64,000 nucleotides of DNA. Origin: an uncultured Chloroflexia bacterium (GTDB lineage: Bacteria; Chloroflexota; Limnocylindria; Limnocylindrales; CSP1-4). Under the pieces are notes generated by a model. The model was not told the origin of the DNA and did no database searches. It worked only from the letters and a program-made list of their open reading frames with translations. Position numbers and translations under genes: made by a program. Shown in pieces: positions 1 to 64,000 of the stretch; the first letter of the stretch is position 1, and each line of letters begins with the position of its first letter. The stretch lies in NCBI GenBank assembly GCA_963813335.1, contig CAWEYL010000006.1:90185-154184 (forward strand), given 5' to 3'.

Positions 1-228
1 AGGGTGTGTCACCGGTGGCGTCGGCTTCGGCTACCGCGGCTCCAGCCGATGTGGGTCCGTCGGATGCGGGTCTGTCACCGCTCACGCTCGTGATCGCGGC
101 CGTCCTCGTGATCTTGATCGTCGTCGTGGCGCTCTTCCTGATCCCGGCCCGGCGCGACTCGAAGGGCGACCGGACGGGCTGACCTTCGTCCGGTTTCGCA
201 TCCGAAACCCGCTGCTATCCTCGGGGGC

Positions 229-996
229 ATGCTCGACGGCGGTTCCGACGGGGGTGCGCGAACGGGCCCGTATGGCTCGACGGGCTACGGCGTGGGCGCC
301 CCGCGGATCCTCCTGGTCGACGACGACCCGGACCTGCTGGTGCTGCTGGCCGACCAGCTGCGCAACGACGGGTATCTCGTCACGACGGCACGGGACGGGG
401 TCGAGGCCGTGCGTCGGCTGGAGACAGCGTGGCCGGATCTCCTGCTGATCGACATGATGATGCCCCGCCGCGACGGGCTGTCCCTCGCGCGCGAGGTCAA
501 GGCGATGGCCGACCTGCCGATCATCGTGCTGTCCGCCATCGACGCCGGGGACTCCAAGGCCGACCTCCTCGACGAGGTGGCCGAGGACTACATCACCAAG
601 CCCTACCACTATCCCGAGCTGCGGGCCCGCATCAACCGGGTCCTGCGCCGGCTCGGCGACAAGGTGCCGCGAAGGAGCCTGGTCCTGGGACCGAATCTGA
701 CGCTCGAGCTGCATCGCCGCGAGGCGACCGTCGGCGGCGAGACCGTCAAGCTGACCCCGACCGAGTCGCGCCTGCTCTACGCGCTGGCCGCGAACCTCGG
801 GATCACGGTCTCGACCGACACGCTGCTGGTCCGCGGCTGGGCGGAGACCGAGGACGCCGACCCGTCCTACGTCTGGGTCACGATGCGCCGGCTCCGCCAG
901 AAGCTGGAAGTGGACCCCAACAAGCCGGCGCACCTGCTGACGGTCCGCGGCATCGGGTACCGGCTCGTCGCCACGGAGGCGCCGGGCGGTGTCTGA
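229..996 (+). CDS. OmpR/KdpE-family response regulator (REC + winged helix)
   Basis: ILLVDDD, DLLLIDMMMP, DYITKPY receiver motifs; LTPTE...LRQKLE...TVRGIGY wHTH. Confidence 0.93.
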   Translation: MLDGGSDGGARTGPYGSTGYGVGAPRILLVDDDPDLLVLLADQLRNDGYLVTTARDGVEAVRRLETAWPDLLLIDMMMPRRDGLSLAREVKAMADLPIIVLSAIDAGDSKADLLDEVAEDYITKPYHYPELRARINRVLRRLGDKVPRRSLVLGPNLTLELHRREATVGGETVKLTPTESRLLYALAANLGITVSTDTLLVRGWAETEDADPSYVWVTMRRLRQKLEVDPNKPAHLLTVRGIGYRLVATEAPGGV

Positions 997-2554
997 GGAG
1001 CGCGGCTCGGGCGCGTCCTCGTCGCCGGTCCTCAGCGGGCCCGCGGTCCCGCCGGCGGCCAGCATCACCGGCGTGTCGGCCGTGGGGGTGCCGGTCCAGG
1101 CGATCCCGACGCGCAGCTCGCGGTTCGCCTTCCGCACGCGGCTGACGCTGGCGCTCCTCGCGAGCGCGATCCTGCCGCTCGCGGTCTTCTGCATCGTCGG
1201 GCTCCTGATCGTCCTGGTGCTGATCCAGGGGCCGCTCGACCCGACGATCGCGCGGCTGCTGCTGTTCGCCCTGGCCATCGTGATCACCCTGGCGATCATC
1301 GGGTCGTACCTGCTGGTCGAGGACCTGACCGCGCCGCTGCGCGGGTTCGCGCGGGCGGTCGACCGGGTGTCCGCGGGCGACCTGTCGCACCCGATCCACA
1401 TCGCCGGCGACGACGAGCTGGCCCACCTGGCCGAGAGCCACAACCGGCTGGCGGCCGATCTGCTGCGGCGCAACCAGGAGCTGGGGCGGATCCTCCAGGC
1501 GATCGAGGCGGTCTCGCCACGGGACGGGGTCCAGTTCCTGGCCTCACGGGCAGCCGATGACGCGAAAGCCGCGTTCGGGATGATCGACGCAGCCGTCTAC
1601 CTGGGCAACCCCGCCCATATCCCGATCATGGATGCGGTCCCCGGGGAGTCGCGGCCGTTGCGGGCCGTGCTCCGGGCGGGCGGCGAGGAACTGGGCGTGC
1701 TGTTCGGGCGACTGCCCGCGACCCGGTCGTGGGAGCGCGCCGACGGCGACCTGCTGGGGCTGTTCGCGAGCCACGTCGCGGTCGCGATCCGCAACGCCCA
1801 GCTGTTCACCCAGGTCGAGGAGCAGAACGCGCAGCTCATCGAGCTGGATGCGGCGAAGGACGAGTTCCTCCGCGGCGTCAGCCACAACCTCCAGACGCCG
1901 CTGACCTCGATCCGCGCCCATGCCGAGCAGCTGGGCGAGGACCGGCCGGACCGCCGGCTCGGGATCATCGCGGAGCAGTCGGAGCGGCTCTCGCGGATGG
2001 TCCGGCAGCTGCTGACGGTGACCCGGCTGGAGTCCGGGGCCTTCAAGCCGAAGGCCGATGTCGTCGCGCTGGGCGGACGGGTGAAGAAGGCGTGGGAGGC
2101 GCTCGGCGCCGACGGCGTCGCGTTCACCCTCGAGGACCGCTCCGATGGCTGGCTGGCGATCGCCGACGCGGACCAGCTCGACCAGGTGCTGTGGGCGCTG
2201 CTCGACAACGCCGTGAAGTACGGGGAGCGTCGGCCGGTGTCGGTGGAGGTCATCGCGATCGTCGCGTCGCCCGACGTGTCACAGCTGCGGGTCACGATCA
2301 CCGACGCCGGGCCGGGCGTGTCGGAGGCCGATCGCGAGCTGCTGTTCGGGCGGTTCCAGCGGGGCACGCAGCCGGTGGGCGACGCCGTCGGGGCCGGCCT
2401 CGAGGGGACGGGGCTGGAGGGGTCGGGCCTCGGGCTCTACGTGTCGCGCGAGCTGTGCCGGGCGATGGACGGGGACCTGGTGCTCGAGCCGCCGGTGGCG
2501 GGCCAGGGGGCGTCGTTCAGCATCTACCTGCCGGGCGAGCCCGCCACGGAATAG
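989..2554 (+). CDS. Sensor histidine kinase (2 TM, HAMP, GAF-like, HisKA, HATPase)
   Basis: H-box VSHNLQTPLTSI, N-box LLDNAVKY, DAGPGV and GSGLGL G-boxes; overlaps the RR stop. Confidence 0.92.
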   Translation: MSEERGSGASSSPVLSGPAVPPAASITGVSAVGVPVQAIPTRSSRFAFRTRLTLALLASAILPLAVFCIVGLLIVLVLIQGPLDPTIARLLLFALAIVITLAIIGSYLLVEDLTAPLRGFARAVDRVSAGDLSHPIHIAGDDELAHLAESHNRLAADLLRRNQELGRILQAIEAVSPRDGVQFLASRAADDAKAAFGMIDAAVYLGNPAHIPIMDAVPGESRPLRAVLRAGGEELGVLFGRLPATRSWERADGDLLGLFASHVAVAIRNAQLFTQVEEQNAQLIELDAAKDEFLRGVSHNLQTPLTSIRAHAEQLGEDRPDRRLGIIAEQSERLSRMVRQLLTVTRLESGAFKPKADVVALGGRVKKAWEALGADGVAFTLEDRSDGWLAIADADQLDQVLWALLDNAVKYGERRPVSVEVIAIVASPDVSQLRVTITDAGPGVSEADRELLFGRFQRGTQPVGDAVGAGLEGTGLEGSGLGLYVSRELCRAMDGDLVLEPPVAGQGASFSIYLPGEPATE

Positions 2555-3354
2555 GTCTCCGGGCGGCGGTTCGCGAGCGCCGGGATCTGCCGGCGGACCG
2601 CGGCGACCCGGTCGAGGTCCAGCTCGGCGCGGATGATCCCGACGGTGTCGGCGGCCTGTGCGACCACCGTCCCCCACGGGTCGATGACCATGCTCCGGCC
2701 GTAGGCGGGCGCGCGTCCGCCGCCGGTCTGCGCGGGCGCGAGGACGTAGGCGCCGTTCTCGATCGCGCGAGCGCGGAGCAGCACCTCCCAGTGGTCGCGG
2801 CCGGTGCGCTCGGTGAAGTTGGCGGGGACCGTCAGGATCTCGGCGCCGGCCAGCGCGAGCGTCCGGTACAGCTCCGGGAAGCGGACGTCGTAGCAGATGG
2901 TCAGGCCGAGGGTGATGCCGTCCACAACGGCGGTCACGGCCGCGTCGCCGGCGCTCACGCGCGCGGACTCCGTGTCGGCCGGTCCCCGGTCGACGGCGAC
3001 ATCGAACAGGTGGATCTTGCGGTAGGTGGCGCAGATGTCGCCATTGGGGTCGAGGAGGACGCTCGTGTTGAAGGGGCGGTCCGGGTCGGCCGAGGCTTCG
3101 GCCAGGCTGCCGACGAGGATCCACGTCCCGTGGCGGCGCGCGACCTCGGCGAACGCGTCCGTGTGCTCGCCGGGGACCGGGCGCGCGCTGGCGCGGAAGC
3201 CCGCGTCCGGCCCGCGGTATTGCAGGTACTCGGGGAGGGCCACCAGGCGTGTGCCGCCGGCGGCGGCTTCGGCGGCCAGGGCGGTGGCGCGCTCGATGTT
3301 GGCATCGACGTCGTCGGTGGCGTCCAGCTGGACGAGCGCCACGGAAAGCTTCAT
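2524..3354 (-). CDS. Carbon-nitrogen hydrolase (Nit1-like amidase)
   Basis: LPEY, YRKIHLFD, ICYDVRFPEL triad motifs; ARAIENGAYV; start set at MKLSVALVQ. Confidence 0.92.
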   Translation of the reverse strand: MKLSVALVQLDATDDVDANIERATALAAEAAAGGTRLVALPEYLQYRGPDAGFRASARPVPGEHTDAFAEVARRHGTWILVGSLAEASADPDRPFNTSVLLDPNGDICATYRKIHLFDVAVDRGPADTESARVSAGDAAVTAVVDGITLGLTICYDVRFPELYRTLALAGAEILTVPANFTERTGRDHWEVLLRARAIENGAYVLAPAQTGGGRAPAYGRSMVIDPWGTVVAQAADTVGIIRAELDLDRVAAVRRQIPALANRRPETYSVAGSPGR

Positions 3355-3439
3355 GCGGTCATCGTAGGGGGTCGCGGTGGGCGAGCGCGCGTGGCGTGCG
3401 GGGTCGGGTGGCGCCCGCCAGGGCTCGCCCATCCGCCGT

Positions 3440-3902
3440 TATGCACGTTTCTCCAGGGGGACACCCTCCGATTCGCGTATGCACCTCGGCTGCATATCCG
3501 GCTGGGATGTTCGGCGTCTGCCGTCAGTTCCCGCCCTGGACCGGCCCTGGCCCGCCAGGTGGGCATCGGCGACCAATGATCACGCAGCCGGCACCCTCGC
3601 TATGCATCCCAGGGTGCATTGCAGGGCGGGTTGGCGATGAGGACAAGCCCAAAGCGTCGATCGTGCCCGCCCGGTGAGCCAGCGCGGCAGGGTTCGGTCC
3701 CGTGACGGCGTCGACTCGTCGCGGATGCCCGTGGAGCGGGCCTCCGGTGTCGCGGGCGCGCCTGGCCCGATCCCGAGGCGACCGGTGGGCCTACGGTGCC
3801 GCGGGCACTCCTGGCCCGAGCTCGAGGCGACCCGCGGGCCTCCGATATGCATCCGAGGTGCATACCGATTCTGAAAGCCACCGCCCCTGCGAAACGTGCA
3901 TA
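3440..3902. repeat. Intergenic ~60-bp imperfect inverted repeat pair (3440-3498 / 3844-3902) with a third TATGCA..TGCAT palindrome at 3601-3619
   Basis: tatgcacgtttc...gtatgcacctcggctgcatatc versus the reverse complement of gatatgcatccgaggtgcatac...gaaacgtgcata. Confidence 0.75.
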
Positions 3903-4078
3903 TCCCCACGCCGGGACCGCCGCGCCGGGACCGCACGCCGCCCCCGCGGACGCCCGGAACGATTGCGAATTCCAAACCGGTCCTCTCACCGAGCCTTCAG
4001 GAACGGACGCGATAGTGGGAGGCAACGGGCTCGACTCGAGCCATCCGACCACCCACCCGAACCGTGAGATGTGCCGCC

Positions 4079-5155
4079 ATGACCCTGTCCCCCGATCCCA
4101 AGTCGGCCGCGCCCGCCGCGGCCGCGCCCGCCGCGCCCGCGCACGCCCCCGACCTCCACGCCGTCCCTGACACGAGCGACGCCCGCGCCATCAGCGAGTC
4201 GATCCTCTTCGAGGTCCGCCGCGTCATCGTCGGCCAGGACCAGATGCTCGAGCGGATCCTCGTCGGCCTGCTGTCCGGCGGCCACATCCTCCTCGAGGGT
4301 GTCCCGGGCCTCGCCAAGACGCTCACGATCAAGACGCTCGCCGACGTCCTCGGCGGCTCCTTCAAGCGCATCCAGTTCACGCCCGACCTGATGCCGTCCG
4401 ACCTGGTCGGCACGCGCATCTACCGCCCCGGCGCCGCCAGCTTCGACACCGAGCTCGGCCCGGTGTTCGCCAACTTCCTGCTCGCCGACGAGATCAACCG
4501 CGCGCCGGCCAAGGTGCAGAGCGCGCTCCTCGAGGTCATGCAGGAGCACCAGGTCACGATCGGCCACAACACCTACCAGGTCCCGACCCCGTTCCTCGTC
4601 CTCGCGACGGAGAACCCGATCGAGGCCGAGGGCACCTACCCGCTGCCCGAGGCGCAGGTCGACCGCTTCATGCTCAAGATCCTCGTCGGCTACCCCAGCG
4701 CGACCGAGGAGGCCCAGATCGTCGCCCGCTCGCTCCGCCCGGGGCTCCCGCCGCGCAAGGTCCTCGACGCCGAGGAGCTCATCGCGCTCCAGGAGCGCGT
4801 CAACGAGGTCTACGTCGACCCGCGCATCATCAGCTACGCGGTCGGCCTCGTCGAAGCCACCCGCAAGCTCGAGTACTGGGGCGCGCCGGACCTCGCACCG
4901 TACGTCTCGTACGGCGCCAGCCCGCGCGGCTCGATCAACCTCGTCAATGGCGCCCGCGCGCTGGCTGTCCTCCGCGGCCGCCGCTACGTGCTGCCGAGCG
5001 ACGTGGCCGAGCTCGCGCCCGACGTCCTCCGCCACCGCATCATCCTCAGCTACGCGGCCCTTGCGGACGGGATCACCCCCGACGCGGTCATCGCTCGCGT
5101 GCTGACCCTGGTCCGCGCCCCGCACCTCGACATGGCGGGCGAGATCTCGGCATGA
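4079..5155 (+). CDS. moxR: MoxR-family AAA+ ATPase
   Basis: LEGVPGLAKT, RIQFTPDLMPSD, LADEINRAPAKVQSALLEVMQE, YPLPEAQVDRF, GASPRG. Confidence 0.95.
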   Translation: MTLSPDPKSAAPAAAAPAAPAHAPDLHAVPDTSDARAISESILFEVRRVIVGQDQMLERILVGLLSGGHILLEGVPGLAKTLTIKTLADVLGGSFKRIQFTPDLMPSDLVGTRIYRPGAASFDTELGPVFANFLLADEINRAPAKVQSALLEVMQEHQVTIGHNTYQVPTPFLVLATENPIEAEGTYPLPEAQVDRFMLKILVGYPSATEEAQIVARSLRPGLPPRKVLDAEELIALQERVNEVYVDPRIISYAVGLVEATRKLEYWGAPDLAPYVSYGASPRGSINLVNGARALAVLRGRRYVLPSDVAELAPDVLRHRIILSYAALADGITPDAVIARVLTLVRAPHLDMAGEISA

Positions 5156-6135
5156 CGAGCATGGCACGGCCGGGCGGCGCGACCGCCGCGCGGCCGACCG
5201 CCGACCTGGCCAACTCGGCCGGGCGGGTCCGAACCCCCGCCCGCCCCGGCCCCGGCCCCATCGCCGACGACCTGGTCCGCCGGCTCGAGGTCTCGCTGAC
5301 CCGACGCGTCGGTGGCCGGATGACCGGCGACCACCGCGGCCGCGGCCTCGGCGAGGGCCTGGAGCTCGACCGGCTTCGTCCCTACGAGCCGGGCGACGAC
5401 GTCCGGCGCATCGACTGGAACGCCACGGCCCGAAGCCTGGCCCCGCAGGTCCGCGAGGACGTGCCGGACCGGCAGATGACCGCCTGGCTCCTGCTCGACC
5501 AGTCCGCCTCGATGCAGTTCGGCACCGCCGACCGGCGCAAGGCCGACGTGGCCGAGGGCGCGGCGCTCGTGGTCGGTCGCTTCGTGGCCCGACGGACCGA
5601 CCGCCTCGGGGTCATCACCTTCGGCTCGGGCGAGCGCGAGACGATCATGCCACCCGCGGGCGGCCGTGTCGGGCTCACCGGCCTGGTCCGGGCGCTCGCG
5701 CACGAGCCCGCCGACGAGGGCGGCGGCCAGACCTCGATGCAGCGCGCGCTGCGGGTCATCGCCGCGGCCCGCACGACCCCGGGCCTCGTCGTGGTCATCT
5801 CCGACTTCCGCGGTGCCCAGGACTGGCGCCGCGAGATGACCGCGATCGCCGGCCGCCACACGGTCCTCGCGATCGAGATCACCGACCCGCGCGAGGAGAG
5901 CCTCGTCGACGTCGGCGAGCTCACCCTCATCGACCCCGAGACCGGACGCACGGTCCGCATCGACACCGGCGACCGCAAGCTTCGACACGCCTTCGATGAC
6001 GCCGCCGCCAGCGAGCGCGCCGCCCTGGCGGCCGAGTTCGCCCGGCTGGGCGTCCGACACCTCCGACTTTCCACCGACGGCCCCTGGCTGACCGCGTTCG
6101 CGCGCGGCCTCGACACGACTGGACGAATCGCATGA
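5152..6135 (+). CDS. DUF58 domain protein
   Basis: RPYEPGDDVRRIDWNATAR, LDQSASM, VISDF; translationally coupled to moxR. Confidence 0.92.
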   Translation: MTSMARPGGATAARPTADLANSAGRVRTPARPGPGPIADDLVRRLEVSLTRRVGGRMTGDHRGRGLGEGLELDRLRPYEPGDDVRRIDWNATARSLAPQVREDVPDRQMTAWLLLDQSASMQFGTADRRKADVAEGAALVVGRFVARRTDRLGVITFGSGERETIMPPAGGRVGLTGLVRALAHEPADEGGGQTSMQRALRVIAAARTTPGLVVVISDFRGAQDWRREMTAIAGRHTVLAIEITDPREESLVDVGELTLIDPETGRTVRIDTGDRKLRHAFDDAAASERAALAAEFARLGVRHLRLSTDGPWLTAFARGLDTTGRIA

Positions 6136-7229
6136 ACTTCCTCGCGCCGATGCTCCTGCTGGGGCTCCTGCTGGTACCGGTCCTGGTGGGCCTGTACCTG
6201 CTGGTCCAGCGCCGCCGGACCCGCTACGCGGTCCGCTTCACCAACCTCGACCTGCTCGCCAACCTGGCGCCGCAGCGGCCCGCCTGGCGCCGCCACGTGC
6301 CCGCGGCGATCTACCTCGTCGCGGTGGCCATGCTCGCGATCGGGCTGGCCCGGCCGACGATGGTCCTCGCCGTGCCGCGCGAGGACTCCACGGTCATCCT
6401 CGCCATCGACATCTCGGGCTCCATGAAGGCCACCGACGTCGCCCCGAGCCGGCTCGAGGCGGCCAAGGCCGCGGCCCATTCGTTCATCAAGCAGCTCCCC
6501 GCGGGCATCCGCGTCGGGATCGTGTCCTTCGCCTCGCACCCCGAGACCCTGGTCGAGCCGTCGGCCGACCACGCGAAGCTGGACGAGGCGATCGACAGCC
6601 TGAAGCCACGCGACGGCACCGCGATGGGTGACGCCCTGATGCAGGTGCTCGACATCGCCGAAGCCATCAAGGCCGACGCCGGCACCACCGGTTCGACGGG
6701 CGCGATGCCGGCTTCACCGGCTCCGTCGGCCAGCGCGGCGCCGGGCGCCTCCGCGGCACCGGATGCGTCGGCGGCGCCGTCTCCCTCGGCCAGCGGGGCG
6801 CCGGTCGACGGGCCGTCGGGCGAGCCGCTCGTCGCGGCGATCCTGCTCTCGGACGGGGCCAACTCCGTCGGCGAGACGGAGCCCATCGACGCGGCGAACC
6901 GGGCCGCGACCCTGAACGTGCCGATCTACACCATCGCCCTCGGGACGCCGAACGGCCAGATCCAGGTCCGCGACGACAACGGTCAGCTGGTGACCCTGGA
7001 CGTGCCGCCCGACACCAAGACGCTGGCGCAGATCGCCGAGGTCACCGGCGCCACGGCATTCGACGCCACCACCGCCCAGGACCTGAGCGCCGTCTACGAC
7101 AACCTGCAGTCGCGCATCGGCTACACGCAGGAGACCCAGGAGGTCACGTTCGCGTTCGCGGCCGCGGCCCTGGTCCTGGTCGTGGCGGGAGCCGGGTTGT
7201 CCGCCCTCTGGTTCGGCCGGCTGCCGTAG
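6132..7229 (+). CDS. BatA-like VWA-domain membrane protein
   Basis: N-terminal TM + LARP, MIDAS DISGSM, TAMGDAL, LLSDG, C-terminal TM. Confidence 0.92.
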   Translation: MNFLAPMLLLGLLLVPVLVGLYLLVQRRRTRYAVRFTNLDLLANLAPQRPAWRRHVPAAIYLVAVAMLAIGLARPTMVLAVPREDSTVILAIDISGSMKATDVAPSRLEAAKAAAHSFIKQLPAGIRVGIVSFASHPETLVEPSADHAKLDEAIDSLKPRDGTAMGDALMQVLDIAEAIKADAGTTGSTGAMPASPAPSASAAPGASAAPDASAAPSPSASGAPVDGPSGEPLVAAILLSDGANSVGETEPIDAANRAATLNVPIYTIALGTPNGQIQVRDDNGQLVTLDVPPDTKTLAQIAEVTGATAFDATTAQDLSAVYDNLQSRIGYTQETQEVTFAFAAAALVLVVAGAGLSALWFGRLP

Positions 7230-7259
7230 GCCGGTCCGCTCCCCGAACACCGGATAGCG

Positions 7260-7294
7260 CGACGCCCGGGCCGATCACCTCGGTCCGGGCGTCG
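7260..7294. terminator. GC-rich hairpin between convergent genes
   Basis: cgacgcccgggccga-tcacc-tcggtccgggcgtcg; no U-tract. Confidence 0.5.
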
Positions 7295-7328
7295 TCGATC
7301 CGTCGGGGGAGCCCGCGGGGCCCCTCCC

Positions 7329-8651
7329 CTAGCTGACCTGTGGCACCTGGCAGGCGAACGCGGTCGACCCCGCAGCCCGTGCCGCGGCGGCCACGGCCGA
7401 GCCGCTGGCTGGCTGGCCAGGGATGACGGCCGATGCGGCGGCCGCTTCCTGGACCACCAGCGCCGTGACCATCCCGAACATCCCGTTCTGGCCCTCGGCG
7501 TGCTGGAGGATGTGGCAGTGGAACGCCCACGCGCCCAGCTCGTCGCACTTGATCACGACGTCCCAACGCTCCCCTGGGTTGACGCCCAGGGTGTCGCAGG
7601 TGAACGCCGCTGACCCGAGTGGATGCCCGTCCCGGGCCACGACCCGCATCGGCACCCCGTGGAGGTGCCAAGGGTGGCTCATGTTGCCCTCGTTCATGAA
7701 GCGGATCACGATCGTCTCGCCCAGCGTGGCCACGATGGGCGCCGTGGCGGGGAAGCCGCGGCCGTTGATCGTGAACCCGCCCAGCGCGTCGTTGCTGATC
7801 CAGACGATGTCCTGGGTCGCGCCGTACAGCTTGTCGTAGCGCTGCGCGGGATCCTTCGGGTGGACGATGAACGCCCCCAGCAGCCCGCGCCCCACCTGGT
7901 CGGTGGCGTTGTGGTGCGAGTGGTACATGTGCGACCCGGTCATCTTGGCGACGAACTCGTAGGTGAAGCTGCCGCCCGGCGGGATCGGGTCCTGGGTGAT
8001 GTGCGGGACGCCGTCCATGGCGTTCGGCACGCGCTGGCCGTGGAAGTGGATGCCGGTCGACTCGGCCATGTTGTTCTTGAAGATGGCGCGGATCTTGTCG
8101 CCCTCGACCACCTCGAGCCGCGGGCCTGGCCATGTGCCGTTGAACCCGAGGGCGTCGAGGTCCTTGGCCTGCGCATCGATCTTGTGCTTGATCGGGTCGA
8201 CCGTCATGTCGAAGACCTTGGTGTCGCCGTCGAGCTTCGGCTCGAGCGGCTGGTTGCCGGTCCCCTCCATCGACGCGCTCTCGCCGCCGAGGAAGCGCTC
8301 GACGACCGCGAGGGCCATCGCGTCATGGTCGACGGGCGGGCTGGCGCTCGGCGCTGCGGACGGCGACGCGGACGCGTGGTCCATCGATGGGGCGGCCGAT
8401 GCCGACGGGGCGGCGCTCGCGCTGGCCGACGGAGCGGCACTCGGCGCATATGGCCCCGGGGTCGCCGGGGCGTAGGTCCAGCCCCGTGCCGCGGCGGGCG
8501 GGGCACAGGCCACGACGGTGGTCGCGACGAGGCCCGCGCCCGTGATGGTCGCGGCACGAAGAAACCCCCGCCGGCTGACAGGGCCGGCGAGGGCTGCCTC
8601 CTCCGCGCCCGACGCGGAGGAGGCGGGATCGTCCAGGGAGAGATCGGCCAT
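7329..8651 (-). CDS. Tat-exported two-domain multicopper oxidase
   Basis: SRRGFL Tat motif and VVAC possible lipobox; IHFHG, MYHSH, HPWHLHG, HCHILQH..GM copper motifs. Confidence 0.9.
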   Translation of the reverse strand: MADLSLDDPASSASGAEEAALAGPVSRRGFLRAATITGAGLVATTVVACAPPAAARGWTYAPATPGPYAPSAAPSASASAAPSASAAPSMDHASASPSAAPSASPPVDHDAMALAVVERFLGGESASMEGTGNQPLEPKLDGDTKVFDMTVDPIKHKIDAQAKDLDALGFNGTWPGPRLEVVEGDKIRAIFKNNMAESTGIHFHGQRVPNAMDGVPHITQDPIPPGGSFTYEFVAKMTGSHMYHSHHNATDQVGRGLLGAFIVHPKDPAQRYDKLYGATQDIVWISNDALGGFTINGRGFPATAPIVATLGETIVIRFMNEGNMSHPWHLHGVPMRVVARDGHPLGSAAFTCDTLGVNPGERWDVVIKCDELGAWAFHCHILQHAEGQNGMFGMVTALVVQEAAAASAVIPGQPASGSAVAAAARAAGSTAFACQVPQVS

Positions 8652-8654
8652 GGG

Positions 8655-9419
8655 TCAGGCGCCGGTGGAGGTCGATGGAGCCGCACCACCCTTGAACACC
8701 GCTCCGGGCTTCCACGGGGCGCCGAGCGCCGGCAGGAGGAAGCGGTCGACGCCGTAGTAGCCGGCGACGCGCCAGGCGAGGATCAGGCCGACGGCCATGG
8801 TGAACAGGATCGGGTTGGTGGACGACGAACCGGCGAGCAGGAACGACATGTTCATCATCGCGCCGAAGAACGCCGCGACGCCGGTCAGGAGCCCGAGGAG
8901 CAGCCCGATGCCGACGGCCAGCTCGCCGAGCGTGATCAGCCAGGCGAACCAGGTCTCGTGGTGGCCGGCGATCAGGAAGTTGATGAAGTCGCGGTACCAC
9001 TCATAGGAGATCGGGGGACGACCCTGGCCCGCGTCGGGGACCTTGGCCGCGGCCTGCCAGAAGCCGGCGAGCGCCGAGCCGCCGTCGATCCAGCCACCGC
9101 CGGTGAGCTTGTGCCAGCCGGCCTCGAGCCATGCGAAGCCGAGGAACAGGCGGATGGGCAGCCAGAACAGTCCGGCCTGGGCGTTGTAGAAGAGGAAGCG
9201 CGCGAAGCGGGGGCCTTCCATCTGGACGTCCTCGGCGCCCGGGTCCTTGCGCGCCTGGAAGAGGACGACGAGCAACGCGATGAACGAGATCCAGAACCCG
9301 ACCGTCATCGCCTGGCGGAGCGGACCCTCGTCGATATTGACCCAGGGGTTGAACAACAGGATGAGTAACGCGGTCGCGACGATCCCGAGTGGGATGCCAT
9401 AGCGACGGATCGCAGCCAT
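8655..9419 (-). CDS. DoxX/DoxD (TQO small subunit-like) membrane protein
   Basis: RLFLGFAWLEAGWHK, GELAVGIGLLLG, NMSFLLAGSSSTNP, AGYYGVD; GGAGG RBS before ATG 9419. Confidence 0.85.
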   Translation of the reverse strand: MAAIRRYGIPLGIVATALLILLFNPWVNIDEGPLRQAMTVGFWISFIALLVVLFQARKDPGAEDVQMEGPRFARFLFYNAQAGLFWLPIRLFLGFAWLEAGWHKLTGGGWIDGGSALAGFWQAAAKVPDAGQGRPPISYEWYRDFINFLIAGHHETWFAWLITLGELAVGIGLLLGLLTGVAAFFGAMMNMSFLLAGSSSTNPILFTMAVGLILAWRVAGYYGVDRFLLPALGAPWKPGAVFKGGAAPSTSTGA

Positions 9420-9669
9420 CGGATGCCTCCTTCTCCCTTTCGGCCCGGCGGGCCGTGTCCCTCGGGACTTGCCTGCCGAGGTTGCCGGTTGGGCACGAGC
9501 ACACGATACGGCGCATTGGCCCATGAAAAGGGGGCCGGTTGTCACTCGGGCCCGGGACCCTCCCGGCGGTCGCGCCGCCCGTGCCCCTTGAAGTCGGGGG
9601 TCGGCCGACGTACAGTGCCCGCGACGCTATATCGCGTCACGACATACCCTGCCAACGCGAGGACCGCGC

Positions 9670-9993
9670 ATGCCTGAGCCCCTCCAGGAACTCGGCCGCT
9701 TCGCCGAGCCGTCCCTGTACATCCTGGTGTCGCTCTCGGACGGGCCGAAGCACGGCTACGCGATCATGGCCGACGTCGAGGCCATCTCCGGCAGCCCGAT
9801 GGGGCCCGGGACCCTGTACGGCGCCGTGGCGCGTCTCGAGAAGCGCGGCCTGATCGAGGCGCTCGAGCCCGAGGATCGCCGCCGGCCCTACCGCTTGACG
9901 GCGCTGGGGGCGGCCACGCTCGAGGGGCAGCTCGAGAGCCTGAGCTCGTTCACGCGGACCGGGCTCGCCAGACTGCGGGGGAAGGCGACGTGA
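9670..9993 (+). CDS. PadR-family transcriptional regulator
   Basis: LSDGPKHGYAI, GPGTLYGAVARLE, RRPYRLTALG. Confidence 0.92.
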   Translation: MPEPLQELGRFAEPSLYILVSLSDGPKHGYAIMADVEAISGSPMGPGTLYGAVARLEKRGLIEALEPEDRRRPYRLTALGAATLEGQLESLSSFTRTGLARLRGKAT

Positions 9994-10709
9994 GCCACCT
10001 GCTCCGGCTCTACCCGGCGCCCTGGCGGCAGCGCTACGGCGAGGAGTTCCTGGCCCTCCTCGCGGAGCGGCCACCGTCGCTCGACGATCGCGTCGACATC
10101 GTCCGCGGAGCCATCGACGCGCGGCTGCATCCGCAAGCCACCGCGCCCCAGCCGACCGTCGCCGACCGGGCGGGGTTCGCGGTCCTCTCGGGTCTCGGCC
10201 TGTTCGTCGCCGGGATCCTCATCGCGATCAGCGGCCCGGTCCAGGAGGACGAGTACGGGACCTATCGCGATGGCGCGGCGGCGTTGCCGTTCTTCATCGG
10301 GTCGATGGCGCTGCTGTCGTTCGGGCTCTACCGGCTCCTCGAGCGGCTGCCGCTCGAGCGGCTCGCAGCCCGCTCGGCCGCGTGGACGGCGATCGTCACC
10401 GGCACGTTCTGGTCGATCGTGCCGTGGGCGATGACGGTCGGCCTCGTCTTCTTCCTCGCCATCCTGGCGTTCGCCGTCGGTGCCCGGCGAGCCGGGCTGC
10501 TGTCCGGCTGGATGACGGCTGCCGTCGGGCTCGCCGTCGTCGGTCCGATCGTGGTGTTCGCGGTCATGTCCATCACGCCGTGGTATGCGAACCGCGGGTC
10601 GAACATCATCCTCCTGCTGCTGCCGATGGCCGCCCTGTGGCCTCTCGTCGGGTTCCGCCTGCTGCGCGGGTTCCCGGCGGCGGCGATGGAGCCGGCCCCC
10701 GGCGGCTGA
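9990..10709 (+). CDS. PadR-associated membrane protein
   Basis: LLRLYPAPWRQRYGEEF N-terminus typical of PadR partners; about 6 TM. Confidence 0.75.
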   Translation: MSHLLRLYPAPWRQRYGEEFLALLAERPPSLDDRVDIVRGAIDARLHPQATAPQPTVADRAGFAVLSGLGLFVAGILIAISGPVQEDEYGTYRDGAAALPFFIGSMALLSFGLYRLLERLPLERLAARSAAWTAIVTGTFWSIVPWAMTVGLVFFLAILAFAVGARRAGLLSGWMTAAVGLAVVGPIVVFAVMSITPWYANRGSNIILLLLPMAALWPLVGFRLLRGFPAAAMEPAPGG

Positions 10710-10769
10710 GCGTGTTCCACGTCGGCGACCGACTCGCGATCGAGCGGCCTGCCGTCCCGGCGCCGGCGG

Positions 10770-11582
10770 TCACTTCGGCTTGGCCGCGCTGGCCTTCGCC
10801 GTCTCGGTGATCTTGGTGAAGAACTCCAGCGCCGTCCGCGTCTTGGTCTGCTGCTCGCCGGAGATCTCGACGCCCTTGCTGGCCAGGTAGGCCCGCGCCT
10901 CGGCGGCGGCCTGGAACCCCTCGCTCGGCAGTGTCTTGGTCGAGAGCTCCAGGATGCGCGACCCGTCCGGGTAGAACCACAGCTCGGCGACCATCGCGCG
11001 CGGCAGCTCCTTCGGGACGAACTTGAGCTTCATCGCGGTGATCGGGCCGAGCGGCTCGAGGTCATCGAGGGTGATCCCCTCGGGCGCGTGGGCAGCGTAG
11101 AAGTCGCGCTGGCCACTCGTGAAGAGCTTGCGGATCGGGCGCTCACCGAAGAGCACGGACTTGACCGCAGCCGGTCCCCACGTCGCCTTGTACGACCCGG
11201 AGCACACGAAGCCACCGGGCATCGCGTCGACCTCCACGCCGAAGTCGGGCGACCGGCGCAGGCCCACGGGCAGCTCATCGGGCACGACCGGGCGGAGCTT
11301 CACGACCGAGTCGTCGCCCTTGCCCTGCACGCGACGCGCGCGGACGACCATGCCTACCCGGTCCAGGGCGAGGTCCGGGGTGTCGAAGAACACGATCTGG
11401 CGGACCTGGGCATCCAGGGGGTCCATGCCCAGCGAACGGATCGCCGAGCGCTGGTCGGCCTCGGGGATGGTGAGCTTGAGCTCGATGGTGTCGGCGCCCT
11501 TGAGCAGCTTGAGCATCTCCATGAGCTGTTCGCCCGTGAGCGGTGGCGGCGCGGCCGGTCGAGCGGCGGCTTTCGTGGCCAT
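10770..11582 (-). CDS. CYTH-like (triphosphate tunnel metalloenzyme) protein
   Basis: IELKLT (ExExK variant), FFDTPDLAL, VRARR, SVVKLRP, ELSTK, QQTKT. Confidence 0.7.
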   Translation of the reverse strand: MATKAAARPAAPPPLTGEQLMEMLKLLKGADTIELKLTIPEADQRSAIRSLGMDPLDAQVRQIVFFDTPDLALDRVGMVVRARRVQGKGDDSVVKLRPVVPDELPVGLRRSPDFGVEVDAMPGGFVCSGSYKATWGPAAVKSVLFGERPIRKLFTSGQRDFYAAHAPEGITLDDLEPLGPITAMKLKFVPKELPRAMVAELWFYPDGSRILELSTKTLPSEGFQAAAEARAYLASKGVEISGEQQTKTRTALEFFTKITETAKASAAKPK

Positions 11583-11724
11583 TGACGATCTCCTCAGTGC
11601 GGCCCGTCCAGATCGCCGTCGCGCGCGTGCGACCCTCGATGGCCGGTCCCCTCGCTGCTAGCATGCACCTATCCGACGACGCCGCGCGCCGTCACCCCGA
11701 CCCAAACGGACCCGAGGCCCGACC

Positions 11725-14484
11725 ATGACCGAGACTGCTGCTCCCGCCAAGGCGTCCCCCGTCGCCTGGCACGGCCTCACGCCAGAGGACGCGCTGTCGC
11801 GTCAGGGCGTGACCATCGAGGCCGGCCTGAGCGCCGCCGAGGCCACCAAGCGACAGGCCACCTTCGGCCCGAACCGGTTCGCCGAGGCCGCCAAGGAGCC
11901 CCGCTGGCAGGCGTTCGCGCGCCAGTACAAGGACCCGATGCAGATCGTGCTGCTCGCGGCCGGCGTCCTCAGCCTGTTCATCCCGAACCAGGTCGCGACC
12001 GGCATCGTCCTCATCGCGCTGACGCTCCTCAATGCCGCGATGGGCCTCAGCCAGGAAGGCAAGGCCAACGCCAGCGTGGCCGCCCTCCAGAAGATGATGG
12101 TCGTCAAGGCCAAGACCCGCCGCGACGGCGCCCTGGTCGAGCTGGCGATGGAGGACCTGGTCCCCGGCGACATCGTCAACATCGAGGCCGGCGACCTGGT
12201 GCCGGCCGACGGCCGGATCCTCACCGCGGCGACGCTCGAGATCGATGAGTCGGCGCTCACCGGCGAAAGCCTGCCGGTCCCCAAGCAGATCGAGGCCGTC
12301 GCCGCAGATGCGGCCCTCGGCGACCGCGTCGACCTCGCATTCATGAACACCCAGGTGACGCGCGGCGCGGGCACGATCCTCGTGGTCTCGACAGGGATGA
12401 GCACCGAGGTCGGGCATATCAGCGGCATGCTCCAGACCACCAAGGACGAGGTCACGCCGCTCACCCGCCAGCTCAACTCCCTCACCAACCAGATCCTCAT
12501 CATCGCCGGCGTCGCCCTGCTGATCTCCATCGGGATCGGCCTGTGGCGGGACACTCCCTTCGACACGCTGTTCCTCACGGCCATCGCGTTCTCCGTCTCG
12601 GCCATCCCGACGGGCCTGCCCGCGGTGGTCACCGCCATCCTCTCGAAGGGCACCCAGACCCTTGCCGCCTCCGGGGCGATCGTGAAGCGCCTGCGTTCGG
12701 TGGAGACGCTCGGCTCCACCTCGGCGATCAACTCCGACAAGACCGGCACCCTGACGCTCAACCAGATGACCGCGGTCCAGATGGCCGTCGTCGGCCACCG
12801 CTACACGGTCTCGGGCGAGGGCTACTCGACGATCGGGCAGATCGCCCAGGTCGGCGGCCAGCCCGAGGTCAAGCTCGACAAGCTGATGCTGCCGATGGCG
12901 CTGTGCGCTGATGCCGAGGTGAAGGACGGCGGGCTCGTCGGCGACCCGACCGAAGGGGCGCTCGTGGTCCTCGCCGCGAAGGGTGGCGTCGACCCGGCCC
13001 TGACCCGCGAGCAGTACCCGCGGGTCGCGACGCTCCCGTTCGACGCGGCCTACAAGTTCATGGCGACCTTCCACCGGATGGATGGCGACGACGGCAAGCC
13101 GGTGATCCGTGCCTACGTGAAGGGCGCCCCGGACCAGCTGCTGGCACGGGCCGGCTGGGCGGTGGCGCCCGAAGGCGACCGCCACCCGATCGGCGATGTC
13201 CGCGAGCCGTACCTGGCTGAGAACGATCGGCTCGGCTCGCAGGGGCTGCGGGTCATGGCGACCGGCCAGCGCGACTTCGACCCGGCGACCTTCGACCCCA
13301 ACGCCGACCTGCTGCCGCTCATCGACGACCTCGAGCTCCTGGCCCTGGTCGGCATCGTCGACCCGCCGCGGCCCGAAGCCCGTGTCGCCATCGCCGAGGC
13401 CAAGTCGGCCGGCATCAAGGTGCGCATGATCACCGGCGACCACGCGATCACCGCGGAGGCGATCGCGCGCCAGCTGGGCATCGAAGGGGCGGCCATCACC
13501 GGCGCCGAGTTCTCGGCGATGGCCGACGAGGAGGCCGACCGACGCATCGACGACATCGGCGTCATCGCCCGGGTCGCGCCCGAAGACAAGGTCCGCCTCG
13601 TCAACATCCTGCGGCGCAAGGGCCACATCGTGGCGATGACCGGCGACGGCGTGAACGACGCGCCGGCGCTCAAGATGGCCGACATCGGCGTGGCCATGGG
13701 CATCACCGGCACCGAGGTCTCCAAGGAGGCCGCGGTGATGATCCTGACCGACGACAACTTCGCGACCATCGTCAAGGCCGTCGAGCAGGGCCGCGCGCTG
13801 TACGACAACCTGATGCGCTACATCCGGTTCCAGATGGCGTGCCTCTTCGGGTTCATCGGCACATTCCTCGGTGCGAGCATCTTCAACATCCTGGCCGGCG
13901 TGCCGTTCCTCCCGCTGCAGACCCTGTGGATCAACTTCACGGCCGACATCTTCCAGGCCATCGGGCTCGGCTACGGCAAGGCACGGGTGGGCCTGATGGA
14001 GGAGTCGCCACGCCCCAAGGACCAGGAGATCCTGCCGCGGCCGCTCTTCCTCTGGCTGGCGTTCATCGGCATCGTCATGGCCGTCGGCACCCTCGGAGTG
14101 ATCGTCTGGTCCAATAACGCCTTCAACGAGACGGTCGCGCACACGATGGGCCTCGCGACGTTCTCGATCTTCCACCTGTTCTTCTCGCTCGAGACCGCCA
14201 ATGAGGAGCGGACACTCTTCAGCAGCGAGCTCCTCGAGAACCCGACGCTCCTGAAGACCTCGGCCCTGTCCGTGGTCACGATCTTCCTCGCGACGTCGTT
14301 CGGCCCGCTCCAGCGGATGCTCGATACGACCGAGCTCGATGCCCGCCAGTGGGCGCTCTGCGGCCTCGTGGCCGCGTCGATCATCGTCATCACCGAGGTC
14401 CGCAAGGTCTTCCGCCGGAGGAGCGCCGCGGTCGTGGCCGCGGCGGCAGCACCGGCGGCGCCGGCAGCCCCAGCAGCGGCCTAG
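11725..14484 (+). CDS. Cation-transporting P-type ATPase (P2A/Ca2+-like)
   Basis: LTGES, DKTGTLT, GDPTEGAL, KGAPD, MITGDH, TGDGVNDAPAL; TM4 reads AIPTGLP rather than IPEGL. Confidence 0.93.
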   Translation: MTETAAPAKASPVAWHGLTPEDALSRQGVTIEAGLSAAEATKRQATFGPNRFAEAAKEPRWQAFARQYKDPMQIVLLAAGVLSLFIPNQVATGIVLIALTLLNAAMGLSQEGKANASVAALQKMMVVKAKTRRDGALVELAMEDLVPGDIVNIEAGDLVPADGRILTAATLEIDESALTGESLPVPKQIEAVAADAALGDRVDLAFMNTQVTRGAGTILVVSTGMSTEVGHISGMLQTTKDEVTPLTRQLNSLTNQILIIAGVALLISIGIGLWRDTPFDTLFLTAIAFSVSAIPTGLPAVVTAILSKGTQTLAASGAIVKRLRSVETLGSTSAINSDKTGTLTLNQMTAVQMAVVGHRYTVSGEGYSTIGQIAQVGGQPEVKLDKLMLPMALCADAEVKDGGLVGDPTEGALVVLAAKGGVDPALTREQYPRVATLPFDAAYKFMATFHRMDGDDGKPVIRAYVKGAPDQLLARAGWAVAPEGDRHPIGDVREPYLAENDRLGSQGLRVMATGQRDFDPATFDPNADLLPLIDDLELLALVGIVDPPRPEARVAIAEAKSAGIKVRMITGDHAITAEAIARQLGIEGAAITGAEFSAMADEEADRRIDDIGVIARVAPEDKVRLVNILRRKGHIVAMTGDGVNDAPALKMADIGVAMGITGTEVSKEAAVMILTDDNFATIVKAVEQGRALYDNLMRYIRFQMACLFGFIGTFLGASIFNILAGVPFLPLQTLWINFTADIFQAIGLGYGKARVGLMEESPRPKDQEILPRPLFLWLAFIGIVMAVGTLGVIVWSNNAFNETVAHTMGLATFSIFHLFFSLETANEERTLFSSELLENPTLLKTSALSVVTIFLATSFGPLQRMLDTTELDARQWALCGLVAASIIVITEVRKVFRRRSAAVVAAAAAPAAPAAPAAA

Positions 14485-14486
14485 CC

Positions 14487-15989
14487 ATGGCGGTCATCAT
14501 CCCGCGCTGGGAGTGGCGCACCTTCGGGTCGCACTTCGGCGCTGCCGACGCCGCGTTCGCCGCGATGACGCCGACCGGCGTCGCCGACAGCGACGAGTCG
14601 TACCTGCTGACGGCAGCGCCGGGGGCGCCGGCCATCGTCAAGGTCCGCTTCGACCTGATGGACATCAAGGTCCTGCGCGAGGTGGACGCCGACGGCCTCG
14701 AGCGCTGGGAGCCCATCCTCAAGGTGGGCTTCCCGATGGCCGCTGCCGACGTCGCGCGCGTCGCCGATGCCCTCCACATCGCGCCGGCGTCGCCGGCGCG
14801 CGAGACGTACACCTTGGCCCAGTTCCTCGACGAGGTCGCCGGTCCCAGCGGCATGGTCCGTGCCGTCGACGTGCACAAGCACCGCGTCCGCTACACCGTC
14901 AACGGCTGCTCGTCCGAGGTCTCCGAGGTCACCGCGGGCGGCAAGACGACCCGCACGATCGCCATCGAATCCGAGGACGCGGCCGCGGTCGTCGAGGGGA
15001 TCCGCCAGGTCGGCCTCGATGGCTACACCAACACGAATTACCCGAGCGGCCTCGCGGCGCTCCTCGATGGCCTGCCCGAGCGCTACGCGGTGATCGACGT
15101 CGGCACCAACTCGATCAAGTTCCACGTCGCCGAGCTCGACGCCGGCGGCGCGTTCCACACGCTCGTGGACCGCGCCGAGGTGACCCAGCTCGGCCAGGGC
15201 ATCGACCAGGGCGGGGAGATCATCCCCGAGGCGCTTGAGCGTGCCGTCGTCGCCATCGACGGCATGGCCGACGAGGCGAAGTCGCTCGGGGTGCGGGCGC
15301 TGGTCGCCGTCGGCACAGCGGGCCTGCGCGCGGCCGCAAACCGCGACGCGGTCACGGACACCATCCACGCGCGCACCGGCGTGACGATCCGGGTGATCCC
15401 GGGCGCAGAGGAGGGGCGACTCGCCTACAAGGCCGTCGAAGCCGGGCTCGGCACCACCGCCGGGAGCCTCGTCGTCTTCGACACCGGTGGCGGGAGCTCG
15501 CAGTTCACGTTCGGCCGCGACGGCGCCGTCCTGGAGCAGTACAGCGTGCCGGTGGGAGCGGTCCGGCTCACGGAGCGGTTCGGCCTGGCCGGCGCGGTCA
15601 GCCAGGCGGTCCTCGACGAGGCGCTGGCGGCCATCGCGGCAGAGCTGTCCAGCCTCGATGGGCGCCCCCGGCCGGACGGCCTGGTCGGCATGGGCGGCGC
15701 GATCACGAACATCACCGCCGTCCAGCATTCGATGGCCGTCTACGACCCGAGCGTGGTCCAGGGCTCCGTCCTGCAGCGCGCGGAGCTGGAGCGCCAGATC
15801 GAGCTGTACCGCTCGCGCGACGCCGACGGTCGTCGATCGATCGTGGGGCTCCAGCCGAAGCGCGCGGAAGTCATCCTGGCCGGGGCGTGCGTGGTCCTGA
15901 CCGTCATGGACAAGCTCGGCCAGACCTCGCTGACCGTCAGCGACCGTGGCCTCCGCCACGGCGTCCTCGCGGAGTCGTTCGGCCGCTAG
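14487..15989 (+). CDS. ppx: Ppx/GppA exopolyphosphatase with ~195-aa N-terminal CYTH-like domain
   Basis: IDVGTNSIK, EEGRL, DTGGGSSQ, GMGG, RGLRHG; N-terminal PRWEWRTFG...VKVR...HKHR...IAIESED...NYP. Confidence 0.82.
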   Translation: MAVIIPRWEWRTFGSHFGAADAAFAAMTPTGVADSDESYLLTAAPGAPAIVKVRFDLMDIKVLREVDADGLERWEPILKVGFPMAAADVARVADALHIAPASPARETYTLAQFLDEVAGPSGMVRAVDVHKHRVRYTVNGCSSEVSEVTAGGKTTRTIAIESEDAAAVVEGIRQVGLDGYTNTNYPSGLAALLDGLPERYAVIDVGTNSIKFHVAELDAGGAFHTLVDRAEVTQLGQGIDQGGEIIPEALERAVVAIDGMADEAKSLGVRALVAVGTAGLRAAANRDAVTDTIHARTGVTIRVIPGAEEGRLAYKAVEAGLGTTAGSLVVFDTGGGSSQFTFGRDGAVLEQYSVPVGAVRLTERFGLAGAVSQAVLDEALAAIAAELSSLDGRPRPDGLVGMGGAITNITAVQHSMAVYDPSVVQGSVLQRAELERQIELYRSRDADGRRSIVGLQPKRAEVILAGACVVLTVMDKLGQTSLTVSDRGLRHGVLAESFGR

Positions 15990-16000
15990 ACGGCCAACGG

Positions 16001-17263
16001 TCAGCTCGCGATCGCCTGCCCGCGCGATGTGCGGCGCGTGGCGAGCTCCGGCGTGTCGGCGAGTTCGGGCGCCGCGGCCGGGAGTCCGCTCGTCAACCGC
16101 CCATACCAGGCCACGAGCGGCCCGGCTGACAGCCCGTGGAGCACGATGCTGAGCAGGACCGTCGTCGCGACCGCAGCCGCGACGCCCGCCTCCAGGTGCG
16201 GGGACCGATCGTCGCCGAGCGCGAGCAGCGCGAGCACGATCGACGCGAGGCCCCGTGGACCGAACCATCCGATGAACGCGATCGTCGGGATCGACAGGCG
16301 GGTCTGGACCAGGGCGACGGCGACCGGGAGCATCCGGATGACCGTCAGTGACAGCACGGCGTAGGCGACCACCGCCGGCGAGTACCCGGCGATCTGCGGG
16401 ACGAGCGCCCCGAAGAGGAAGAACACGGCCGCCCCGGCGACCTCGCCTGACGTCTCGCCGAACTCGGTGAACGCCTCCGGCATCCGCCCGCCGACCGCCG
16501 TCGCCGCCATCCCGGCCGTGAATGCCGCGATGAATGAATTCCCGCCGAGCAGCGGCGTGATGGCCCAGGCCAGGATCGCCAGGGCCGGGGCCACGGCCCA
16601 TCGGAATGAGGGCGACAGGTGATCCTTCGCCGTGGCCCAACGGACGAGTGCGGCCCCGATGGCCCCGACCGCGATTCCCACGAGGACCCCCAGGCCGATC
16701 TCCGAGGCAGCGAACCGGATCCACTCGGTCCCGCCGTTCGACTCTTCCTCGATGGCGACGACGAAGAGGACGAGCGGGGTGACGATGCCGTCGTTCAGCC
16801 CCGACTCCACGTTGATCGCCTGGCGGATGCGGACGGGGATCCGGCGGTCGTTGACCACGGCCGCCCCGAGCCCGGCGTCGGTCGGGGCCAGGAGCACCGC
16901 GACCAGCAACGCGCCCGTCAGGCCCAGGCCAGGCAGGATGGCCATGGCGACCGCGACGCCGAGCGCGATCGTCAGCGGCAGGCCGATCAGCAGCAGCCGG
17001 GCGGGCAGGCTGGCGGTCCCCCGGATGGATCGGATGTCGATGCGCGACGCGTCCGTGAACAGGCACAGGACGAGGGCGATCTCCCCGACGAGGCGCAACT
17101 CCTCGCCTGCCTGTCCGCCCGTCAGGATCCCGGGCGCGAGCGCGCCGACGAGCAGGCCGACCGCGAGGCTGGCGATCTGCGGCGTGACGCTCCAGCCGCC
17201 CAGCGTCCTGGAGACCAGGGCGTAGCCCAGGACCGTTGCCGCGAAGACGCCGACGATCAGCAA
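16001..17263 (-). CDS. CPA1/NhaP-type cation:proton antiporter
   Basis: LAPTDAGL, VESGLNDG, GWFGPRGLAS, SIVLHG. Confidence 0.9.
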   Translation of the reverse strand: MLIVGVFAATVLGYALVSRTLGGWSVTPQIASLAVGLLVGALAPGILTGGQAGEELRLVGEIALVLCLFTDASRIDIRSIRGTASLPARLLLIGLPLTIALGVAVAMAILPGLGLTGALLVAVLLAPTDAGLGAAVVNDRRIPVRIRQAINVESGLNDGIVTPLVLFVVAIEEESNGGTEWIRFAASEIGLGVLVGIAVGAIGAALVRWATAKDHLSPSFRWAVAPALAILAWAITPLLGGNSFIAAFTAGMAATAVGGRMPEAFTEFGETSGEVAGAAVFFLFGALVPQIAGYSPAVVAYAVLSLTVIRMLPVAVALVQTRLSIPTIAFIGWFGPRGLASIVLALLALGDDRSPHLEAGVAAAVATTVLLSIVLHGLSAGPLVAWYGRLTSGLPAAAPELADTPELATRRTSRGQAIAS

Positions 17264-17366
17264 GGCTGCCTCACGGCGTCAGTGTCGCGCACCGGGTGCC
17301 CCGCGTGGCGGTCAGATGCCCAAGTGCAGCCGCAGCGCCTCATCGATGTCGACCAAGGATCGCGAT

Positions 17367-18161
17367 CTACGACCTTGGCTCGCGGTCGTACAGCCGGCGA
17401 GCCCACACGTAGCCCCCGACCGAGATCGCGAGGCACCAGGCGACCGCCACCACGCCGCTGGTCCCGATCGGCGTCCCGACGAGCAGCCCGCGCACCGTCT
17501 CGATCAGCGGCGTGAACGGCTGGTGCTCGGCGAACCAGGCCAGCGGCGCGGGCATGGACTCGGTCGGGACGAAGCCGCTGCTCAGGAACGGCAGGAGGAT
17601 CAGGAACATCGGGGAGTTGCTGGCGGTCTCGACGCTGCCGGCCGACATGCCGAGGGCGACCGACAGCCACGAGATCGCGAACGCCGCGAGGGCGAGCAGG
17701 CCGGTCGCCGCGAGCCACTCCAGGGGGCCCGTGGTGGAGCGGAACCCGATCAGGACGGCGACGACCATGACGATGGCGATCGCGATCATGGTCTGGATCA
17801 CGCTGCCGATCACATGGCCGGTCAGGACCGAGATGCGGGCGATGTCCATGGTCTTGAACCGGGCGATGATCCCTTCGGTCATGTCCATCGCGACCGAGAT
17901 CGCCGTGCCCTGCGCCGCGCCGGCCACGGTGATCAGCAGGATCCCGGGGACGACGTACGCGATGTAGTCGGCGCGGTCGCCGCCGGCGGGAAGGCCGAGG
18001 CCGGCTCCCAGCGTGCCGCCGAAGACATACGCGAAGAGCAGCAGCAGGACGACCGGGATGCCGGCGATGAACAACGTCAGCGAGGGGTAGCGGCGCATCC
18101 GGCGGAGGTTGCGCCGGAGCATGGTCGCCGAGTCGGCGAGGACGAACGGATACGCAGTCAT
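17367..18161 (-). CDS. ABC-2 exporter permease (DrrB-like)
   Basis: YVVPGILL, FLSSGFVPTESMP, QPFTPLIETVRGL. Confidence 0.9.
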   Translation of the reverse strand: MTAYPFVLADSATMLRRNLRRMRRYPSLTLFIAGIPVVLLLLFAYVFGGTLGAGLGLPAGGDRADYIAYVVPGILLITVAGAAQGTAISVAMDMTEGIIARFKTMDIARISVLTGHVIGSVIQTMIAIAIVMVVAVLIGFRSTTGPLEWLAATGLLALAAFAISWLSVALGMSAGSVETASNSPMFLILLPFLSSGFVPTESMPAPLAWFAEHQPFTPLIETVRGLLVGTPIGTSGVVAVAWCLAISVGGYVWARRLYDREPRS

Positions 18162-19117
18162 GGAACGGTCACCTTCTGTGGTTCGGGGTCGCCCGTGAGC
18201 GACAGGAAGACGTCATCGAGGTCGGGGGTCGCCAGCGAGAGCTCGCCCACATCGATCGCGTTCAGCTCGAGCGTGTCGAGGGTGGCGCGGAGCGAGCCGA
18301 CAGCGCCGTCGCTCGGGATCTGGAGCGTGAGCGACTCGTCGTCGCGCGACGCTCCCTGGAATGCCGCCGCGGCCCGGTCGAGCTCGACCGAGTCGGCGAA
18401 GGAGAGCTGGATGTGGCCGCCCGGCACCAGCCGCTTCAGCTCGTCAGGCGTCCCCTCGGCGACCAGTCTGCCGTGGTCGAGCACGGCGATCCGGTCGGCG
18501 AGCCGGTCCGCCTCCTCGAGGTATTGCGTCGTCAGGAAGATGGTGACGCCGTCCGCGACGAGCTCCTTGATCGTCTGCCACATGCCGCGCCGGCTGCGTG
18601 GATCGAGGCCGGCGGTCGGCTCGTCGAGGAAGATGATCCGTGGATCGCCGATGAGGGTCATCGCGAGGTCAAGCCGCCGGCGCATGCCGCCGGAATAGGT
18701 GTTGACCGGCTTCGAGGCCGCCTCGACGAGGTCGAATCGCTGGAGCAGCTCCTCGACGCGCTGGCGGCCCGCCTGCTTGGCGAGGTGGCGCAGATCGGCC
18801 ATCAGCCGCAGGTTCTCCTCGCCGGTGAACAGCCCGTCCACCGCCGAGAACTGGCCGGTGACCCCGATGAGGCCACGGACCGCGTCGGGTTCGCGACGGA
18901 TGTCGTAGCCGGCCACCAGCACCTCTCCGCCATCGGCGGAGATCAGGGTCGACAGGATCCGGACCATGGTGGTCTTGCCGGCGCCGTTCGGCCCCAGGAG
19001 GGCGAAGACCGTGCCCTCGGCGACCTCGAGGCCGATGCCGTCGAGGACGAGCTGCGTGCCGTAGGACTTGCGGAGGCCCGATACCTGGATCGCGCTCCGT
19101 GGCTCGATCGTCGTCAT
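18158..19117 (-). CDS. ABC exporter ATP-binding subunit (DrrA-like)
   Basis: GPNGAGKTT, YSGGMRRRLD, FLDEPTAGLDP, LTTQYLEEAD. Confidence 0.93.
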   Translation of the reverse strand: MTTIEPRSAIQVSGLRKSYGTQLVLDGIGLEVAEGTVFALLGPNGAGKTTMVRILSTLISADGGEVLVAGYDIRREPDAVRGLIGVTGQFSAVDGLFTGEENLRLMADLRHLAKQAGRQRVEELLQRFDLVEAASKPVNTYSGGMRRRLDLAMTLIGDPRIIFLDEPTAGLDPRSRRGMWQTIKELVADGVTIFLTTQYLEEADRLADRIAVLDHGRLVAEGTPDELKRLVPGGHIQLSFADSVELDRAAAAFQGASRDDESLTLQIPSDGAVGSLRATLDTLELNAIDVGELSLATPDLDDVFLSLTGDPEPQKVTVP

Positions 19118-19156
19118 GCCACACCTCCCCGAAGGTCGGCGAGCGGACGACGACGG

Positions 19157-19675
19157 TCAGATGTCGAGGTCTTCGACGGCTGGCTGCTTGGCGAACGTTG
19201 CCACGCTGTCGTAGAGCTGCGGCGGGATCCGGGTACGGAGCTCTTCGAGCGTGAGAACGACTTCGAGGGTCGACTCGCCGGGGATGTTCCCGTAACTGAC
19301 ATCCCCGATCCCGAGATAGCCGCGCCATCCGGCCGGCTTCCCCTCGGCGTTGAGCACCGAGTAGTCCGCGCTGCGCTCGATGTGGACGACGTACTTGCCC
19401 GTCCGGCTGCGGTAGACCCGGAAGGTCTCCATGCGGCTGTTCGACGAATTGAACCACTCGCCGAGGAGGAGGCCCGTGAAGCGGACCTTGCGGCCCTTGC
19501 CGCGTCCCACCCGGACGATGATCTCGTCGTAGCCCTCGCGCCGACCCTCCTCGACATCGACATGGCGACGGAGGGCAGCTGCGATGGCCGCGGAGAGGTT
19601 GCCGCCGGCAAGCTCTTGCGCGCGCTGGTAGAGGCTGAGGTCTCCATCGGAGACATAGATGGTCTTGTTCGGCAC
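19157..19675 (-). CDS. EXLDI protein (N-terminal RHH-like regulator)
   Basis: (M)PNKTIYVS...GGNLSAAIAAALRR and C-terminal EDLDI; start could be ATG 19699. Confidence 0.85.
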   Translation of the reverse strand: MPNKTIYVSDGDLSLYQRAQELAGGNLSAAIAAALRRHVDVEEGRREGYDEIIVRVGRGKGRKVRFTGLLLGEWFNSSNSRMETFRVYRSRTGKYVVHIERSADYSVLNAEGKPAGWRGYLGIGDVSYGNIPGESTLEVVLTLEELRTRIPPQLYDSVATFAKQPAVEDLDI

Positions 19676-19707
19676 CACGACATCGTAACTCCCCGTCATA
19701 CGGACCA

Positions 19708-19747
19708 GATATACGTACGAGTATACGTATATCGACCCGCACGTCAA
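19708..19747 (-). promoter_or_regulatory. Sigma70-type promoter (TTGACG-16-TATACT) overlapped by a perfect 10-6-10 palindrome
   Basis: gatatacgta-cgagta-tacgtatatc at 19708-19733; -35 at 19742-19747 on the minus strand. Confidence 0.78.
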
Positions 19748-19795
19748 GGGCGATGTCGGCGTCCAAGACATCCGATGAACCTCGCAGAGCGGCGC

Positions 19796-21139
19796 TCAGC
19801 GCGGGCGGCGGACCCCGATCACGACCGCGGCGATCACGAGCGAGGCGGTCGCCCCGAGCCCGATGGCAGTCAGGGCGCCGCCGGCGACGACCAGCGGGTC
19901 CAGCCCGGGCGGCACGCCGACCGTCAGCGCCGCGACGCCAGCATCCAGGACGACGAGACGCACCACGGCGGCCCGACCGAGGAGCCCGCGTTGTCGTGCG
20001 TGCGCGGCGGGATCACCCGGGCCGATCGCCGGCAGCAGATGCGTCGCCGAAGCGACGATCGCGAGCCCGACCCAGCCGACGATGAGCGGACCGGCGATCG
20101 CCTCGACCGACCATCCCGCCGGATCGGCGCCGAACACCAGCACCCGCCCGGACGCGATCGCGATCCCCACCTCGAGCCATGCGATCGCTGACACGAGGCC
20201 GTCCATCGCGAAGCGATGCCAACCCGGGTCCGTCGTCCATCGGCCTCGCGACAGCCAGGTTCGCCAGGCATATACGGCGAGGCCGCCTGCCCCGGCGATG
20301 GTTCCGATGGCACCGACTCGAGCGACGGGATCCGACCCCATCACGAAGCCCAGGGCGACGACCGGTGCGCCGGAGGCCAGACCATAGACGGTCACCCGCG
20401 CACTCGGGCGAAGGGCGATCCGCGCACCGACGACGGTCGGGAAGAAGTGGAGCAACGTCGTGGCGATGACGAGGGAGACGAATCCGACGAGATTCAGCCA
20501 CGCGTGGGCCGGCTTGATCCTGGCCCAGCCCTCGACGACCGGCGACCAACCAGCGACCAGGAGGGTCGCGATGCTCGCCCCGACCACCACCTCGCCAAGG
20601 GCGATCGCGTAGCCCTGGCTCACAAGTCCTCGGCTCGGCCCGAGCGCTCGACCAAGCGTGCGGATCGTCACGATCGCGGTCAGGACGATGCCTGCCACGA
20701 ACGCCATGCCGCCGGCAGTGGCGAGTCGGACCTCGTTCCCCACCACGCCGATCGAAACGGCGGCGGCGCCGAGGGCGACCGCACCCACCGAGGCCGCCCG
20801 TGACCTGGGATCGGCGGGGGGCGCCGCCGAGAGTGCAGCCGCGAAGAAGGGCATCACACCGGCGATCGCCGTCGTTGCGCCGCCCGCGAGGGCGAGGTGC
20901 AGCGGGAGCCAGAGGCCGCGCCGAACGCTCTCGGGCAGGAACATCGCGACGACCGCCGCGATGAGGAACCCCACCGAGATGACGATGGCCGCCAGCGCCA
21001 CGAGCCGGTCCGACGAACGGTCGATGGGTCCGACACGGCGACGCGGGACGGTGGGGTCGATCACGGGACGGCCAGCATACCGCCGCACGAGCGGCACTCC
21101 GACCAGCGACGATCGGGTCTTGTCCAGCCCGCCCGTCAT
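19796..21139 (-). CDS. Polytopic (~12 TM) membrane protein with His in TM helices (NnrS-like)
   Basis: WLPLHLALAG, AHAWLNLVGF, LLHFFPTV, ATHLLP; start uncertain. Confidence 0.6.
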   Translation of the reverse strand: MTGGLDKTRSSLVGVPLVRRYAGRPVIDPTVPRRRVGPIDRSSDRLVALAAIVISVGFLIAAVVAMFLPESVRRGLWLPLHLALAGGATTAIAGVMPFFAAALSAAPPADPRSRAASVGAVALGAAAVSIGVVGNEVRLATAGGMAFVAGIVLTAIVTIRTLGRALGPSRGLVSQGYAIALGEVVVGASIATLLVAGWSPVVEGWARIKPAHAWLNLVGFVSLVIATTLLHFFPTVVGARIALRPSARVTVYGLASGAPVVALGFVMGSDPVARVGAIGTIAGAGGLAVYAWRTWLSRGRWTTDPGWHRFAMDGLVSAIAWLEVGIAIASGRVLVFGADPAGWSVEAIAGPLIVGWVGLAIVASATHLLPAIGPGDPAAHARQRGLLGRAAVVRLVVLDAGVAALTVGVPPGLDPLVVAGGALTAIGLGATASLVIAAVVIGVRRPR

Positions 21140-21419
21140 GCCTAGACTCGCGCCCGTGGACGCCACGCCGACCCTTCGGATCGCGACCCTCGACGACGCC
21201 GCGGCGATCCTCGAAGCCTGCGAGGCGGCCGCCCTCGCCGAGGGCTTCACGACCCTGGCCCTGATCGCCACGCTGCCGGGCGTGCTGCTCTACGAGAAGT
21301 TCGGCTTCGAACGGGTCGAGGACGCCGAGGTCACCATGCCGGACGGCACGACCGTCGCCGCGGTCAGCATGCGGATGGCCGTCCCGAGGTCAGCGGCTAG
21401 CAGGCCGTCGGCGATGTAA
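21138..21419 (+). pseudogene. Internally deleted GNAT acetyltransferase remnant
   Basis: LRIATLDD start joined directly to ILEACEAAALAEGFTTLALIATLPG..LYEKFGF; acetyl-CoA motif A absent. Confidence 0.6.
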
Positions 21420-21449
21420 CGACCGCCGTCCGGGCGGCATCTGTAGGTC

Positions 21450-21989
21450 ATGATCGAAGGCGTGATCGGAGAGGCCGAGCCGGGGTCGTCAGTCGTCGAG
21501 CGCGCGGTCGCGGGCGATGAGGTCGCGTTCGCCCGGATCGTCGCCGCGCATCACGGCGACATGGCGCGCATCGCGTACTTCGTGTGTGGCGACCTCGACA
21601 TCGCGGAAGAGGCCGAGCAGGCGGCCTGGGCGGTCGCCTACCGCCGGCTGAAGGACCTGCGCGACCCCGACCGCCTGCGCCCGTGGCTGATGTCGGTCGC
21701 CGCCAATCAGGCTCGTCAGATCGCCCGAAGCCAACGACGGCGCACGGTCCGGGAGCTGGCCGTCACGGACCCGGCACGACCGCGCGACGCCGACCACGCC
21801 GCCCTGATCGACCTTGCGGACGCCCTCGGCCGGCTCGACCCGAAGGACCGGGCGATCGTCGCGCTGCGCTACATCGGCGGCTTCGAGTCGGCGGAGATCG
21901 GCGATGCCCTGGGGATGACCGCGACGGGCGTGCGCGTGCGCCTCCATCGACTGCTCGAGCGGCTGCGAAAGGACCTCGGCGATGACTGA
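21450..21989 (+). CDS. ECF RNA polymerase sigma-70 factor
   Basis: AGDEVAFARIV, LRDPDRLRPWL, region 4 AEIGDALG..ATGVRVRLHR. Confidence 0.9.
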   Translation: MIEGVIGEAEPGSSVVERAVAGDEVAFARIVAAHHGDMARIAYFVCGDLDIAEEAEQAAWAVAYRRLKDLRDPDRLRPWLMSVAANQARQIARSQRRRTVRELAVTDPARPRDADHAALIDLADALGRLDPKDRAIVALRYIGGFESAEIGDALGMTATGVRVRLHRLLERLRKDLGDD

Positions 21990-23335
21990 CCAGAAGGCGA
22001 TGGAGCCGTTCGAGACGCGGTTTGCCGATCTCGTCCAAACCTATACCGATCCGGCGAGTGCGCGGCCTGTCGATGCCCTCGCGGTCTCGCGCAGCGCGAT
22101 GGCGGCCTCGAGAACGGCCGGCTGGTCCGTGCGCCGGATGGGCGCCGGCTCGCTCGGTCGGCGCATCGATGGCGGCCGCTGGGCGGCAGCCGCCCTGGCC
22201 GTCGTCCTGGTCAGTGTCGTGGGGTTCGCGATCGTGTCGCGGTCGTCCGACTCCGGCATCGGCCAGCAGCCGACACCCTCCGCATCGGCGGCGCCCACTC
22301 CTCGCGCGTCCGCGGTGGGACCGGTCCCCGAGGTCCTGCAACACCTGTGGCAGCGGCCGCTGCCGGTGGCACCCGGCGATGCGTGGGCCACCGCCTATCT
22401 CGGCGTGGCGGGCGGCGTCATCGCCGTCGGACCGGTCTCAAGTCTCGCCGGGGCGTCCGAAATCGACCGCCGCGAGCTCCGGCCCGGACACCGTCGTGGT
22501 GACCGCGAAGGCCGGGACATCCGGGTGTGGGCCAGGCGATGTCGGGGTCTACCGCTTCGTGCTGGAGGGAAAGGACACCTTCGTGACCCTGACGTCGGTC
22601 GGCGCCGACGCCTGCGCCGCTCGGGAAGCCGCACTGACCGGCCCCTGGGTGCGCGCCGACATGCCCCCGCCCGACGAAGGCCTGACGCTGTCCCCAGGGA
22701 CGTACGACACGACAGGGTTCGATCCGTTCGCCGACGACGCTGTCCCCGGGCGCCAGTCGTACACCGTCCCGGCGGGGTGGAAGGTGAAGGAGGATAGCGC
22801 GACGGCGTTCGTGCTCCACTACCTCGCCGACGCCTCGGCGGGCCAGCCCGTCAGGGACACATTCATCTTCGAGCTCGCCCGGCCGCGGCTGGCGGCGGCC
22901 TTCAAGGACGGGGCGATCTGTGGACCGTTCGGCGACGAGCCCGGGGTCGGGCAGGGTGTCGACGACATCGTGGCCGCGCTCGTCGCGCGGCCTGGCGTGG
23001 TTTCGACGTCGCCGGAGGCAGTGTCCGTCAGCGGCTACGAGGGCACTCTCCTTGATCTGAGCGTGGCGCCATCCTGGACCGGTGGCTGCGTGGCGCCGGA
23101 AGGACCGATGGTCGGGATTCCGGTCCTCCGCGGCTCGGGAGGCGAGCTCGGCCCAACGATCGGCCTCGTCCCCGACGCGCCGATCCGGCTCATCCTCGTC
23201 GACGTCGGCGGCGGGCGCACCATGGCCATCGCCGTGGCCTGTTCGGCGGCGCCAGGGACCTCCCAGTTCGATGCGCAGCTCAAGGCGGCGATGCCGGTCA
23301 TCGAGAGCATCGAGCTCCACCCGCCGGCGCCGTAG
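21982..23335 (+). CDS. Putative anti-sigma/membrane-anchored protein with extracellular domains; +1 frameshift near 22457
   Basis: Overlaps the sigma stop; TM WAAAALAVVLVSVVGFAIV; coding-like sequence continues in the 22022..23335 frame. Confidence 0.65.
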
Positions 23336-23446
23336 GACGAGATCGCGAGCCGCTCGACAGATCGGGGGATTCGCCCCTTTCGTCCGAGGTGGGGACCGTC
23401 CGACGATCGATGCGTCATGGACCAGCCATCGATCGGAGGTCGACCT

Positions 23447-24019
23447 ATGCGCATCCCACACGTCCGCGCCGCCATCCTCGTTGCGGCCGTGCTGTCGCTC
23501 AGCGCCTGCAGTAGCACGACGGCACCCGGCGGCAGCGACGCCGTCCCGAGCAGCGCTCGCGGCCCCGCCGTCAGTGGCGCCACCGGCGGCGCGACCGGAG
23601 ACGGCAGCGCGTCCGCACCGTCGGCGGGAGGGGATGCGCTCACGAACGCGTGCGGGCTCCTCACCGCCGAGGAGATCCAGCAGGCCGTCGGGTTCGCGGT
23701 CAAGCCGGGGGTCCTCCAGAACAGCGACAACCAGTCCGATTGCGAATGGGCGAACGCGCAGGACGACTCGGCTTCCGTGGGCCTGACGGTCTCGGCGTAC
23801 GACGACTTCCTGTGGCAGACGGGCAGCGCCGCGTCGAACAGCAAGCCAGTGTCCGGCATCGGCGACGCGGCCTTCAAGGGCTGGCCGACCTTCGCCGATC
23901 TGACCATCAAGGTGAAGGGCTACCAGGTCGTCGTGGCGATCGCCGACTTCCAGGCGAAGCAGGACGCGATCGACAGCGCGAACCTTGCGATGGCGAAGCT
24001 CGTGCTGTCGCGCCTCTGA
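23447..24019 (+). CDS. Lipoprotein (DUF3558-like)
   Basis: Lipobox LSAC; NACGLLTAEEI...CEW...VSGIGDAAF. Confidence 0.75.
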   Translation: MRIPHVRAAILVAAVLSLSACSSTTAPGGSDAVPSSARGPAVSGATGGATGDGSASAPSAGGDALTNACGLLTAEEIQQAVGFAVKPGVLQNSDNQSDCEWANAQDDSASVGLTVSAYDDFLWQTGSAASNSKPVSGIGDAAFKGWPTFADLTIKVKGYQVVVAIADFQAKQDAIDSANLAMAKLVLSRL

Positions 24020-24080
24020 TCGCGACGGCGAGCATCCACGCTGGACGGTGGTCCGCCGTGACCGGCCGTAGAGTATCGGC

Positions 24081-26900
24081 GTGGGCGCGGTCAGGGTCCC
24101 AGCCGATGTCATCGGACGTCAGGTCGAGCTTGCAGCCGTCGACCGGTTCGTCGAGCGGCTCCGGCGCGGCCCGGCGAGCCTGGTCATCCACGGTGAGGCC
24201 GGGATCGGCAAGACCGCGATCTGGCGAGCCGCAGTCGAGCGCGCGCAGGCGAGCGGCGCGGTCGTCCTTCGATCGGCACCGGCCGAATCCGAGGGCCAGC
24301 TGACCCTCGGCGGGCTCACGGACCTCCTGTCGGAGGTCAGCACCGATCGGATGGCGGCGCTCCCCGCGGTCCAGCGCCATGCCCTGGAGATCGCGGTCCT
24401 TCGGACCGAACCATCCGGTCAGCTTCCGGACCAGCGGACGCTGTCCGTGGCGACCACGACGCTGATCCAGCAGCTTGCCGACGAGGCCCGGCTCGTCATC
24501 GCGATCGACGACGCGCAGTGGGTCGACGAGGCCTCGCGCACGATCCTGGCGTATGCCGTCCGGCGCCTCGCGGACCGGACCGCGGGGATCCTGCTGGCCG
24601 TGCGCGGCGATCCGACCCCCTCGACGCTGGAGCTCGCCGCGGGCGTCCCGGACGATGCGCGGGACTCGGTGCGGCTCGGGCCGATGCCGCTCGCCGCCCT
24701 GCACCAGCTCTTCATGGCCCGCTTCGGCCGATCGTTCCCGCGCCTCGTGCTCGTCCGCATCGAGGAGGCCTCCGGCGGCAACCCGTTCTATGCACTCGAG
24801 ATCGCACGGACGCTCGCCACAGCGGAGCCGGTCGTGCGGCCGGGTGATCCCCTGCCGATCCCGGCGACCCTCGGTGCGCTCGTCGAGGCGCGGATCGGTG
24901 CCTTGCCGTCGTCGACCCGGTCGGCGCTGTTGCTGACGGCCGTGGCGGCCGAGCCGACCCTCGACACCCTTCGTCGCGTCGACCCCGACGCCGCGTCGGC
25001 CCTCGGATCGGCCTTCGAGGCGGGCGTCATCGCGATGGACCGCCGGTCCATCCGGTTCACGCACCCGCTCCTGGCGCATGCGGTGATCGGCCTGGCGACA
25101 CCGGCCGAGGTCCGCCGCGCCCATGCCTCGCTGGCCCGGGCGGCGACGTCCGACGACGTTCGGGGGCGTCACCTGGGGGGCGCGACCGAGGGCCGCGATG
25201 CGCGCGTCGCCGCGGCGCTCGAGGCGGCAGCCGGAGCCGCTCGGGACCGCGGCGCGACCATCGACGCCGCGTCCCTCTTCGAGCGGGCGAGCGACCTCAC
25301 GCCCGAGGAATCCGGCGACGAGGCCCTTCGCCGGGCGACGTCGGCCGCGGAATGCCTCTTCATCGACGTGTCGGAGATGGTCCAGGCGGACGCCATCCTC
25401 GACGCCGCGATCTCCGTGGCCGCGCCCGGCCCGACGCGCGCCGAGGCGCTCAGCCTCCGGGCCCTCATCCGCTACTACCACGGCCAGACCCCGGCGGCGG
25501 TCCGGCTTGGCGAGCAGGCGATCGACGAGGCGGGAGACGACCCGATCCGGCGCGCCAGGATCCTCGGCCGGGTCGCGTTCCTGGTCATGCAGGTCGATCT
25601 CGAGCGAGGCAGTGCCCTGGTGGCGGAGGCCATGGGGCTTCTCGAGACGGTCGATGGGACGACGCCCGTCGACCCCGACCTCCTGGCGAACGTGCTCCTC
25701 CTGCACGCGACCTCCGAGCTGGGGCTCGTCCGCGGCTACCTCGCCGACGAGATCGCCCGCGGGACCGCCTTGATCAGCGAAGGTGGTCGCACATGGGAAC
25801 ACGACGGCGCCGACGGGATCGCCTACGGTCTCGCGCGCCAGCTCGACGACGTCGATCGGGCGATCGAGATGACGGAGCGACTCATCCGGGCCAAGTCCGG
25901 CCCGGGCGGGGACGACCCGTTCAACCTCGTTTCGCTCTCGGGCCTGCAGGTCTTCCGCGGCGACCTGGCGGCGGCCCGGTCGACGGCCGACGCGGCGCTC
26001 GAGGGTTACGCCCGTGAGGGCGCCGACGTCTTCCCGTCATGGCGGCTGCGCGGGGTCGCCCTGGTCGCCGCGTACCTGGGCCATGTCGACGAAGCCCGGC
26101 GACTGGCCGGCGAGGGACTGGAGCTCGCGGTCGCGAGCGGGGACCTCGCTCTCGAGGTCTATCACCGCCACATCCTCGGGTTCGTCTCCTTGTCGGTCGG
26201 CGAGGTTCAGGACGCGGACGTCCAGCTGACGATGGCCGCCCGGGCGGCGGAGGCCAGCGGCACTCGTCACCCGGGGCGGTTCAAGCTGGACGGCGACCGC
26301 CTCGAGGCCGCCCTGGCGGTCGGCGACACGGACCGTGCCGAGCGGATCGTGGCGTGGCTCGAGCATGCCGGCGACGTCGCGCCGACCCCGTGGACCCTCG
26401 CGATCGGCGCGCGGGGTCGCGGCCTGCTCGACGCGGCGAACGGCGACCTCGACGCGGCCCTGCGGTCTCTGCAGGGAGCCCTGGCCGAGCACGAGCGCCT
26501 GCCGATGCCGTTCGAGCGCGCCAGGACGCTGCTCGCCATCGGTCAGGTCCATCGACGCCGGAAGGAGAAGCGGCTCGCCGACGAGCGATTCCGCGAGGCC
26601 CTGGACAGCTTCGAAACGATCGGCACACCGCTGTGGGCGGACCGGGCGAGGGCGGAGCGGGCGCGCGTCGGCCTCCGGCCGCGTGCCCCCGAGGATCTGA
26701 CCGAGACGGAGCGACGTGTCGCCGAACTCGCCGCCATCGGGCTGTCCACCCGAGAGATCGCGGAACGGGTGTTCCTGGCGCCGAAGACGGTCGGCAACGT
26801 TCTCGGACGAGTGTACGAGAAGCTGGGCATCCATTCGCGGGCCGAGCTCGGCGCGCGGATGGGCGGCAGCGTCGCGCCCGAGGGCCTTGGCCCGGACTGA
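24081..26900 (+). CDS. Large AAA(STAND)-LuxR transcriptional regulator (MalT/LAL-like)
   Basis: GEAGIGKT, IDDAQWVD, SGGNPFYALE, FTHPLL, LTETERRVAELAAIG...VYEKLGIHSRAEL. Confidence 0.92.
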   Translation: MGAVRVPADVIGRQVELAAVDRFVERLRRGPASLVIHGEAGIGKTAIWRAAVERAQASGAVVLRSAPAESEGQLTLGGLTDLLSEVSTDRMAALPAVQRHALEIAVLRTEPSGQLPDQRTLSVATTTLIQQLADEARLVIAIDDAQWVDEASRTILAYAVRRLADRTAGILLAVRGDPTPSTLELAAGVPDDARDSVRLGPMPLAALHQLFMARFGRSFPRLVLVRIEEASGGNPFYALEIARTLATAEPVVRPGDPLPIPATLGALVEARIGALPSSTRSALLLTAVAAEPTLDTLRRVDPDAASALGSAFEAGVIAMDRRSIRFTHPLLAHAVIGLATPAEVRRAHASLARAATSDDVRGRHLGGATEGRDARVAAALEAAAGAARDRGATIDAASLFERASDLTPEESGDEALRRATSAAECLFIDVSEMVQADAILDAAISVAAPGPTRAEALSLRALIRYYHGQTPAAVRLGEQAIDEAGDDPIRRARILGRVAFLVMQVDLERGSALVAEAMGLLETVDGTTPVDPDLLANVLLLHATSELGLVRGYLADEIARGTALISEGGRTWEHDGADGIAYGLARQLDDVDRAIEMTERLIRAKSGPGGDDPFNLVSLSGLQVFRGDLAAARSTADAALEGYAREGADVFPSWRLRGVALVAAYLGHVDEARRLAGEGLELAVASGDLALEVYHRHILGFVSLSVGEVQDADVQLTMAARAAEASGTRHPGRFKLDGDRLEAALAVGDTDRAERIVAWLEHAGDVAPTPWTLAIGARGRGLLDAANGDLDAALRSLQGALAEHERLPMPFERARTLLAIGQVHRRRKEKRLADERFREALDSFETIGTPLWADRARAERARVGLRPRAPEDLTETERRVAELAAIGLSTREIAERVFLAPKTVGNVLGRVYEKLGIHSRAELGARMGGSVAPEGLGPD

Positions 26901-26953
26901 TCGGGGTAACCGCCCCTTTCGTCGCGCCGCGGCGCGAACCTACCGTCATCGCG

Positions 26954-27256
26954 ATGGAAGACCACGTCCCCGACGCGCCCCTGACCCGGACGTTCCTGGT
27001 GGAGCGGTATTGGCCGGACGTCGACGAGTCGACGGCCCGGGCGGCCATCACGAGCCTCGAACAGGTCGCGTCGGCGATGACCGCCGAGGGCACGCCCGTC
27101 GAGCACGTCGTCTCGATCCTGATGCCGGGCGACCAGGTCGTCTTCTCGCTCATCCAGGCCGCCGACGAGACCGTCGCGCGACAGGTCAACGAGCGCGCGG
27201 GGATCCCGCTGGACCGAGTGACGGCCGCTGTCGCCCTCGGCCGCCACGACCGCTAG
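26954..27256 (+). CDS. DUF4242/SCO4226-like small protein
   Basis: FLVERYWP...VNERAGIPLDRVT; such genes commonly follow LuxR-AAA regulators. Confidence 0.72.
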   Translation: MEDHVPDAPLTRTFLVERYWPDVDESTARAAITSLEQVASAMTAEGTPVEHVVSILMPGDQVVFSLIQAADETVARQVNERAGIPLDRVTAAVALGRHDR

Positions 27257-27347
27257 ACCTGGAACCTTCCTGGCGGAAGACGGTGGCGCGTCGACGACCG
27301 GCTTGCCTCGGCCCGTCGAGGGGCGCATCCTCGACCCGGAACCGCTG

Positions 27348-28052
27348 ATGCAGAGACGCCGGTCGAGCCCGCGCTTCGCCGCCATCGTCGCGATGTCCGT
27401 CGTCGTCGCGGCGTGCGGCTCGGGGCCGAACGGGACCGGTCCGGCATCGACGGATGGAGGGTCGACCGTGGCGACACAGCGTTCGACCTCGCCTGCGCCG
27501 GCGACTGCCGGCACCTCGAGCACGCCCTCGACGAGCACGGGCTCGTCCGCGACGCCGGCGTCGCCGTCGCCGACCGAGGCACCCAGGGCCACCCCGACCC
27601 CGGGTCCGTTCACCCTGACATCGTCGGCCTTCGCCGAGGGCGGGCCGATCCCGACGGCCCAGACCTGCGACGGCGCCGATCGGTCACCAGCGCTCGCGTG
27701 GACGGGCGTGCCGGCCGGTACAGGCGCCCTCGTCCTCGTCGTCGACGACCCGGACGCCCGCGACTTCGTGCATTGGCTCGTCATCGACCTGCCGGCGGAC
27801 GCCACGGGCTCGCTGCCCGCGAACATCGCGGCCGGGACCTCACCGCCGCAGCAGGGTCGCAACGACTTCGGGCGCGTCGGCTGGGGCGGGCCGTGTCCGC
27901 CGTCGGGCACCCACCACTATCGGTTCACGCTGTCGGCACTGGCGGCGCCGCTCGGCCTGGGCGGTCACCCGGACGGCGCCGCGGTCCGGGCGGCGCTGCG
28001 GGCCGCGACGATCATCAAGCAGGCCCGCCTCACCGGGACCTACCACCGCTGA
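27348..28052 (+). CDS. YbhB/YbcL (PEBP) family lipoprotein
   Basis: VAAC lipobox; LTSSAF, SPALAW, DPDA, HW, GRNDFG, GPCPP..HHYRF. Confidence 0.9.
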   Translation: MQRRRSSPRFAAIVAMSVVVAACGSGPNGTGPASTDGGSTVATQRSTSPAPATAGTSSTPSTSTGSSATPASPSPTEAPRATPTPGPFTLTSSAFAEGGPIPTAQTCDGADRSPALAWTGVPAGTGALVLVVDDPDARDFVHWLVIDLPADATGSLPANIAAGTSPPQQGRNDFGRVGWGGPCPPSGTHHYRFTLSALAAPLGLGGHPDGAAVRAALRAATIIKQARLTGTYHR

Positions 28053-28123
28053 CCGTCGGCGCCGACTGCAGCCGATCGGCGGCACTGCTCTCCTCGGAGG
28101 GCATCGGGTATCCTGTGGCCCGC

Positions 28124-28198
28124 GCCGACATAGCTCAGCGGTAGAGCAGCTGTTTCGTAAACAGCAGGTCCTCGGTTCAAATCCGAGTGTCGGCTCCA
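28124..28198 (+). tRNA. tRNA-Thr (CGT)
   Basis: GCCGACA acceptor stem, TAGCTCAGCGGTAGAGC D-arm, gctgt-TTCGTAA-acagc anticodon arm, GGTTCAAATCC T-arm, CCA end. Confidence 0.96.
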
Positions 28199-28338
28199 CT
28201 CCCCCTCTCCGAATCGCCCGGTGAGGCCGCGAATCTCGTGGCATGCATCTGCCACTTCGCTGACGGCCTGCCGCGTGCCCCTTGGCCCGACGCTCGGGAC
28301 ATTCGACTCTGGCCCGGGACTGGGTCGGGGAGCAAGGT

Positions 28339-29061
28339 GTGACCGTGACGACGGCCATCGATGCGATCGCCGAGCCCGGGCGTGGCCCGGAACCCGGGCT
28401 GCCGTCCGCGCTGCCCTACGGGCCGGTCATGACGCGGCTCCTGCGGCCACTCCAGCACGGGTTCCTCGTCCTGAACCGCGGGTTCATGGCGCCGCTGGCG
28501 CATCGCCGACTCGGCTGGCTGGTCGGCAGTCCGCTGACGGGGCACATCATGGTTCTCCGGACGCACGGACGGCGGTCCGGCCTTGTCCGCGAGGCGCCGC
28601 TCGGATACGTCATTCGCGACGGCGCCGTCTACTGCGTGGCTGGCTACGGGACGCAGACGCCGTGGTTCCGAAACCTCGTCGACGACCCGGCCGTCGAGGT
28701 CCTCCTGCCGACTCGCCGCTTCCGGGGGGTCGCGACGCCGGTCGACGCCCCAGACGAGTGGCTGGCGGCCTACCGGGCGCTCATCGCGAGCTTCGGGCTC
28801 CTCGGGCGGGCGGTCGTCGGCGACATCGACCGGGTCGCCGATGCCGAGCTCCTCGCGCGGCATCGCGTTCTGCCGATCGTCCGCATCCGGCCCGCCGACG
28901 GTGGGCCGCCGCTGACCCCGGGTCCCTTCGATCCCGGCGGCCGTGGCTGGCTGATCCCGTGGGCGGCGATGATCGTCTCGCTGATCGCCGTACGCCGACT
29001 CGCGACCGCCAGACGGCTGACCAAGCGGCAGGCGTCAAGAGCGGATGCGCAGGCTGGATGA
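28339..29061 (+). CDS. Deazaflavin (F420)-dependent nitroreductase-family oxidoreductase
   Basis: VLRTHGRRSGLVREAPL, WFRNLVDDPAVEV; C-terminal TM; start approximate. Confidence 0.8.
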   Translation: MTVTTAIDAIAEPGRGPEPGLPSALPYGPVMTRLLRPLQHGFLVLNRGFMAPLAHRRLGWLVGSPLTGHIMVLRTHGRRSGLVREAPLGYVIRDGAVYCVAGYGTQTPWFRNLVDDPAVEVLLPTRRFRGVATPVDAPDEWLAAYRALIASFGLLGRAVVGDIDRVADAELLARHRVLPIVRIRPADGGPPLTPGPFDPGGRGWLIPWAAMIVSLIAVRRLATARRLTKRQASRADAQAG

Positions 29062-30096
29062 GCACGCCAGGCAACCGATGGCACCAGTGGGCGGAGCCGC
29101 TGCCGTGGCTGCTCGAACCTGCGACGCCAGCCGTGCGGCACGTGGCCCTGCGGGACCTGCTCGATCGATCAGCCGATGATCCCGAGGTCGTCGCGGCGCT
29201 CGACGCTGCGATGCGCACTGACCCGATCGCCTCGATCCTCGCCGCGCAATCCCCCGACGGCTATTGGGAGAAGCCCGGACCCGGCTACGCGACCAAGTAC
29301 CGCGGCACTGTCTGGCAGTTGATGTTCCTCGACCAGCTCGGTGCCGATCCGGCCGATGAGCGCATCCAGCGGGCCTGCACCTACGTCCTCGAGCATGCAG
29401 TGACCTCGAACGGCGGGTTCGGCGCATCGGGGCGCCTCGGCGAGCACCCGCCCCCGCCGTCCGCGGTCATCCACTGCCTCAACGGCAACCTGCTCCGGGC
29501 ACTCATCGGCTTCGGCTGCCTCGACGATCCGCGAGTCCAGGGCGCCGATCGAGTGGGAGGCACGATCGATCACCGGCGAGGGCGTCGAGCGCTGGTACGC
29601 GTCGGGGACGAGCGGTCCGGGTTTCGCGTGCGCCGTAAATGACGAGCAGCCGTGCGCGTGGGGCGCCGTCAAGGGGCTGCTGGGCCTGGCCCGCATCCCG
29701 CCACTCCAGCGATCGCCGCTGGTCGAGCGCGCGCTGGAGGCGGGGGCGGCCTTCCTCCTCAGCCGCGATCCGGCCGACGCCGATTACCCGATGGGCTGGG
29801 GCAACACCCGGCCCAACGGCTCGTGGTTCAAGCTCGGCTTCCCGTCGGGCTACGTGACCGACGTGCTCCAGAACCTCGAGGCGCTCGTCGAACTAGGGCA
29901 TGGCGGCGATCCGCGCCTTTCCGGTGCGCTCGAGTGGCTCGTCGCCAGGCAGGACGCTCGCGGACGCTGGCGCAACGAGTACGCCTACAACGGCAAGACG
30001 TGGATCGACATCGAGCGCCAGGGCCAGCCGAGCAAGTGGGTCACCCTGCGCGCTGGCCGCGTGCTCCGTCACGTCGAGCAGCGTCCGCATCCCTGA
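29058..30096 (+). CDS. Prenyltransferase/squalene-oxidase-repeat alpha/alpha-barrel protein; +1 frameshift near 29547
   Basis: AQSPDGYW, KYRGTVWQL, CLNGNLL, then IEWEAR...PCAWGAVK...FPSGYVTDVLQNL...RQDARGRW...PSKWVTLRA in the shifted frame. Confidence 0.72.
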
Positions 30097-30144
30097 CTCC
30101 GCGCGAGTCTTGATTCAGATCCGAGTGTCGGCTCCACTCCCCTG

Positions 30145-33100
30145 CTACCCGCTCCCTTGGAGCGTGAAGGCGTAGGCGCCAGTCGCCGTCTGGTTCCCGT
30201 GGACGTGGATGGTGTACGTGCCGCCCTGGCTCGCGACGCCGCTGAGATCGTGGCAGGTGCCCGTCCCGGCGACGGGCTGGCCGTCCGGGCGCAGCAGCTC
30301 CCAGAGCAGCCCGTCGACGCAGGCGCCCGTGGCGTGGACCGTGATCGTCGACCCAGCCGCCGCATCGAACGTGTAGAGCGCCTCCTGCCCGATCTGGCCC
30401 ACCGACCCGGCAACCGGGTGACCGACCGAGATCGACGTCGTGGTCGTTGCGGGCACAGGGAGGATCTGGAACGCATAGGCGCCGGTGGTCGCGCGGTCGC
30501 CGTGGATCCGAACCGTGTAGGTTCCCGCGGCCGGAAGCTCCACCCGCCCGAGGTCATTGCAGGTCTGCGTGTCACCGATGCGTGTTCCGGTGGGGCTGAG
30601 CAGCGTCCACAACAGGTCGCTCGTGCAATCGCCGACGCGTTGCGCATAGACCACCTGGTGGGCGGACCCATCGAAGGTGTAGTCCGCCCATTGGCCGGCG
30701 GCGGAGAGCGACCCGTTCACGCCCTGCTCGAGCGAGATCGGCGTCACGACGGTGGCCGGCACCGCTAGCAGGGAGAACCCATACGCGCCCATCGCGTTCC
30801 GATCGGCGTTGACCCGGACCGTGTACGTCCCCTCCGACGGCAGCACCTGGCGCAGGAGGTCGTTGCACACGACACTGCCGTCGAGCGGGCCGCCATCCGG
30901 ACCGAGCAGCTCCCATCGAAGCGACCCCGAGCAGGTCGCCTTCGACTGGAGGTACACGGTTTCATCCTTGACGCCCGTGAAGGTGTAGTCGTCCGTCTGG
31001 TTGGAGCTGGCGATCGACCCGGTGACGGTCTGCCCGATCGAGATGGGAGTGACGTCCGCCGGCGTCGACGTCGTCGGCGCGACGACCGCACCCGAGGCCG
31101 CGACGGCGGCCGTGTCGGCCGCGTACGAGGCATCGCCGGTCATCCCGACGTCAAGCGTGCAGTCATCGAGCAGCGGCTCGTTTCTGACGCCGACGGCTCG
31201 GCAGGTTGCCTCCGCCGTCGCGCGGACATCGGGGCTCAGCCCCGCGATCGTCGCCTCCGCGGAGGGGATGTCGGGCTTCTGGAATGTCGCGGTACTCTCG
31301 CCGGGCTGGTAATCGAACAACGACTCGCGCTGGCCGACCCGCCAGCTGTCGCCGAACTGCTGGTAGAGCTTTGTCGCGAACATCGGGTCCGATCGATCGA
31401 GCACCGTGCCGTCGCGGCCCATCAGGTCGTTCGCGGCGTTGCCGTCGTCGCTGCCGCCGAGACCGCGCAACGAACCGCGCTCCGCGGCACTCGGGGCGTA
31501 TGCATAGCTGAGCGTCCGGCCGTCGCGGAACAGCCAAAGCCTGCTCCCGTCGGGCCAAGTCACCGTCACGCTGGCCCCGTGCCGTTCGAGCGAGCCGCCG
31601 TGCGGGAGGCGTTCCGCGATGTCGGCGGCCTCGACCGCCTTCCCATCGACGATCAGGAAGTCCGGCTCGGCCGCATAGATCCCGACTCGATCACCGACGA
31701 CGTTCATGGCGACCGCCGTGGTGAAGGTGATCAAGGTCCCGCCGAACGTCGGCTCCTGCCGGGCCTGGATCTCCAGGCTGTCGTCGCCCGATCTCGCCAT
31801 GACGAACTCACCTCCGGCCTGGAGGTCGTAGTGGGTCCCGTCCGCGGTCAAGACGTGGACGTCGCCCCACACGATGTTGCAGGGATGCGCGACGGTTCCG
31901 ACGCACGACTGGCCGTTCGGTCCGACGCAGGTGAGTCCCTTGCAGCCGGTGGGCCCAAGGTTGCATGGCACGTCGGCCGTGCCCGTACAGGCCGTCCCGT
32001 TCGGCCCGGTGCAATCGACGCCGGTGCACCCGGTTCCACCGCCACCGTCGCCGGGCGGAGGCTCCGGCGGGTCCGGCGGGCAGATGTTGATCTTGTGCGT
32101 GTACGTCAGGCCGATCGCGAAGGCGGGGGCGCCCAGGAGCGCCGTGCCGCCCTCGATGAGGAGGTCGCCGGCCCCGCAGGTACCGATGAGGCCAGTCGGG
32201 TCCGTGCGGTTCACCGGGTCGCCGCTGACGAAGCGATAGAGGTTCGCGTCTCCGCCCGCGAACCGGATCGGGTCCGGGCTCGTCCAACGGCCCGTCGTCG
32301 GGTCGTAGTCGCGGGCGCCCAGGTGGACGAGCCCCGTGTCCGCGTCGAGGAGGCCGCCGCCGAACCCGAACGGGATGAACCCCGGATGGGTCTCGTGCGT
32401 GACTCGACCCCAGGCGTCGTACTGGATCGCGTCCGCGACGGCTCCCGATCCCGAGGAGATCACGAGCCGAGGGCTCCCGAGTGAGTCGGTCACCACCCGA
32501 TAGGTCGTATCGCCGCGTTCGAGGAGCGCCAGATGCCCGAGGTGGTCATAGGCGAATTTGGAGCTGACCGCGCCGGCTCCGTCGGTCTCGGCCACGATCT
32601 GTCCGGCGGGGTCGTAGAGGTAGCCGACGACCCTTGATCCGGCGACCTGCCGCCCGACACGCCGGCCGTCGGCGTCCACGAGGTAGGTGATCGTCCTGCC
32701 GTCGGCGGGGGTCGCGGTTCGGAGACGCCCGAGCTCATCGAACGTGAACCGCGTCGTCCCGTCGGGCGCGTCGATCGTGGCGAGGCTGCCGCCGGCCGCC
32801 CACGTCTCCGTCGCGGATCCCCAGCGGGTCTGGCGGTTGCGCGCGTCGTACGCGCCCCGGATCGTGTCGCTCGGTCCCGCCATTCGGATCCGGTTGCCGG
32901 CCGCGTCGTAGGTATCCGTCTCGATGGTCCGGCCGTCGACGGTGACCCTCGCCAGGCGGTCGGCCGCGTCGTATGCATACGTGGTCTTCGTCGTCCGGCT
33001 GCCGGTCGTTTCGGCGATCCCGACGATGCGACCGAGCGCATCGACCGAGTAGCGGTCGTCGAGGATCGTCGTCCGTCCATTCGGGCCGGGCGTCGGACCT

Positions 33101-35295
33101 ACGCTCGTCGTCGACCGGATCAGCGCGCCGTTCGCGTCGTACTGCTGATCGGTCGTCACCGGGCCGACCGAGCTCGACGTGACCTGACCACTCACGGGAT
33201 CCCGGGTCAGCGACAGCTCCGAGATCCCGATCAGGGCGCCCCCGTCGTCGTAGCGGAAAGCGTAGCCCGGCTGCTCGTCGACGGTCACGTCCGTCGCACG
33301 GCCGTTGGCGTCGATCGTGAGGGCCATGGAGCCCGTGACCGAGCCGGACCAGGCGAGACGCTGCGCCTGGCTGCCGGCGTATCCATAACTGATCGTCACG
33401 CCGTCCGGATCCGCCGCGGAGGCCCTCAGACCGGTCTTCGGGTCCCACGCTACGCTCGACGCCCCGGCCGCGGTGGTCCACCCGGAGAGGCGGCCCGACG
33501 CGTCGTACGTCAGCTTGATCTCGTCCGTTCCCGCGCCGGTGACCGAGCTCGGGCGGCCGTCGGCGTCGTAGGTGGTGGTCGCCGCTGAGGCATCTCCCGC
33601 CACCGATGGCGGGAGATACGCCGTGGGCCGGCCCGCGGCGCTGTAGCCGAGGGTGAACCCGAGCCCGCCCGCGGGCTGGATGAGCGTCGGGCGACCGAGG
33701 GCGTCGAACGTCGTGATCGTCGTCGAGCCGTCCGCCGCCGCGGTCGTGGCGGCCTTGCCGCGGGCATCGACGCCGAGATTCTTGGTGCTGCCATCCGGAC
33801 GGGTCACGGACTCGATCCCCGTCGCCGGGTCGTAGGCGAATCGCGTCGTCTGCGCGGTCGCACCAGTGCCGACGGTCATCGTTGCCTGCCGGCCGAGCGG
33901 GTCATAGGTCGCCGCGATCGGCGGCTGCCCCGGAAGCTGTTCGAACACGAGCCGGCCTGACTCGTCGAAGGTGTCCGTTGTCCGTCGCCCGGCGGGATCC
34001 ACGATGATCGCGGTGCGAGACGATGGGTCGAACGTGCGGACGGTCGCGGCGTCGTTCGTCGTGATGGTCACGGAACCAGCCAGCGCGTCGGGCACCCCTC
34101 CGACCGGTTCGAGCGCCTGGACGACGGTCGTCGTCGACGTCACGCCGTCTGGCCGTTTGGTCTCGTCCGGCGTGAGCACCGGCGCGGCCATCCCCCAGCC
34201 CGTGCTCGCCACGGCGCCGATCGTGCGCATGACCCCGTCGGGTGTCGCGAGGGTCCGCGACCCGTCCGCCTCGGTGGTCTCGACGTTGGCCGTGCCGTCC
34301 GGCGCCGTGAGGGTCCGACGAATCCCGCCGGCAACGCCTTCGACCTGATAGGTCGTCGTCCGTCCCAGCGCGGTCGTGGCCCGGATCTCGACCCCATCGG
34401 CCGTCTCGCTTCGGGCCTGTTGCACGGTCACGCCGTCGGCGTCGCTGGAGGCCTCGAGGCGGCCATCCTGGTCGTACGTGAACCGCGTCACGCCGCCGAG
34501 CGCATCGGTCTCGCTGGTGACGAGGCCGCCCGGCGCCCAATGGAGGCTCATCGTCGAACCGCCCGGATCCGTGACTGCCGCGAGGTGGCCATCGCCGTCG
34601 AGAGCGAGCGTCGTGAGCGCGCCGTCGATTCCCGCAAGGGATTGCGGCGTGCCGTCGCTCGCGCGCCGCACCTCGACATGGACCGGTAGCCCGCGAACGG
34701 TGCCGCTGACGCTCGAGAGCCGACCGGCAGCGTCGTAGGCGATCGTAAGGAGCGGGAGGCCCAGGAACCCGTCGACGGTCCGGACGTGGCGGCCGGCCGC
34801 GTCGAGGACGTCTGCGAACGACCCGTCGAAGGACGGGACCGCGCTCTCGCCCGACGCGGCCTGAACCGGATCGACGAACCGCCAGGTGCCGTCCCCCGCG
34901 ATCAGGGCCCGATCCGCCGCCCGGTAGCGGTCCACCACGTTGAGCGACCACCCACCGAGACCGAGCCCGCTCGCATCCCAGCCGGCTCGATCGGTTCGAC
35001 CCGGGGCCCATTGACTCGACCAGGTGAGAGCCAGACCGGAGTCGACGATCGGGATCGAGAGGAACGCAGCCTGCTGGTCACAACCGATGAGGCCGGCCGG
35101 ATCGCATTCGTCGATCGCCGTGGGTCCGTGACCGGCGGCTTCGCTCGGGCTGGCCGTTGGCGCGAGATCCGAGGTCGTGGTCGGCGACGGTGACGGCGGC
35201 GGCGTGGGCGCGCAGGCCGCCGTGACGAGCTCGACGATGAGCACGACCATCGCGAGGCGATGGCGCCTGGTTCGGCTCGGCGTACAGTCGGACAA
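30145..35295 (-). CDS. Lipoprotein YD/RHS-repeat (teneurin-like) protein with C-terminal Cys-rich, VWD and 3 PPC-like domains
   Basis: LVTAAC lipobox; GLGGWSL; many YD repeats; RHS core ARDYDPTTGRWTSPDP...DPVNRTDPTG; WGDVH..DG..YDLQ..GEF VWD; three ~100-aa C-terminal repeats. Confidence 0.88.
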   Translation of the reverse strand: MSDCTPSRTRRHRLAMVVLIVELVTAACAPTPPPSPSPTTTSDLAPTASPSEAAGHGPTAIDECDPAGLIGCDQQAAFLSIPIVDSGLALTWSSQWAPGRTDRAGWDASGLGLGGWSLNVVDRYRAADRALIAGDGTWRFVDPVQAASGESAVPSFDGSFADVLDAAGRHVRTVDGFLGLPLLTIAYDAAGRLSSVSGTVRGLPVHVEVRRASDGTPQSLAGIDGALTTLALDGDGHLAAVTDPGGSTMSLHWAPGGLVTSETDALGGVTRFTYDQDGRLEASSDADGVTVQQARSETADGVEIRATTALGRTTTYQVEGVAGGIRRTLTAPDGTANVETTEADGSRTLATPDGVMRTIGAVASTGWGMAAPVLTPDETKRPDGVTSTTTVVQALEPVGGVPDALAGSVTITTNDAATVRTFDPSSRTAIIVDPAGRRTTDTFDESGRLVFEQLPGQPPIAATYDPLGRQATMTVGTGATAQTTRFAYDPATGIESVTRPDGSTKNLGVDARGKAATTAAADGSTTITTFDALGRPTLIQPAGGLGFTLGYSAAGRPTAYLPPSVAGDASAATTTYDADGRPSSVTGAGTDEIKLTYDASGRLSGWTTAAGASSVAWDPKTGLRASAADPDGVTISYGYAGSQAQRLAWSGSVTGSMALTIDANGRATDVTVDEQPGYAFRYDDGGALIGISELSLTRDPVSGQVTSSSVGPVTTDQQYDANGALIRSTTSVGPTPGPNGRTTILDDRYSVDALGRIVGIAETTGSRTTKTTYAYDAADRLARVTVDGRTIETDTYDAAGNRIRMAGPSDTIRGAYDARNRQTRWGSATETWAAGGSLATIDAPDGTTRFTFDELGRLRTATPADGRTITYLVDADGRRVGRQVAGSRVVGYLYDPAGQIVAETDGAGAVSSKFAYDHLGHLALLERGDTTYRVVTDSLGSPRLVISSGSGAVADAIQYDAWGRVTHETHPGFIPFGFGGGLLDADTGLVHLGARDYDPTTGRWTSPDPIRFAGGDANLYRFVSGDPVNRTDPTGLIGTCGAGDLLIEGGTALLGAPAFAIGLTYTHKINICPPDPPEPPPGDGGGGTGCTGVDCTGPNGTACTGTADVPCNLGPTGCKGLTCVGPNGQSCVGTVAHPCNIVWGDVHVLTADGTHYDLQAGGEFVMARSGDDSLEIQARQEPTFGGTLITFTTAVAMNVVGDRVGIYAAEPDFLIVDGKAVEAADIAERLPHGGSLERHGASVTVTWPDGSRLWLFRDGRTLSYAYAPSAAERGSLRGLGGSDDGNAANDLMGRDGTVLDRSDPMFATKLYQQFGDSWRVGQRESLFDYQPGESTATFQKPDIPSAEATIAGLSPDVRATAEATCRAVGVRNEPLLDDCTLDVGMTGDASYAADTAAVAASGAVVAPTTSTPADVTPISIGQTVTGSIASSNQTDDYTFTGVKDETVYLQSKATCSGSLRWELLGPDGGPLDGSVVCNDLLRQVLPSEGTYTVRVNADRNAMGAYGFSLLAVPATVVTPISLEQGVNGSLSAAGQWADYTFDGSAHQVVYAQRVGDCTSDLLWTLLSPTGTRIGDTQTCNDLGRVELPAAGTYTVRIHGDRATTGAYAFQILPVPATTTTSISVGHPVAGSVGQIGQEALYTFDAAAGSTITVHATGACVDGLLWELLRPDGQPVAGTGTCHDLSGVASQGGTYTIHVHGNQTATGAYAFTLQGSG

Positions 35296-35500
35296 CTGGT
35301 CGTACCCCGCTCAGCGTGTGGGCGCGAGCCTAGGTTCGATCCCTCCCGCACATAAGAGGTGTTTGCCCCGATCTGTGGCGAAGGGACCCATCGCACCGCG
35401 GTCGCGATGACATCCGGCAACTGCGGTGTGCCCGGGGATTCGCGGCGATGACGACGGTATGTTGCCGTCAGGATTCGAACGCATCAGGAAGCAGATCGCC

Positions 35501-36295
35501 ATGCGTCATCTCGAGTCACGCTGGCTGTTCGCGGCGCTCATCGCGTTGCTGACCGCGGCCTGTTCCGGTCCCGCCGCCAGCGTCCCGGCGCCCTCGTCAT
35601 CTGCTGCGGCCAGCGCAGCGCCGACCCAGGCCGCGCGACCGTCAGCCTCCACCTCGGCGCCCTCGTGCGATCCCGCCTGCCTCCTCATGCAGATGCAACC
35701 GCCGGCGTTGACCCAGCCGGGGACGCTGCCGGCGGGGAAGTACACCACGGTGGACTTCTACCCAGGCGGATTGACGGTCACCCTCAACGACAGATGGTCC
35801 AGCCACGAGGACAGCACGGGAGAGTTCGCCTTGGACGTCGCCGGCACCAGTGGGGAAGGCGACACGATCGTGTTCTGGCTCGACATGAGCCCGGTCACCT
35901 GGGACGGCAAACTGGTCGAGGGTGTGGCCAACACTCCAGGCGCCGTCAGCGATTGGCTGCATGGTGTCCGCGAGCTGACGGTCTCGCCCGCCATGCAGAC
36001 GACCATCGGTCAGGACAAGCTCCCGGCCCTCGTGATGGATATCGCCGTCGCAGAAGACGCGCCGAACGGTGACCCAGGCTGCCCCACTCGCGCCTGCGCC
36101 GCGATCTTCACGTTCCCGGAGTTCTCCGAGCCGTGGGCCATCTCGGGTGACATGAAGACGCGTCTGTACCTCGCGCAGATCGGCAACGGACCGCACATGC
36201 TCTACGTCGTCTACAACGTCGTCGACGCGACGACGTTCGCCCCGATCGCGCAGCCGGTCGTCGACAGCATCAAGTTGTCGACCACGCTCGACTGA
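35501..36295 (+). CDS. Hypothetical lipoprotein
   Basis: LTAAC lipobox, Ala/Pro/Ser linker, beta-rich domain. Confidence 0.75.
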   Translation: MRHLESRWLFAALIALLTAACSGPAASVPAPSSSAAASAAPTQAARPSASTSAPSCDPACLLMQMQPPALTQPGTLPAGKYTTVDFYPGGLTVTLNDRWSSHEDSTGEFALDVAGTSGEGDTIVFWLDMSPVTWDGKLVEGVANTPGAVSDWLHGVRELTVSPAMQTTIGQDKLPALVMDIAVAEDAPNGDPGCPTRACAAIFTFPEFSEPWAISGDMKTRLYLAQIGNGPHMLYVVYNVVDATTFAPIAQPVVDSIKLSTTLD

Positions 36296-36384
36296 GAAGC
36301 GCCACGGTCAGCCGATCGCGCGCGGGCAGGTCGTGGTCGTTGTCCGCGAGTCCTGCTGAGCGGCCAGCGCTCAGCCTTTCACGC

Positions 36385-37791
36385 TCATGCACCCCGCGGT
36401 CCTGCACGCGCTTGGCGGCGCCCGATGATCGCGAAGGTCTCCATCGGCCCGTGTCCGCGAAGGTCGATCGGACCGCGGGGCTCCGCATCGAACCGGTCCT
36501 GCACCATCTGCCAGGTGTCGACGCTGACCTGGACACGACCGGGGATGCCCTGCGACTCAAGCCTGCTGGCGATGTTCACGGTCTCGCCCCAGATGTCGAA
36601 CGCGAACTTGCGGTGGCCGATCACGCCGCCGATGACCGGCCCTGAATGTACGCCGACTCGGAGCCGAAGCTCAGCAGCGTCGTCGCTCTGTCGCGAGGCG
36701 GCGTCGATCATCGCGAGACCGAGATCGACGACGAGAGCTGCGTGGTCATCGAGTGGCTCGGGCAGTCCGCCCGCGGCCATGTATGCATCGCCGATGGTCT
36801 TGATCTTCTCGAGGCCGCGCTCGGCCACGAGCTCGTCGAAGCGCGCGAAGAGACGGCCGAGCATCTCCACCACGGCGTCGGCCGGCAGGCGCGCGGTCAA
36901 CGGCGTGAACCCGACGATGTCAGCGAAGAGCACCGTGACGGCCGGATACTCGTCGGCTATCGTCCGCTCGCCGGCGAGGAGGCGCGATGAGATCGATCCA
37001 GGAAGGACGTTGAGCAACAGCGCATCGGCCCTGTCCTTCTCGGTCCTCAACGCGTCTGCCTGTCGGGTGATGACGCTGTCCTGATAGAAGACCCGGCGGC
37101 GTGACTGCTCGAGGAGTCGCAGCGCCAGCAGACTGCCGACCACGGCGGCTCCGAAGATGAATGCGTCGACGAGGAGGCTGCTCCGGCCGGTATAGAGGAC
37201 GGCCGCGACGACGAAGCCGACCACGATGACGGCCGTGCGGAACGAGGCGAAGATGAAGGCGGTGCGTGCGACGAAACCGAAGGCGAAGAGCAGCATGATC
37301 GCGCTGATCCCGTAGCCCGGCAGGACGCCACCCACGGACGCAAGCCAGAGGATGACCAGCCCGTTCACAGCCGTCAGGACCGAGATGATCGAGTGCTGTC
37401 GATCGAGCGTGTCCGCGTAGGCCGAGAGCAGGAAGCCTGCCGAGTTGATCGCCGCCATCGCGAAGCACACGGGGATCGCGAGGCCCGAAGGGACCGGCGT
37501 GCTGGCCGGGACGACGACGACCGCCAGGAGCCACAGGAGCGCGGCCGCGCCGGTCGCGATGCGGAATCCGACCCGGCTCTCGGCGCCACCCTGGAGCTGG
37601 TAGCGCTGTTCCAGGCTAGGGTCGATGAACCGCAGCGAGCCTGGCCGGAGCGCCCCTTGGTCGGCATCGAACTCGGCCGCCGGTCCCGAAAGGTCGTGGT
37701 CACCCAAGGCCTTCTCCACGCTGGAAGACGCTTCCCCGCGCGTGCCTGACCCCCCGGGGACGGTGGACGCGAACGGGATCCCCCCTTCCAT
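36385..37791 (-). CDS. Membrane class III adenylate/guanylate cyclase
   Basis: 6 TM; VLFADIVGFT, KIKTIGDAYM, FDIWGETVNIASRLES. Confidence 0.93.
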   Translation of the reverse strand: MEGGIPFASTVPGGSGTRGEASSSVEKALGDHDLSGPAAEFDADQGALRPGSLRFIDPSLEQRYQLQGGAESRVGFRIATGAAALLWLLAVVVVPASTPVPSGLAIPVCFAMAAINSAGFLLSAYADTLDRQHSIISVLTAVNGLVILWLASVGGVLPGYGISAIMLLFAFGFVARTAFIFASFRTAVIVVGFVVAAVLYTGRSSLLVDAFIFGAAVVGSLLALRLLEQSRRRVFYQDSVITRQADALRTEKDRADALLLNVLPGSISSRLLAGERTIADEYPAVTVLFADIVGFTPLTARLPADAVVEMLGRLFARFDELVAERGLEKIKTIGDAYMAAGGLPEPLDDHAALVVDLGLAMIDAASRQSDDAAELRLRVGVHSGPVIGGVIGHRKFAFDIWGETVNIASRLESQGIPGRVQVSVDTWQMVQDRFDAEPRGPIDLRGHGPMETFAIIGRRQARAGPRGA

Positions 37792-37915
37792 CTAGGGTAC
37801 CGCGCAGGTGGGGGCTTGCGGCAAGGCCCCCCTGATGCTCTAGAGTCGCCGGCCGATGCCGCGACCGATCGAGCGGCGAGCGGATGCAGGTGGCGTTCAT
37901 GGATGGAGCGAGGCG

Positions 37916-39385
37916 ATGACCGAGCATGCGGTGGTGATCGTCGGAGGCGGGCCGACGGGGCTGATGTTGGCCGGCGAGCTGGCGTTGGCGGGCGTCGACG
38001 TCGTCGTCGTCGAGCGGCGCCCCAGCCAGGACGTCATCGGCTCGCGTGCCGGCGGCCTCCACTCGCGCACGATCGAGATCCTCGACCAGCGCGGCATCGC
38101 CGATCGGTTCCTCTCGCAGGGAACGGTGGCCCAGATCGCGGGGTTCGCCTGGATCCGCCTTGACATGAGCGACCTTCCCACGCGTCACCCCTATGGGCTC
38201 GCGCTGCGGCAGCGCGAGATCGAGCGCATCCTCGCCGAGTGGGTCGGCGAGCTCGGCGTGCCGATCGAGCGTGGCCGGGAGGTGACCGGCTTCGCGCAGG
38301 ACGACGCCGGCGTCGACGTGCAGCTGTCGGACGGCCAGTCATACCGCGCGGAGTACCTCGTCGGCTGCGACGGTGGACGCAGCCTGATCCGGAAAGCGGC
38401 CGCCATCGAGTTCCCGGGATGGGAACCGACGGTCAGCCACCTGATCGCCGAGGTCGAGATGACCGACGAGCCGGAACCGGGCCTGCGGCGCGATGCTCAC
38501 GGGATCCATTCCCTGAGCCGGATGGAGGACGGGCGGACGGTGGGCGTCCTCGTGACCGAAGCGAGACTCGGCCAGACCGATGAGCCCACGCTGGCCGATC
38601 TCCGCGCGGCGCTGGTCGCCGCGTACGGTACCGATTTCGGGATCCACAGCCCGACGTCGATCTCCAGGTTCACCGACGCCGCACGCCAGGCGGCGACCTA
38701 CCGCAAGGGACGGGTGCTCCTCGCGGGCGACTCAGCCCACGTGCACTACCCGGTGGGTGGCCAGGGCCTCCAGATCGGGGTGCAGGATGCGGTGAACCTC
38801 GGCTGGAAGCTGGCTCAAGTGGTCAGGAAGGCCTCGCCTGAGAGCGTCCTCGATACGTACCACGCCGAGCGGCATCCGGTCGCGGAGCGCGTGCTGCGCA
38901 CCACGATGGCGCAGGTCGCGCTGCTCCGAGGCGATGACCGCACCAACGCATTGCGGGACTCGGTGACCGAGATCCTCGCGATGGACGAGCCGCGCAGGTC
39001 CTTCGCGGCCCAGATGTCCGGCCTGGACATCCGGTACGACCTCGGCGATGGGCATCCATTGCTCGGACGCCGGATGCCCGATCTCGACCTGGTCACCGCC
39101 ACTGGCCCGGTCCGAGTCTCCACCCTGCTGCACAGCGCGCGGGCGGTGCTGATCGGCATCGGCCAGCCCGGAAGCGTCGACATCACGCCCTGGGCCGATC
39201 GCGTACGGTCGATCGACGCCACGTATGCGGGTCCGTGGGAGCTTCCGGCGATCGGGCCTGTCAAGGCGCCCACCGCCGTCCTGGTGCGGCCCGACGGCTA
39301 CGTGGCCTGGGTCGGGAACGAGCACCAATTGGGTCTTGCCGACGCGCTCGGCACGTGGTTCGGACCTCCACGAGTTTCATACTAA
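37916..39385 (+). CDS. FAD-dependent monooxygenase (PheA/TfdB; Rox-like)
   Basis: GGGPTG, VGCDGGRS, LAGDSAHVH..GGQG..QDAVNLGWKLA, LVRPDGYVAW. Confidence 0.9.
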   Translation: MTEHAVVIVGGGPTGLMLAGELALAGVDVVVVERRPSQDVIGSRAGGLHSRTIEILDQRGIADRFLSQGTVAQIAGFAWIRLDMSDLPTRHPYGLALRQREIERILAEWVGELGVPIERGREVTGFAQDDAGVDVQLSDGQSYRAEYLVGCDGGRSLIRKAAAIEFPGWEPTVSHLIAEVEMTDEPEPGLRRDAHGIHSLSRMEDGRTVGVLVTEARLGQTDEPTLADLRAALVAAYGTDFGIHSPTSISRFTDAARQAATYRKGRVLLAGDSAHVHYPVGGQGLQIGVQDAVNLGWKLAQVVRKASPESVLDTYHAERHPVAERVLRTTMAQVALLRGDDRTNALRDSVTEILAMDEPRRSFAAQMSGLDIRYDLGDGHPLLGRRMPDLDLVTATGPVRVSTLLHSARAVLIGIGQPGSVDITPWADRVRSIDATYAGPWELPAIGPVKAPTAVLVRPDGYVAWVGNEHQLGLADALGTWFGPPRVSY

Positions 39386-39428
39386 TCCGACCGTAATAGT
39401 AGACATTGGCGGGGGACCTCCCTATAGT
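39383..39428 (+). promoter_or_regulatory. Promoter TAGACA-17-TATAGT with an overlapping Rrf2(IscR/CymR)-like 9-7-9 site
   Basis: -35 at 39400-39405, -10 at 39423-39428; TAATCCGAC-CGTAATA-GTAGACATT at 39383-39407. Confidence 0.55.
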
Positions 39429-39480
39429 CCCGGCATGCGTTCGATGATCCGACCGGCCGAGATGTGTAGGCCCTGGCGGC

Positions 39481-39600
39481 CCCATGGAGGGGACACAGGG
39501 CGATAGGTCGCGCCGTCTCGGAGACGCAGGGACCGACGCCGGTCCCGGGGCCGCAGTCCAGACGGGCTGCGGCTTCTCTGTGTCCGCCCACTTCCATGGG
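39481..39600 (+). ncRNA. Candidate structured 5' leader RNA (multi-branch junction)
   Basis: Closing stems cccatgga/tccatggg and ggacacaggg/ctctgtgtcc enclose four hairpins. Confidence 0.45.
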
Positions 39601-39669
39601 GCCGCCGAACCCGCTCCCCGTTCGGGACCGACCTCGTTCGAATCAGACTGGAGCACGAAGGAGCACCCG

Positions 39670-40251
39670 ATGTCGCAGGTCCTCGAATCCGTCCTCGCCG
39701 CCAACGCCGCCTATGCCGAGGCGTTCGGCTCCAGGTCCGAGCTCGCGCTGCCGCCCGCGCGCGGCTTCGCCGTCCTCACCTGCATGGACGCGCGCCTCGA
39801 TCCGGCCAAGTACGCCGGCCTTGCCGAGGGCGATGCGCACGTCATCCGCAACGCCGGCGGGCGCGCCAGCGACGACGCCGTCCGCTCACTGGTGATCTCG
39901 TACAAGCTCCTCGGCACGTCCGAGTGGTTCGTCATCCACCACACCGACTGCGGGATGGAGTTCTTCACGAACGATGTGATCCGCGGCCTGCTCGCCAACT
40001 CCCTCGAGACGGCGGCCCTGGGGCCTGACGGCTTCTACGACGTCGGGAAGGGTCCGGGCTCGACCGCAGCCGATGACATCGACTGGCTGACGATCGCCGA
40101 CCAGACGGGCAGCGTCACCGACGACGTGCGGCGGATCCGGTCGCACCCGCTCGTGCCCGCCGGGATCCCGATCTACGGCTTCGTCTACGACGTCCGCTCG
40201 GGGCGCCTCATCGAGGTCCCCGACGCGACGGAGGCCGGGAGGGCGTCCTAG
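39670..40251 (+). CDS. Beta-class carbonic anhydrase (clade D / COS-hydrolase-like)
   Basis: [28 protein letters not shown]; AAGGAG RBS. Confidence 0.9.
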
Positions 40252-40380
40252 CCGCCCTCTCTGGGCGACGCCGCCGGCGGTCCATCAACCGAAACGGTTG
40301 ACCCGCCAGCCGACTCCCCGTGTCACTGAGCGGATCGGGCCAGCCACCCTCCGGGAGGACGGCTGGCCCGACACGGTCGG

Positions 40381-41226
40381 TCAGAGCTGGACGACGATGG
40401 TCACGTCGTCGTTGGAGTTGCCCGAGCTGACGCCGGTGCCTCGAGGGCTCAGCTGGCGGCCCGGGAGCAAGTACAGGTCCGAGACCGTGAAGCTCAGCGC
40501 CCCGAGCTTCGCGCCCAGCTTGGTGGTCAAGGTGCTGGCTCCCGCCTGGACCTTGGGACGCAGCCGGTCCTCGATCCCGCCGGTCTTGATGCCGCCCTCG
40601 ATCCAGTACTCCCACCGCGCGCAGTAGCCGCGGACGTGGTGGGCGCCATCGAGGTACAGGCGGACGTGGTACTGGATCCAGGCCGAGTAGTCCGGCCACC
40701 AGTCGATGTTGATGTTCAGGTTCTGGCGGATCTTCAGGTAGGTGAGATTCGGGTCGAGGTAGCTCACGCTCCGCGGGAACACCTCCCAGGTCATGGTCGG
40801 ATCGCCGACGCGGCTGGCGTCGCTGCCGAGTTGCGCGTCGATCGTGGTCTTCCACTCGTTCAGGAACTGGTCGCGGAAACTAAGCCGGAACTCGGCGCCG
40901 CGACCCGAGGCGATCATCAGCAGGCTGCCCGCGCGGTCGTTGAAGTTCTGGGCGGTCATGTTGGTGACCAAGCTGGAGCCGAGATGGGCGTTGGTCATCT
41001 GACGGAAGTCGCCGTCGAACCGGCCGCCATCGAAGAGCACGAGGTTGTTCACCGCGTCGCTCGAGGAGAACACCTCGGTCGAGCTGATCAGGTCGCGGAG
41101 CGAGATATCGTCGAGGTCGACGTCGTCGGCCTTGCTGTAGCGGGCGCTGCGAGGCACCCCGTAGAGCCGGGATCGCCCGCCCTTGTTGATGTGCTCGAAG
41201 ACGAGCGCCAGGGTGCTGACACTCAT
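40381..41226 (-). CDS. Hypothetical protein with N-terminal beta/gamma-crystallin-like domain
   Basis: VFEHINKGG...DLISS...VLFDGGRFDG...NFNDRAGSLLM; GGGAG RBS. Confidence 0.6.
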   Translation of the reverse strand: MSVSTLALVFEHINKGGRSRLYGVPRSARYSKADDVDLDDISLRDLISSTEVFSSSDAVNNLVLFDGGRFDGDFRQMTNAHLGSSLVTNMTAQNFNDRAGSLLMIASGRGAEFRLSFRDQFLNEWKTTIDAQLGSDASRVGDPTMTWEVFPRSVSYLDPNLTYLKIRQNLNINIDWWPDYSAWIQYHVRLYLDGAHHVRGYCARWEYWIEGGIKTGGIEDRLRPKVQAGASTLTTKLGAKLGALSFTVSDLYLLPGRQLSPRGTGVSSGNSNDDVTIVVQL

Positions 41227-41642
41227 CGGGCTTCTCCCTTCTCATTGCCCGTCAGCGCGTCGACGGCAGCCTGGTCGAGCGACCCGGCGATGTGGCCAGC
41301 ACCTCGCGACGTCCGGGCCACCTCATTGATGAGGTCCAGGGCGAGCGCCTGATTCGCGGCCGATGGCGCGCGGCGGGTGCGCTTCTTGAGGGTCTCGACG
41401 AACTCGGCCATCGGCGCCCTGCGCTCGATGTGCGCGAGGACCCAGCGCGGCGCGGCCTTCGGACGCCGCACGTACAGCTGGGCGCGAGCTCGCGCGAGGT
41501 CCGCCTTGACGTTGTCGGGCTCCGCAACCCGGCCACTGGCCGTGCCGGAGCCGCCGAAGCGCCGCAGCTCCGCTGCCGTGAGCGCCTTGCGGACGCCCAC
41601 CTCCTCATAGGGATACCGGATCGGTGTCTCGTCGCGAGCCAT
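41223..41642 (-). CDS. Hypothetical protein
   Basis: ATG with GGAGG upstream; 4-bp overlap with the downstream gene. Confidence 0.6.
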   Translation of the reverse strand: MARDETPIRYPYEEVGVRKALTAAELRRFGGSGTASGRVAEPDNVKADLARARAQLYVRRPKAAPRWVLAHIERRAPMAEFVETLKKRTRRAPSAANQALALDLINEVARTSRGAGHIAGSLDQAAVDALTGNEKGEAR

Positions 41643-41800
41643 CGCGCCCTCCGAGCCTGGCCGGCGCGGTCGACTGGTCGTCTCCCCCTGCGGACCACGC
41701 GATCGGTGGCGGCCGCGTCAGTCCGGGGAATCAACCATCGCGACGTCACTGGTCCGTCTCGCGCGCGTCTCGCCGGTGTCTCGTCCTGGGCGAAGGGACG

Positions 41801-41833
41801 CATCCACCGTTCGGTTGACCCGGTCATCCACCG
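41801..41833 (+). promoter_or_regulatory. Probable NarL-type response-regulator site (CATCCACCG x2) before the ABC/TCS operon
   Basis: catccaccg at 41801 and 41825, with internal inverted element accg-tt-cggt. Confidence 0.5.
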
Positions 41834-41899
41834 ACCACGCCGCGAGATCCGGCCGGCCCGCCGATGCCGTCCGCCTGGTCCGTGCCCGATGCTGCGGCC

Positions 41900-42826
41900 A
41901 TGAACGTCATCGAAGTCTCCGACCTGACCAAGCGATACGGCGACCGCGCGGCGGTCGACGGCGTGTCCTTCTCCGTCGAAGAGGGCGAGATCTTCGGCAT
42001 CGTCGGACCGAACGGTGCCGGCAAGACGACCACCGTCGAATCGATCGTCGGCCTGCGCACCCCCGATGCCGGCACCATCCGCGTGCTCGGCCTCGACCCC
42101 CGCCACGACCGCCAGCGCCTCCGCGCCCTGGTCGGCGTCCAGCTCCAGGAGAGCGAGCTGCCGGACCGCATGACCGTCGGCGAGGCGCTCGAGCTGTTCG
42201 CCTCGTTCTACGACGACCCGGCCGAACCGCGCACGCTGATGGACGACCTGGGCATCGGCGAGAAGCGCGACACCGCCTATCGCCATCTGTCGGGCGGCCA
42301 GAAGCAGCGGCTGTCGATCGCCCTCGCGCTGGTCGGCCAGCCGCGGATCGCGATCCTCGACGAGCTGTCGACCGGACTGGACCCGCAGGCGCGCCGCGAC
42401 ACGTGGGACCTCATCGAGTCCATCCGCGCGCGCGGCGTCACCGTCCTCCTGGTCACGCACCTGATGGAGGAGGCGGAGCGGCTCGCCGATCGCGTCGCGG
42501 TCATCCGCGACGGCCGGTTGATCGCGCTCGACACCCCCGCCGGCGTCGTCGCGATGGTCGACCCGGAGCAGCGGCTCCGCTTCCGGCCGTCGACGCCGAT
42601 CGAGGACCGGCTGCTCACCGACCTGCCCGAAGTCCGGAGCGTCCAGCGAGCCGGGCCGACGCTGGTGGTCACCGGGACCGGCAATCTCATCGGGGCCGTC
42701 ACGGCCCTCCTGGCCCGCCACGAGGTCATCGCCAACGACCTGCGCATCGAACAGGCAAGTCTCGATGAGGCCTACCTCGCCCTCACCGGAAATCGGTCCG
42801 CCCGGTTCGCAAAGGAGCTGTCATGA
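41900..42826 (+). CDS. ABC exporter ATP-binding subunit
   Basis: GPNGAGKTT, LSGGQKQRL, ILDELSTGLDP. Confidence 0.93.
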   Translation: MNVIEVSDLTKRYGDRAAVDGVSFSVEEGEIFGIVGPNGAGKTTTVESIVGLRTPDAGTIRVLGLDPRHDRQRLRALVGVQLQESELPDRMTVGEALELFASFYDDPAEPRTLMDDLGIGEKRDTAYRHLSGGQKQRLSIALALVGQPRIAILDELSTGLDPQARRDTWDLIESIRARGVTVLLVTHLMEEAERLADRVAVIRDGRLIALDTPAGVVAMVDPEQRLRFRPSTPIEDRLLTDLPEVRSVQRAGPTLVVTGTGNLIGAVTALLARHEVIANDLRIEQASLDEAYLALTGNRSARFAKELS

Positions 42827-43554
42827 AGGAGATGCGCACGCTGGTCGCCATCGAGGCGAAGCTGCTCGTCCGCGATCCCATCACCTGGCTGGCGGCCATC
42901 GCCCTGCCGTCGGTCGTCCTGCTGATCTTCGGGTCGCTCTTCTCGCCGGTGCCGGACCCGGCCCTCGGCGGCCAGCGCTGGATCGACCTGTTCGTGCCCT
43001 CCCTGCTGGTCATCACCCTCGGCACGCTGGGCATCCAGACGCTGCCCATCCGCCTCGCCACCTACCGCGAGAAGGGGGTCCTGCGCCGGCTGTCCACGAC
43101 GCCGGCGCACCCGGCCCGTCTGCTCGCCGCGCAACTCGTCATCTACGGCGTGACCTCGGTCATCGCCCTCGTCCTGCTGATCGTCGTCGGGTACGTGGCC
43201 TTCGCCATCCCGCTGCCCCGCCAGCCCCTCGTCTACCTGGTCGCGTTCCTGCTCGGCATGACCTCGCTCTTCGCGATCGGGCTCCTCGTCGCTGCCGTCG
43301 CGCCCTCGAACCGGGCCGCCACGGCGATCGCCATCCCGATGTTCTTCGTCGTGATGTTCCTGGGCGGGGTGTACCTCCCGCGGGTGATGCTCCCCGAGGT
43401 CCTCCAGCGGATCGGCGACTTCACGCCCCCCGGCGTGCAGGGCCTCCAGGATGCCTGGCTGGGGACGGCGCCGCAGCTGGGACCGCTCCTCGGCATGGCG
43501 GTCGTCACGGTCGCGCTCGGCGCGCTCGCGGTGCGGGCGTTCCGATGGGAATGA
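42823..43554 (+). CDS. ABC-2 permease
   Basis: YREKGVLRRL; 6 TM; ends AFRWE. Confidence 0.9.
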   Translation: MKEMRTLVAIEAKLLVRDPITWLAAIALPSVVLLIFGSLFSPVPDPALGGQRWIDLFVPSLLVITLGTLGIQTLPIRLATYREKGVLRRLSTTPAHPARLLAAQLVIYGVTSVIALVLLIVVGYVAFAIPLPRQPLVYLVAFLLGMTSLFAIGLLVAAVAPSNRAATAIAIPMFFVVMFLGGVYLPRVMLPEVLQRIGDFTPPGVQGLQDAWLGTAPQLGPLLGMAVVTVALGALAVRAFRWE

Positions 43555-43609
43555 CCGGCTCGTCACGCAACCCCGTCCCGGCGGCCCTGCCGTGGAGTAG
43601 CGTTCCGGC

Positions 43610-44854
43610 ATGAGCGAGTCGCTGAAACCGCCGTGGGAACGCTTCGGCGACACGCTGGTCGGGCGCTGCGGCTATGTGCTGCTCGCGCTGGCGACGGTCC
43701 TCGCCCTTCTCGAGGGGCCGACGGACGCGACCTCCCGGCTGACCACCCTCGCGATCGCGGGGGTGACTCTCGCCTGGATCTATGTCGTCTTCACGCGGAT
43801 GCCGGAGCCGCGGCGGGACGACCACCTGCGGATGGGCGTGTTCTTCGTGGGGATCCTGGTCCTCGCCTCGATCCTGATGCTGCGTCAGCCGGTCTTCTTC
43901 ATCTTCATGATCAGCGGCTTCTTCTACGCCTCATACCTTCGACCGCTCCCCCTCGCGGTCGTCGGGGTGGGCGCGACCTCGGTCCTCGTGAACAGCCTCA
44001 TCGCGGGCCTGCCGAAGACCTCCGAGGCGTGGACCTTCTACCTCGTGATCATCGGCGTCCAGACGGTCGTCATCGGCGCCGGCGTCTTCGTCGGCGAGAA
44101 GATCACGGAGCAGAACGAGGAGCGTCGCCAGGCGCTTGCGAGGCTCGAGGCGGCCACGATCGAGAATGCCGGCCTCCATGCGCAACTGCTGACCCAGGCG
44201 CGTGAGGCGGGCGTGCTCGACGAGCGGCAGCGCATGGCGCGCGAGATCCACGACACCATCGCCCAGGGCCTGATCGGCATCGTCACCCAGCTCGAGGCGG
44301 CCGACCAGGCGCGCCAACGGCCGGCCGACCGGGACCGGCACCTGGAGAACGCCGAGCGGCTGGCCCGCGAGAGCCTCACCGAGGCACGCCGCTCCGTCGA
44401 GGCGTCGATGCCCGCGGCGCTCGAGTCCGGGACGCTGTCCGATGCCCTGGCCGACGTCGCCCGCGACTGGTCCGAGCTCCACGCCATCCCGGTGGAGGTC
44501 GCGGTCACCGGCGACCTCATCGCCCTGCATCCCGAGATCGACGTGGCGCTCCTGCGCATCGCCCAGGAGGCTCTCGCCAACGTCGCCCGCCACGCCGGTG
44601 CGGCGCACGCATGGTTGACCCTGTCGTACATGGGCGACGTCGTGACACTGGACGTCCGCGACGACGGGGTGGGCTTCCGCATCGACGAACCGGGGTCCGG
44701 GGACGGGTCCGGCTACGGGCTGACCGGGATGCGCCAGCGGGTGGCGCGCGTCGCCGGCTCGCTGGCGATCGAGTCGGAGCCTGGCGGCGGGACCGCGGTC
44801 TCGGCTCGCGTCCCGGCGATCGTGGCAGGGTCGTCAGCGGTCGCCGCCCCGTGA
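43610..44854 (+). CDS. HisKA_3 (DesK/NarX-type) sensor kinase
   Basis: ERQRMAREIHDTIAQGL, QEALANVARHA, DDGVGF, GYGLTGMRQR. Confidence 0.93.
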   Translation: MSESLKPPWERFGDTLVGRCGYVLLALATVLALLEGPTDATSRLTTLAIAGVTLAWIYVVFTRMPEPRRDDHLRMGVFFVGILVLASILMLRQPVFFIFMISGFFYASYLRPLPLAVVGVGATSVLVNSLIAGLPKTSEAWTFYLVIIGVQTVVIGAGVFVGEKITEQNEERRQALARLEAATIENAGLHAQLLTQAREAGVLDERQRMAREIHDTIAQGLIGIVTQLEAADQARQRPADRDRHLENAERLARESLTEARRSVEASMPAALESGTLSDALADVARDWSELHAIPVEVAVTGDLIALHPEIDVALLRIAQEALANVARHAGAAHAWLTLSYMGDVVTLDVRDDGVGFRIDEPGSGDGSGYGLTGMRQRVARVAGSLAIESEPGGGTAVSARVPAIVAGSSAVAAP

Positions 44855-45489
44855 GCCCCATCCGGCTCCTGATCGTGGATGACCATCCGGTGGTCCGCGA
44901 CGGCCTGCGCGGGATGCTCGCGGGCGACCCGGACTTCGAGGTCGTGGGCGAGGCGGCGGACGGCGCCGAGGCGCTGGCCCTCGTCGGGTCGCTGCGGCCG
45001 GACGTGGTCCTGATGGACTTGCGGATGCCAGGCATGGGCGGCGCGGCCGCCATCCGGCAGCTCGCCGAGCAGGGCGCCGGGGCCCGCGTGCTCGTGCTCA
45101 CGACCTACGACTCCGACAGCGACGTGGTGCCGGCGCTCGAAGCCGGCGCGACCGGCTACCTCCTGAAGGACGCCCCTCGCGAGCAGCTCGTCCGCGCGAT
45201 CCGGGCCGCCGCGCGCGACGAAGCCGTCCTCGCGCCATCGGTGGCCACGCGGCTGGTCAGCCAGCTCCGCGCGCCCGCACAGGACGCGCTCAGCGAGCGG
45301 GAGCTGGAGGTCCTCACGCTGATCTCCCAGGGCGAGACGAACCGTGGCGCCGCGGCCCGCCTGTTCATCTCCGAGGCGACGGTCAAGACCCACCTCCTGC
45401 ACATCTACGCCAAGCTCGACGTCAACGACCGCGCGGCGGCCGTCGCGGCCGGCTACGAGCGCGGCCTGCTCGTCCCGCACCGGACCTAG
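44851..45489 (+). CDS. NarL/LuxR-family response regulator
   Basis: IVDDHPVVR, DLRMP, GYLLKD, LSERELEVL, ATVKTHL. Confidence 0.94.
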   Translation: MSPIRLLIVDDHPVVRDGLRGMLAGDPDFEVVGEAADGAEALALVGSLRPDVVLMDLRMPGMGGAAAIRQLAEQGAGARVLVLTTYDSDSDVVPALEAGATGYLLKDAPREQLVRAIRAAARDEAVLAPSVATRLVSQLRAPAQDALSERELEVLTLISQGETNRGAAARLFISEATVKTHLLHIYAKLDVNDRAAAVAAGYERGLLVPHRT

Positions 45490-45618
45490 CCCCTCGATCA
45501 GCGGGGTACGTTTGCCCCGGATAGCCCGACGAGTTCGATCCGAACGGCTCTGCCCACCGGCGGGCGGACTCCGGATACTCGCGCGGACACCTCTCTCCCG
45601 TGCCATGAGGGCAGCGCT

Positions 45619-46794
45619 ATGCGATACCTCCGGAACCTTGCCCGGCGTCCGGTCCGAACGACGTTGACGATCCTCGGGATCACGATCGGGATCTGGGCGC
45701 TGGTCGTCTTCGGCTCGATGGCCAACAAGATCAACGCCCTCGTCGAAGGCGGCTCCACCTACTACGCGGACAAGCTCACGCTCAGCGACGCCTCGGGCTC
45801 GATGGGCGGCTTCTCGTCGGCGCCCATGTCGCTGCGGACCGCGGATCTGGTCCGCGCCGTCGACGGCGTCGACGTCGTGGTGCCGGCAGTCATGATGCTG
45901 ATGGACGACCAGGCCCCGACCGTCACGATGGGCGTGCCGCCCATGATCACGGGCGCGGTGGCCGATTCCGACCAGGGTCGCGAGACGTTCCCGATCTCGT
46001 ATGCGCAAGGCCGCGCGCTGACGGCGCAGGACGAGGGGCGACTGGTCACGGTCCTCGGGTCGGACATCGCGCGAAAGTACGACATGCAGGTCGGCGACAC
46101 GATCGTCCTCCACGGGGTGACCTTCGACGTCGTCGGGATCATGCAGCCGACGCTGACCGCACCCGACCAGGCCGCATCGGTCCCGCTCCAGGCGGCGCAG
46201 CAGCTGTTCATCAAGTCGATGCCGCCGATGGTCCAACAGGGACTCCAGGCGTCGGATCTCGTCTCCGAGATGACCGTGTACCCGACGCCCGGCGTCGACC
46301 CCGAGGTGCTGGCCGATCGCATCGAGGCCCAGGTGCCGAACGTCGCCGCGATGACCGCGAAGGACTTCGACCAGCAGGTCGGCGCGGCCACGTCGATCCT
46401 GAACTCGATCCTCGTCGGCATCGCGCTGATCAGCCTCGCCGTGGGCGGCCTGTCGGTCGTCAACACCATGGCGATGTCGATCGCCGAGCGGACGCGCGAG
46501 ATCGGCATCAAGCGAGCCATCGGTGGCAGCCGATCCCGGATCGTTCGGGAACTCGTCGCCGAGTCGGCCCTGATGGGGTTCCTCGGCGGCTCGATCGGCC
46601 TGCTGCTCGGCGCCATCGTCGTCACCGTGGTGAACGAGGCCAGTCGCGCGACGGGCACGGTGCTCTTCGAACTGACGCCCGGTACGGCGCTGACGGCGAT
46701 CGTCTTCGCCACGGTCCTCGGAGCGCTCGCCGGCTTCTTCCCGGCCGTCCACGCGGCCCGGCTCGATCCGGTCACCGCCCTCCGCTACGAATGA
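45619..46794 (+). CDS. FtsX/MacB-family ABC permease
   Basis: RTTLTILGITIG, ERTREIGIKRAIG, AARLDPVTALRYE. Confidence 0.92.
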   Translation: MRYLRNLARRPVRTTLTILGITIGIWALVVFGSMANKINALVEGGSTYYADKLTLSDASGSMGGFSSAPMSLRTADLVRAVDGVDVVVPAVMMLMDDQAPTVTMGVPPMITGAVADSDQGRETFPISYAQGRALTAQDEGRLVTVLGSDIARKYDMQVGDTIVLHGVTFDVVGIMQPTLTAPDQAASVPLQAAQQLFIKSMPPMVQQGLQASDLVSEMTVYPTPGVDPEVLADRIEAQVPNVAAMTAKDFDQQVGAATSILNSILVGIALISLAVGGLSVVNTMAMSIAERTREIGIKRAIGGSRSRIVRELVAESALMGFLGGSIGLLLGAIVVTVVNEASRATGTVLFELTPGTALTAIVFATVLGALAGFFPAVHAARLDPVTALRYE

Positions 46795-46823
46795 CACTGA
46801 CGGATCGCGAAGGAGAACGAACG

Positions 46824-47600
46824 ATGGCACTCCTCGAAGGCCGCAACCTCCGCAAGACCTATCGCCTCGGTCGGCACAACGTGGTGCCGGCCCTCCGCGG
46901 CGTGGACATCTCGATCGAGCAAGGCGAGATGGTGGCGATCATGGGCCCGTCAGGCTCGGGCAAGAGCACCCTGATGCACATCCTCGGCCTGCTCCACGGG
47001 CCTGACCTGGACGACGGCCCGCAGCCCGACCTCAGCTTCGACGGTCGCGACATGGTCGACGTCGGCGAGGGCGAGCGGACGCGGATCCGCGCCCGCCAGA
47101 TGGGCTTCGTGTTCCAGGACTTCAACCTGATCCCGACGCTGACCGCGATCGAGAACGTCATGCTCGCCTGTGACTACGCGGGCGTGAGCGCGTCGGTCGC
47201 TCGACCGCTGGCGCTCGAGGCCCTCGACCTCGTCGGCCTGGCGGACCGGGCCGACCACCGTCCCGCGGAACTGTCGGGTGGCGAGCAGCAGCGCGTCGCG
47301 ATCGCCAGGGCGCTCGTGAACAAGCCCCCGCTGATCCTGGCGGACGAGCCCACGGGCAACCTCGACTCCGAGATGGCCGAAGAAGTCCTGGCCATCCTCC
47401 GCGAATCCAACCGGCGGACCGGTCAGACCCTGGTCGTCGTCACGCACGAGCCCGACGTCGCGGCCGCCTGCGACCGGATCATCCGCATGCGCGACGGGAA
47501 GGTCCGCGAGGAGGTCCAGACGCGGGAGACGGTGCCCGCGGCGCCGCCGGCCACTGAGCCGGCACCGGCGCCGGACCGGGAACCCGTCCTCGTCGGGTAG
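46824..47600 (+). CDS. LolD/MacB-family ABC ATP-binding subunit
   Basis: [33 protein letters not shown]. Confidence 0.93.
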
Positions 47601-47639
47601 GCGCCGCGGCTCAGAGGGCAACGGCGTGGTCTATCGGTC

Positions 47640-47669
47640 TTGACGTATATAAGCTCGGACTTCTACGAT
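47640..47669 (+). promoter_or_regulatory. Promoter TTGACG-18-TACGAT for a probably leaderless ArsR gene
   Basis: -10 lies 5 nt before the GTG at 47675; AT-rich spacer tatataag..ctt may be the operator. Confidence 0.55.
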
Positions 47670-47674
47670 GGCCG

Positions 47675-48064
47675 GTGATGCTAGTCTTCGACGTCCTGGG
47701 CGACCCCGTTCGCCGGCGGATCCTCGAGCTGCTCGCTGACGGCGAGCGGTCGTCTGGCGCGATCACGGCGGTCGTCCAGGCGGAGTTCGGGATCTCGCAG
47801 CCCGCCGTGTCGCAGCACCTTCGCGTCTTGCGCGAGAGCGGGTTCGCGAACGTTCGACCGGAGGGCACACGCCGGCTGTACACGGTCCAGGCCGGGCCGT
47901 TCCGCGAAGTCGACGTCTGGATCGCCCACTTCCGGGGCTCCTGGGATCCGCGCCTCGACTCGCTCGCCACCGAGCTCGCGCGTGACAAGCGAGAACGACG
48001 CCTGAAGACCGAGAAGAAGCGCAAGAAGAAGGGGCGCAAGGCCGATGGTCGGCATCGCCCGTGA
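47675..48064 (+). CDS. ArsR/SmtB-family regulator
   Basis: LGDPVRRRILELL, ISQPAVSQHLRVLRE, EGTRRLY. Confidence 0.92.
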   Translation: MMLVFDVLGDPVRRRILELLADGERSSGAITAVVQAEFGISQPAVSQHLRVLRESGFANVRPEGTRRLYTVQAGPFREVDVWIAHFRGSWDPRLDSLATELARDKRERRLKTEKKRKKKGRKADGRHRP

Positions 48065-48092
48065 GATCGGGGCCGTCCGCCGCGAGATGTGA
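48045..48092 (+). pseudogene. 15-codon remnant of an SRPBCC gene
   Basis: MVGIAREIGAVRREM* overlaps the ArsR 3' end and resembles the start of SRPBCC partners of this ArsR type. Confidence 0.45.
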
Positions 48093-48106
48093 CGCCGGGT
48101 CGACGG

Positions 48107-48859
48107 TCAGTGCGGCGGCGGCGTCAGCCCGCAATCGGGCCTCGTGCAGAGCTCCAGCCCCAGCTGGGCAAGCCCCTCCGCCAGTGGCGTGAACCCCAGG
48201 TTGCCGCCAAGCGAGCGGCTGGCCACCCCGGCCGGGATGCCCCGGACCATCACGACCCCGCCCGAATCCCCTGTCGCGACCTGGATGCGAGCCGCGACCA
48301 TGCACGGGAAGTAGGCGCCGTCCTCGGGATGGAGGTACGCACCCTTCTCAGCCACCGTACCGGTCCGGTAGATGTTGCGGCCATCGATCTCGATCGGGTC
48401 GCCGATCCCGATGTCGGCACAGGCCAACGGCTTGGTATCGGGCGCTATGACCCGGTACCCGCCGGTCCCGAGGTCCACGACGTTCAGGTGCCCCCACGGG
48501 ATGCGGTCCGGGGCCACGACCAGGTAATTGATATCCGAGGACGCACACGTGTGATCTGGGTACGGGCACGTGCCGTCCCGGGCGGGCGGTCCGAAGACGC
48601 CCCGGACGGTGACCCCGTCGGGGTCGTACGCCGTAGTCCCCTCTCGCGTGCAGTGGCCCGTCGAGGTCAGGACGATCGTGTCCCCGTGGCGCGCATACAC
48701 CCCGCCCGAGCAGGCGCCCCACAGCTGCTGGCCGGCGAGCACCGGTGGGTCGTAGACCGGGGTGGTTCGCCGCGGCTGCATGGCCACCACGAGCGCCTGG
48801 ATCCCGACGGCCACGGCCAGTCCGACGACGATGGCGCCTGCGACGAGGGATCTGCGCAT
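48107..48859 (-). CDS. Secreted/membrane-anchored S1 (trypsin-fold) serine protease
   Basis: CSGG, TSTGHC, SDINYL, GDSGG; N-terminal hydrophobic segment. Confidence 0.75.
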   Translation of the reverse strand: MRRSLVAGAIVVGLAVAVGIQALVVAMQPRRTTPVYDPPVLAGQQLWGACSGGVYARHGDTIVLTSTGHCTREGTTAYDPDGVTVRGVFGPPARDGTCPYPDHTCASSDINYLVVAPDRIPWGHLNVVDLGTGGYRVIAPDTKPLACADIGIGDPIEIDGRNIYRTGTVAEKGAYLHPEDGAYFPCMVAARIQVATGDSGGVVMVRGIPAGVASRSLGGNLGFTPLAEGLAQLGLELCTRPDCGLTPPPH

Positions 48860-48972
48860 GCCCGATCATCACCACGGTCGGCGCGCGTCTGCGATGGCCC
48901 TGATGTCCCGATCGGTGCCAGGGCGCACCACGTGGAGCACGTCCCGACGTCACCGGCCCCGCTTCAGGCGGG

Positions 48973-49770
48973 TCAGGCAGCCAGGTCGCGCCGGTGGAAC
49001 GCCACGAACGAGAGCAGCCAGCCGGCGATCGCGACGGCAAGGTATAGCAGCGAGTCGCCGATCGGATACGGCCCCCCGTCGATCAGGTCCCTGAGGTTGA
49101 AGTAGCGGAACGCGGAGAGCTGCCCCAGACCTGCCATGTCCGGCGAGAGCGCGGCCAGGACGTTCAACAGGTACATCACGATCAGGATCCCGGCGACCAG
49201 CCCTCCGGCCCTCCCGCGGTCCAGGAACGCGATCGCCAGGAAGGTCGTGACGCCTGCGATCGCGAGCGCCATGGCCAGGGCGTGGACGCCGGCGAGGACG
49301 ATGCGGCCCGTCGGGAAGTCGGGCTTGATGAGCAGGTCCGCGATCACGATCGCGCCGATCATCATCAGCGCGATCGCACCGAGCGACAGGACCTGGCTCA
49401 CGATCGCCGAGGCGAGGTAGCGCAGGCGCGGCAGCCGCGTGGACAGCGGGAGGTCCAGGAAGCCGCTCTCCGCGTCCGCGGCGATCCGCGTCCCGAGGGC
49501 GATGGCCGCGATCGCGGCGACCAGCGGCCACAGGAACTGGAAGACGTACGAGTTGAGGAACGTCCCGGCGTCGCCGAGGCTCCCCTGGATCCCGAAGGCC
49601 GCCATGAGCTCCTTGGGGTAGATGCTCATGAGCTGCTCGTATTCGGCGGCATGGTCCAGCACGACCGGGTAGAAGAGGGTGATCCCGCCCGCATACAGCA
49701 CGGCCACCAGCCCGACCGACAGGACGACCATCCGGCCGCGCCGAACCTCCAGGATCAGGGCCGGGATCAT
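48973..49770 (-). CDS. ABC-2 permease
   Basis: ESGFLDLPLS, LSAFRYF, FHRRDL. Confidence 0.87.
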   Translation of the reverse strand: MIPALILEVRRGRMVVLSVGLVAVLYAGGITLFYPVVLDHAAEYEQLMSIYPKELMAAFGIQGSLGDAGTFLNSYVFQFLWPLVAAIAAIALGTRIAADAESGFLDLPLSTRLPRLRYLASAIVSQVLSLGAIALMMIGAIVIADLLIKPDFPTGRIVLAGVHALAMALAIAGVTTFLAIAFLDRGRAGGLVAGILIVMYLLNVLAALSPDMAGLGQLSAFRYFNLRDLIDGGPYPIGDSLLYLAVAIAGWLLSFVAFHRRDLAA

Positions 49771-50663
49771 GGCCGCACGTCCGGCGATCCGTCATAGAAC
49801 GCCATGAAGACGTCCTCGATCTCGAGCGTCGCGATCGAGATGTCGCCCACGTCGATGGAGGCGAGGCGACGCAGGAGCGGGTTCATGTCCCCCTGGACCA
49901 TGAGGTGGACGTCCCGCGCCGAGGCGGAGACGATCCGGACGTTCGGCAGGTCGAACAGGCCAGCGGGGGGCGGGGCGGCCAGCTCCAGGCTGACGGACCG
50001 CCAGTGGGAGGCCCGCAGGTCGCTGACGGACGAGACCTCGACGAGGCGTCCGTCGCGGATGATCCCGACCCGATCGCACGCGCGCTCGACCTCGGGCAGG
50101 TTGTGCGATGACAGGAAGACGGTCCGGCCAGCCGTCTTGGCCTCGGAGACCAGGGTGAGGAACACCCGCTGCATCAGCGGATCCAGACCGCTCGTAGGCT
50201 CGTCCATGATCAGGAGCGGCTCCTCGCCCATGAACGCCTGGACCACGCCCACCTTCTGGCGGTTGCCGCGCGACAGCTTGCGGATCTGGACGCTCGGATC
50301 CAGCTCCAGTCGTTCGGCGACGGCCGCCCAGGCGCCCTTCGGGAGGCCGCGCAGGCTGGCCATGTAGTCGAGCTGCTCGGCGGCCGTCAGCTTGGGCAGG
50401 TAGGCCGGCTCGCTGCTGACGTACGCCACGCCGACGTGCGCCGCAGCGGCATCGCGCCAGCTGTCATGGCCGCGGAGCGTGGATCGACCGGCCGTCGGTC
50501 GGAGGAACCCGAGCAGGGTCCGGATCGTGGTGGTCTTGCCCGCCCCGTTCGGACCGAGGAACCCGAAGACCTCGCCTTCGCCGATCCGGAGCGTGAGGTC
50601 CTCGATACCCCGCCGCGAGCCGTATCGCTTGGTGAGGCCGATCGCCTCGATGACGTCGGTCAT
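49767..50663 (-). CDS. ABC ATP-binding subunit
   Basis: GPNGAGKTT, LSRGNRQK, MDEPTSGLDPL, FLSSHNL. Confidence 0.92.
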   Translation of the reverse strand: MTDVIEAIGLTKRYGSRRGIEDLTLRIGEGEVFGFLGPNGAGKTTTIRTLLGFLRPTAGRSTLRGHDSWRDAAAAHVGVAYVSSEPAYLPKLTAAEQLDYMASLRGLPKGAWAAVAERLELDPSVQIRKLSRGNRQKVGVVQAFMGEEPLLIMDEPTSGLDPLMQRVFLTLVSEAKTAGRTVFLSSHNLPEVERACDRVGIIRDGRLVEVSSVSDLRASHWRSVSLELAAPPPAGLFDLPNVRIVSASARDVHLMVQGDMNPLLRRLASIDVGDISIATLEIEDVFMAFYDGSPDVRP

Positions 50664-50977
50664 GTGGACGAGGCGCCGGCGGGCCCTGAGAGCTCGACGC
50701 TGATCCGCAGGGCCGTGTAGGCCGCCCACGGCTCGTCGGGCTTCGGGACGGTCGCCTCGAGCTCGGCGTTGCTGCTGGTGAAGAACGCCGCGACCTGCTC
50801 CGCGCTGACCTCGTGGCCGAGCAAGGCCCCGAGGCCGTGCTCGACGGCGTAGGCGGCGTACCAGGTCGCCCATCCGACGTCGTACACCCCGTGCAGCTCC
50901 GTCGCTTCATACCGGCCGTGGGCGTCGCTCGTCTCGGTCAGCAGGGTGGCGATGGCGTCGACGCGTTCGCTGGGCAT
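50660..50977 (-). CDS. Small hypothetical protein
   Basis: GGAGGAG RBS; AHGRYE...WATWYA motif; coupled to the ABC ATPase. Confidence 0.65.
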   Translation of the reverse strand: MPSERVDAIATLLTETSDAHGRYEATELHGVYDVGWATWYAAYAVEHGLGALLGHEVSAEQVAAFFTSSNAELEATVPKPDEPWAAYTALRISVELSGPAGASST

Positions 50978-51040
50978 ATCCGACTCCTCCTCCGTCGCTG
51001 GCGTACCCCTCATAGTGGACCGCCACGCTGCCAACCATCA

Positions 51041-51559
51041 GTGCCAGAGGACCAATTCGTGCTCGTCATCCGCCAGGTCGAGACGCCCACCGAGATCTCG
51101 GCGGTCACGGCCATGCTCCGCGAGTACCTGGCTTGGGTGATGACCCTCGAGGAGGACAGCGACGAGGTCCCGACCTTCGAGGGCGTCGAGGACGAGCTGG
51201 CCACGCTGCCGGGCATCTACTCGCCACCGGAGGGACGGCTCCTGCTCGCGTCCTGGGACGGGGTGCCCGCCGGCTGCATCGCGCTCAAGCCGCATCACGG
51301 GACGACCGCCGAGCTCAAGCGCCTCTATGTCAGGCCGTCGGCGCGCGGGCACGACATCGGGCGTCACCTGGTCGAGCGCCTGGTCGCCGAGGCGCGGGCG
51401 GCGGGTTACCGGCAGGTCGTCCTCGACAGCCACCACTCGATGGAGCGGGCGCATGCCCTGTACCGCGGTGTCGGCTTCCGCGACGTCGCGCTCCCGGCCG
51501 ACTTCCCCGAACGCTTCGCCACGGTCGCCATCTTCATGGAGCTGGACCTCGAGGACTAG
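51041..51559 (+). CDS. GNAT acetyltransferase
   Basis: ELATLPGIY, GCIAL, ELKRLYVRPSARGHDIG, LYRGVGF; start approximate. Confidence 0.88.
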   Translation: MPEDQFVLVIRQVETPTEISAVTAMLREYLAWVMTLEEDSDEVPTFEGVEDELATLPGIYSPPEGRLLLASWDGVPAGCIALKPHHGTTAELKRLYVRPSARGHDIGRHLVERLVAEARAAGYRQVVLDSHHSMERAHALYRGVGFRDVALPADFPERFATVAIFMELDLED

Positions 51560-51607
51560 GCGGCCCCGATCGGTCTGGACGCCGCTCGGGCGTCGGCGCG
51601 CCGGGCC

Positions 51608-52507
51608 TCAACCGCGTTCGCTCGAGCCGGCCGACGCCACTCGATCGGCCGAGGGGACGACGTAGTACGCGCCGGTCAGCGGGCGGGTGAACCGCATCAG
51701 CTCGTCGATCTGGCCGCCCGGCCGGCCGACCATGCTGTCGAGCATCCCGGCCAGGACCGCCTGGCTCGCGCTGAAGCCCACGAAGATCGTCCCGTGGCGC
51801 TCGACCGAGCCATACGCGATGTTGCGCCGGAAGATCGTGCCGAACGCGTCCTGGTCGGTCCGCGCCACGTGCGACCCGTCGGGCCGCGGGTCCAGCTCGA
51901 CGCTGTCCATCTTGCGGCGGCCGATCACCGCCTCCTGGGCCTCGGTCGGCAGGCCCTCCCACAGTACGGCGTCGTGCTCCCACTGCTGGAGCAGGAGGAT
52001 CGAGCCGCCGGCACCCGGCTCGCCCTCCGGGATCAGCGCGAGCGACATCGCCTCGATGAGGCTCGGGTTCTCCGTGCCATCGATGAAGCCGGTCAGGTCG
52101 CGGTCGTGGTGGTACGGCCAGCCCACCATCTCGTGGGCGATGGCCGCCCGGCCCGCCACCGCATTGACGATCGAGCGCGACACGTCGAAGACGACGTCAT
52201 ACCCGGATCCCGTGATCCAGACCACGATGTCGTGCTGGGTGGCGGGCATGACCTGCCCGGTGGGGCCGGTGACCGGGATCTCGAAGCCGTGCGCACCCGC
52301 CGGCGCGGCGTCGGGCGCGATCGCCGCCCAGGTCTCCGGGCGGAAGCCGACCACGAGGTTGACGCCCTCCAGGGTGGTCCGCGGCTCGCGCAGCGACGCG
52401 ATCAGCGCGACGGCGTCGGCCGGGGCGGTCGAGGGGAGCACGTCGAACTCGAGCCACGCGTGCGAGGACGTCCCGAGGGCGAAGATCCCGGTCTGTGGGG
52501 CGCTCAC
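51608..52507 (-). CDS. Dyp-type peroxidase
   Basis: RDLTGFIDGTENP (GxxDG), QEAVIGR, SHVART, IFRRN. Confidence 0.9.
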   Translation of the reverse strand: MSAPQTGIFALGTSSHAWLEFDVLPSTAPADAVALIASLREPRTTLEGVNLVVGFRPETWAAIAPDAAPAGAHGFEIPVTGPTGQVMPATQHDIVVWITGSGYDVVFDVSRSIVNAVAGRAAIAHEMVGWPYHHDRDLTGFIDGTENPSLIEAMSLALIPEGEPGAGGSILLLQQWEHDAVLWEGLPTEAQEAVIGRRKMDSVELDPRPDGSHVARTDQDAFGTIFRRNIAYGSVERHGTIFVGFSASQAVLAGMLDSMVGRPGGQIDELMRFTRPLTGAYYVVPSADRVASAGSSERG

Positions 52508-54093
52508 GGCGCGACCCCGACCGCGACCGCGGTCCGCTCGTCCAGGTTATCCCAGACGGTCTTGAGCGGGTCCTGCCGCCCGAATGCCACGAGCGCGATC
52601 GCGCCGCCGATGACGCCGATGGCGCCGCAGAACAGGAAGGCCGCGTGGAGCCCGCTCGTGTATGCCTCGAGGTACGGCCGGATGTCCGCGGTGCCGATGG
52701 TGGTGGCGACCTGGCTGAAGCTCGGGGTCCCGACCGCGATGAGGACGTCCCGGAACGCGGCGATCGCGGCCGCGGCATCGGCAGCCGGCAGCGTGGCGAC
52801 CGAGTCGGTGTAGGCGGACGTGGCCACCTGGGCAACGAGTGCGCTCACGATGACGATCCCGATACGCGTTCCCACCGAGATCGATGCCTCGTTCAGCGCC
52901 GCCGCCGTCGCCGGCAGTCCCCGCGGCACGCTGGCGAAGATGATCGCCGTGCGGACGGTCGTGGCCACCACGAAGCCTGCCCCGATGAGCAGGCACGGCA
53001 GGACAAAGCCGAGGTAGCCCGCGGATTCCGTGGCCACGAGGGTCAGGAGCAGGTTCCCGAGCCCGACGATGACGACGCCGCCGCCGACCAGCCAGCGCGG
53101 TGAGACCCGGGCGAGCAGGTATCCCGCGACCGGCCCGGCGATGACCAGCGCGCCGAACAGCGGCGCCAGAGCCGCCATCGACAGCACGGGTCCGTAGCCC
53201 AGCACGAGGCGGAAGAAGAGCGGCAGGTTGAGCATCGCCGCCGTCTGCGAGATCGCGATCACGACGCCGACGAACAGGGCGATCGCCACGTTCCGCCGGA
53301 TGATGCCGACCGGGCCGACCTGCCGCTTGCGCGAGAGGCGGTCGTAGGACAGGACCAGGGCGGGGCCGCCGATGACCATCGCCCAGCGGACCGGGTTGTC
53401 GAGGCCGCCGCCGATCCAGGTCAGGCCGATGGTCAGGGTGATGATCCCGAAGGCCCACACGGCGACCGCGACGACCAGCGGGCGCTCCGCGAGCGACGGC
53501 CGGTGCAGCTCCAGGACGTGGCGCGATGCCACGAGAATCGCGATCACGCTCGCGGCGATCGCGGCGAGGTATGCCGGCCAGCGCTCGCCCGGGATGACCT
53601 GCAACAGGATGGGCGCGATCGCAGCACCCGCCCCGTACGCGGCGTAGGCGATGCCGATGGCCGTCGCCCGGACCGGCCCGCGGTAGCTCGTCGCCACGAG
53701 GGCGATCGACACCGGGATGACGAACGTCGCGAACGCGTGGCCGATCAGTCGGGTCGTGACGAAGACCGGCCCGTACGGCAGCACGATCGCTGCGATGCCG
53801 GCCAGCAGCTCGATCGTGAGGCCGCCCAGGATGATCGGCCGAGAGCGGCGCGAATCGCCGAGCGCACCGCCGAGCAACAACAGGGCCGCGGCGCTGAGCG
53901 ACGCGATCATGACCGTCGTCTCGAGGTTCGGGTTCTCGCGGACGGCCGCCTGGACCGATGGCAGGGCCGGGCTCCAAGCCTGCGGGTCCAGCGCCGCCGC
54001 GAAGAGCGCGACCGACCCGGCAAGCAGGGCCCCCTTCGCCACGGGGTCGACGAACAGGTCGCCGATGAACGCGGGGAGCGGTGGGCGGCGCAT
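52504..54093 (-). CDS. MFS transporter (DHA2-like, 14 TM)
   Basis: ALPSVQ, GGALGD, RATAIGI; large late loop. Confidence 0.82.
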   Translation of the reverse strand: MRRPPLPAFIGDLFVDPVAKGALLAGSVALFAAALDPQAWSPALPSVQAAVRENPNLETTVMIASLSAAALLLLGGALGDSRRSRPIILGGLTIELLAGIAAIVLPYGPVFVTTRLIGHAFATFVIPVSIALVATSYRGPVRATAIGIAYAAYGAGAAIAPILLQVIPGERWPAYLAAIAASVIAILVASRHVLELHRPSLAERPLVVAVAVWAFGIITLTIGLTWIGGGLDNPVRWAMVIGGPALVLSYDRLSRKRQVGPVGIIRRNVAIALFVGVVIAISQTAAMLNLPLFFRLVLGYGPVLSMAALAPLFGALVIAGPVAGYLLARVSPRWLVGGGVVIVGLGNLLLTLVATESAGYLGFVLPCLLIGAGFVVATTVRTAIIFASVPRGLPATAAALNEASISVGTRIGIVIVSALVAQVATSAYTDSVATLPAADAAAAIAAFRDVLIAVGTPSFSQVATTIGTADIRPYLEAYTSGLHAAFLFCGAIGVIGGAIALVAFGRQDPLKTVWDNLDERTAVAVGVAP

Positions 54094-54141
54094 CCGCGTA
54101 TTGGATGCTACGCGGCGGCGATGCGCAACTCGCGTGCGCGG

Positions 54142-54831
54142 TCAGGCCAGGGCGTCGAGGATCGCTGCGAGCTCCCCGGGACGGGTCATGAACGGCGAGT
54201 GCGAGCCAGCGATCTCGACGGCCTCCGCGCCGAGGCGCCCGCGACTCGCCGAGCGGACCCAGTCCGCATTGATCGCCCGGTCGTCGCGGCAGACGATGGC
54301 GCGCGACTCGATGGCGGGCCACGCCTCCAGCGGCGTCGTCTCGCTCATCACCCGGTAGCACTGCGGGCGGAGGCGGGCCGCCGCCCAGGCGGCGACCGCC
54401 GGGGGTGCGTCGTGGTAGAAGATCTCGCGGGCGGTGTTCGGACCGACCATCCAGACGTCGTCGCCGAGATCGGTCCACTCGGCGGTCGCCGGGGCGACGT
54501 CCGGGGCGAGCGCCTCGGTCGCGCGCTGGTCGTTGGCGCTCAACCCGGGGACGGGCAGGAAGGCGGCCAGGAACACCAGCCGGCGGATCGGCCGGCGGGC
54601 CGCCACGATGGGGGTCACCAGCCCGCCCATCGAATGGCCGACGAGCACCGGCTCGGGCATCGACGCGATGGCCGCGATGACGGCGTCCGCGTACGCCGAC
54701 GCACCGTACGTCGGGTCCGAGATCGGCAGGTCCGCGGCGATGACCCGGTGCCCGAGCGCCTCGAGCTCCGGCACGAGGCGGTCCCAGCACCACGCTCCGT
54801 GGTAGGAGCCGTGCACCAGCGCGATGTCCAT
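54142..54831 (-). CDS. Alpha/beta hydrolase (methylesterase/SABP2-like)
   Basis: LVHGSYHGAWCW, GHSMGG, DDRAI, GSHSPF. Confidence 0.9.
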   Translation of the reverse strand: MDIALVHGSYHGAWCWDRLVPELEALGHRVIAADLPISDPTYGASAYADAVIAAIASMPEPVLVGHSMGGLVTPIVAARRPIRRLVFLAAFLPVPGLSANDQRATEALAPDVAPATAEWTDLGDDVWMVGPNTAREIFYHDAPPAVAAWAAARLRPQCYRVMSETTPLEAWPAIESRAIVCRDDRAINADWVRSASRGRLGAEAVEIAGSHSPFMTRPGELAAILDALA

Positions 54832-54883
54832 GGCTGCTCCCTCGTCCGACCCGGTCGCGACGGCCGACAGGGAGAGGATGCGA

Positions 54884-55820
54884 CTACTGGTCGGTGATGT
54901 CGATGGCGTGGTTCACGAACGACTTCTGCTGCTTCGATTCGACCATGACCAGGATGTACAGCCCGGTGACGTCCTTCGGGACCGCGACCTTGGTCGTCCA
55001 GTCGGCGACGCCCTTGGCCGGCGTGATCGGGGTGTCGGCCAGGTGCGGGCTCTCGTAGAACCCGTAGATCACCCCGTCGGCGCCGATCGACGGGTGGCGT
55101 CCCGATGTGGACGTAGGTCGGATAGGCGGTGGGGTTCTCCGTGTGCCAGGCGAACTCCAGCCCGTCGGCCGTCCGGGTGGTCTTGACGAGCGTCAGGACG
55201 CACTTGTTGATCGCTTCGATCGGGTCGGTCGCCTTCTGGACCACGCCATCGATGGCCTGCGCGACCGGGAACGTGAGGTCCGCCGTGACCTTGTCGAGGT
55301 CGACGACCAGCTTGGCGGCCACCGGCTTCGACGGCGTGTAGTAGTTGAAGTCGCCCGTCACGTACGTGTAGTCGATCGACAGCTTCTGGCCGGCGGCCGG
55401 CGCCGCGCCGGCGCACTCGACCGAGAGCATCGCCGTCTCCGGCTTCTGCTTCGTGCCACCCGTGTAGCCGCGCATCTGGAAGCCGGGCGCGAGGCTCGTG
55501 CCACCGGTCCCCACCACCGCCGTCGCGCAGGGCGTGGTCTTCCCGTCGCTGCCGCTCAGCGCGACCTTCCCGCCGGTCGCGAGCTGCATCGCGCTCCAGT
55601 CGCCCGTGTCATTGCGCAGGGCGAGGTCGACATGGAGGTCGCCGCCGGCCGTCTGCGAGACCGCGGTCGCGATGCCCGCCCAGAGGCCCGCCGCGGCCGC
55701 CGGGGTCGGGCTGCTCTCATCGGCCGGCGTGACGACGTAGTCGCATGCCCCGGCGACGAGCGCCGCCGCGGCCAGTCCGAGGACGAGCAGCCGTGCCCTC
55801 ATCGGCCGGACCGTCGGCAC
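54884..55820 (-). CDS. Lipoprotein with two beta-rich domains; +1 frameshift near 55088
   Basis: VAGAC lipobox; HIGTPPV continues as IGADGVIYGFYESPH in the 54884..55072 frame. Confidence 0.65.
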
Positions 55821-55821
55821 G

Positions 55822-57478
55822 TCAGCTGGCCCCGTCGAACTTGGGCAGGATCGCCGACAGCTTCCCGGAGACCAGCCAGTAGTTGGACGGCGCGTCGGTG
55901 CCGCCGTCGACGGCCTGCACGTTCTTGGCCTTGCCGTCGAGCGTCACGTCCGTGAAGTACGTGTAGCACTGGGCGCATGGCGTATGCGAGGTCGAGTACA
56001 TGTCGTCGGTGAACCAGCCGAGCTTCTCGATCGAGGCGACGAGCGCCGTCACCTCCTCAGGCGTGACCTGCTTCGTGACGGTCTTGGCTCCCGTTGTCGC
56101 CCGTGATCCGGCCGTCCGGGTAGATCGCGTACAGCTCGTCGATGCAGGCGCCGCCCCCGTTGCGCTCGTAGACGATGGCCGCACCCGCCGTCGCGAGCGC
56201 CGTCGCCTGGTCCTGGCGGAGCGGCTTGAGCTGGCAGCCCGCGGCCGACGTCGGCCCGACGGCGCTGCCGGACCCGCCGCCCCCGACGAGGCCGAAGAGC
56301 TGGATGCCCAGGAAGATCGCGATGGCAGCGCCGGCTCCGATGGCCGCCCGCTTGTCGCGATACCACGGCCGGCGGCGATGGACAGGCTTCGCCATCGTCG
56401 TGCCGCCGAGTCTCGCCCGGGCGAGCTGCCGCTGGTTGATGTTCGTCAGGAGGGCCTGGACGCCGATGAAGACCAGCATCAGCCCGCCGATCACGATGCT
56501 GGTCCACCACGAGCTGAGCTGCCCGTTGAACTGGATGATGCTCTGGATCAGGGCCGTGATCAGGACGCCGAACAGGGCGCCCAGGATGTAGCCCTCGCCG
56601 CCGGTCAGCGCGGTCCCGCCGATGACCACGGCGGCGATGACCGTGAGCTCGAAGCCCAGGGCGTGGCCGCCATGCCCGGACCCGACGTAGATGCTGTAGG
56701 CGATGCCGGCGAGCGCCGAGCAGAAGCCGTTGAGCATGTAGACCTTGACCTTGGTCCGGTCCACCGACAGGCCCATCAGCCGGGATGACTGCTCGTTCGC
56801 GCCGTTGTTGCCGCCGATGGCGTAGACCGTCCGGCCGAACCGCGTGAACTGCGCGATGTACATGCCCGCCAGCAGCACGACCACCGCGACCACGACCAGG
56901 ATCGTGATGTAGTCGCCCTTCTTGGTGACCGGGTCGGCCAGGCCGGGGATGAGGATGCGGGTGCCGACCAGCAGGCGGTACAGCGGGTCGTGGATGCGGA
57001 TCTCGCTATCGCTGATGACGTAGGAGAGCCCGCGGGCGAACCACATCCCGGCCAGCGTCGCGATGAACGGCTGGACCTTCAGGTAGGCGATGAAGAAGCC
57101 CATGACGCCGCCGATGCCGATGCCCATCAGGAGCATCAGCGGCATGACCAGCCACGGGTTCCAGCCCGACTGGATGAGTGCCGCGGACGCGACGGTCGTG
57201 AGGGCGATGACGCCGCTCACCGACAGGTCGATGCCGCCCGAGATGATCACGAAGGTCTGGCCGACGACCGCGATCAGCAGGAACGGCGTCGTGACGAGCA
57301 GGTTGAAGAACGCCTGGCCGTCGCGCATGGCCGGGAACGCGAAGGCGCCCATGACGTACGCGACCGCGAACAGGACGCCGGTCGCGGCGAGCGGCAGGAA
57401 GCGCTGCTTGCTGGCGATGCGGGCCGTCAGCGTCGGCGTCATGCCCTGACCTGGCTGGGCGGCGACGGTCTCGGTCAT
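55822..57478 (-). CDS. yjfF: YjfF-type sugar ABC permease with fused C-terminal extracytoplasmic domain; +1 frameshift near 56091
   Basis: ISGGIDLSV, QPFIATLAGMWFARG, TRFGRTVYAIGG, AAVVIGGT, LSSWWT; extra TM plus YERNGG...CAQCYTY domain. Confidence 0.78.
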
Positions 57479-58569
57479 GCCGCGATCTCGGTGCGTTTCG
57501 GACGGCTGACGAGGCGGCGGATCGTGTCCTGGGTCTGGCGCGAGTAGAGCAGGATCACGAGGATCACCACGACCGCCTTGACCGCGATGATCGCGCTGGC
57601 CGCGACGCCGACGTGGTACATCGAGGTGGTCGTCGCCTGGATGATCAGGCCGCCGATCGCGCTGCCCAGGAGCGAGAACCGGCCGCCGGCGCCCAGCACG
57701 GTCCCGCCGATCACGACCGCGAGGATCGCATCGAGCTCCGTGTACAGGCCGATCTGGTTCGCGTCGGACGTCCGGATGCTGGACACCGCGACGAGCCCGG
57801 CGATGCCCGCGCACAGCCCGCAGAACGAGTAGGCGAACATCTTCACCCGCTTCTCGTTCACGCCGCTGTAGTAGCTGGAGCGGAAGTTGATGCCGACCAA
57901 TTCGATGAACAGGCCGATGGCGGTCCGGCGGGTCAGCAGCCATGCCGCGACGAACACGCCGATGACCACGTAGAACGAGATCGGCAGCACGATGAAGCCA
58001 TTGCCGATGTAGGCGAACGCGTCGTTGAAGATGATGATCTTGATGGCGTTGGTGATGAGCTGGGCGATGCCGCGGCCGGCGATCATCAGGACGAGCGTCG
58101 CGACCATCGGCTGGATCCGGAAGTAGGACACGAGGACCCCGTTCCAGGCGCCGCACAGCAGCCCGACCACGAGCGGGACGATGATCACCAGCGCCATCGG
58201 CGCGTAGCTGAACGTCGGGTCGCCGACCACCGCGGTGATGTCGCCGGAGAGGCCGACCCCCACGATCCGCGGGTCGATCAGGATGCACGCCACGGACGCG
58301 GTGATGGCCATGACCGCACCGACGGACAGGTCGACCCCGCCCGTCGCGATCACGAGCGTCATGCCGATCGCGAGGATGACCGTCGGCGCGCTGTTCCGGA
58401 CGATGTCGACCAGGCTGCCGTACAGGTGACCGTCCTTCATCTCGAGGTTGAAGAACCCCGGGATGAAGATGAAGTCGAACAGCAGGATCAGCAGGAGCGT
58501 GACGAGCGGCAGGAAGACCCGGCTCTCGGTGACGCGGCCCCAGCTGATCCGGCTCCGGATGCCGCTCAT
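57475..58569 (-). CDS. ytfT: Sugar ABC permease (YtfT-like)
   Basis: GHLYGSLVDI, ATGGVDLSVG, IQPMVATL, ELDAILAVVIGG. Confidence 0.85.
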   Translation of the reverse strand: MSGIRSRISWGRVTESRVFLPLVTLLLILLFDFIFIPGFFNLEMKDGHLYGSLVDIVRNSAPTVILAIGMTLVIATGGVDLSVGAVMAITASVACILIDPRIVGVGLSGDITAVVGDPTFSYAPMALVIIVPLVVGLLCGAWNGVLVSYFRIQPMVATLVLMIAGRGIAQLITNAIKIIIFNDAFAYIGNGFIVLPISFYVVIGVFVAAWLLTRRTAIGLFIELVGINFRSSYYSGVNEKRVKMFAYSFCGLCAGIAGLVAVSSIRTSDANQIGLYTELDAILAVVIGGTVLGAGGRFSLLGSAIGGLIIQATTTSMYHVGVAASAIIAVKAVVVILVILLYSRQTQDTIRRLVSRPKRTEIAA

Positions 58570-60110
58570 GCCGCGCCTCCAGCGATCGCTTCCATGATCT
58601 GCTTCTCGTCGACCTCGCCCTCGAACTCCGCCCCCTTGATCCGGTCGCGCAGGACCACGATGCGGTGGCTGGTGCGCAGCACCTCGTCGAGCTCCGACGA
58701 GATGAAGACGCAGGACATGCCGCCCTCGGCGAGCGACAGGACCAGTTGCTGGATGTCGGCCTTGGTGCCGACGTCGATGCCGCGGGTCGGCTCGTCGAGG
58801 ATCAGCAGGCGCGGCTCGGTCGCGAGCCAGCGGGCCAGGATGACCTTCTGCTGGTTGCCGCCGCTCAGGTTCTTCATCGGCTGCTCGGGGGACGGCGTCG
58901 CGATGTTGAGCAGCTTGATGTAGCGCTCGGCGATGGCGGTCTGCTGGGCGGAGCCGAGGCGGCGGAACCAGCCGCGACTGGCCTGGACCGCGAGGACGAT
59001 GTTCTCGCGCACGGTCAGCTCGGCGACGATGCCCTCGGCCTTGCGGTCCTCCGGGCACAGCGCGACGCTGCGTTCGATGGAGCCGCGCGGCGAGTAGTCC
59101 GTGACGGCCTTGCCGTCCATGGTCATCGTGCCGTCGGTCGGGCGGTCGATGCCGAACAGGAGATTCGCGATCTCGGTGCGCCCGGAGCCGAGCAGCCCGG
59201 CCAGCCCGACGACCTCGCCGGCGCGAAGGACCAGGTCGAACGGCTCGATCGACCCGGCCAGGCCCAGCCCGTCGGCCTGGAGCAGCTCGTCGCCGATGTG
59301 CTTGCTGCTCTCCATCTTGTGACGGCCGATCTCGTCGAGGGCGGTGAGGCTGCGCCCGAGCATCAGGCGGATGAGCTCGATCCGCGGCAGGGCCGCGGTC
59401 TCGTACGTCCCGACCAGGGCGCCGTTGCGGAGGACCGTCAGTCGGTCGCTCACCTCGTAGACCTGGTCGAGGAAATGGGTGATGAACACGATGGCCATGC
59501 CCCCGTCGCGGAGCTGGCGCATCACGCGGAAGAGCTGCTGGGTCTCGTGGGCGGTCAGGCTCGAGGTCGGCTCGTCCAGGACGAGGACCTTCGCCGAGGA
59601 GATCACGAGTGCCCGGCCGATCGCGGCCATCTGCTGGATGGCGACCGAATAGGAGCCGAGCGGCCGGGTGACGTCGATGTCGATATCGAGGCCCTTGAGG
59701 ACCTCGCGGGCCCGGCGGTTCATCGCGCCCCAGTCGACGCGGCCCCAGTGTCTCGGCTCGCGGCCGATGAGCAGGTTCTCGGCCACCGTCAGGTTCGGGC
59801 AGAGGTTGACTTCCTGGTAGACCGTCGTGATGCCGATGGCCTGGGCCTCGAGCGGCGAGCGGATCGCGACCGCCGTCCCGTCGAACGTGATGGTCCCGAC
59901 GTCGGGCGGCTCGACCCCGGTCAGGATCTTGACCAGGGTGGACTTGCCGGCACCGTTCTCACCGAGGAGCGCGTGGATCTCGCCGCGCCGGACCGAGAAG
60001 TCGACACCGCGCAGCGCCTGGACGCCGGGGAACGACTTGTCGATGCCGCGCATGGCGACGATGTCGGCTGTGGTATCGGCGGCGGGCAGCACTGGCGCTT
60101 GCTCTGTCAT
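58566..60110 (-). CDS. ytfR: Sugar ABC ATP-binding protein (YtfR-like, two NBDs)
   Basis: GENGAGKST, LDEPTSSL, PEDRKAEG, LSGGNQQKV, DEPTRGID. Confidence 0.9.
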   Translation of the reverse strand: MTEQAPVLPAADTTADIVAMRGIDKSFPGVQALRGVDFSVRRGEIHALLGENGAGKSTLVKILTGVEPPDVGTITFDGTAVAIRSPLEAQAIGITTVYQEVNLCPNLTVAENLLIGREPRHWGRVDWGAMNRRAREVLKGLDIDIDVTRPLGSYSVAIQQMAAIGRALVISSAKVLVLDEPTSSLTAHETQQLFRVMRQLRDGGMAIVFITHFLDQVYEVSDRLTVLRNGALVGTYETAALPRIELIRLMLGRSLTALDEIGRHKMESSKHIGDELLQADGLGLAGSIEPFDLVLRAGEVVGLAGLLGSGRTEIANLLFGIDRPTDGTMTMDGKAVTDYSPRGSIERSVALCPEDRKAEGIVAELTVRENIVLAVQASRGWFRRLGSAQQTAIAERYIKLLNIATPSPEQPMKNLSGGNQQKVILARWLATEPRLLILDEPTRGIDVGTKADIQQLVLSLAEGGMSCVFISSELDEVLRTSHRIVVLRDRIKGAEFEGEVDEKQIMEAIAGGAA

Positions 60111-60215
60111 GGACCGGCGACTCCAACCTGACGGTCGGTGTGCGGCCGCCCCCGCATCGCCGGAGGCGAATCGGGGGCGGTGCGCTGCATTCGGGGACGA
60201 TGATGGGCTACGGGA

Positions 60216-60244
60216 CGGCGGGAGGCGACTCGCGCCTCTCGCCG
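60216..60244 (-). terminator. Hairpin after the SBP gene (mRNA stabiliser or attenuator)
   Basis: cggcgggaggcg-actcg-cgcctctcgccg. Confidence 0.4.
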
Positions 60245-60258
60245 CCCGGCCCGGGGGC

Positions 60259-61353
60259 CTAGTACTTGCGCGTGGCCAGGATGGTCTGCAGCTCCGTCGG
60301 CCCCTGGGCCGCGAAGAACTGGCCTTCCTGCGACGGCACCCACTTCGGCATCGAGGTGTCGCCATTGAGGGCGGACAGGGCCGCCTCGTAGACCTGCGGC
60401 GCGAGCAGCGGGTTGCACTCGATGTCCGCACCGAGCTCGCCCGAGATCATGTACTTGAAGCCGTCGGCGGTCGCGTCCACGCCGATGACCTGGATGTCCT
60501 TGCCCGGGACGAGTCCGGCCTCCTTGATCGCCTGGATGGCGCCGATGGCCTCTTCGTCGTTGTGGGCGAACACGCCCTGGATGTCCTTGCTCTTCTTGAG
60601 GAAGGCTTCCATGACGGCCTTGGACTCCGGGACGCCCCAGTTACCGGTCTGGGTCATGCCGTCGGGGATCACGATCCCGCACTCGCCCATCTTCTCGCGG
60701 AAGCCCTTGGCCCGGTCGATGGCCGCCGACGCGCCGACCGCGCCGGAGATCTCGACGACGTTCTTCTTCGCGCTGGCCGAGAGCAGGCCGCACATCGCGG
60801 CAGCTGCCTTCTGGCCCTCGAGGTTGAAGTCCGAGCCGATGTACGTCGCATAGAGGGACGGGTCGGCGTCGATGCGCCGGTCCTCGAGGACGACGATCTT
60901 GCCCGCGGTCTGGGCTTCCTTCAGGACGTCGTCATAGCCGGTCACGTCGAGCGCCGCGAGGATGATCACGTTGATCGACGGATCCTGGTTGAACTGGTGG
61001 AACGCCGAGACCTGGTTCTCCAGCTTGTTCTGGGCGTCATAGAAGTTGAGCTTGATGCCGAGCTGGGTCGCGGTCTCCTTGAACGAAGACGTGTTGGCTG
61101 CGCGCCAACCGCTCTCGGAACCGGTCTGGATGAACCCGACCGACATGTCCTTGTATTCCTTCTTCGCCGCGGCGACGCTCGCGCTCGGGGCGACGCTCGG
61201 CGCGGCCACGCTCGGGGCGGTGGTCGGTGCCGCGGCGCTCGGGGCAGCCGACGAACCGCTGGACGAGCAGGCGCCGACGACCAGGGCCGCGACCGCCAAC
61301 ATCGATGCGATTCGAGGGAGTCTTCCTGACTTCGTCATGTTTCTCGTCTCCAT
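60259..61353 (-). CDS. ytfQ: Sugar ABC substrate-binding lipoprotein (YtfQ-like; galactofuranose/arabinose)
   Basis: VGAC lipobox; QTGSESGWRAANT, AHNDE, ECNPLLAPQ, ends TRKY. Confidence 0.87.
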   Translation of the reverse strand: METRNMTKSGRLPRIASMLAVAALVVGACSSSGSSAAPSAAAPTTAPSVAAPSVAPSASVAAAKKEYKDMSVGFIQTGSESGWRAANTSSFKETATQLGIKLNFYDAQNKLENQVSAFHQFNQDPSINVIILAALDVTGYDDVLKEAQTAGKIVVLEDRRIDADPSLYATYIGSDFNLEGQKAAAAMCGLLSASAKKNVVEISGAVGASAAIDRAKGFREKMGECGIVIPDGMTQTGNWGVPESKAVMEAFLKKSKDIQGVFAHNDEEAIGAIQAIKEAGLVPGKDIQVIGVDATADGFKYMISGELGADIECNPLLAPQVYEAALSALNGDTSMPKWVPSQEGQFFAAQGPTELQTILATRKY

Positions 61354-61730
61354 CTGGGCTACCTGGGTGATCGTGGACCTCGGGCCGTGCCCGACTTGAC
61401 TGACTGCGGGTCGACGCGGATCGGGACGATCGCGTCGGGAGGGCCGTCGAATCGGTGGCTCATGCGCTACCGGACACCATCGGCACCTCCTCCAACGCGG
61501 TCAGCGCGACCGGTTGATCGACGTGGGTCAGCTCTCGTGAAGACGGCGTGGCGAGTCACGGTCGCGGCGGCGAGAGAGGGCCGGGTCCGGATCCATCGAC
61601 TCGGTTCGGCAGGGACGCAGGTGCGATCCCTTGCTGGCGGCGGAAACGAACTGCCCTGACGGCTTCGCCATCGGCGGACGGGACTGGCCTTGACTCCTAA
61701 GACCTGGCACTGTCGAACGCGTTGGCCGCT

Positions 61731-61754
61731 GTTATCGTTCCCGTTATCGCTAAC
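61731..61754. promoter_or_regulatory. LacI-type operator upstream of the ytfQ operon
   Basis: gttatcgttcccgttatcgctaac; matches the 63021-63038 site in reverse orientation. Confidence 0.68.
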
Positions 61755-61859
61755 GGTCGGTTGCAAACTAGCACCGGCCGAGGGGCACGTCAAGGAGTTT
61801 TCGCGGCGAGGCGTCTGATGCGTGCGAATGCCGGCATCGGCCGGTCCGCCGGCGCAACC

Positions 61860-62951
61860 CTAGCGGGACTCGGCCGTCTCCGCTGCCGGCGAAGACCGCG
61901 GACCGCGCGCGGGTGCGGCGATCGGCCTCGCGACAGCTGGCGCGCTCTCGCGCACGACCAGCTGCGTGGCCAGGGTGAGACTGCGCACGGTCCCCCGGCC
62001 GGGTGCCTCGTTGGCGACCGCGAGCACCTCGCGAACGGCGAGTTCGCCGAGCTCGTACAAGGGCTGGACCACGGTCGTGAGGGTCGGCGTGAAGTGGGCG
62101 CCCTCGTCGAGCCCGTCGAAGCCGACCACGGCGATGTCGTCGGGGATCGCGATGCCCCGCGCATGCGCGACGTGCAGGACCCCGAGCGCCATCTGGTCGT
62201 TGGCCACGAACAGCCCGTCGATGGTCGGATCGAGGGCAAGGAGCTGATCGAAGCCGACCTCGCCGCTCGTCGGCGTCCAGTTGCCGGGCACGACCGGCCC
62301 CGGGTCGACGCCGGCGTCGCGCAGCGCGTCTCGCCAGCCGTCGTGGCGGTCCTGCGCCTCCCGCCATGGCAACGGGCCGGCGAGATGGGCGATCCGCCGC
62401 CGGCCCAGCGCGAGGAGGTGGGCGGTCGCCTGCCGGGCGCCGCCGTAGTTGTCGATGACGATCGTCGAGAACGCCGGTGAGGCCTCCGACTTGAGGAAGA
62501 TGATCGGCGGGCAGGCGACCGGCAGCTGCGAGCGGGCCTTGGCGATGTTCGTACCCAGCTGCGGGGCCGCGAAGATGATCGCCTCGACCCGGTGCGCGAT
62601 CATGAACTCGAACACCGGCGCGATGTCGACGGTGTCGCTGCTCTCGATCTCCTTGAGCAGGACGCCGTAGCCCGCCGCCTGGGCCTCCTCGGTGATCCCG
62701 TTGAGCGTCTCCGCCACGCCGAAGTAACGCAGGCCGGCGACGATGACACCGAGCGTCTGCGACCGGCGATGGACCAGGCTGCGTGCCACCGCGCTCGGCT
62801 GGAATCCGGTCGCGGCGATGGCGGCCTCGACCGCCTGGCGCGTCTCGGCCGACACGTCCGGCCGCTTGTTGATCACGCGCGACACCGTCTGGGTCGAGAC
62901 CCCGCACATGGCGGCGATCTCCTTGATCGTGATCCGGCTGTGATCCTGCAA
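61860..62951 (-). CDS. LacI-family transcriptional regulator
   Basis: ITIKEIAAMCGVSTQTVSRVIN, ANDQMALG, VVGFDG, PTLTTVVQP; TTG start inferred. Confidence 0.93.
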   Translation of the reverse strand: MQDHSRITIKEIAAMCGVSTQTVSRVINKRPDVSAETRQAVEAAIAATGFQPSAVARSLVHRRSQTLGVIVAGLRYFGVAETLNGITEEAQAAGYGVLLKEIESSDTVDIAPVFEFMIAHRVEAIIFAAPQLGTNIAKARSQLPVACPPIIFLKSEASPAFSTIVIDNYGGARQATAHLLALGRRRIAHLAGPLPWREAQDRHDGWRDALRDAGVDPGPVVPGNWTPTSGEVGFDQLLALDPTIDGLFVANDQMALGVLHVAHARGIAIPDDIAVVGFDGLDEGAHFTPTLTTVVQPLYELGELAVREVLAVANEAPGRGTVRSLTLATQLVVRESAPAVARPIAAPARGPRSSPAAETAESR

Positions 62952-63020
62952 CGTCGAATCCCCAGGGACGGAAGCCTTGCCTCGCGGCCGATCGAATGCT
63001 ACGGTACTGGATACGTGAAC

Positions 63021-63038
63021 GTTAGCGGGAACGGTAAC
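63021..63038. promoter_or_regulatory. LacI-type operator between lacI and araB
   Basis: gttagcgggaacggtaac. Confidence 0.65.
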
Positions 63039-63120
63039 GGACGCCGGGCGAACCCACAAGTGGCGCCCGACCGATGGACCGCCGAGCAGCGGGACCGCCG
63101 TCCACGATTCTAAGGGAGCC

Positions 63121-64000
63121 ATGGTGAGCCGGTACGCGATCGGGGTCGATTTCGGCACCGAGTCCGGCCGCGCCGTCCTCGTGGACGTCGCCGACGGCCG
63201 GCAGCTCGCGACCTCGGTCACGCCGTACCGCAGCGGCGTCATCGACGAGCGGCTCCCCAGCCCGAACCAGGATGTCGTGCTGCCGCCCGACTGGGCCCTG
63301 CAGGACGCCGACGACTACCTCGACGTCCTGAAGACCGCGGTCCCGGCGGTCATCCGCGAGGCCGCGGTCGACCCGGCCGACATCATCGGCATCGGCGTCG
63401 ACGTGACCGCCTGCACCATGCTCCCCGCCACCGCCGCCGGCACGGCGCTGTCGATGCTCCCGGCCTACCGCGCAAACCCGCACGCCTGGGTCAAGCTCTG
63501 GAAGCACCACGCCGCGCAGCCGGAAGCCGACCGCATCAACGAGGTCGCCCGGGCGACCGGGCAGGACTGGCTGGACCGCTACGGCGGCAAGATCTCGTCG
63601 GAGTGGTTCTTCGCCAAGGCGCTCCAGATCCTCGACGAGGCGCCCGAGGTCTACGCCGCCGCCGACCGCCTGCTCGAGGCGACCGACTGGATCGTCTGGC
63701 AGCTGACCGGGGTCGAGACGCGCAACGCCTGCACCGCCGGCTACAAGGCGATGTGGTCCAAGCGCGACGGCTTCCCCGACGCCGCCTACTTCGGCGCCCT
63801 CGATCCGCGGTTCGCCGACATCGTCGACACGAAGATGCGCCGCGACCTGCGCCAGGTCGGGGAGCGGGCCGGCGGCCTCTCCCCGGAGGCGGCGGCGTGG
63901 ACCGGGCTGCTGCCCGGGACCGCCGTGGCCGTGGCGAACGTCGACGCCCACGTGGCCGTGCCCGCGGCGACGGTCACCGAGCCGGGCACGATGGTCATGA
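63121..64000 (+). CDS. araB: L-ribulokinase (truncated by the window end)
   Basis: MVSRYAIGVDFGTESGRA, KLWKHHAAQ, YGGKISSEWFFAK, CTAGYKAMW, NVDAH; GGGAG RBS; read directly, absent from the ORF track. Confidence 0.93.
   Translation, partial: MVSRYAIGVDFGTESGRAVLVDVADGRQLATSVTPYRSGVIDERLPSPNQDVVLPPDWALQDADDYLDVLKTAVPAVIREAAVDPADIIGIGVDVTACTMLPATAAGTALSMLPAYRANPHAWVKLWKHHAAQPEADRINEVARATGQDWLDRYGGKISSEWFFAKALQILDEAPEVYAAADRLLEATDWIVWQLTGVETRNACTAGYKAMWSKRDGFPDAAYFGALDPRFADIVDTKMRRDLRQVGERAGGLSPEAAAWTGLLPGTAVAVANVDAHVAVPAATVTEPGTMVM

Follow-up and report, generated by a model that had tools for sequence, protein, structure and literature searches.

A bacterial teneurin-type YD shell that lacks the NHL propeller and continues into a conserved VWD/C8-like/PPC tail

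A gene of an uncultured Chloroflexia bacterium raises the question of what a bacterial teneurin-type shell carries when the NHL propeller is absent. A preliminary description, made from the sequence alone, had taken its product for a minimal, lipid-anchored teneurin-like protein ending in an RHS core. The gene is a single intact open reading frame at 30145..35295 (-) of the window (the whole stretch of 64,000 nucleotides that was analysed) and encodes 1716 amino acids. The sequence blocks quoted in that description are real, and all are held by the translation: Cys29 after a hydrophobic stretch, IPIVDSGLALTWSS, LGLGGWSLNVVDRY, LIAGDG, PSFDGS...GRHVRTVD and the YD repeats. The Rhs core ends with DPTGL at residue 1036, but the interval first described, 32191..35295, covers residues 1-1035 only, and the frame runs 680 residues further. 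The word minimal and the idea of an end at the RHS core are therefore wrong for the whole gene, because a conserved VWD/C8-like/PPC tail of 680 amino acids had been missed. This tail is the most distinctive feature of the NHL-less family to which the protein belongs. From the N-terminus on, the protein consists of a signal peptide, whose lipobox is a loose one, a Pro/Thr stalk, the plug, the YD shell, the Rhs core, a linker, the VWD and C8-like unit, and three PPC domains. This architecture is well supported (Table 1), with two confident AF2 models behind it (pLDDT 84.8, the mean of the shell part, and 86.5), and from it a function may be proposed.

Table 1. Features of the open reading frame, in the order of the protein
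Feature	Residues	Window position	Strand	Content or basis
Signal peptide and lipobox (predicted)	1-29	35209..35295	(-)	TTG start, Arg-rich n-region, hydrophobic core, ...TAAC, Cys29
Pro/Thr/Ser-rich stalk	30-57	35125..35208	(-)	Composition of the translation
Contiguous plug, homologue of both plug segments in the TLP/teneurin FN-plug	58-140	34876..35124	(-)	hhalign, profile search, AF2
YD-repeat shell	141-958	32422..34875	(-)	Pfam RHS_repeat 2e-37, TEN_YD-shell 1.1e-25
Rhs-associated core with R1003, D1008 and D1032	959-1036	32188..32421	(-)	NCBIfam TIGR03696 5.6e-22
Hypervariable linker	1037-1141	31873..32187	(-)	Hydrophobic Gly/Ala-rich stretch, Pro/Gly spacer, Cys-rich repeats (10 Cys)
VWD beta-sandwich and C8-like helical module	1142-1275 and 1276-1405	31081..31872	(-)	D-assembly-like unit
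Three tandem PPC (collagenase CBD-like) beta-sandwich domains	1406-1716	30148..31080	(-)	Pfam, AF2, VIA

The shell is of the teneurin type, as had been proposed. The TEN_YD-shell match scores 90.4 bits (Pfam cut-off 50), and the best PDB match, by sequence (phmmer E 3e-91) as well as by fold (Foldseek and VIA), is BiTLP, the teneurin-like protein (TLP) of Bacillus inaquosorum (PDB 9ifo, 9pt5; Nat Commun 2026, PMC13018210). Plug and shell superpose on 9ifo_A with a VIA Z of 39.5 and an rmsd of 2.0 Å over 930 residues, and a profile of the family matches BiTLP at E 2e-183. The best T6SS Rhs protein reaches only E 1e-29 against the 3e-91 of BiTLP, and the N-terminus too is closer to teneurins than to DUF6531 (hhalign probability 98.1% for the TLP plug, 0.6% for the DUF6531 of RhsA); Pfam gives no match to DUF6531 (PF20148) at E up to 10. 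T6SS Rhs proteins (PDB 7q97, 7pq5, 8h8a, 8qjc) and E. coli RhsA do have RHS repeats, an Rhs core and a contiguous N-terminal plug in common with the present protein, and the T6SS structures align over 692-863 residues (VIA Z 26.8-31.8; Foldseek TM 0.41-0.65; sequence E 1e-29 and weaker). The present protein differs in that its tail contains no toxin family, that it lacks a small toxin at the C-terminus with its immunity gene, and that no PAAR was found in the genome. The cocoons of Tc toxins (TcB-TcC; PDB 4o9x, 4igl) are likewise built of YD repeats with an Rhs core protease, but they are two-subunit assemblies that are gated by a propeller and enclose an ADP-ribosyltransferase, and their Foldseek TM is 0.31-0.48. 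The absence of PAAR and TcB, first stated for the adjacent genes, extends to the 81%-complete genome, in which searches with the PAAR and SpvB families find neither PAAR nor an SpvB-type TcB.

The plug had been expected to be vestigial. In teneurins it is made of two segments, of 44 and 38 aa (Jackson 2018), and in the present protein both are kept and are contiguous; the missing part is the FN-III sandwich. The hhalign comparison with the TLP FN-plug region covers 87 columns (E 1.1e-13) and has a single gap of ~111 columns, while the profile matches on BiTLP fall at 718-758 (weak, -3.4 bits) and 886-924 (15.3 bits). The gap and the lack of a counterpart to BiTLP 759-885 in the profile search confirm that the FN-III body is absent, and PF24329, which describes it, has no match in the frame at E up to 10, whereas P0093 does match PF24329. 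The absence of the NHL propeller is equally borne out, since BiTLP 925-1245 has no counterpart and neither NHL nor TEN_NHL is matched in Pfam. Only ~10 residues join plug and shell. The homology of the plug emerged with profiles only: a single-sequence phmmer search of the PDB with residues 55-173 returns nothing at E up to 10, and Pfam on residues 29-250 returns RHS_repeat alone at the same limit. The AF2 model of the plug has pLDDT 82-95, and its superposition on BiTLP starts at chain residue 709 of 9ifo_A, inside the FN-plug, so that the plug is modelled in the same place as that of BiTLP, where it would close the N-terminal mouth of the shell. Two cysteines of the plug are nearly invariant (C64 in 82/84 relatives, C72 in 83/84). 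BiTLP is cleaved in this region at G723|S724, whereas the NHL-less family has Tyr, Leu or Phe in place of this Ser.

The NHL-less proteins form ~90 clusters from at least six phyla, mostly from soil metagenome-assembled genomes (MAGs), and the MAGs of the relatives belong to Chloroflexota, Dormibacterota, Acidobacteriota, Gemmatimonadota, Actinomycetota and Gammaproteobacteria. The same match list contains 28 NHL-bearing TLPs, with tails of 67-198 aa. In a tree rooted on E. coli RhsA, made with FastTree only and with a single, long outgroup branch, the 28 NHL-bearing TLPs form one clade (support 100) and 90 of the 91 NHL-less proteins another (support 91). One protein, P0089, has no resolved place in it. 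Neither clade lies within the other, and with so long an outgroup branch this tree does not establish the direction of change, nor does it show that FN-plug body and NHL propeller were deleted here. It is very improbable that the protein is a streamlined shell that ends at the Rhs core and has lost both parts from a teneurin-like ancestor. The teneurin-type shell, the absence of NHL and FN-III body and the lipobox would agree with such a history; the NHL-less clade, however, is not placed among the NHL-bearing TLPs, and the shell-only part of the proposal is already refuted by a frame that stays open for another 680 aa and by a tail found in 89/93 relatives. The reverse direction may apply, with a contiguous plug as the ancestral state and the FN-III body and NHL propeller inserted later on the line to TLPs and teneurins.

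At the N-terminus, the lipobox holds for the family better than for the protein itself. Of the 93 relatives, 74 have a full N-terminus, and among these 54 fit a strict, PROSITE-like pattern and a further 3 a loose one, so that the lipobox first described is a hallmark of the family; in the present protein Cys29 is there, but the Glu at -6 puts it outside the strict pattern and within the loose one only. Low-complexity stretches comparable to the stalk follow the lipobox Cys in relatives, and either lipid or transmembrane anchoring is kept across them. The host genome encodes both Lgt (PF01790, E 1.5e-33) and LspA (PF01252, E 1.2e-34). To judge from these motifs, the protein is probably exported by Sec and lipid-anchored at the surface.

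The Rhs core has the triad of an aspartyl protease. The BiTLP triad is R2111/D2116/D2140, with cleavage after L2144 (PMC13018210), and the corresponding residues, equated by their position in the shared core motif and not read from an alignment, are strongly conserved (R1003 in 80/84 relatives, D1008 and D1032 in 84/84 each). With the Arg/Asp/Asp triad intact, self-cleavage after L1036 is probable.

Beyond the linker, the tail begins with a unit that resembles the D assemblies (VWD-C8-TIL) of VWF, MUC2, MUC5AC and FCGBP, and of RGM. The VWD domain scores 31.9 bits in Pfam on the whole protein and 33.7 bits on the tail alone (cut-off 22.9), and the AF2 pLDDT of the VWD/C8-like unit is mostly > 85. 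VWD and helical module superpose together on these proteins: with VWF D2, VIA gives Z 21.6 and an rmsd of 2.8 Å over 228 aligned residues, with MUC5AC and MUC2 Z is ~20, and residues 1276-1405 lie inside the range aligned to the VWD-C8 of VWF and mucins (model 58..398). The family profile matches FCGBP at E 7e-32. The unit departs from these D assemblies in being bacterial, in being fused behind an Rhs core, in the absence of Pfam C8 and TIL matches from both the whole protein and the tail, and in having only two invariant Cys in the helical module. At the site that corresponds to GDPH, the His is invariant and the other positions vary among relatives (Asp-Pro in 30/84, Glu-Pro in 23/84, GDTH in 26/84; Pro before the His in 53/84). 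The present protein reads GDVH, and the acid-labile Asp-Pro bond is thus absent. A complex prediction for two copies of the VWD/C8-like unit scored 0.00, which gives no answer either way on self-association.

The PPC domains reach 28.2 bits in Pfam on the tail alone (cut-off 25.9) but 24.4 bits, below the cut-off, on the whole protein. They are modelled with pLDDT > 90 and match the collagen-binding domains of ColH and ColG (VIA Z 11.4-12.2, rmsd 2.3-2.4 Å, 93-99 residues aligned). The tail is conserved in nearly all of the 93 relatives, with VWD in 89, the C8-like module in 88 and PPC domains, one to five copies, in ~82. VWD is missing in four, and two more have tails < 300 aa; the relatives with tails of 147, 84 and 87 aa sit on long contigs. 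With a mass of 69.7 kDa, the tail would occupy ~84,000 Å3 (at 1.21 Å3/Da). The cavity of BiTLP measures 44,000 Å3 (PMC13018210), so that the tail appears too large to sit inside the shell.

This is where the protein parts from the known TLPs. They share the subtype of the YD shell, homologous plug segments and, by motif position, the Rhs core triad and cleavage motif, and some TLPs are also anchored at the surface by a signal peptide or as lipoproteins (PMC13018210). The FN-III body and the NHL, TTR and TIP domains, however, are all missing from the present protein. The C-terminal toxin of TLPs is polymorphic, encapsulated and ~15 kDa in size, and an immunity gene follows almost all TLP genes (PMC13018210); the present tail is conserved and 680 aa long, and no immunity gene lies downstream. 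Metazoan teneurins (PDB 6fb3, 6fay, 8r50; query-normalised Foldseek TM 0.66-0.79; VIA Z 27.6-31.5 over ~920-970 aligned residues) are similar in having a plug within the shell and large C-terminal domains that must lie outside it. They are nevertheless type II membrane proteins, and they contain EGF, TTR, FN-III and NHL domains as well as an ABD/Tox-GHH tail, none of which Pfam finds here. In the animal proteins the protease triad has been lost and no cleavage takes place (PMC13018210), while the present protein has a predicted N-terminal lipid anchor, an intact triad and a VWD/PPC tail.

With modest confidence, we lean towards a scaffold tethered to the surface, on which a binding or adhesive module is displayed and which probably cleaves itself, and away from a small encapsulated toxin. 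The protein would be exported by Sec and lipid-anchored, and a flexible Pro/Thr stalk would lead to the plug, which would seal the teneurin-type YD shell. The Rhs core triad would cut the chain after L1036, and the VWD/C8-like D assembly and three PPC domains (55-60 kDa) would lie outside the shell, as do the C-terminal domains of animal teneurins, where they could be offered to a ligand, either polymeric or cellular. Once the chain had cut itself, nothing but the N-terminal segment of the module, caught inside the shell, would keep the module in place, so that it might come free. Several observations weigh against this scaffold. AF2 gives residues 1037-1141 no confident path by which the chain could leave a plugged shell, and the BiTLP shell shows no opening (PMC13018210). 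A permanently attached adhesin needs no strictly conserved triad. The collapse of similarity exactly at the cleavage motif resembles polymorphic toxins, and the hydrophobic Gly/Ala-rich start of the tail recalls the membrane-active C-terminal domain (CTD) of BiTLP. The Glu in the hydrophobic core of the protein's own lipobox and the six relatives with no VWD domain or with short tails also count on this side.

The linker is the part of the protein on which a toxin reading would rest. BLAST finds no match for it even in P0002, a relative of 72% identity, in which similarity stops at DPTGL and returns at VWD. Measured up to the GDxH motif, it spans 60-267 aa in those 62 of the 93 members in which the motif pattern matched. 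In the present protein it reaches a KD(19) of 1.61 and an AF2 pLDDT < 50. It may be that this hypervariable segment of ~60-270 aa is an encapsulated cargo and that the VWD/PPC part serves in targeting or receptor binding. Such a polymorphic toxin would account for the break in similarity between DPTGL and VWD and for the strict conservation of the triad; the hydrophobic Gly/Ala-rich start, present in 20/93 relatives including this protein and in 10/28 NHL-bearing TLPs, is possibly membrane-active, the exported hydrophobic CTD of BiTLP permeabilises E. coli (PMC13018210), and the linker alone (9.9 kDa, ~12,000 Å3) would fit the cavity. We nonetheless consider a toxin unlikely. The linkers are of low complexity, rich in Pro, Gly and Cys, and have no Pfam family in precomputed domain lists, and a cargo covalently continuous with an external module of 55-60 kDa has no precedent among the matched structures. 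The gene context also argues against it. The gene is monocistronic, with a divergent gene upstream and convergent genes downstream, and the earlier statement that no immunity gene adjoins it holds, as there is no small co-oriented gene downstream. Across 15 related loci, no consistent small downstream ORF was found, and five have convergent neighbours. No secretion-system or toxin family occurs among the neighbours within 10 kb, and a tblastn search with nine neighbours from the window against the 15 loci finds a LuxR-type regulator as the only shared gene.

The cysteines of the linker are even in number in 57 of the 62 relatives with a delimitable linker, which fits an oxidising, extracytoplasmic location. 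A Cys occurs within six residues past the cleavage site in 42/93 relatives against 3/28 TLPs. A disulphide tether from C64 or C72 of the plug to such a Cys was considered and is unlikely, because the linker Cys are mostly even in number and the two plug Cys can form a disulphide between themselves. The AF2 model around the putative tether Cys is of low confidence.

Another possibility is that the shell is mainly a device for folding and export that, once self-cleaved, gives off the VWD/PPC part as a soluble extracellular binding protein, the anchored shell then being idle. The conserved triad is compatible with shedding, and the VWD/C8-like module is common without an Rhs part: a search with it returns 4417 cluster representatives at E up to 0.001, from a library without organism names, the same genome encodes a second VWD/C8-like protein that has no Rhs part, and stand-alone copies occur in related genomes. 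A shell of 100 kDa would, however, be a costly leader, plug and shell are conserved as well as the tail across phyla, and conserved anchoring makes more sense if the tail stays on the cell. We therefore hold shedding to be quite improbable. For the surface scaffold, a wider idea can be put forward only tentatively, as it seems more doubtful than probable: the family could be a bacterial precedent for the layout of animal teneurins that keeps Rhs self-cleavage, with a tether releasable by force or redox change and with the contiguous plug as the ancestral form. By analogy, such a tether would be comparable to the GAIN or SEA autoproteolytic modules.

The TLP study described the FN-plug/NHL/YD-shell superfold as invariant and suggested that C-terminal domains are held to ~15 kDa by the cavity (PMC13018210). 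Its search demanded all three superfold domains, and the NHL-less family thus falls outside it. This family departs from both points, and with ~90 clusters and a conserved tail of 55-95 kDa it is not a rare exception. It offers structural studies a naturally occurring minimal unit of plug plus shell, and it is a test case for the exit of a chain from a plugged YD shell, a question that applies equally to animal teneurins, and as a sister group it could help to root teneurin evolution. A literature search found no paper on an Rhs/YD shell fused to VWD or on an NHL-less TLP, although the supplementary tables of PMC13018210 (139 genomes) might list relatives.

The VWD module itself has a wider distribution. 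The Lipocone paper (eLife 2025, PMC12419801) describes bacterial secreted multidomain proteins with zincin, vWD and Ig domains, for which adhesion is proposed; that paper calls its case the first bacterial vWD and makes no link to Rhs/YD shells. The 4417 cluster representatives suggest that VWD/C8-like modules are widespread, although, for a library of this kind, the count gives no prokaryotic share. No toxin domain occurs in 35 scanned proteins that share the VWD module. Elsewhere the module is paired with WSC, OmpA, Big_1, CARDB, TSP_C or CarboxypepD_reg domains, with propellers or with zincins.

The Rhs-VWD protein is encoded by an intact open reading frame (see table), whose codon-position GC values (0.66/0.58/0.88) are those of a real gene in a 70% GC genome. 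All sequence blocks quoted in the preliminary description, which proposed a minimal teneurin-like lipoprotein, are found in its translation; the end proposed there, residue 1035, misses the end of the Rhs core motif DPTGL by one residue, and 680 further residues follow. For the whole protein, Pfam gives 90.4 bits to the teneurin YD-shell model (cut-off 50) and 31.9 bits to VWD (cut-off 22.9), and it also recognises RHS repeats (2e-37) and PPC; with the tail alone, VWD and PPC are both above their cut-offs. The Rhs-associated core spans residues 959-1036 (NCBIfam).

Coordinates of the Rhs-VWD gene, its surroundings and related features (window positions unless a locus or genome is named)
Feature	Location	Strand	Remark
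Rhs-VWD gene	30145..35295	-	1716 aa, TTG start
VWD/C8-like module (search query)	31081..31872	-
AAA_16/TPR/LuxR-type STAND regulator	24081..26900	+
tRNA-Thr (CGT)	28124..28198	+
Overlapping frames	29043..30093	+	~29043-29639 and 29404-30093
STAND regulator homologue	L011 1994-4783
STAND regulator homologue	L007 2742-5444
STAND regulator homologue	L013 2677-5385
STAND regulator homologue	L004 4445-4888
Second VWD protein, query's genome	L002 (contig C1:47254-51294), ORF 1351..3492
Frames upstream of second VWD protein	L002, 95.. and 882..
Full-length homologue	G086:C6:10124-14944		single in-frame TGA
Full-length homologue	G086:C6:28037-32761		single in-frame TGA

Among all PDB sequences, the top matches are 9pt5 and 9ifo, entries named teneurin-like protein (BiTLP of Bacillus inaquosorum). 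A single-sequence search gives E values of 3e-91 for BiTLP, ~1e-33 to 1e-29 for animal teneurins and 1e-29 for the best T6SS Rhs protein; a profile of 84 relatives gives 2e-183, ~1e-90 to 1e-80 and 2e-63, respectively. An AF2 model of residues 55-1141 (45-row alignment, pLDDT 84.8, pTM 0.83) is confident as far as roughly residue 1005; from residue 1037, at the cleavage site, it is unreliable. For this shell model, Foldseek ranks 9ifo_A first (E 4.5e-70, TM 0.77), followed by teneurins (TM 0.66-0.79), T6SS Rhs proteins (0.41-0.65) and Tc cocoons (0.31-0.48). VIA-align places model 1..964 on 9ifo_A 709..2129 (Z 39.5, rmsd 2.0 Å, 930 residues); teneurins and T6SS Rhs proteins both score Z 27-32 and, compared with 9ifo_A, have a higher rmsd or a shorter alignment.

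The homologue search, seeded with the first 500 residues, listed 120 proteins. NHL and FN-plug Pfam matches are absent from the first 91 listed and from P0097, forming an NHL-less family of 93 with the query; the other 28 are shell relatives, most with FN-plug, TTR and NHL families. Residues 29-250 of the query, scanned alone against Pfam at E up to 10, match only RHS_repeat, with DUF6531, FN-plug and NHL all absent. The family profile matches BiTLP at 718-758 (weakly, -3.4 bits), 886-924 (15.3 bits) and 1246-2204 (the shell); against the published boundaries (FN-plug 673-928, NHL 929-1255; PMC13018210), BiTLP 759-885 and 925-1245 have no counterpart in the family. This is confirmed by a profile-profile alignment of 84 family N-termini with the FN-plug-to-NHL region of 17 NHL-bearing bacterial teneurin-like proteins (TLPs), which has a single gap of ~111 columns (probability 98.1%, E 1.1e-13, 87 aligned columns). 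Against the E. coli RhsA N-terminus the family profile reaches a probability of 0.6%, the only alignment offered being contiguous and inside DUF6531 (RhsA residues 46-123), and the T6SS plug is thus not the better fit.

According to Jackson et al. 2018, the teneurin plug consists of two pieces that sit together inside the shell: 44 aa inserted between FN-III strands 1 and 2, and a C-terminal extension of 38 aa. The retained N-terminal blocks of the NHL-less family measure ~44 and ~38 aa, with some five residues between them, and this match in size indicates that they correspond to the plug itself. The missing parts are the FN-III sandwich and the propeller; the earlier term "vestigial plug" is inaccurate, since both plug segments are kept. 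C64, aligned with BiTLP C719, and C72 are nearly invariant in the family.

The preliminary description also suggested that the FN-plug body and NHL propeller had been deleted. In a FastTree tree (885 shell columns, 120 rows, rooted on E. coli RhsA, with a long outgroup branch), all 28 TLP-type shells group together (support 100), and 90 of 91 NHL-less proteins make up a second clade (support 91), with P0089 placed firmly in neither. Because neither form is nested in the other, deletion is not established as the direction of change. The contiguous plug, which the family has in common with T6SS Rhs proteins, would fit a history in which FN-III and NHL were inserted on the TLP/teneurin line. Two proteins of ~1300 aa inside the NHL-bearing TLP clade, P0116 and P0120, have an unrelated N-terminus of ~300 aa, and the NHL and FN-plug Pfam families are absent from P0116 (scanned) and P0120 (precomputed list only); these may reflect independent loss or replacement of the propeller.

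BiTLP has a triad of R2111, D2116 and D2140 and is cleaved after L2144 (PMC13018210). By place in the shared core motif, R1003, D1008 and D1032 of the query occupy the triad positions and L1036 that of the cleavage residue. R1003 is conserved in 80 of 84 aligned relatives and both aspartates in all 84, which argues that self-cleavage happens and matters. At the second BiTLP cut, between G723 and S724, the family differs: after the Gly, Tyr (42), Leu (18) and Phe (7) predominate, and Ser falls outside the six most frequent residues at the S724 position in the family alignment.

The query N-terminus comprises an Arg-rich start, a 12-residue hydrophobic core and the residues TAAC, and then a Pro/Thr/Ser-rich stretch. 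The lipobox proposed earlier matches a loose pattern only: Glu at -6 makes it miss the strict, PROSITE-like pattern used for scoring. In 74 relatives the plug is preceded by 25 or more residues (the other 19 of the 93 N-termini are too short to judge). Of these 74, 54 have a strict lipobox and three, the query included, a loose one only; ten have a hydrophobic stretch without Cys, some resembling signal anchors, and seven have neither, with several near misses. By these counts, membrane tethering is a family trait, and it is likely for the query protein, whose genome encodes Lgt and LspA.

The end of the Rhs core was located in all 121 proteins. The tails beyond it measure 67-198 aa in the 28 NHL-bearing TLP-type proteins and 477-974 aa in 87 of the 93 NHL-less ones, the other six having 64, 84, 87, 147, 241 and 284 aa. 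Three members on long contigs (43-229 kb), P0076, P0085 and P0086, end 84-147 aa past the cleavage motif without VWD, and may be truly short-tailed forms or split genes. In an AF2 model of query residues 1086-1716 (pLDDT 86.5), a first beta-sandwich and a helical module precede three more beta-sandwiches. By VIA-align, the region from residue 1143 to ~1483 superposes on the VWD-C8 portion of VWF D2 (Z 21.6, rmsd 2.8 Å, 228 aligned) and on the MUC5AC, MUC2, MUC5B and FCGBP D assemblies (Z 16-21), while the last domains superpose on the ColH and ColG collagen-binding domains (Z 11.4-12.2). FCGBP is also matched by the family profile (E 7e-32). The GDPH site reads GDVH in the query and, among 84 relatives, Asp-Pro in 30, Glu-Pro in 23, GDTH in 26, GDVH in 4 and GDIH in 1, with the His invariant.

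BLAST with query tail segments detects VWD in 89 of the 93 family members, the helical module in 88 and PPC repeats, at one to five per protein, in 78-82. Apart from the query itself, none of the 93 matches the 49 residues that directly follow the cleavage site, and the Cys-rich stretch is matched in 10. The linker is 60-267 aa long (median 115.5, in the 62 members where the motif pattern matched); even P0002, which shares 72% identity with the query over the whole protein and 89-91% over the PPC domains, has a linker that cannot be aligned. By these matches, the tail is conserved and the linker hypervariable.

In a search of 1.84 billion proteins, the VWD/C8-like module matches 4417 cluster representatives at E up to 0.001 and 953 at 1e-30, counts in which, the library being without organism names, the eukaryotic share is not separated. 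Several proteins carry up to 13 copies. A 2025 paper (PMC12419801) describes the vWD of a myxobacterial protein as the first from bacteria. A second VWD protein in the query's genome is 35% identical to query residues 1116-1450 and has a true GDPH motif and only a weak Pfam VWD match (16.7 bits); the region after its VWD lacks a Pfam match and is repeat-like by eye. The two frames upstream of it are coding-like in succession, one with an HExxH motif, which suggests either assembly errors or a single long gene that changes frame.

An immunity gene lies directly downstream of almost all TLP genes (PMC13018210). Downstream of the Rhs-VWD gene, plus-strand coding frames converge on its 3' end; of 15 related loci, five likewise have a convergent gene on that side, and in the others the neighbour varies in size and distance. 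The two overlapping frames downstream of the Rhs-VWD gene have coding-type GC3, resemble a single protein whose frame changes near 29400-29640, and have no Pfam match. The upstream neighbour is a divergent 289-aa gene, also without a Pfam match. Within 10 kb are genes for a LuxR-type STAND regulator, PEBP, adenylate cyclase, a flavin monooxygenase, carbonic anhydrase and an F420H2-dependent quinone reductase-like protein; PAAR and SpvB have no match in the query's genome (81% complete). The STAND regulator lies ~3 kb from the gene, and 4 of the 15 loci have a homologue of it no more than 6 kb from their Rhs-VWD gene (identity 70% in one Chloroflexia MAG and 34-40% in a second one, in Dormibacterota and in Acidobacteriaceae). 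As such regulators are common, this may be chance or synteny. An island is possible at the tRNA-Thr gene, 2 kb past the 3' end.

The plug is modelled at the same place as in BiTLP (superposition on 9ifo_A). To our knowledge, the chain past the cleavage residue starts inside the shell in every solved relative. At the standard protein volume constant of 1.21 Å3/Da, the 69.7 kDa tail would fill ~84,000 Å3. The cavity of BiTLP, whose chain past the cleavage residue is also inside, measures 44,000 Å3 (PMC13018210), so the tail cannot be encapsulated and the linker must leave the shell, as in animal teneurins, whose shell has an exit gap. A lipid-anchored shell would thereby display the VWD/C8-like/PPC module, which after cleavage would be held by its own N-terminal segment and might be released. 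The main alternative, which is unlikely, is a cargo role for the hypervariable segment, suggested by the loss of similarity right at the cleavage motif and by the hydrophobic start of the tail. In 35 other proteins the VWD module is accompanied by adhesion-type or wall-binding domains and in none by toxin domains; these partners and the absence of an immunity gene favour adhesion or matrix binding as the putative function.

According to source names and genome records, full-length members come from Chloroflexia, Limnocylindrales and Anaerolinea, and further ones from Dormibacterota, Acidobacteriota, Gemmatimonadales, Pseudonocardiales, Acidimicrobiales and Gammaproteobacteria MAGs. Public databases name them generically as "RHS repeat-associated core domain-containing protein". 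The TLP study covers 139 genomes in six phyla, and its main text mentions neither Chloroflexota, von Willebrand domains nor NHL-less forms (PMC13018210); full-text literature searches turned up no account of a VWD joined to an Rhs or YD shell. Within the query's class, 3 of 121 genomes (G000, G068 and G086) have full-length homologues and nine have any match, a tally that includes the partial shell match of the unpublished G067. The five other genomes of the query's genus, 91-94% complete, yielded no copy of the gene, which is accessory and patchy. G086 has two full-length copies, each with the in-frame TGA given in the table.
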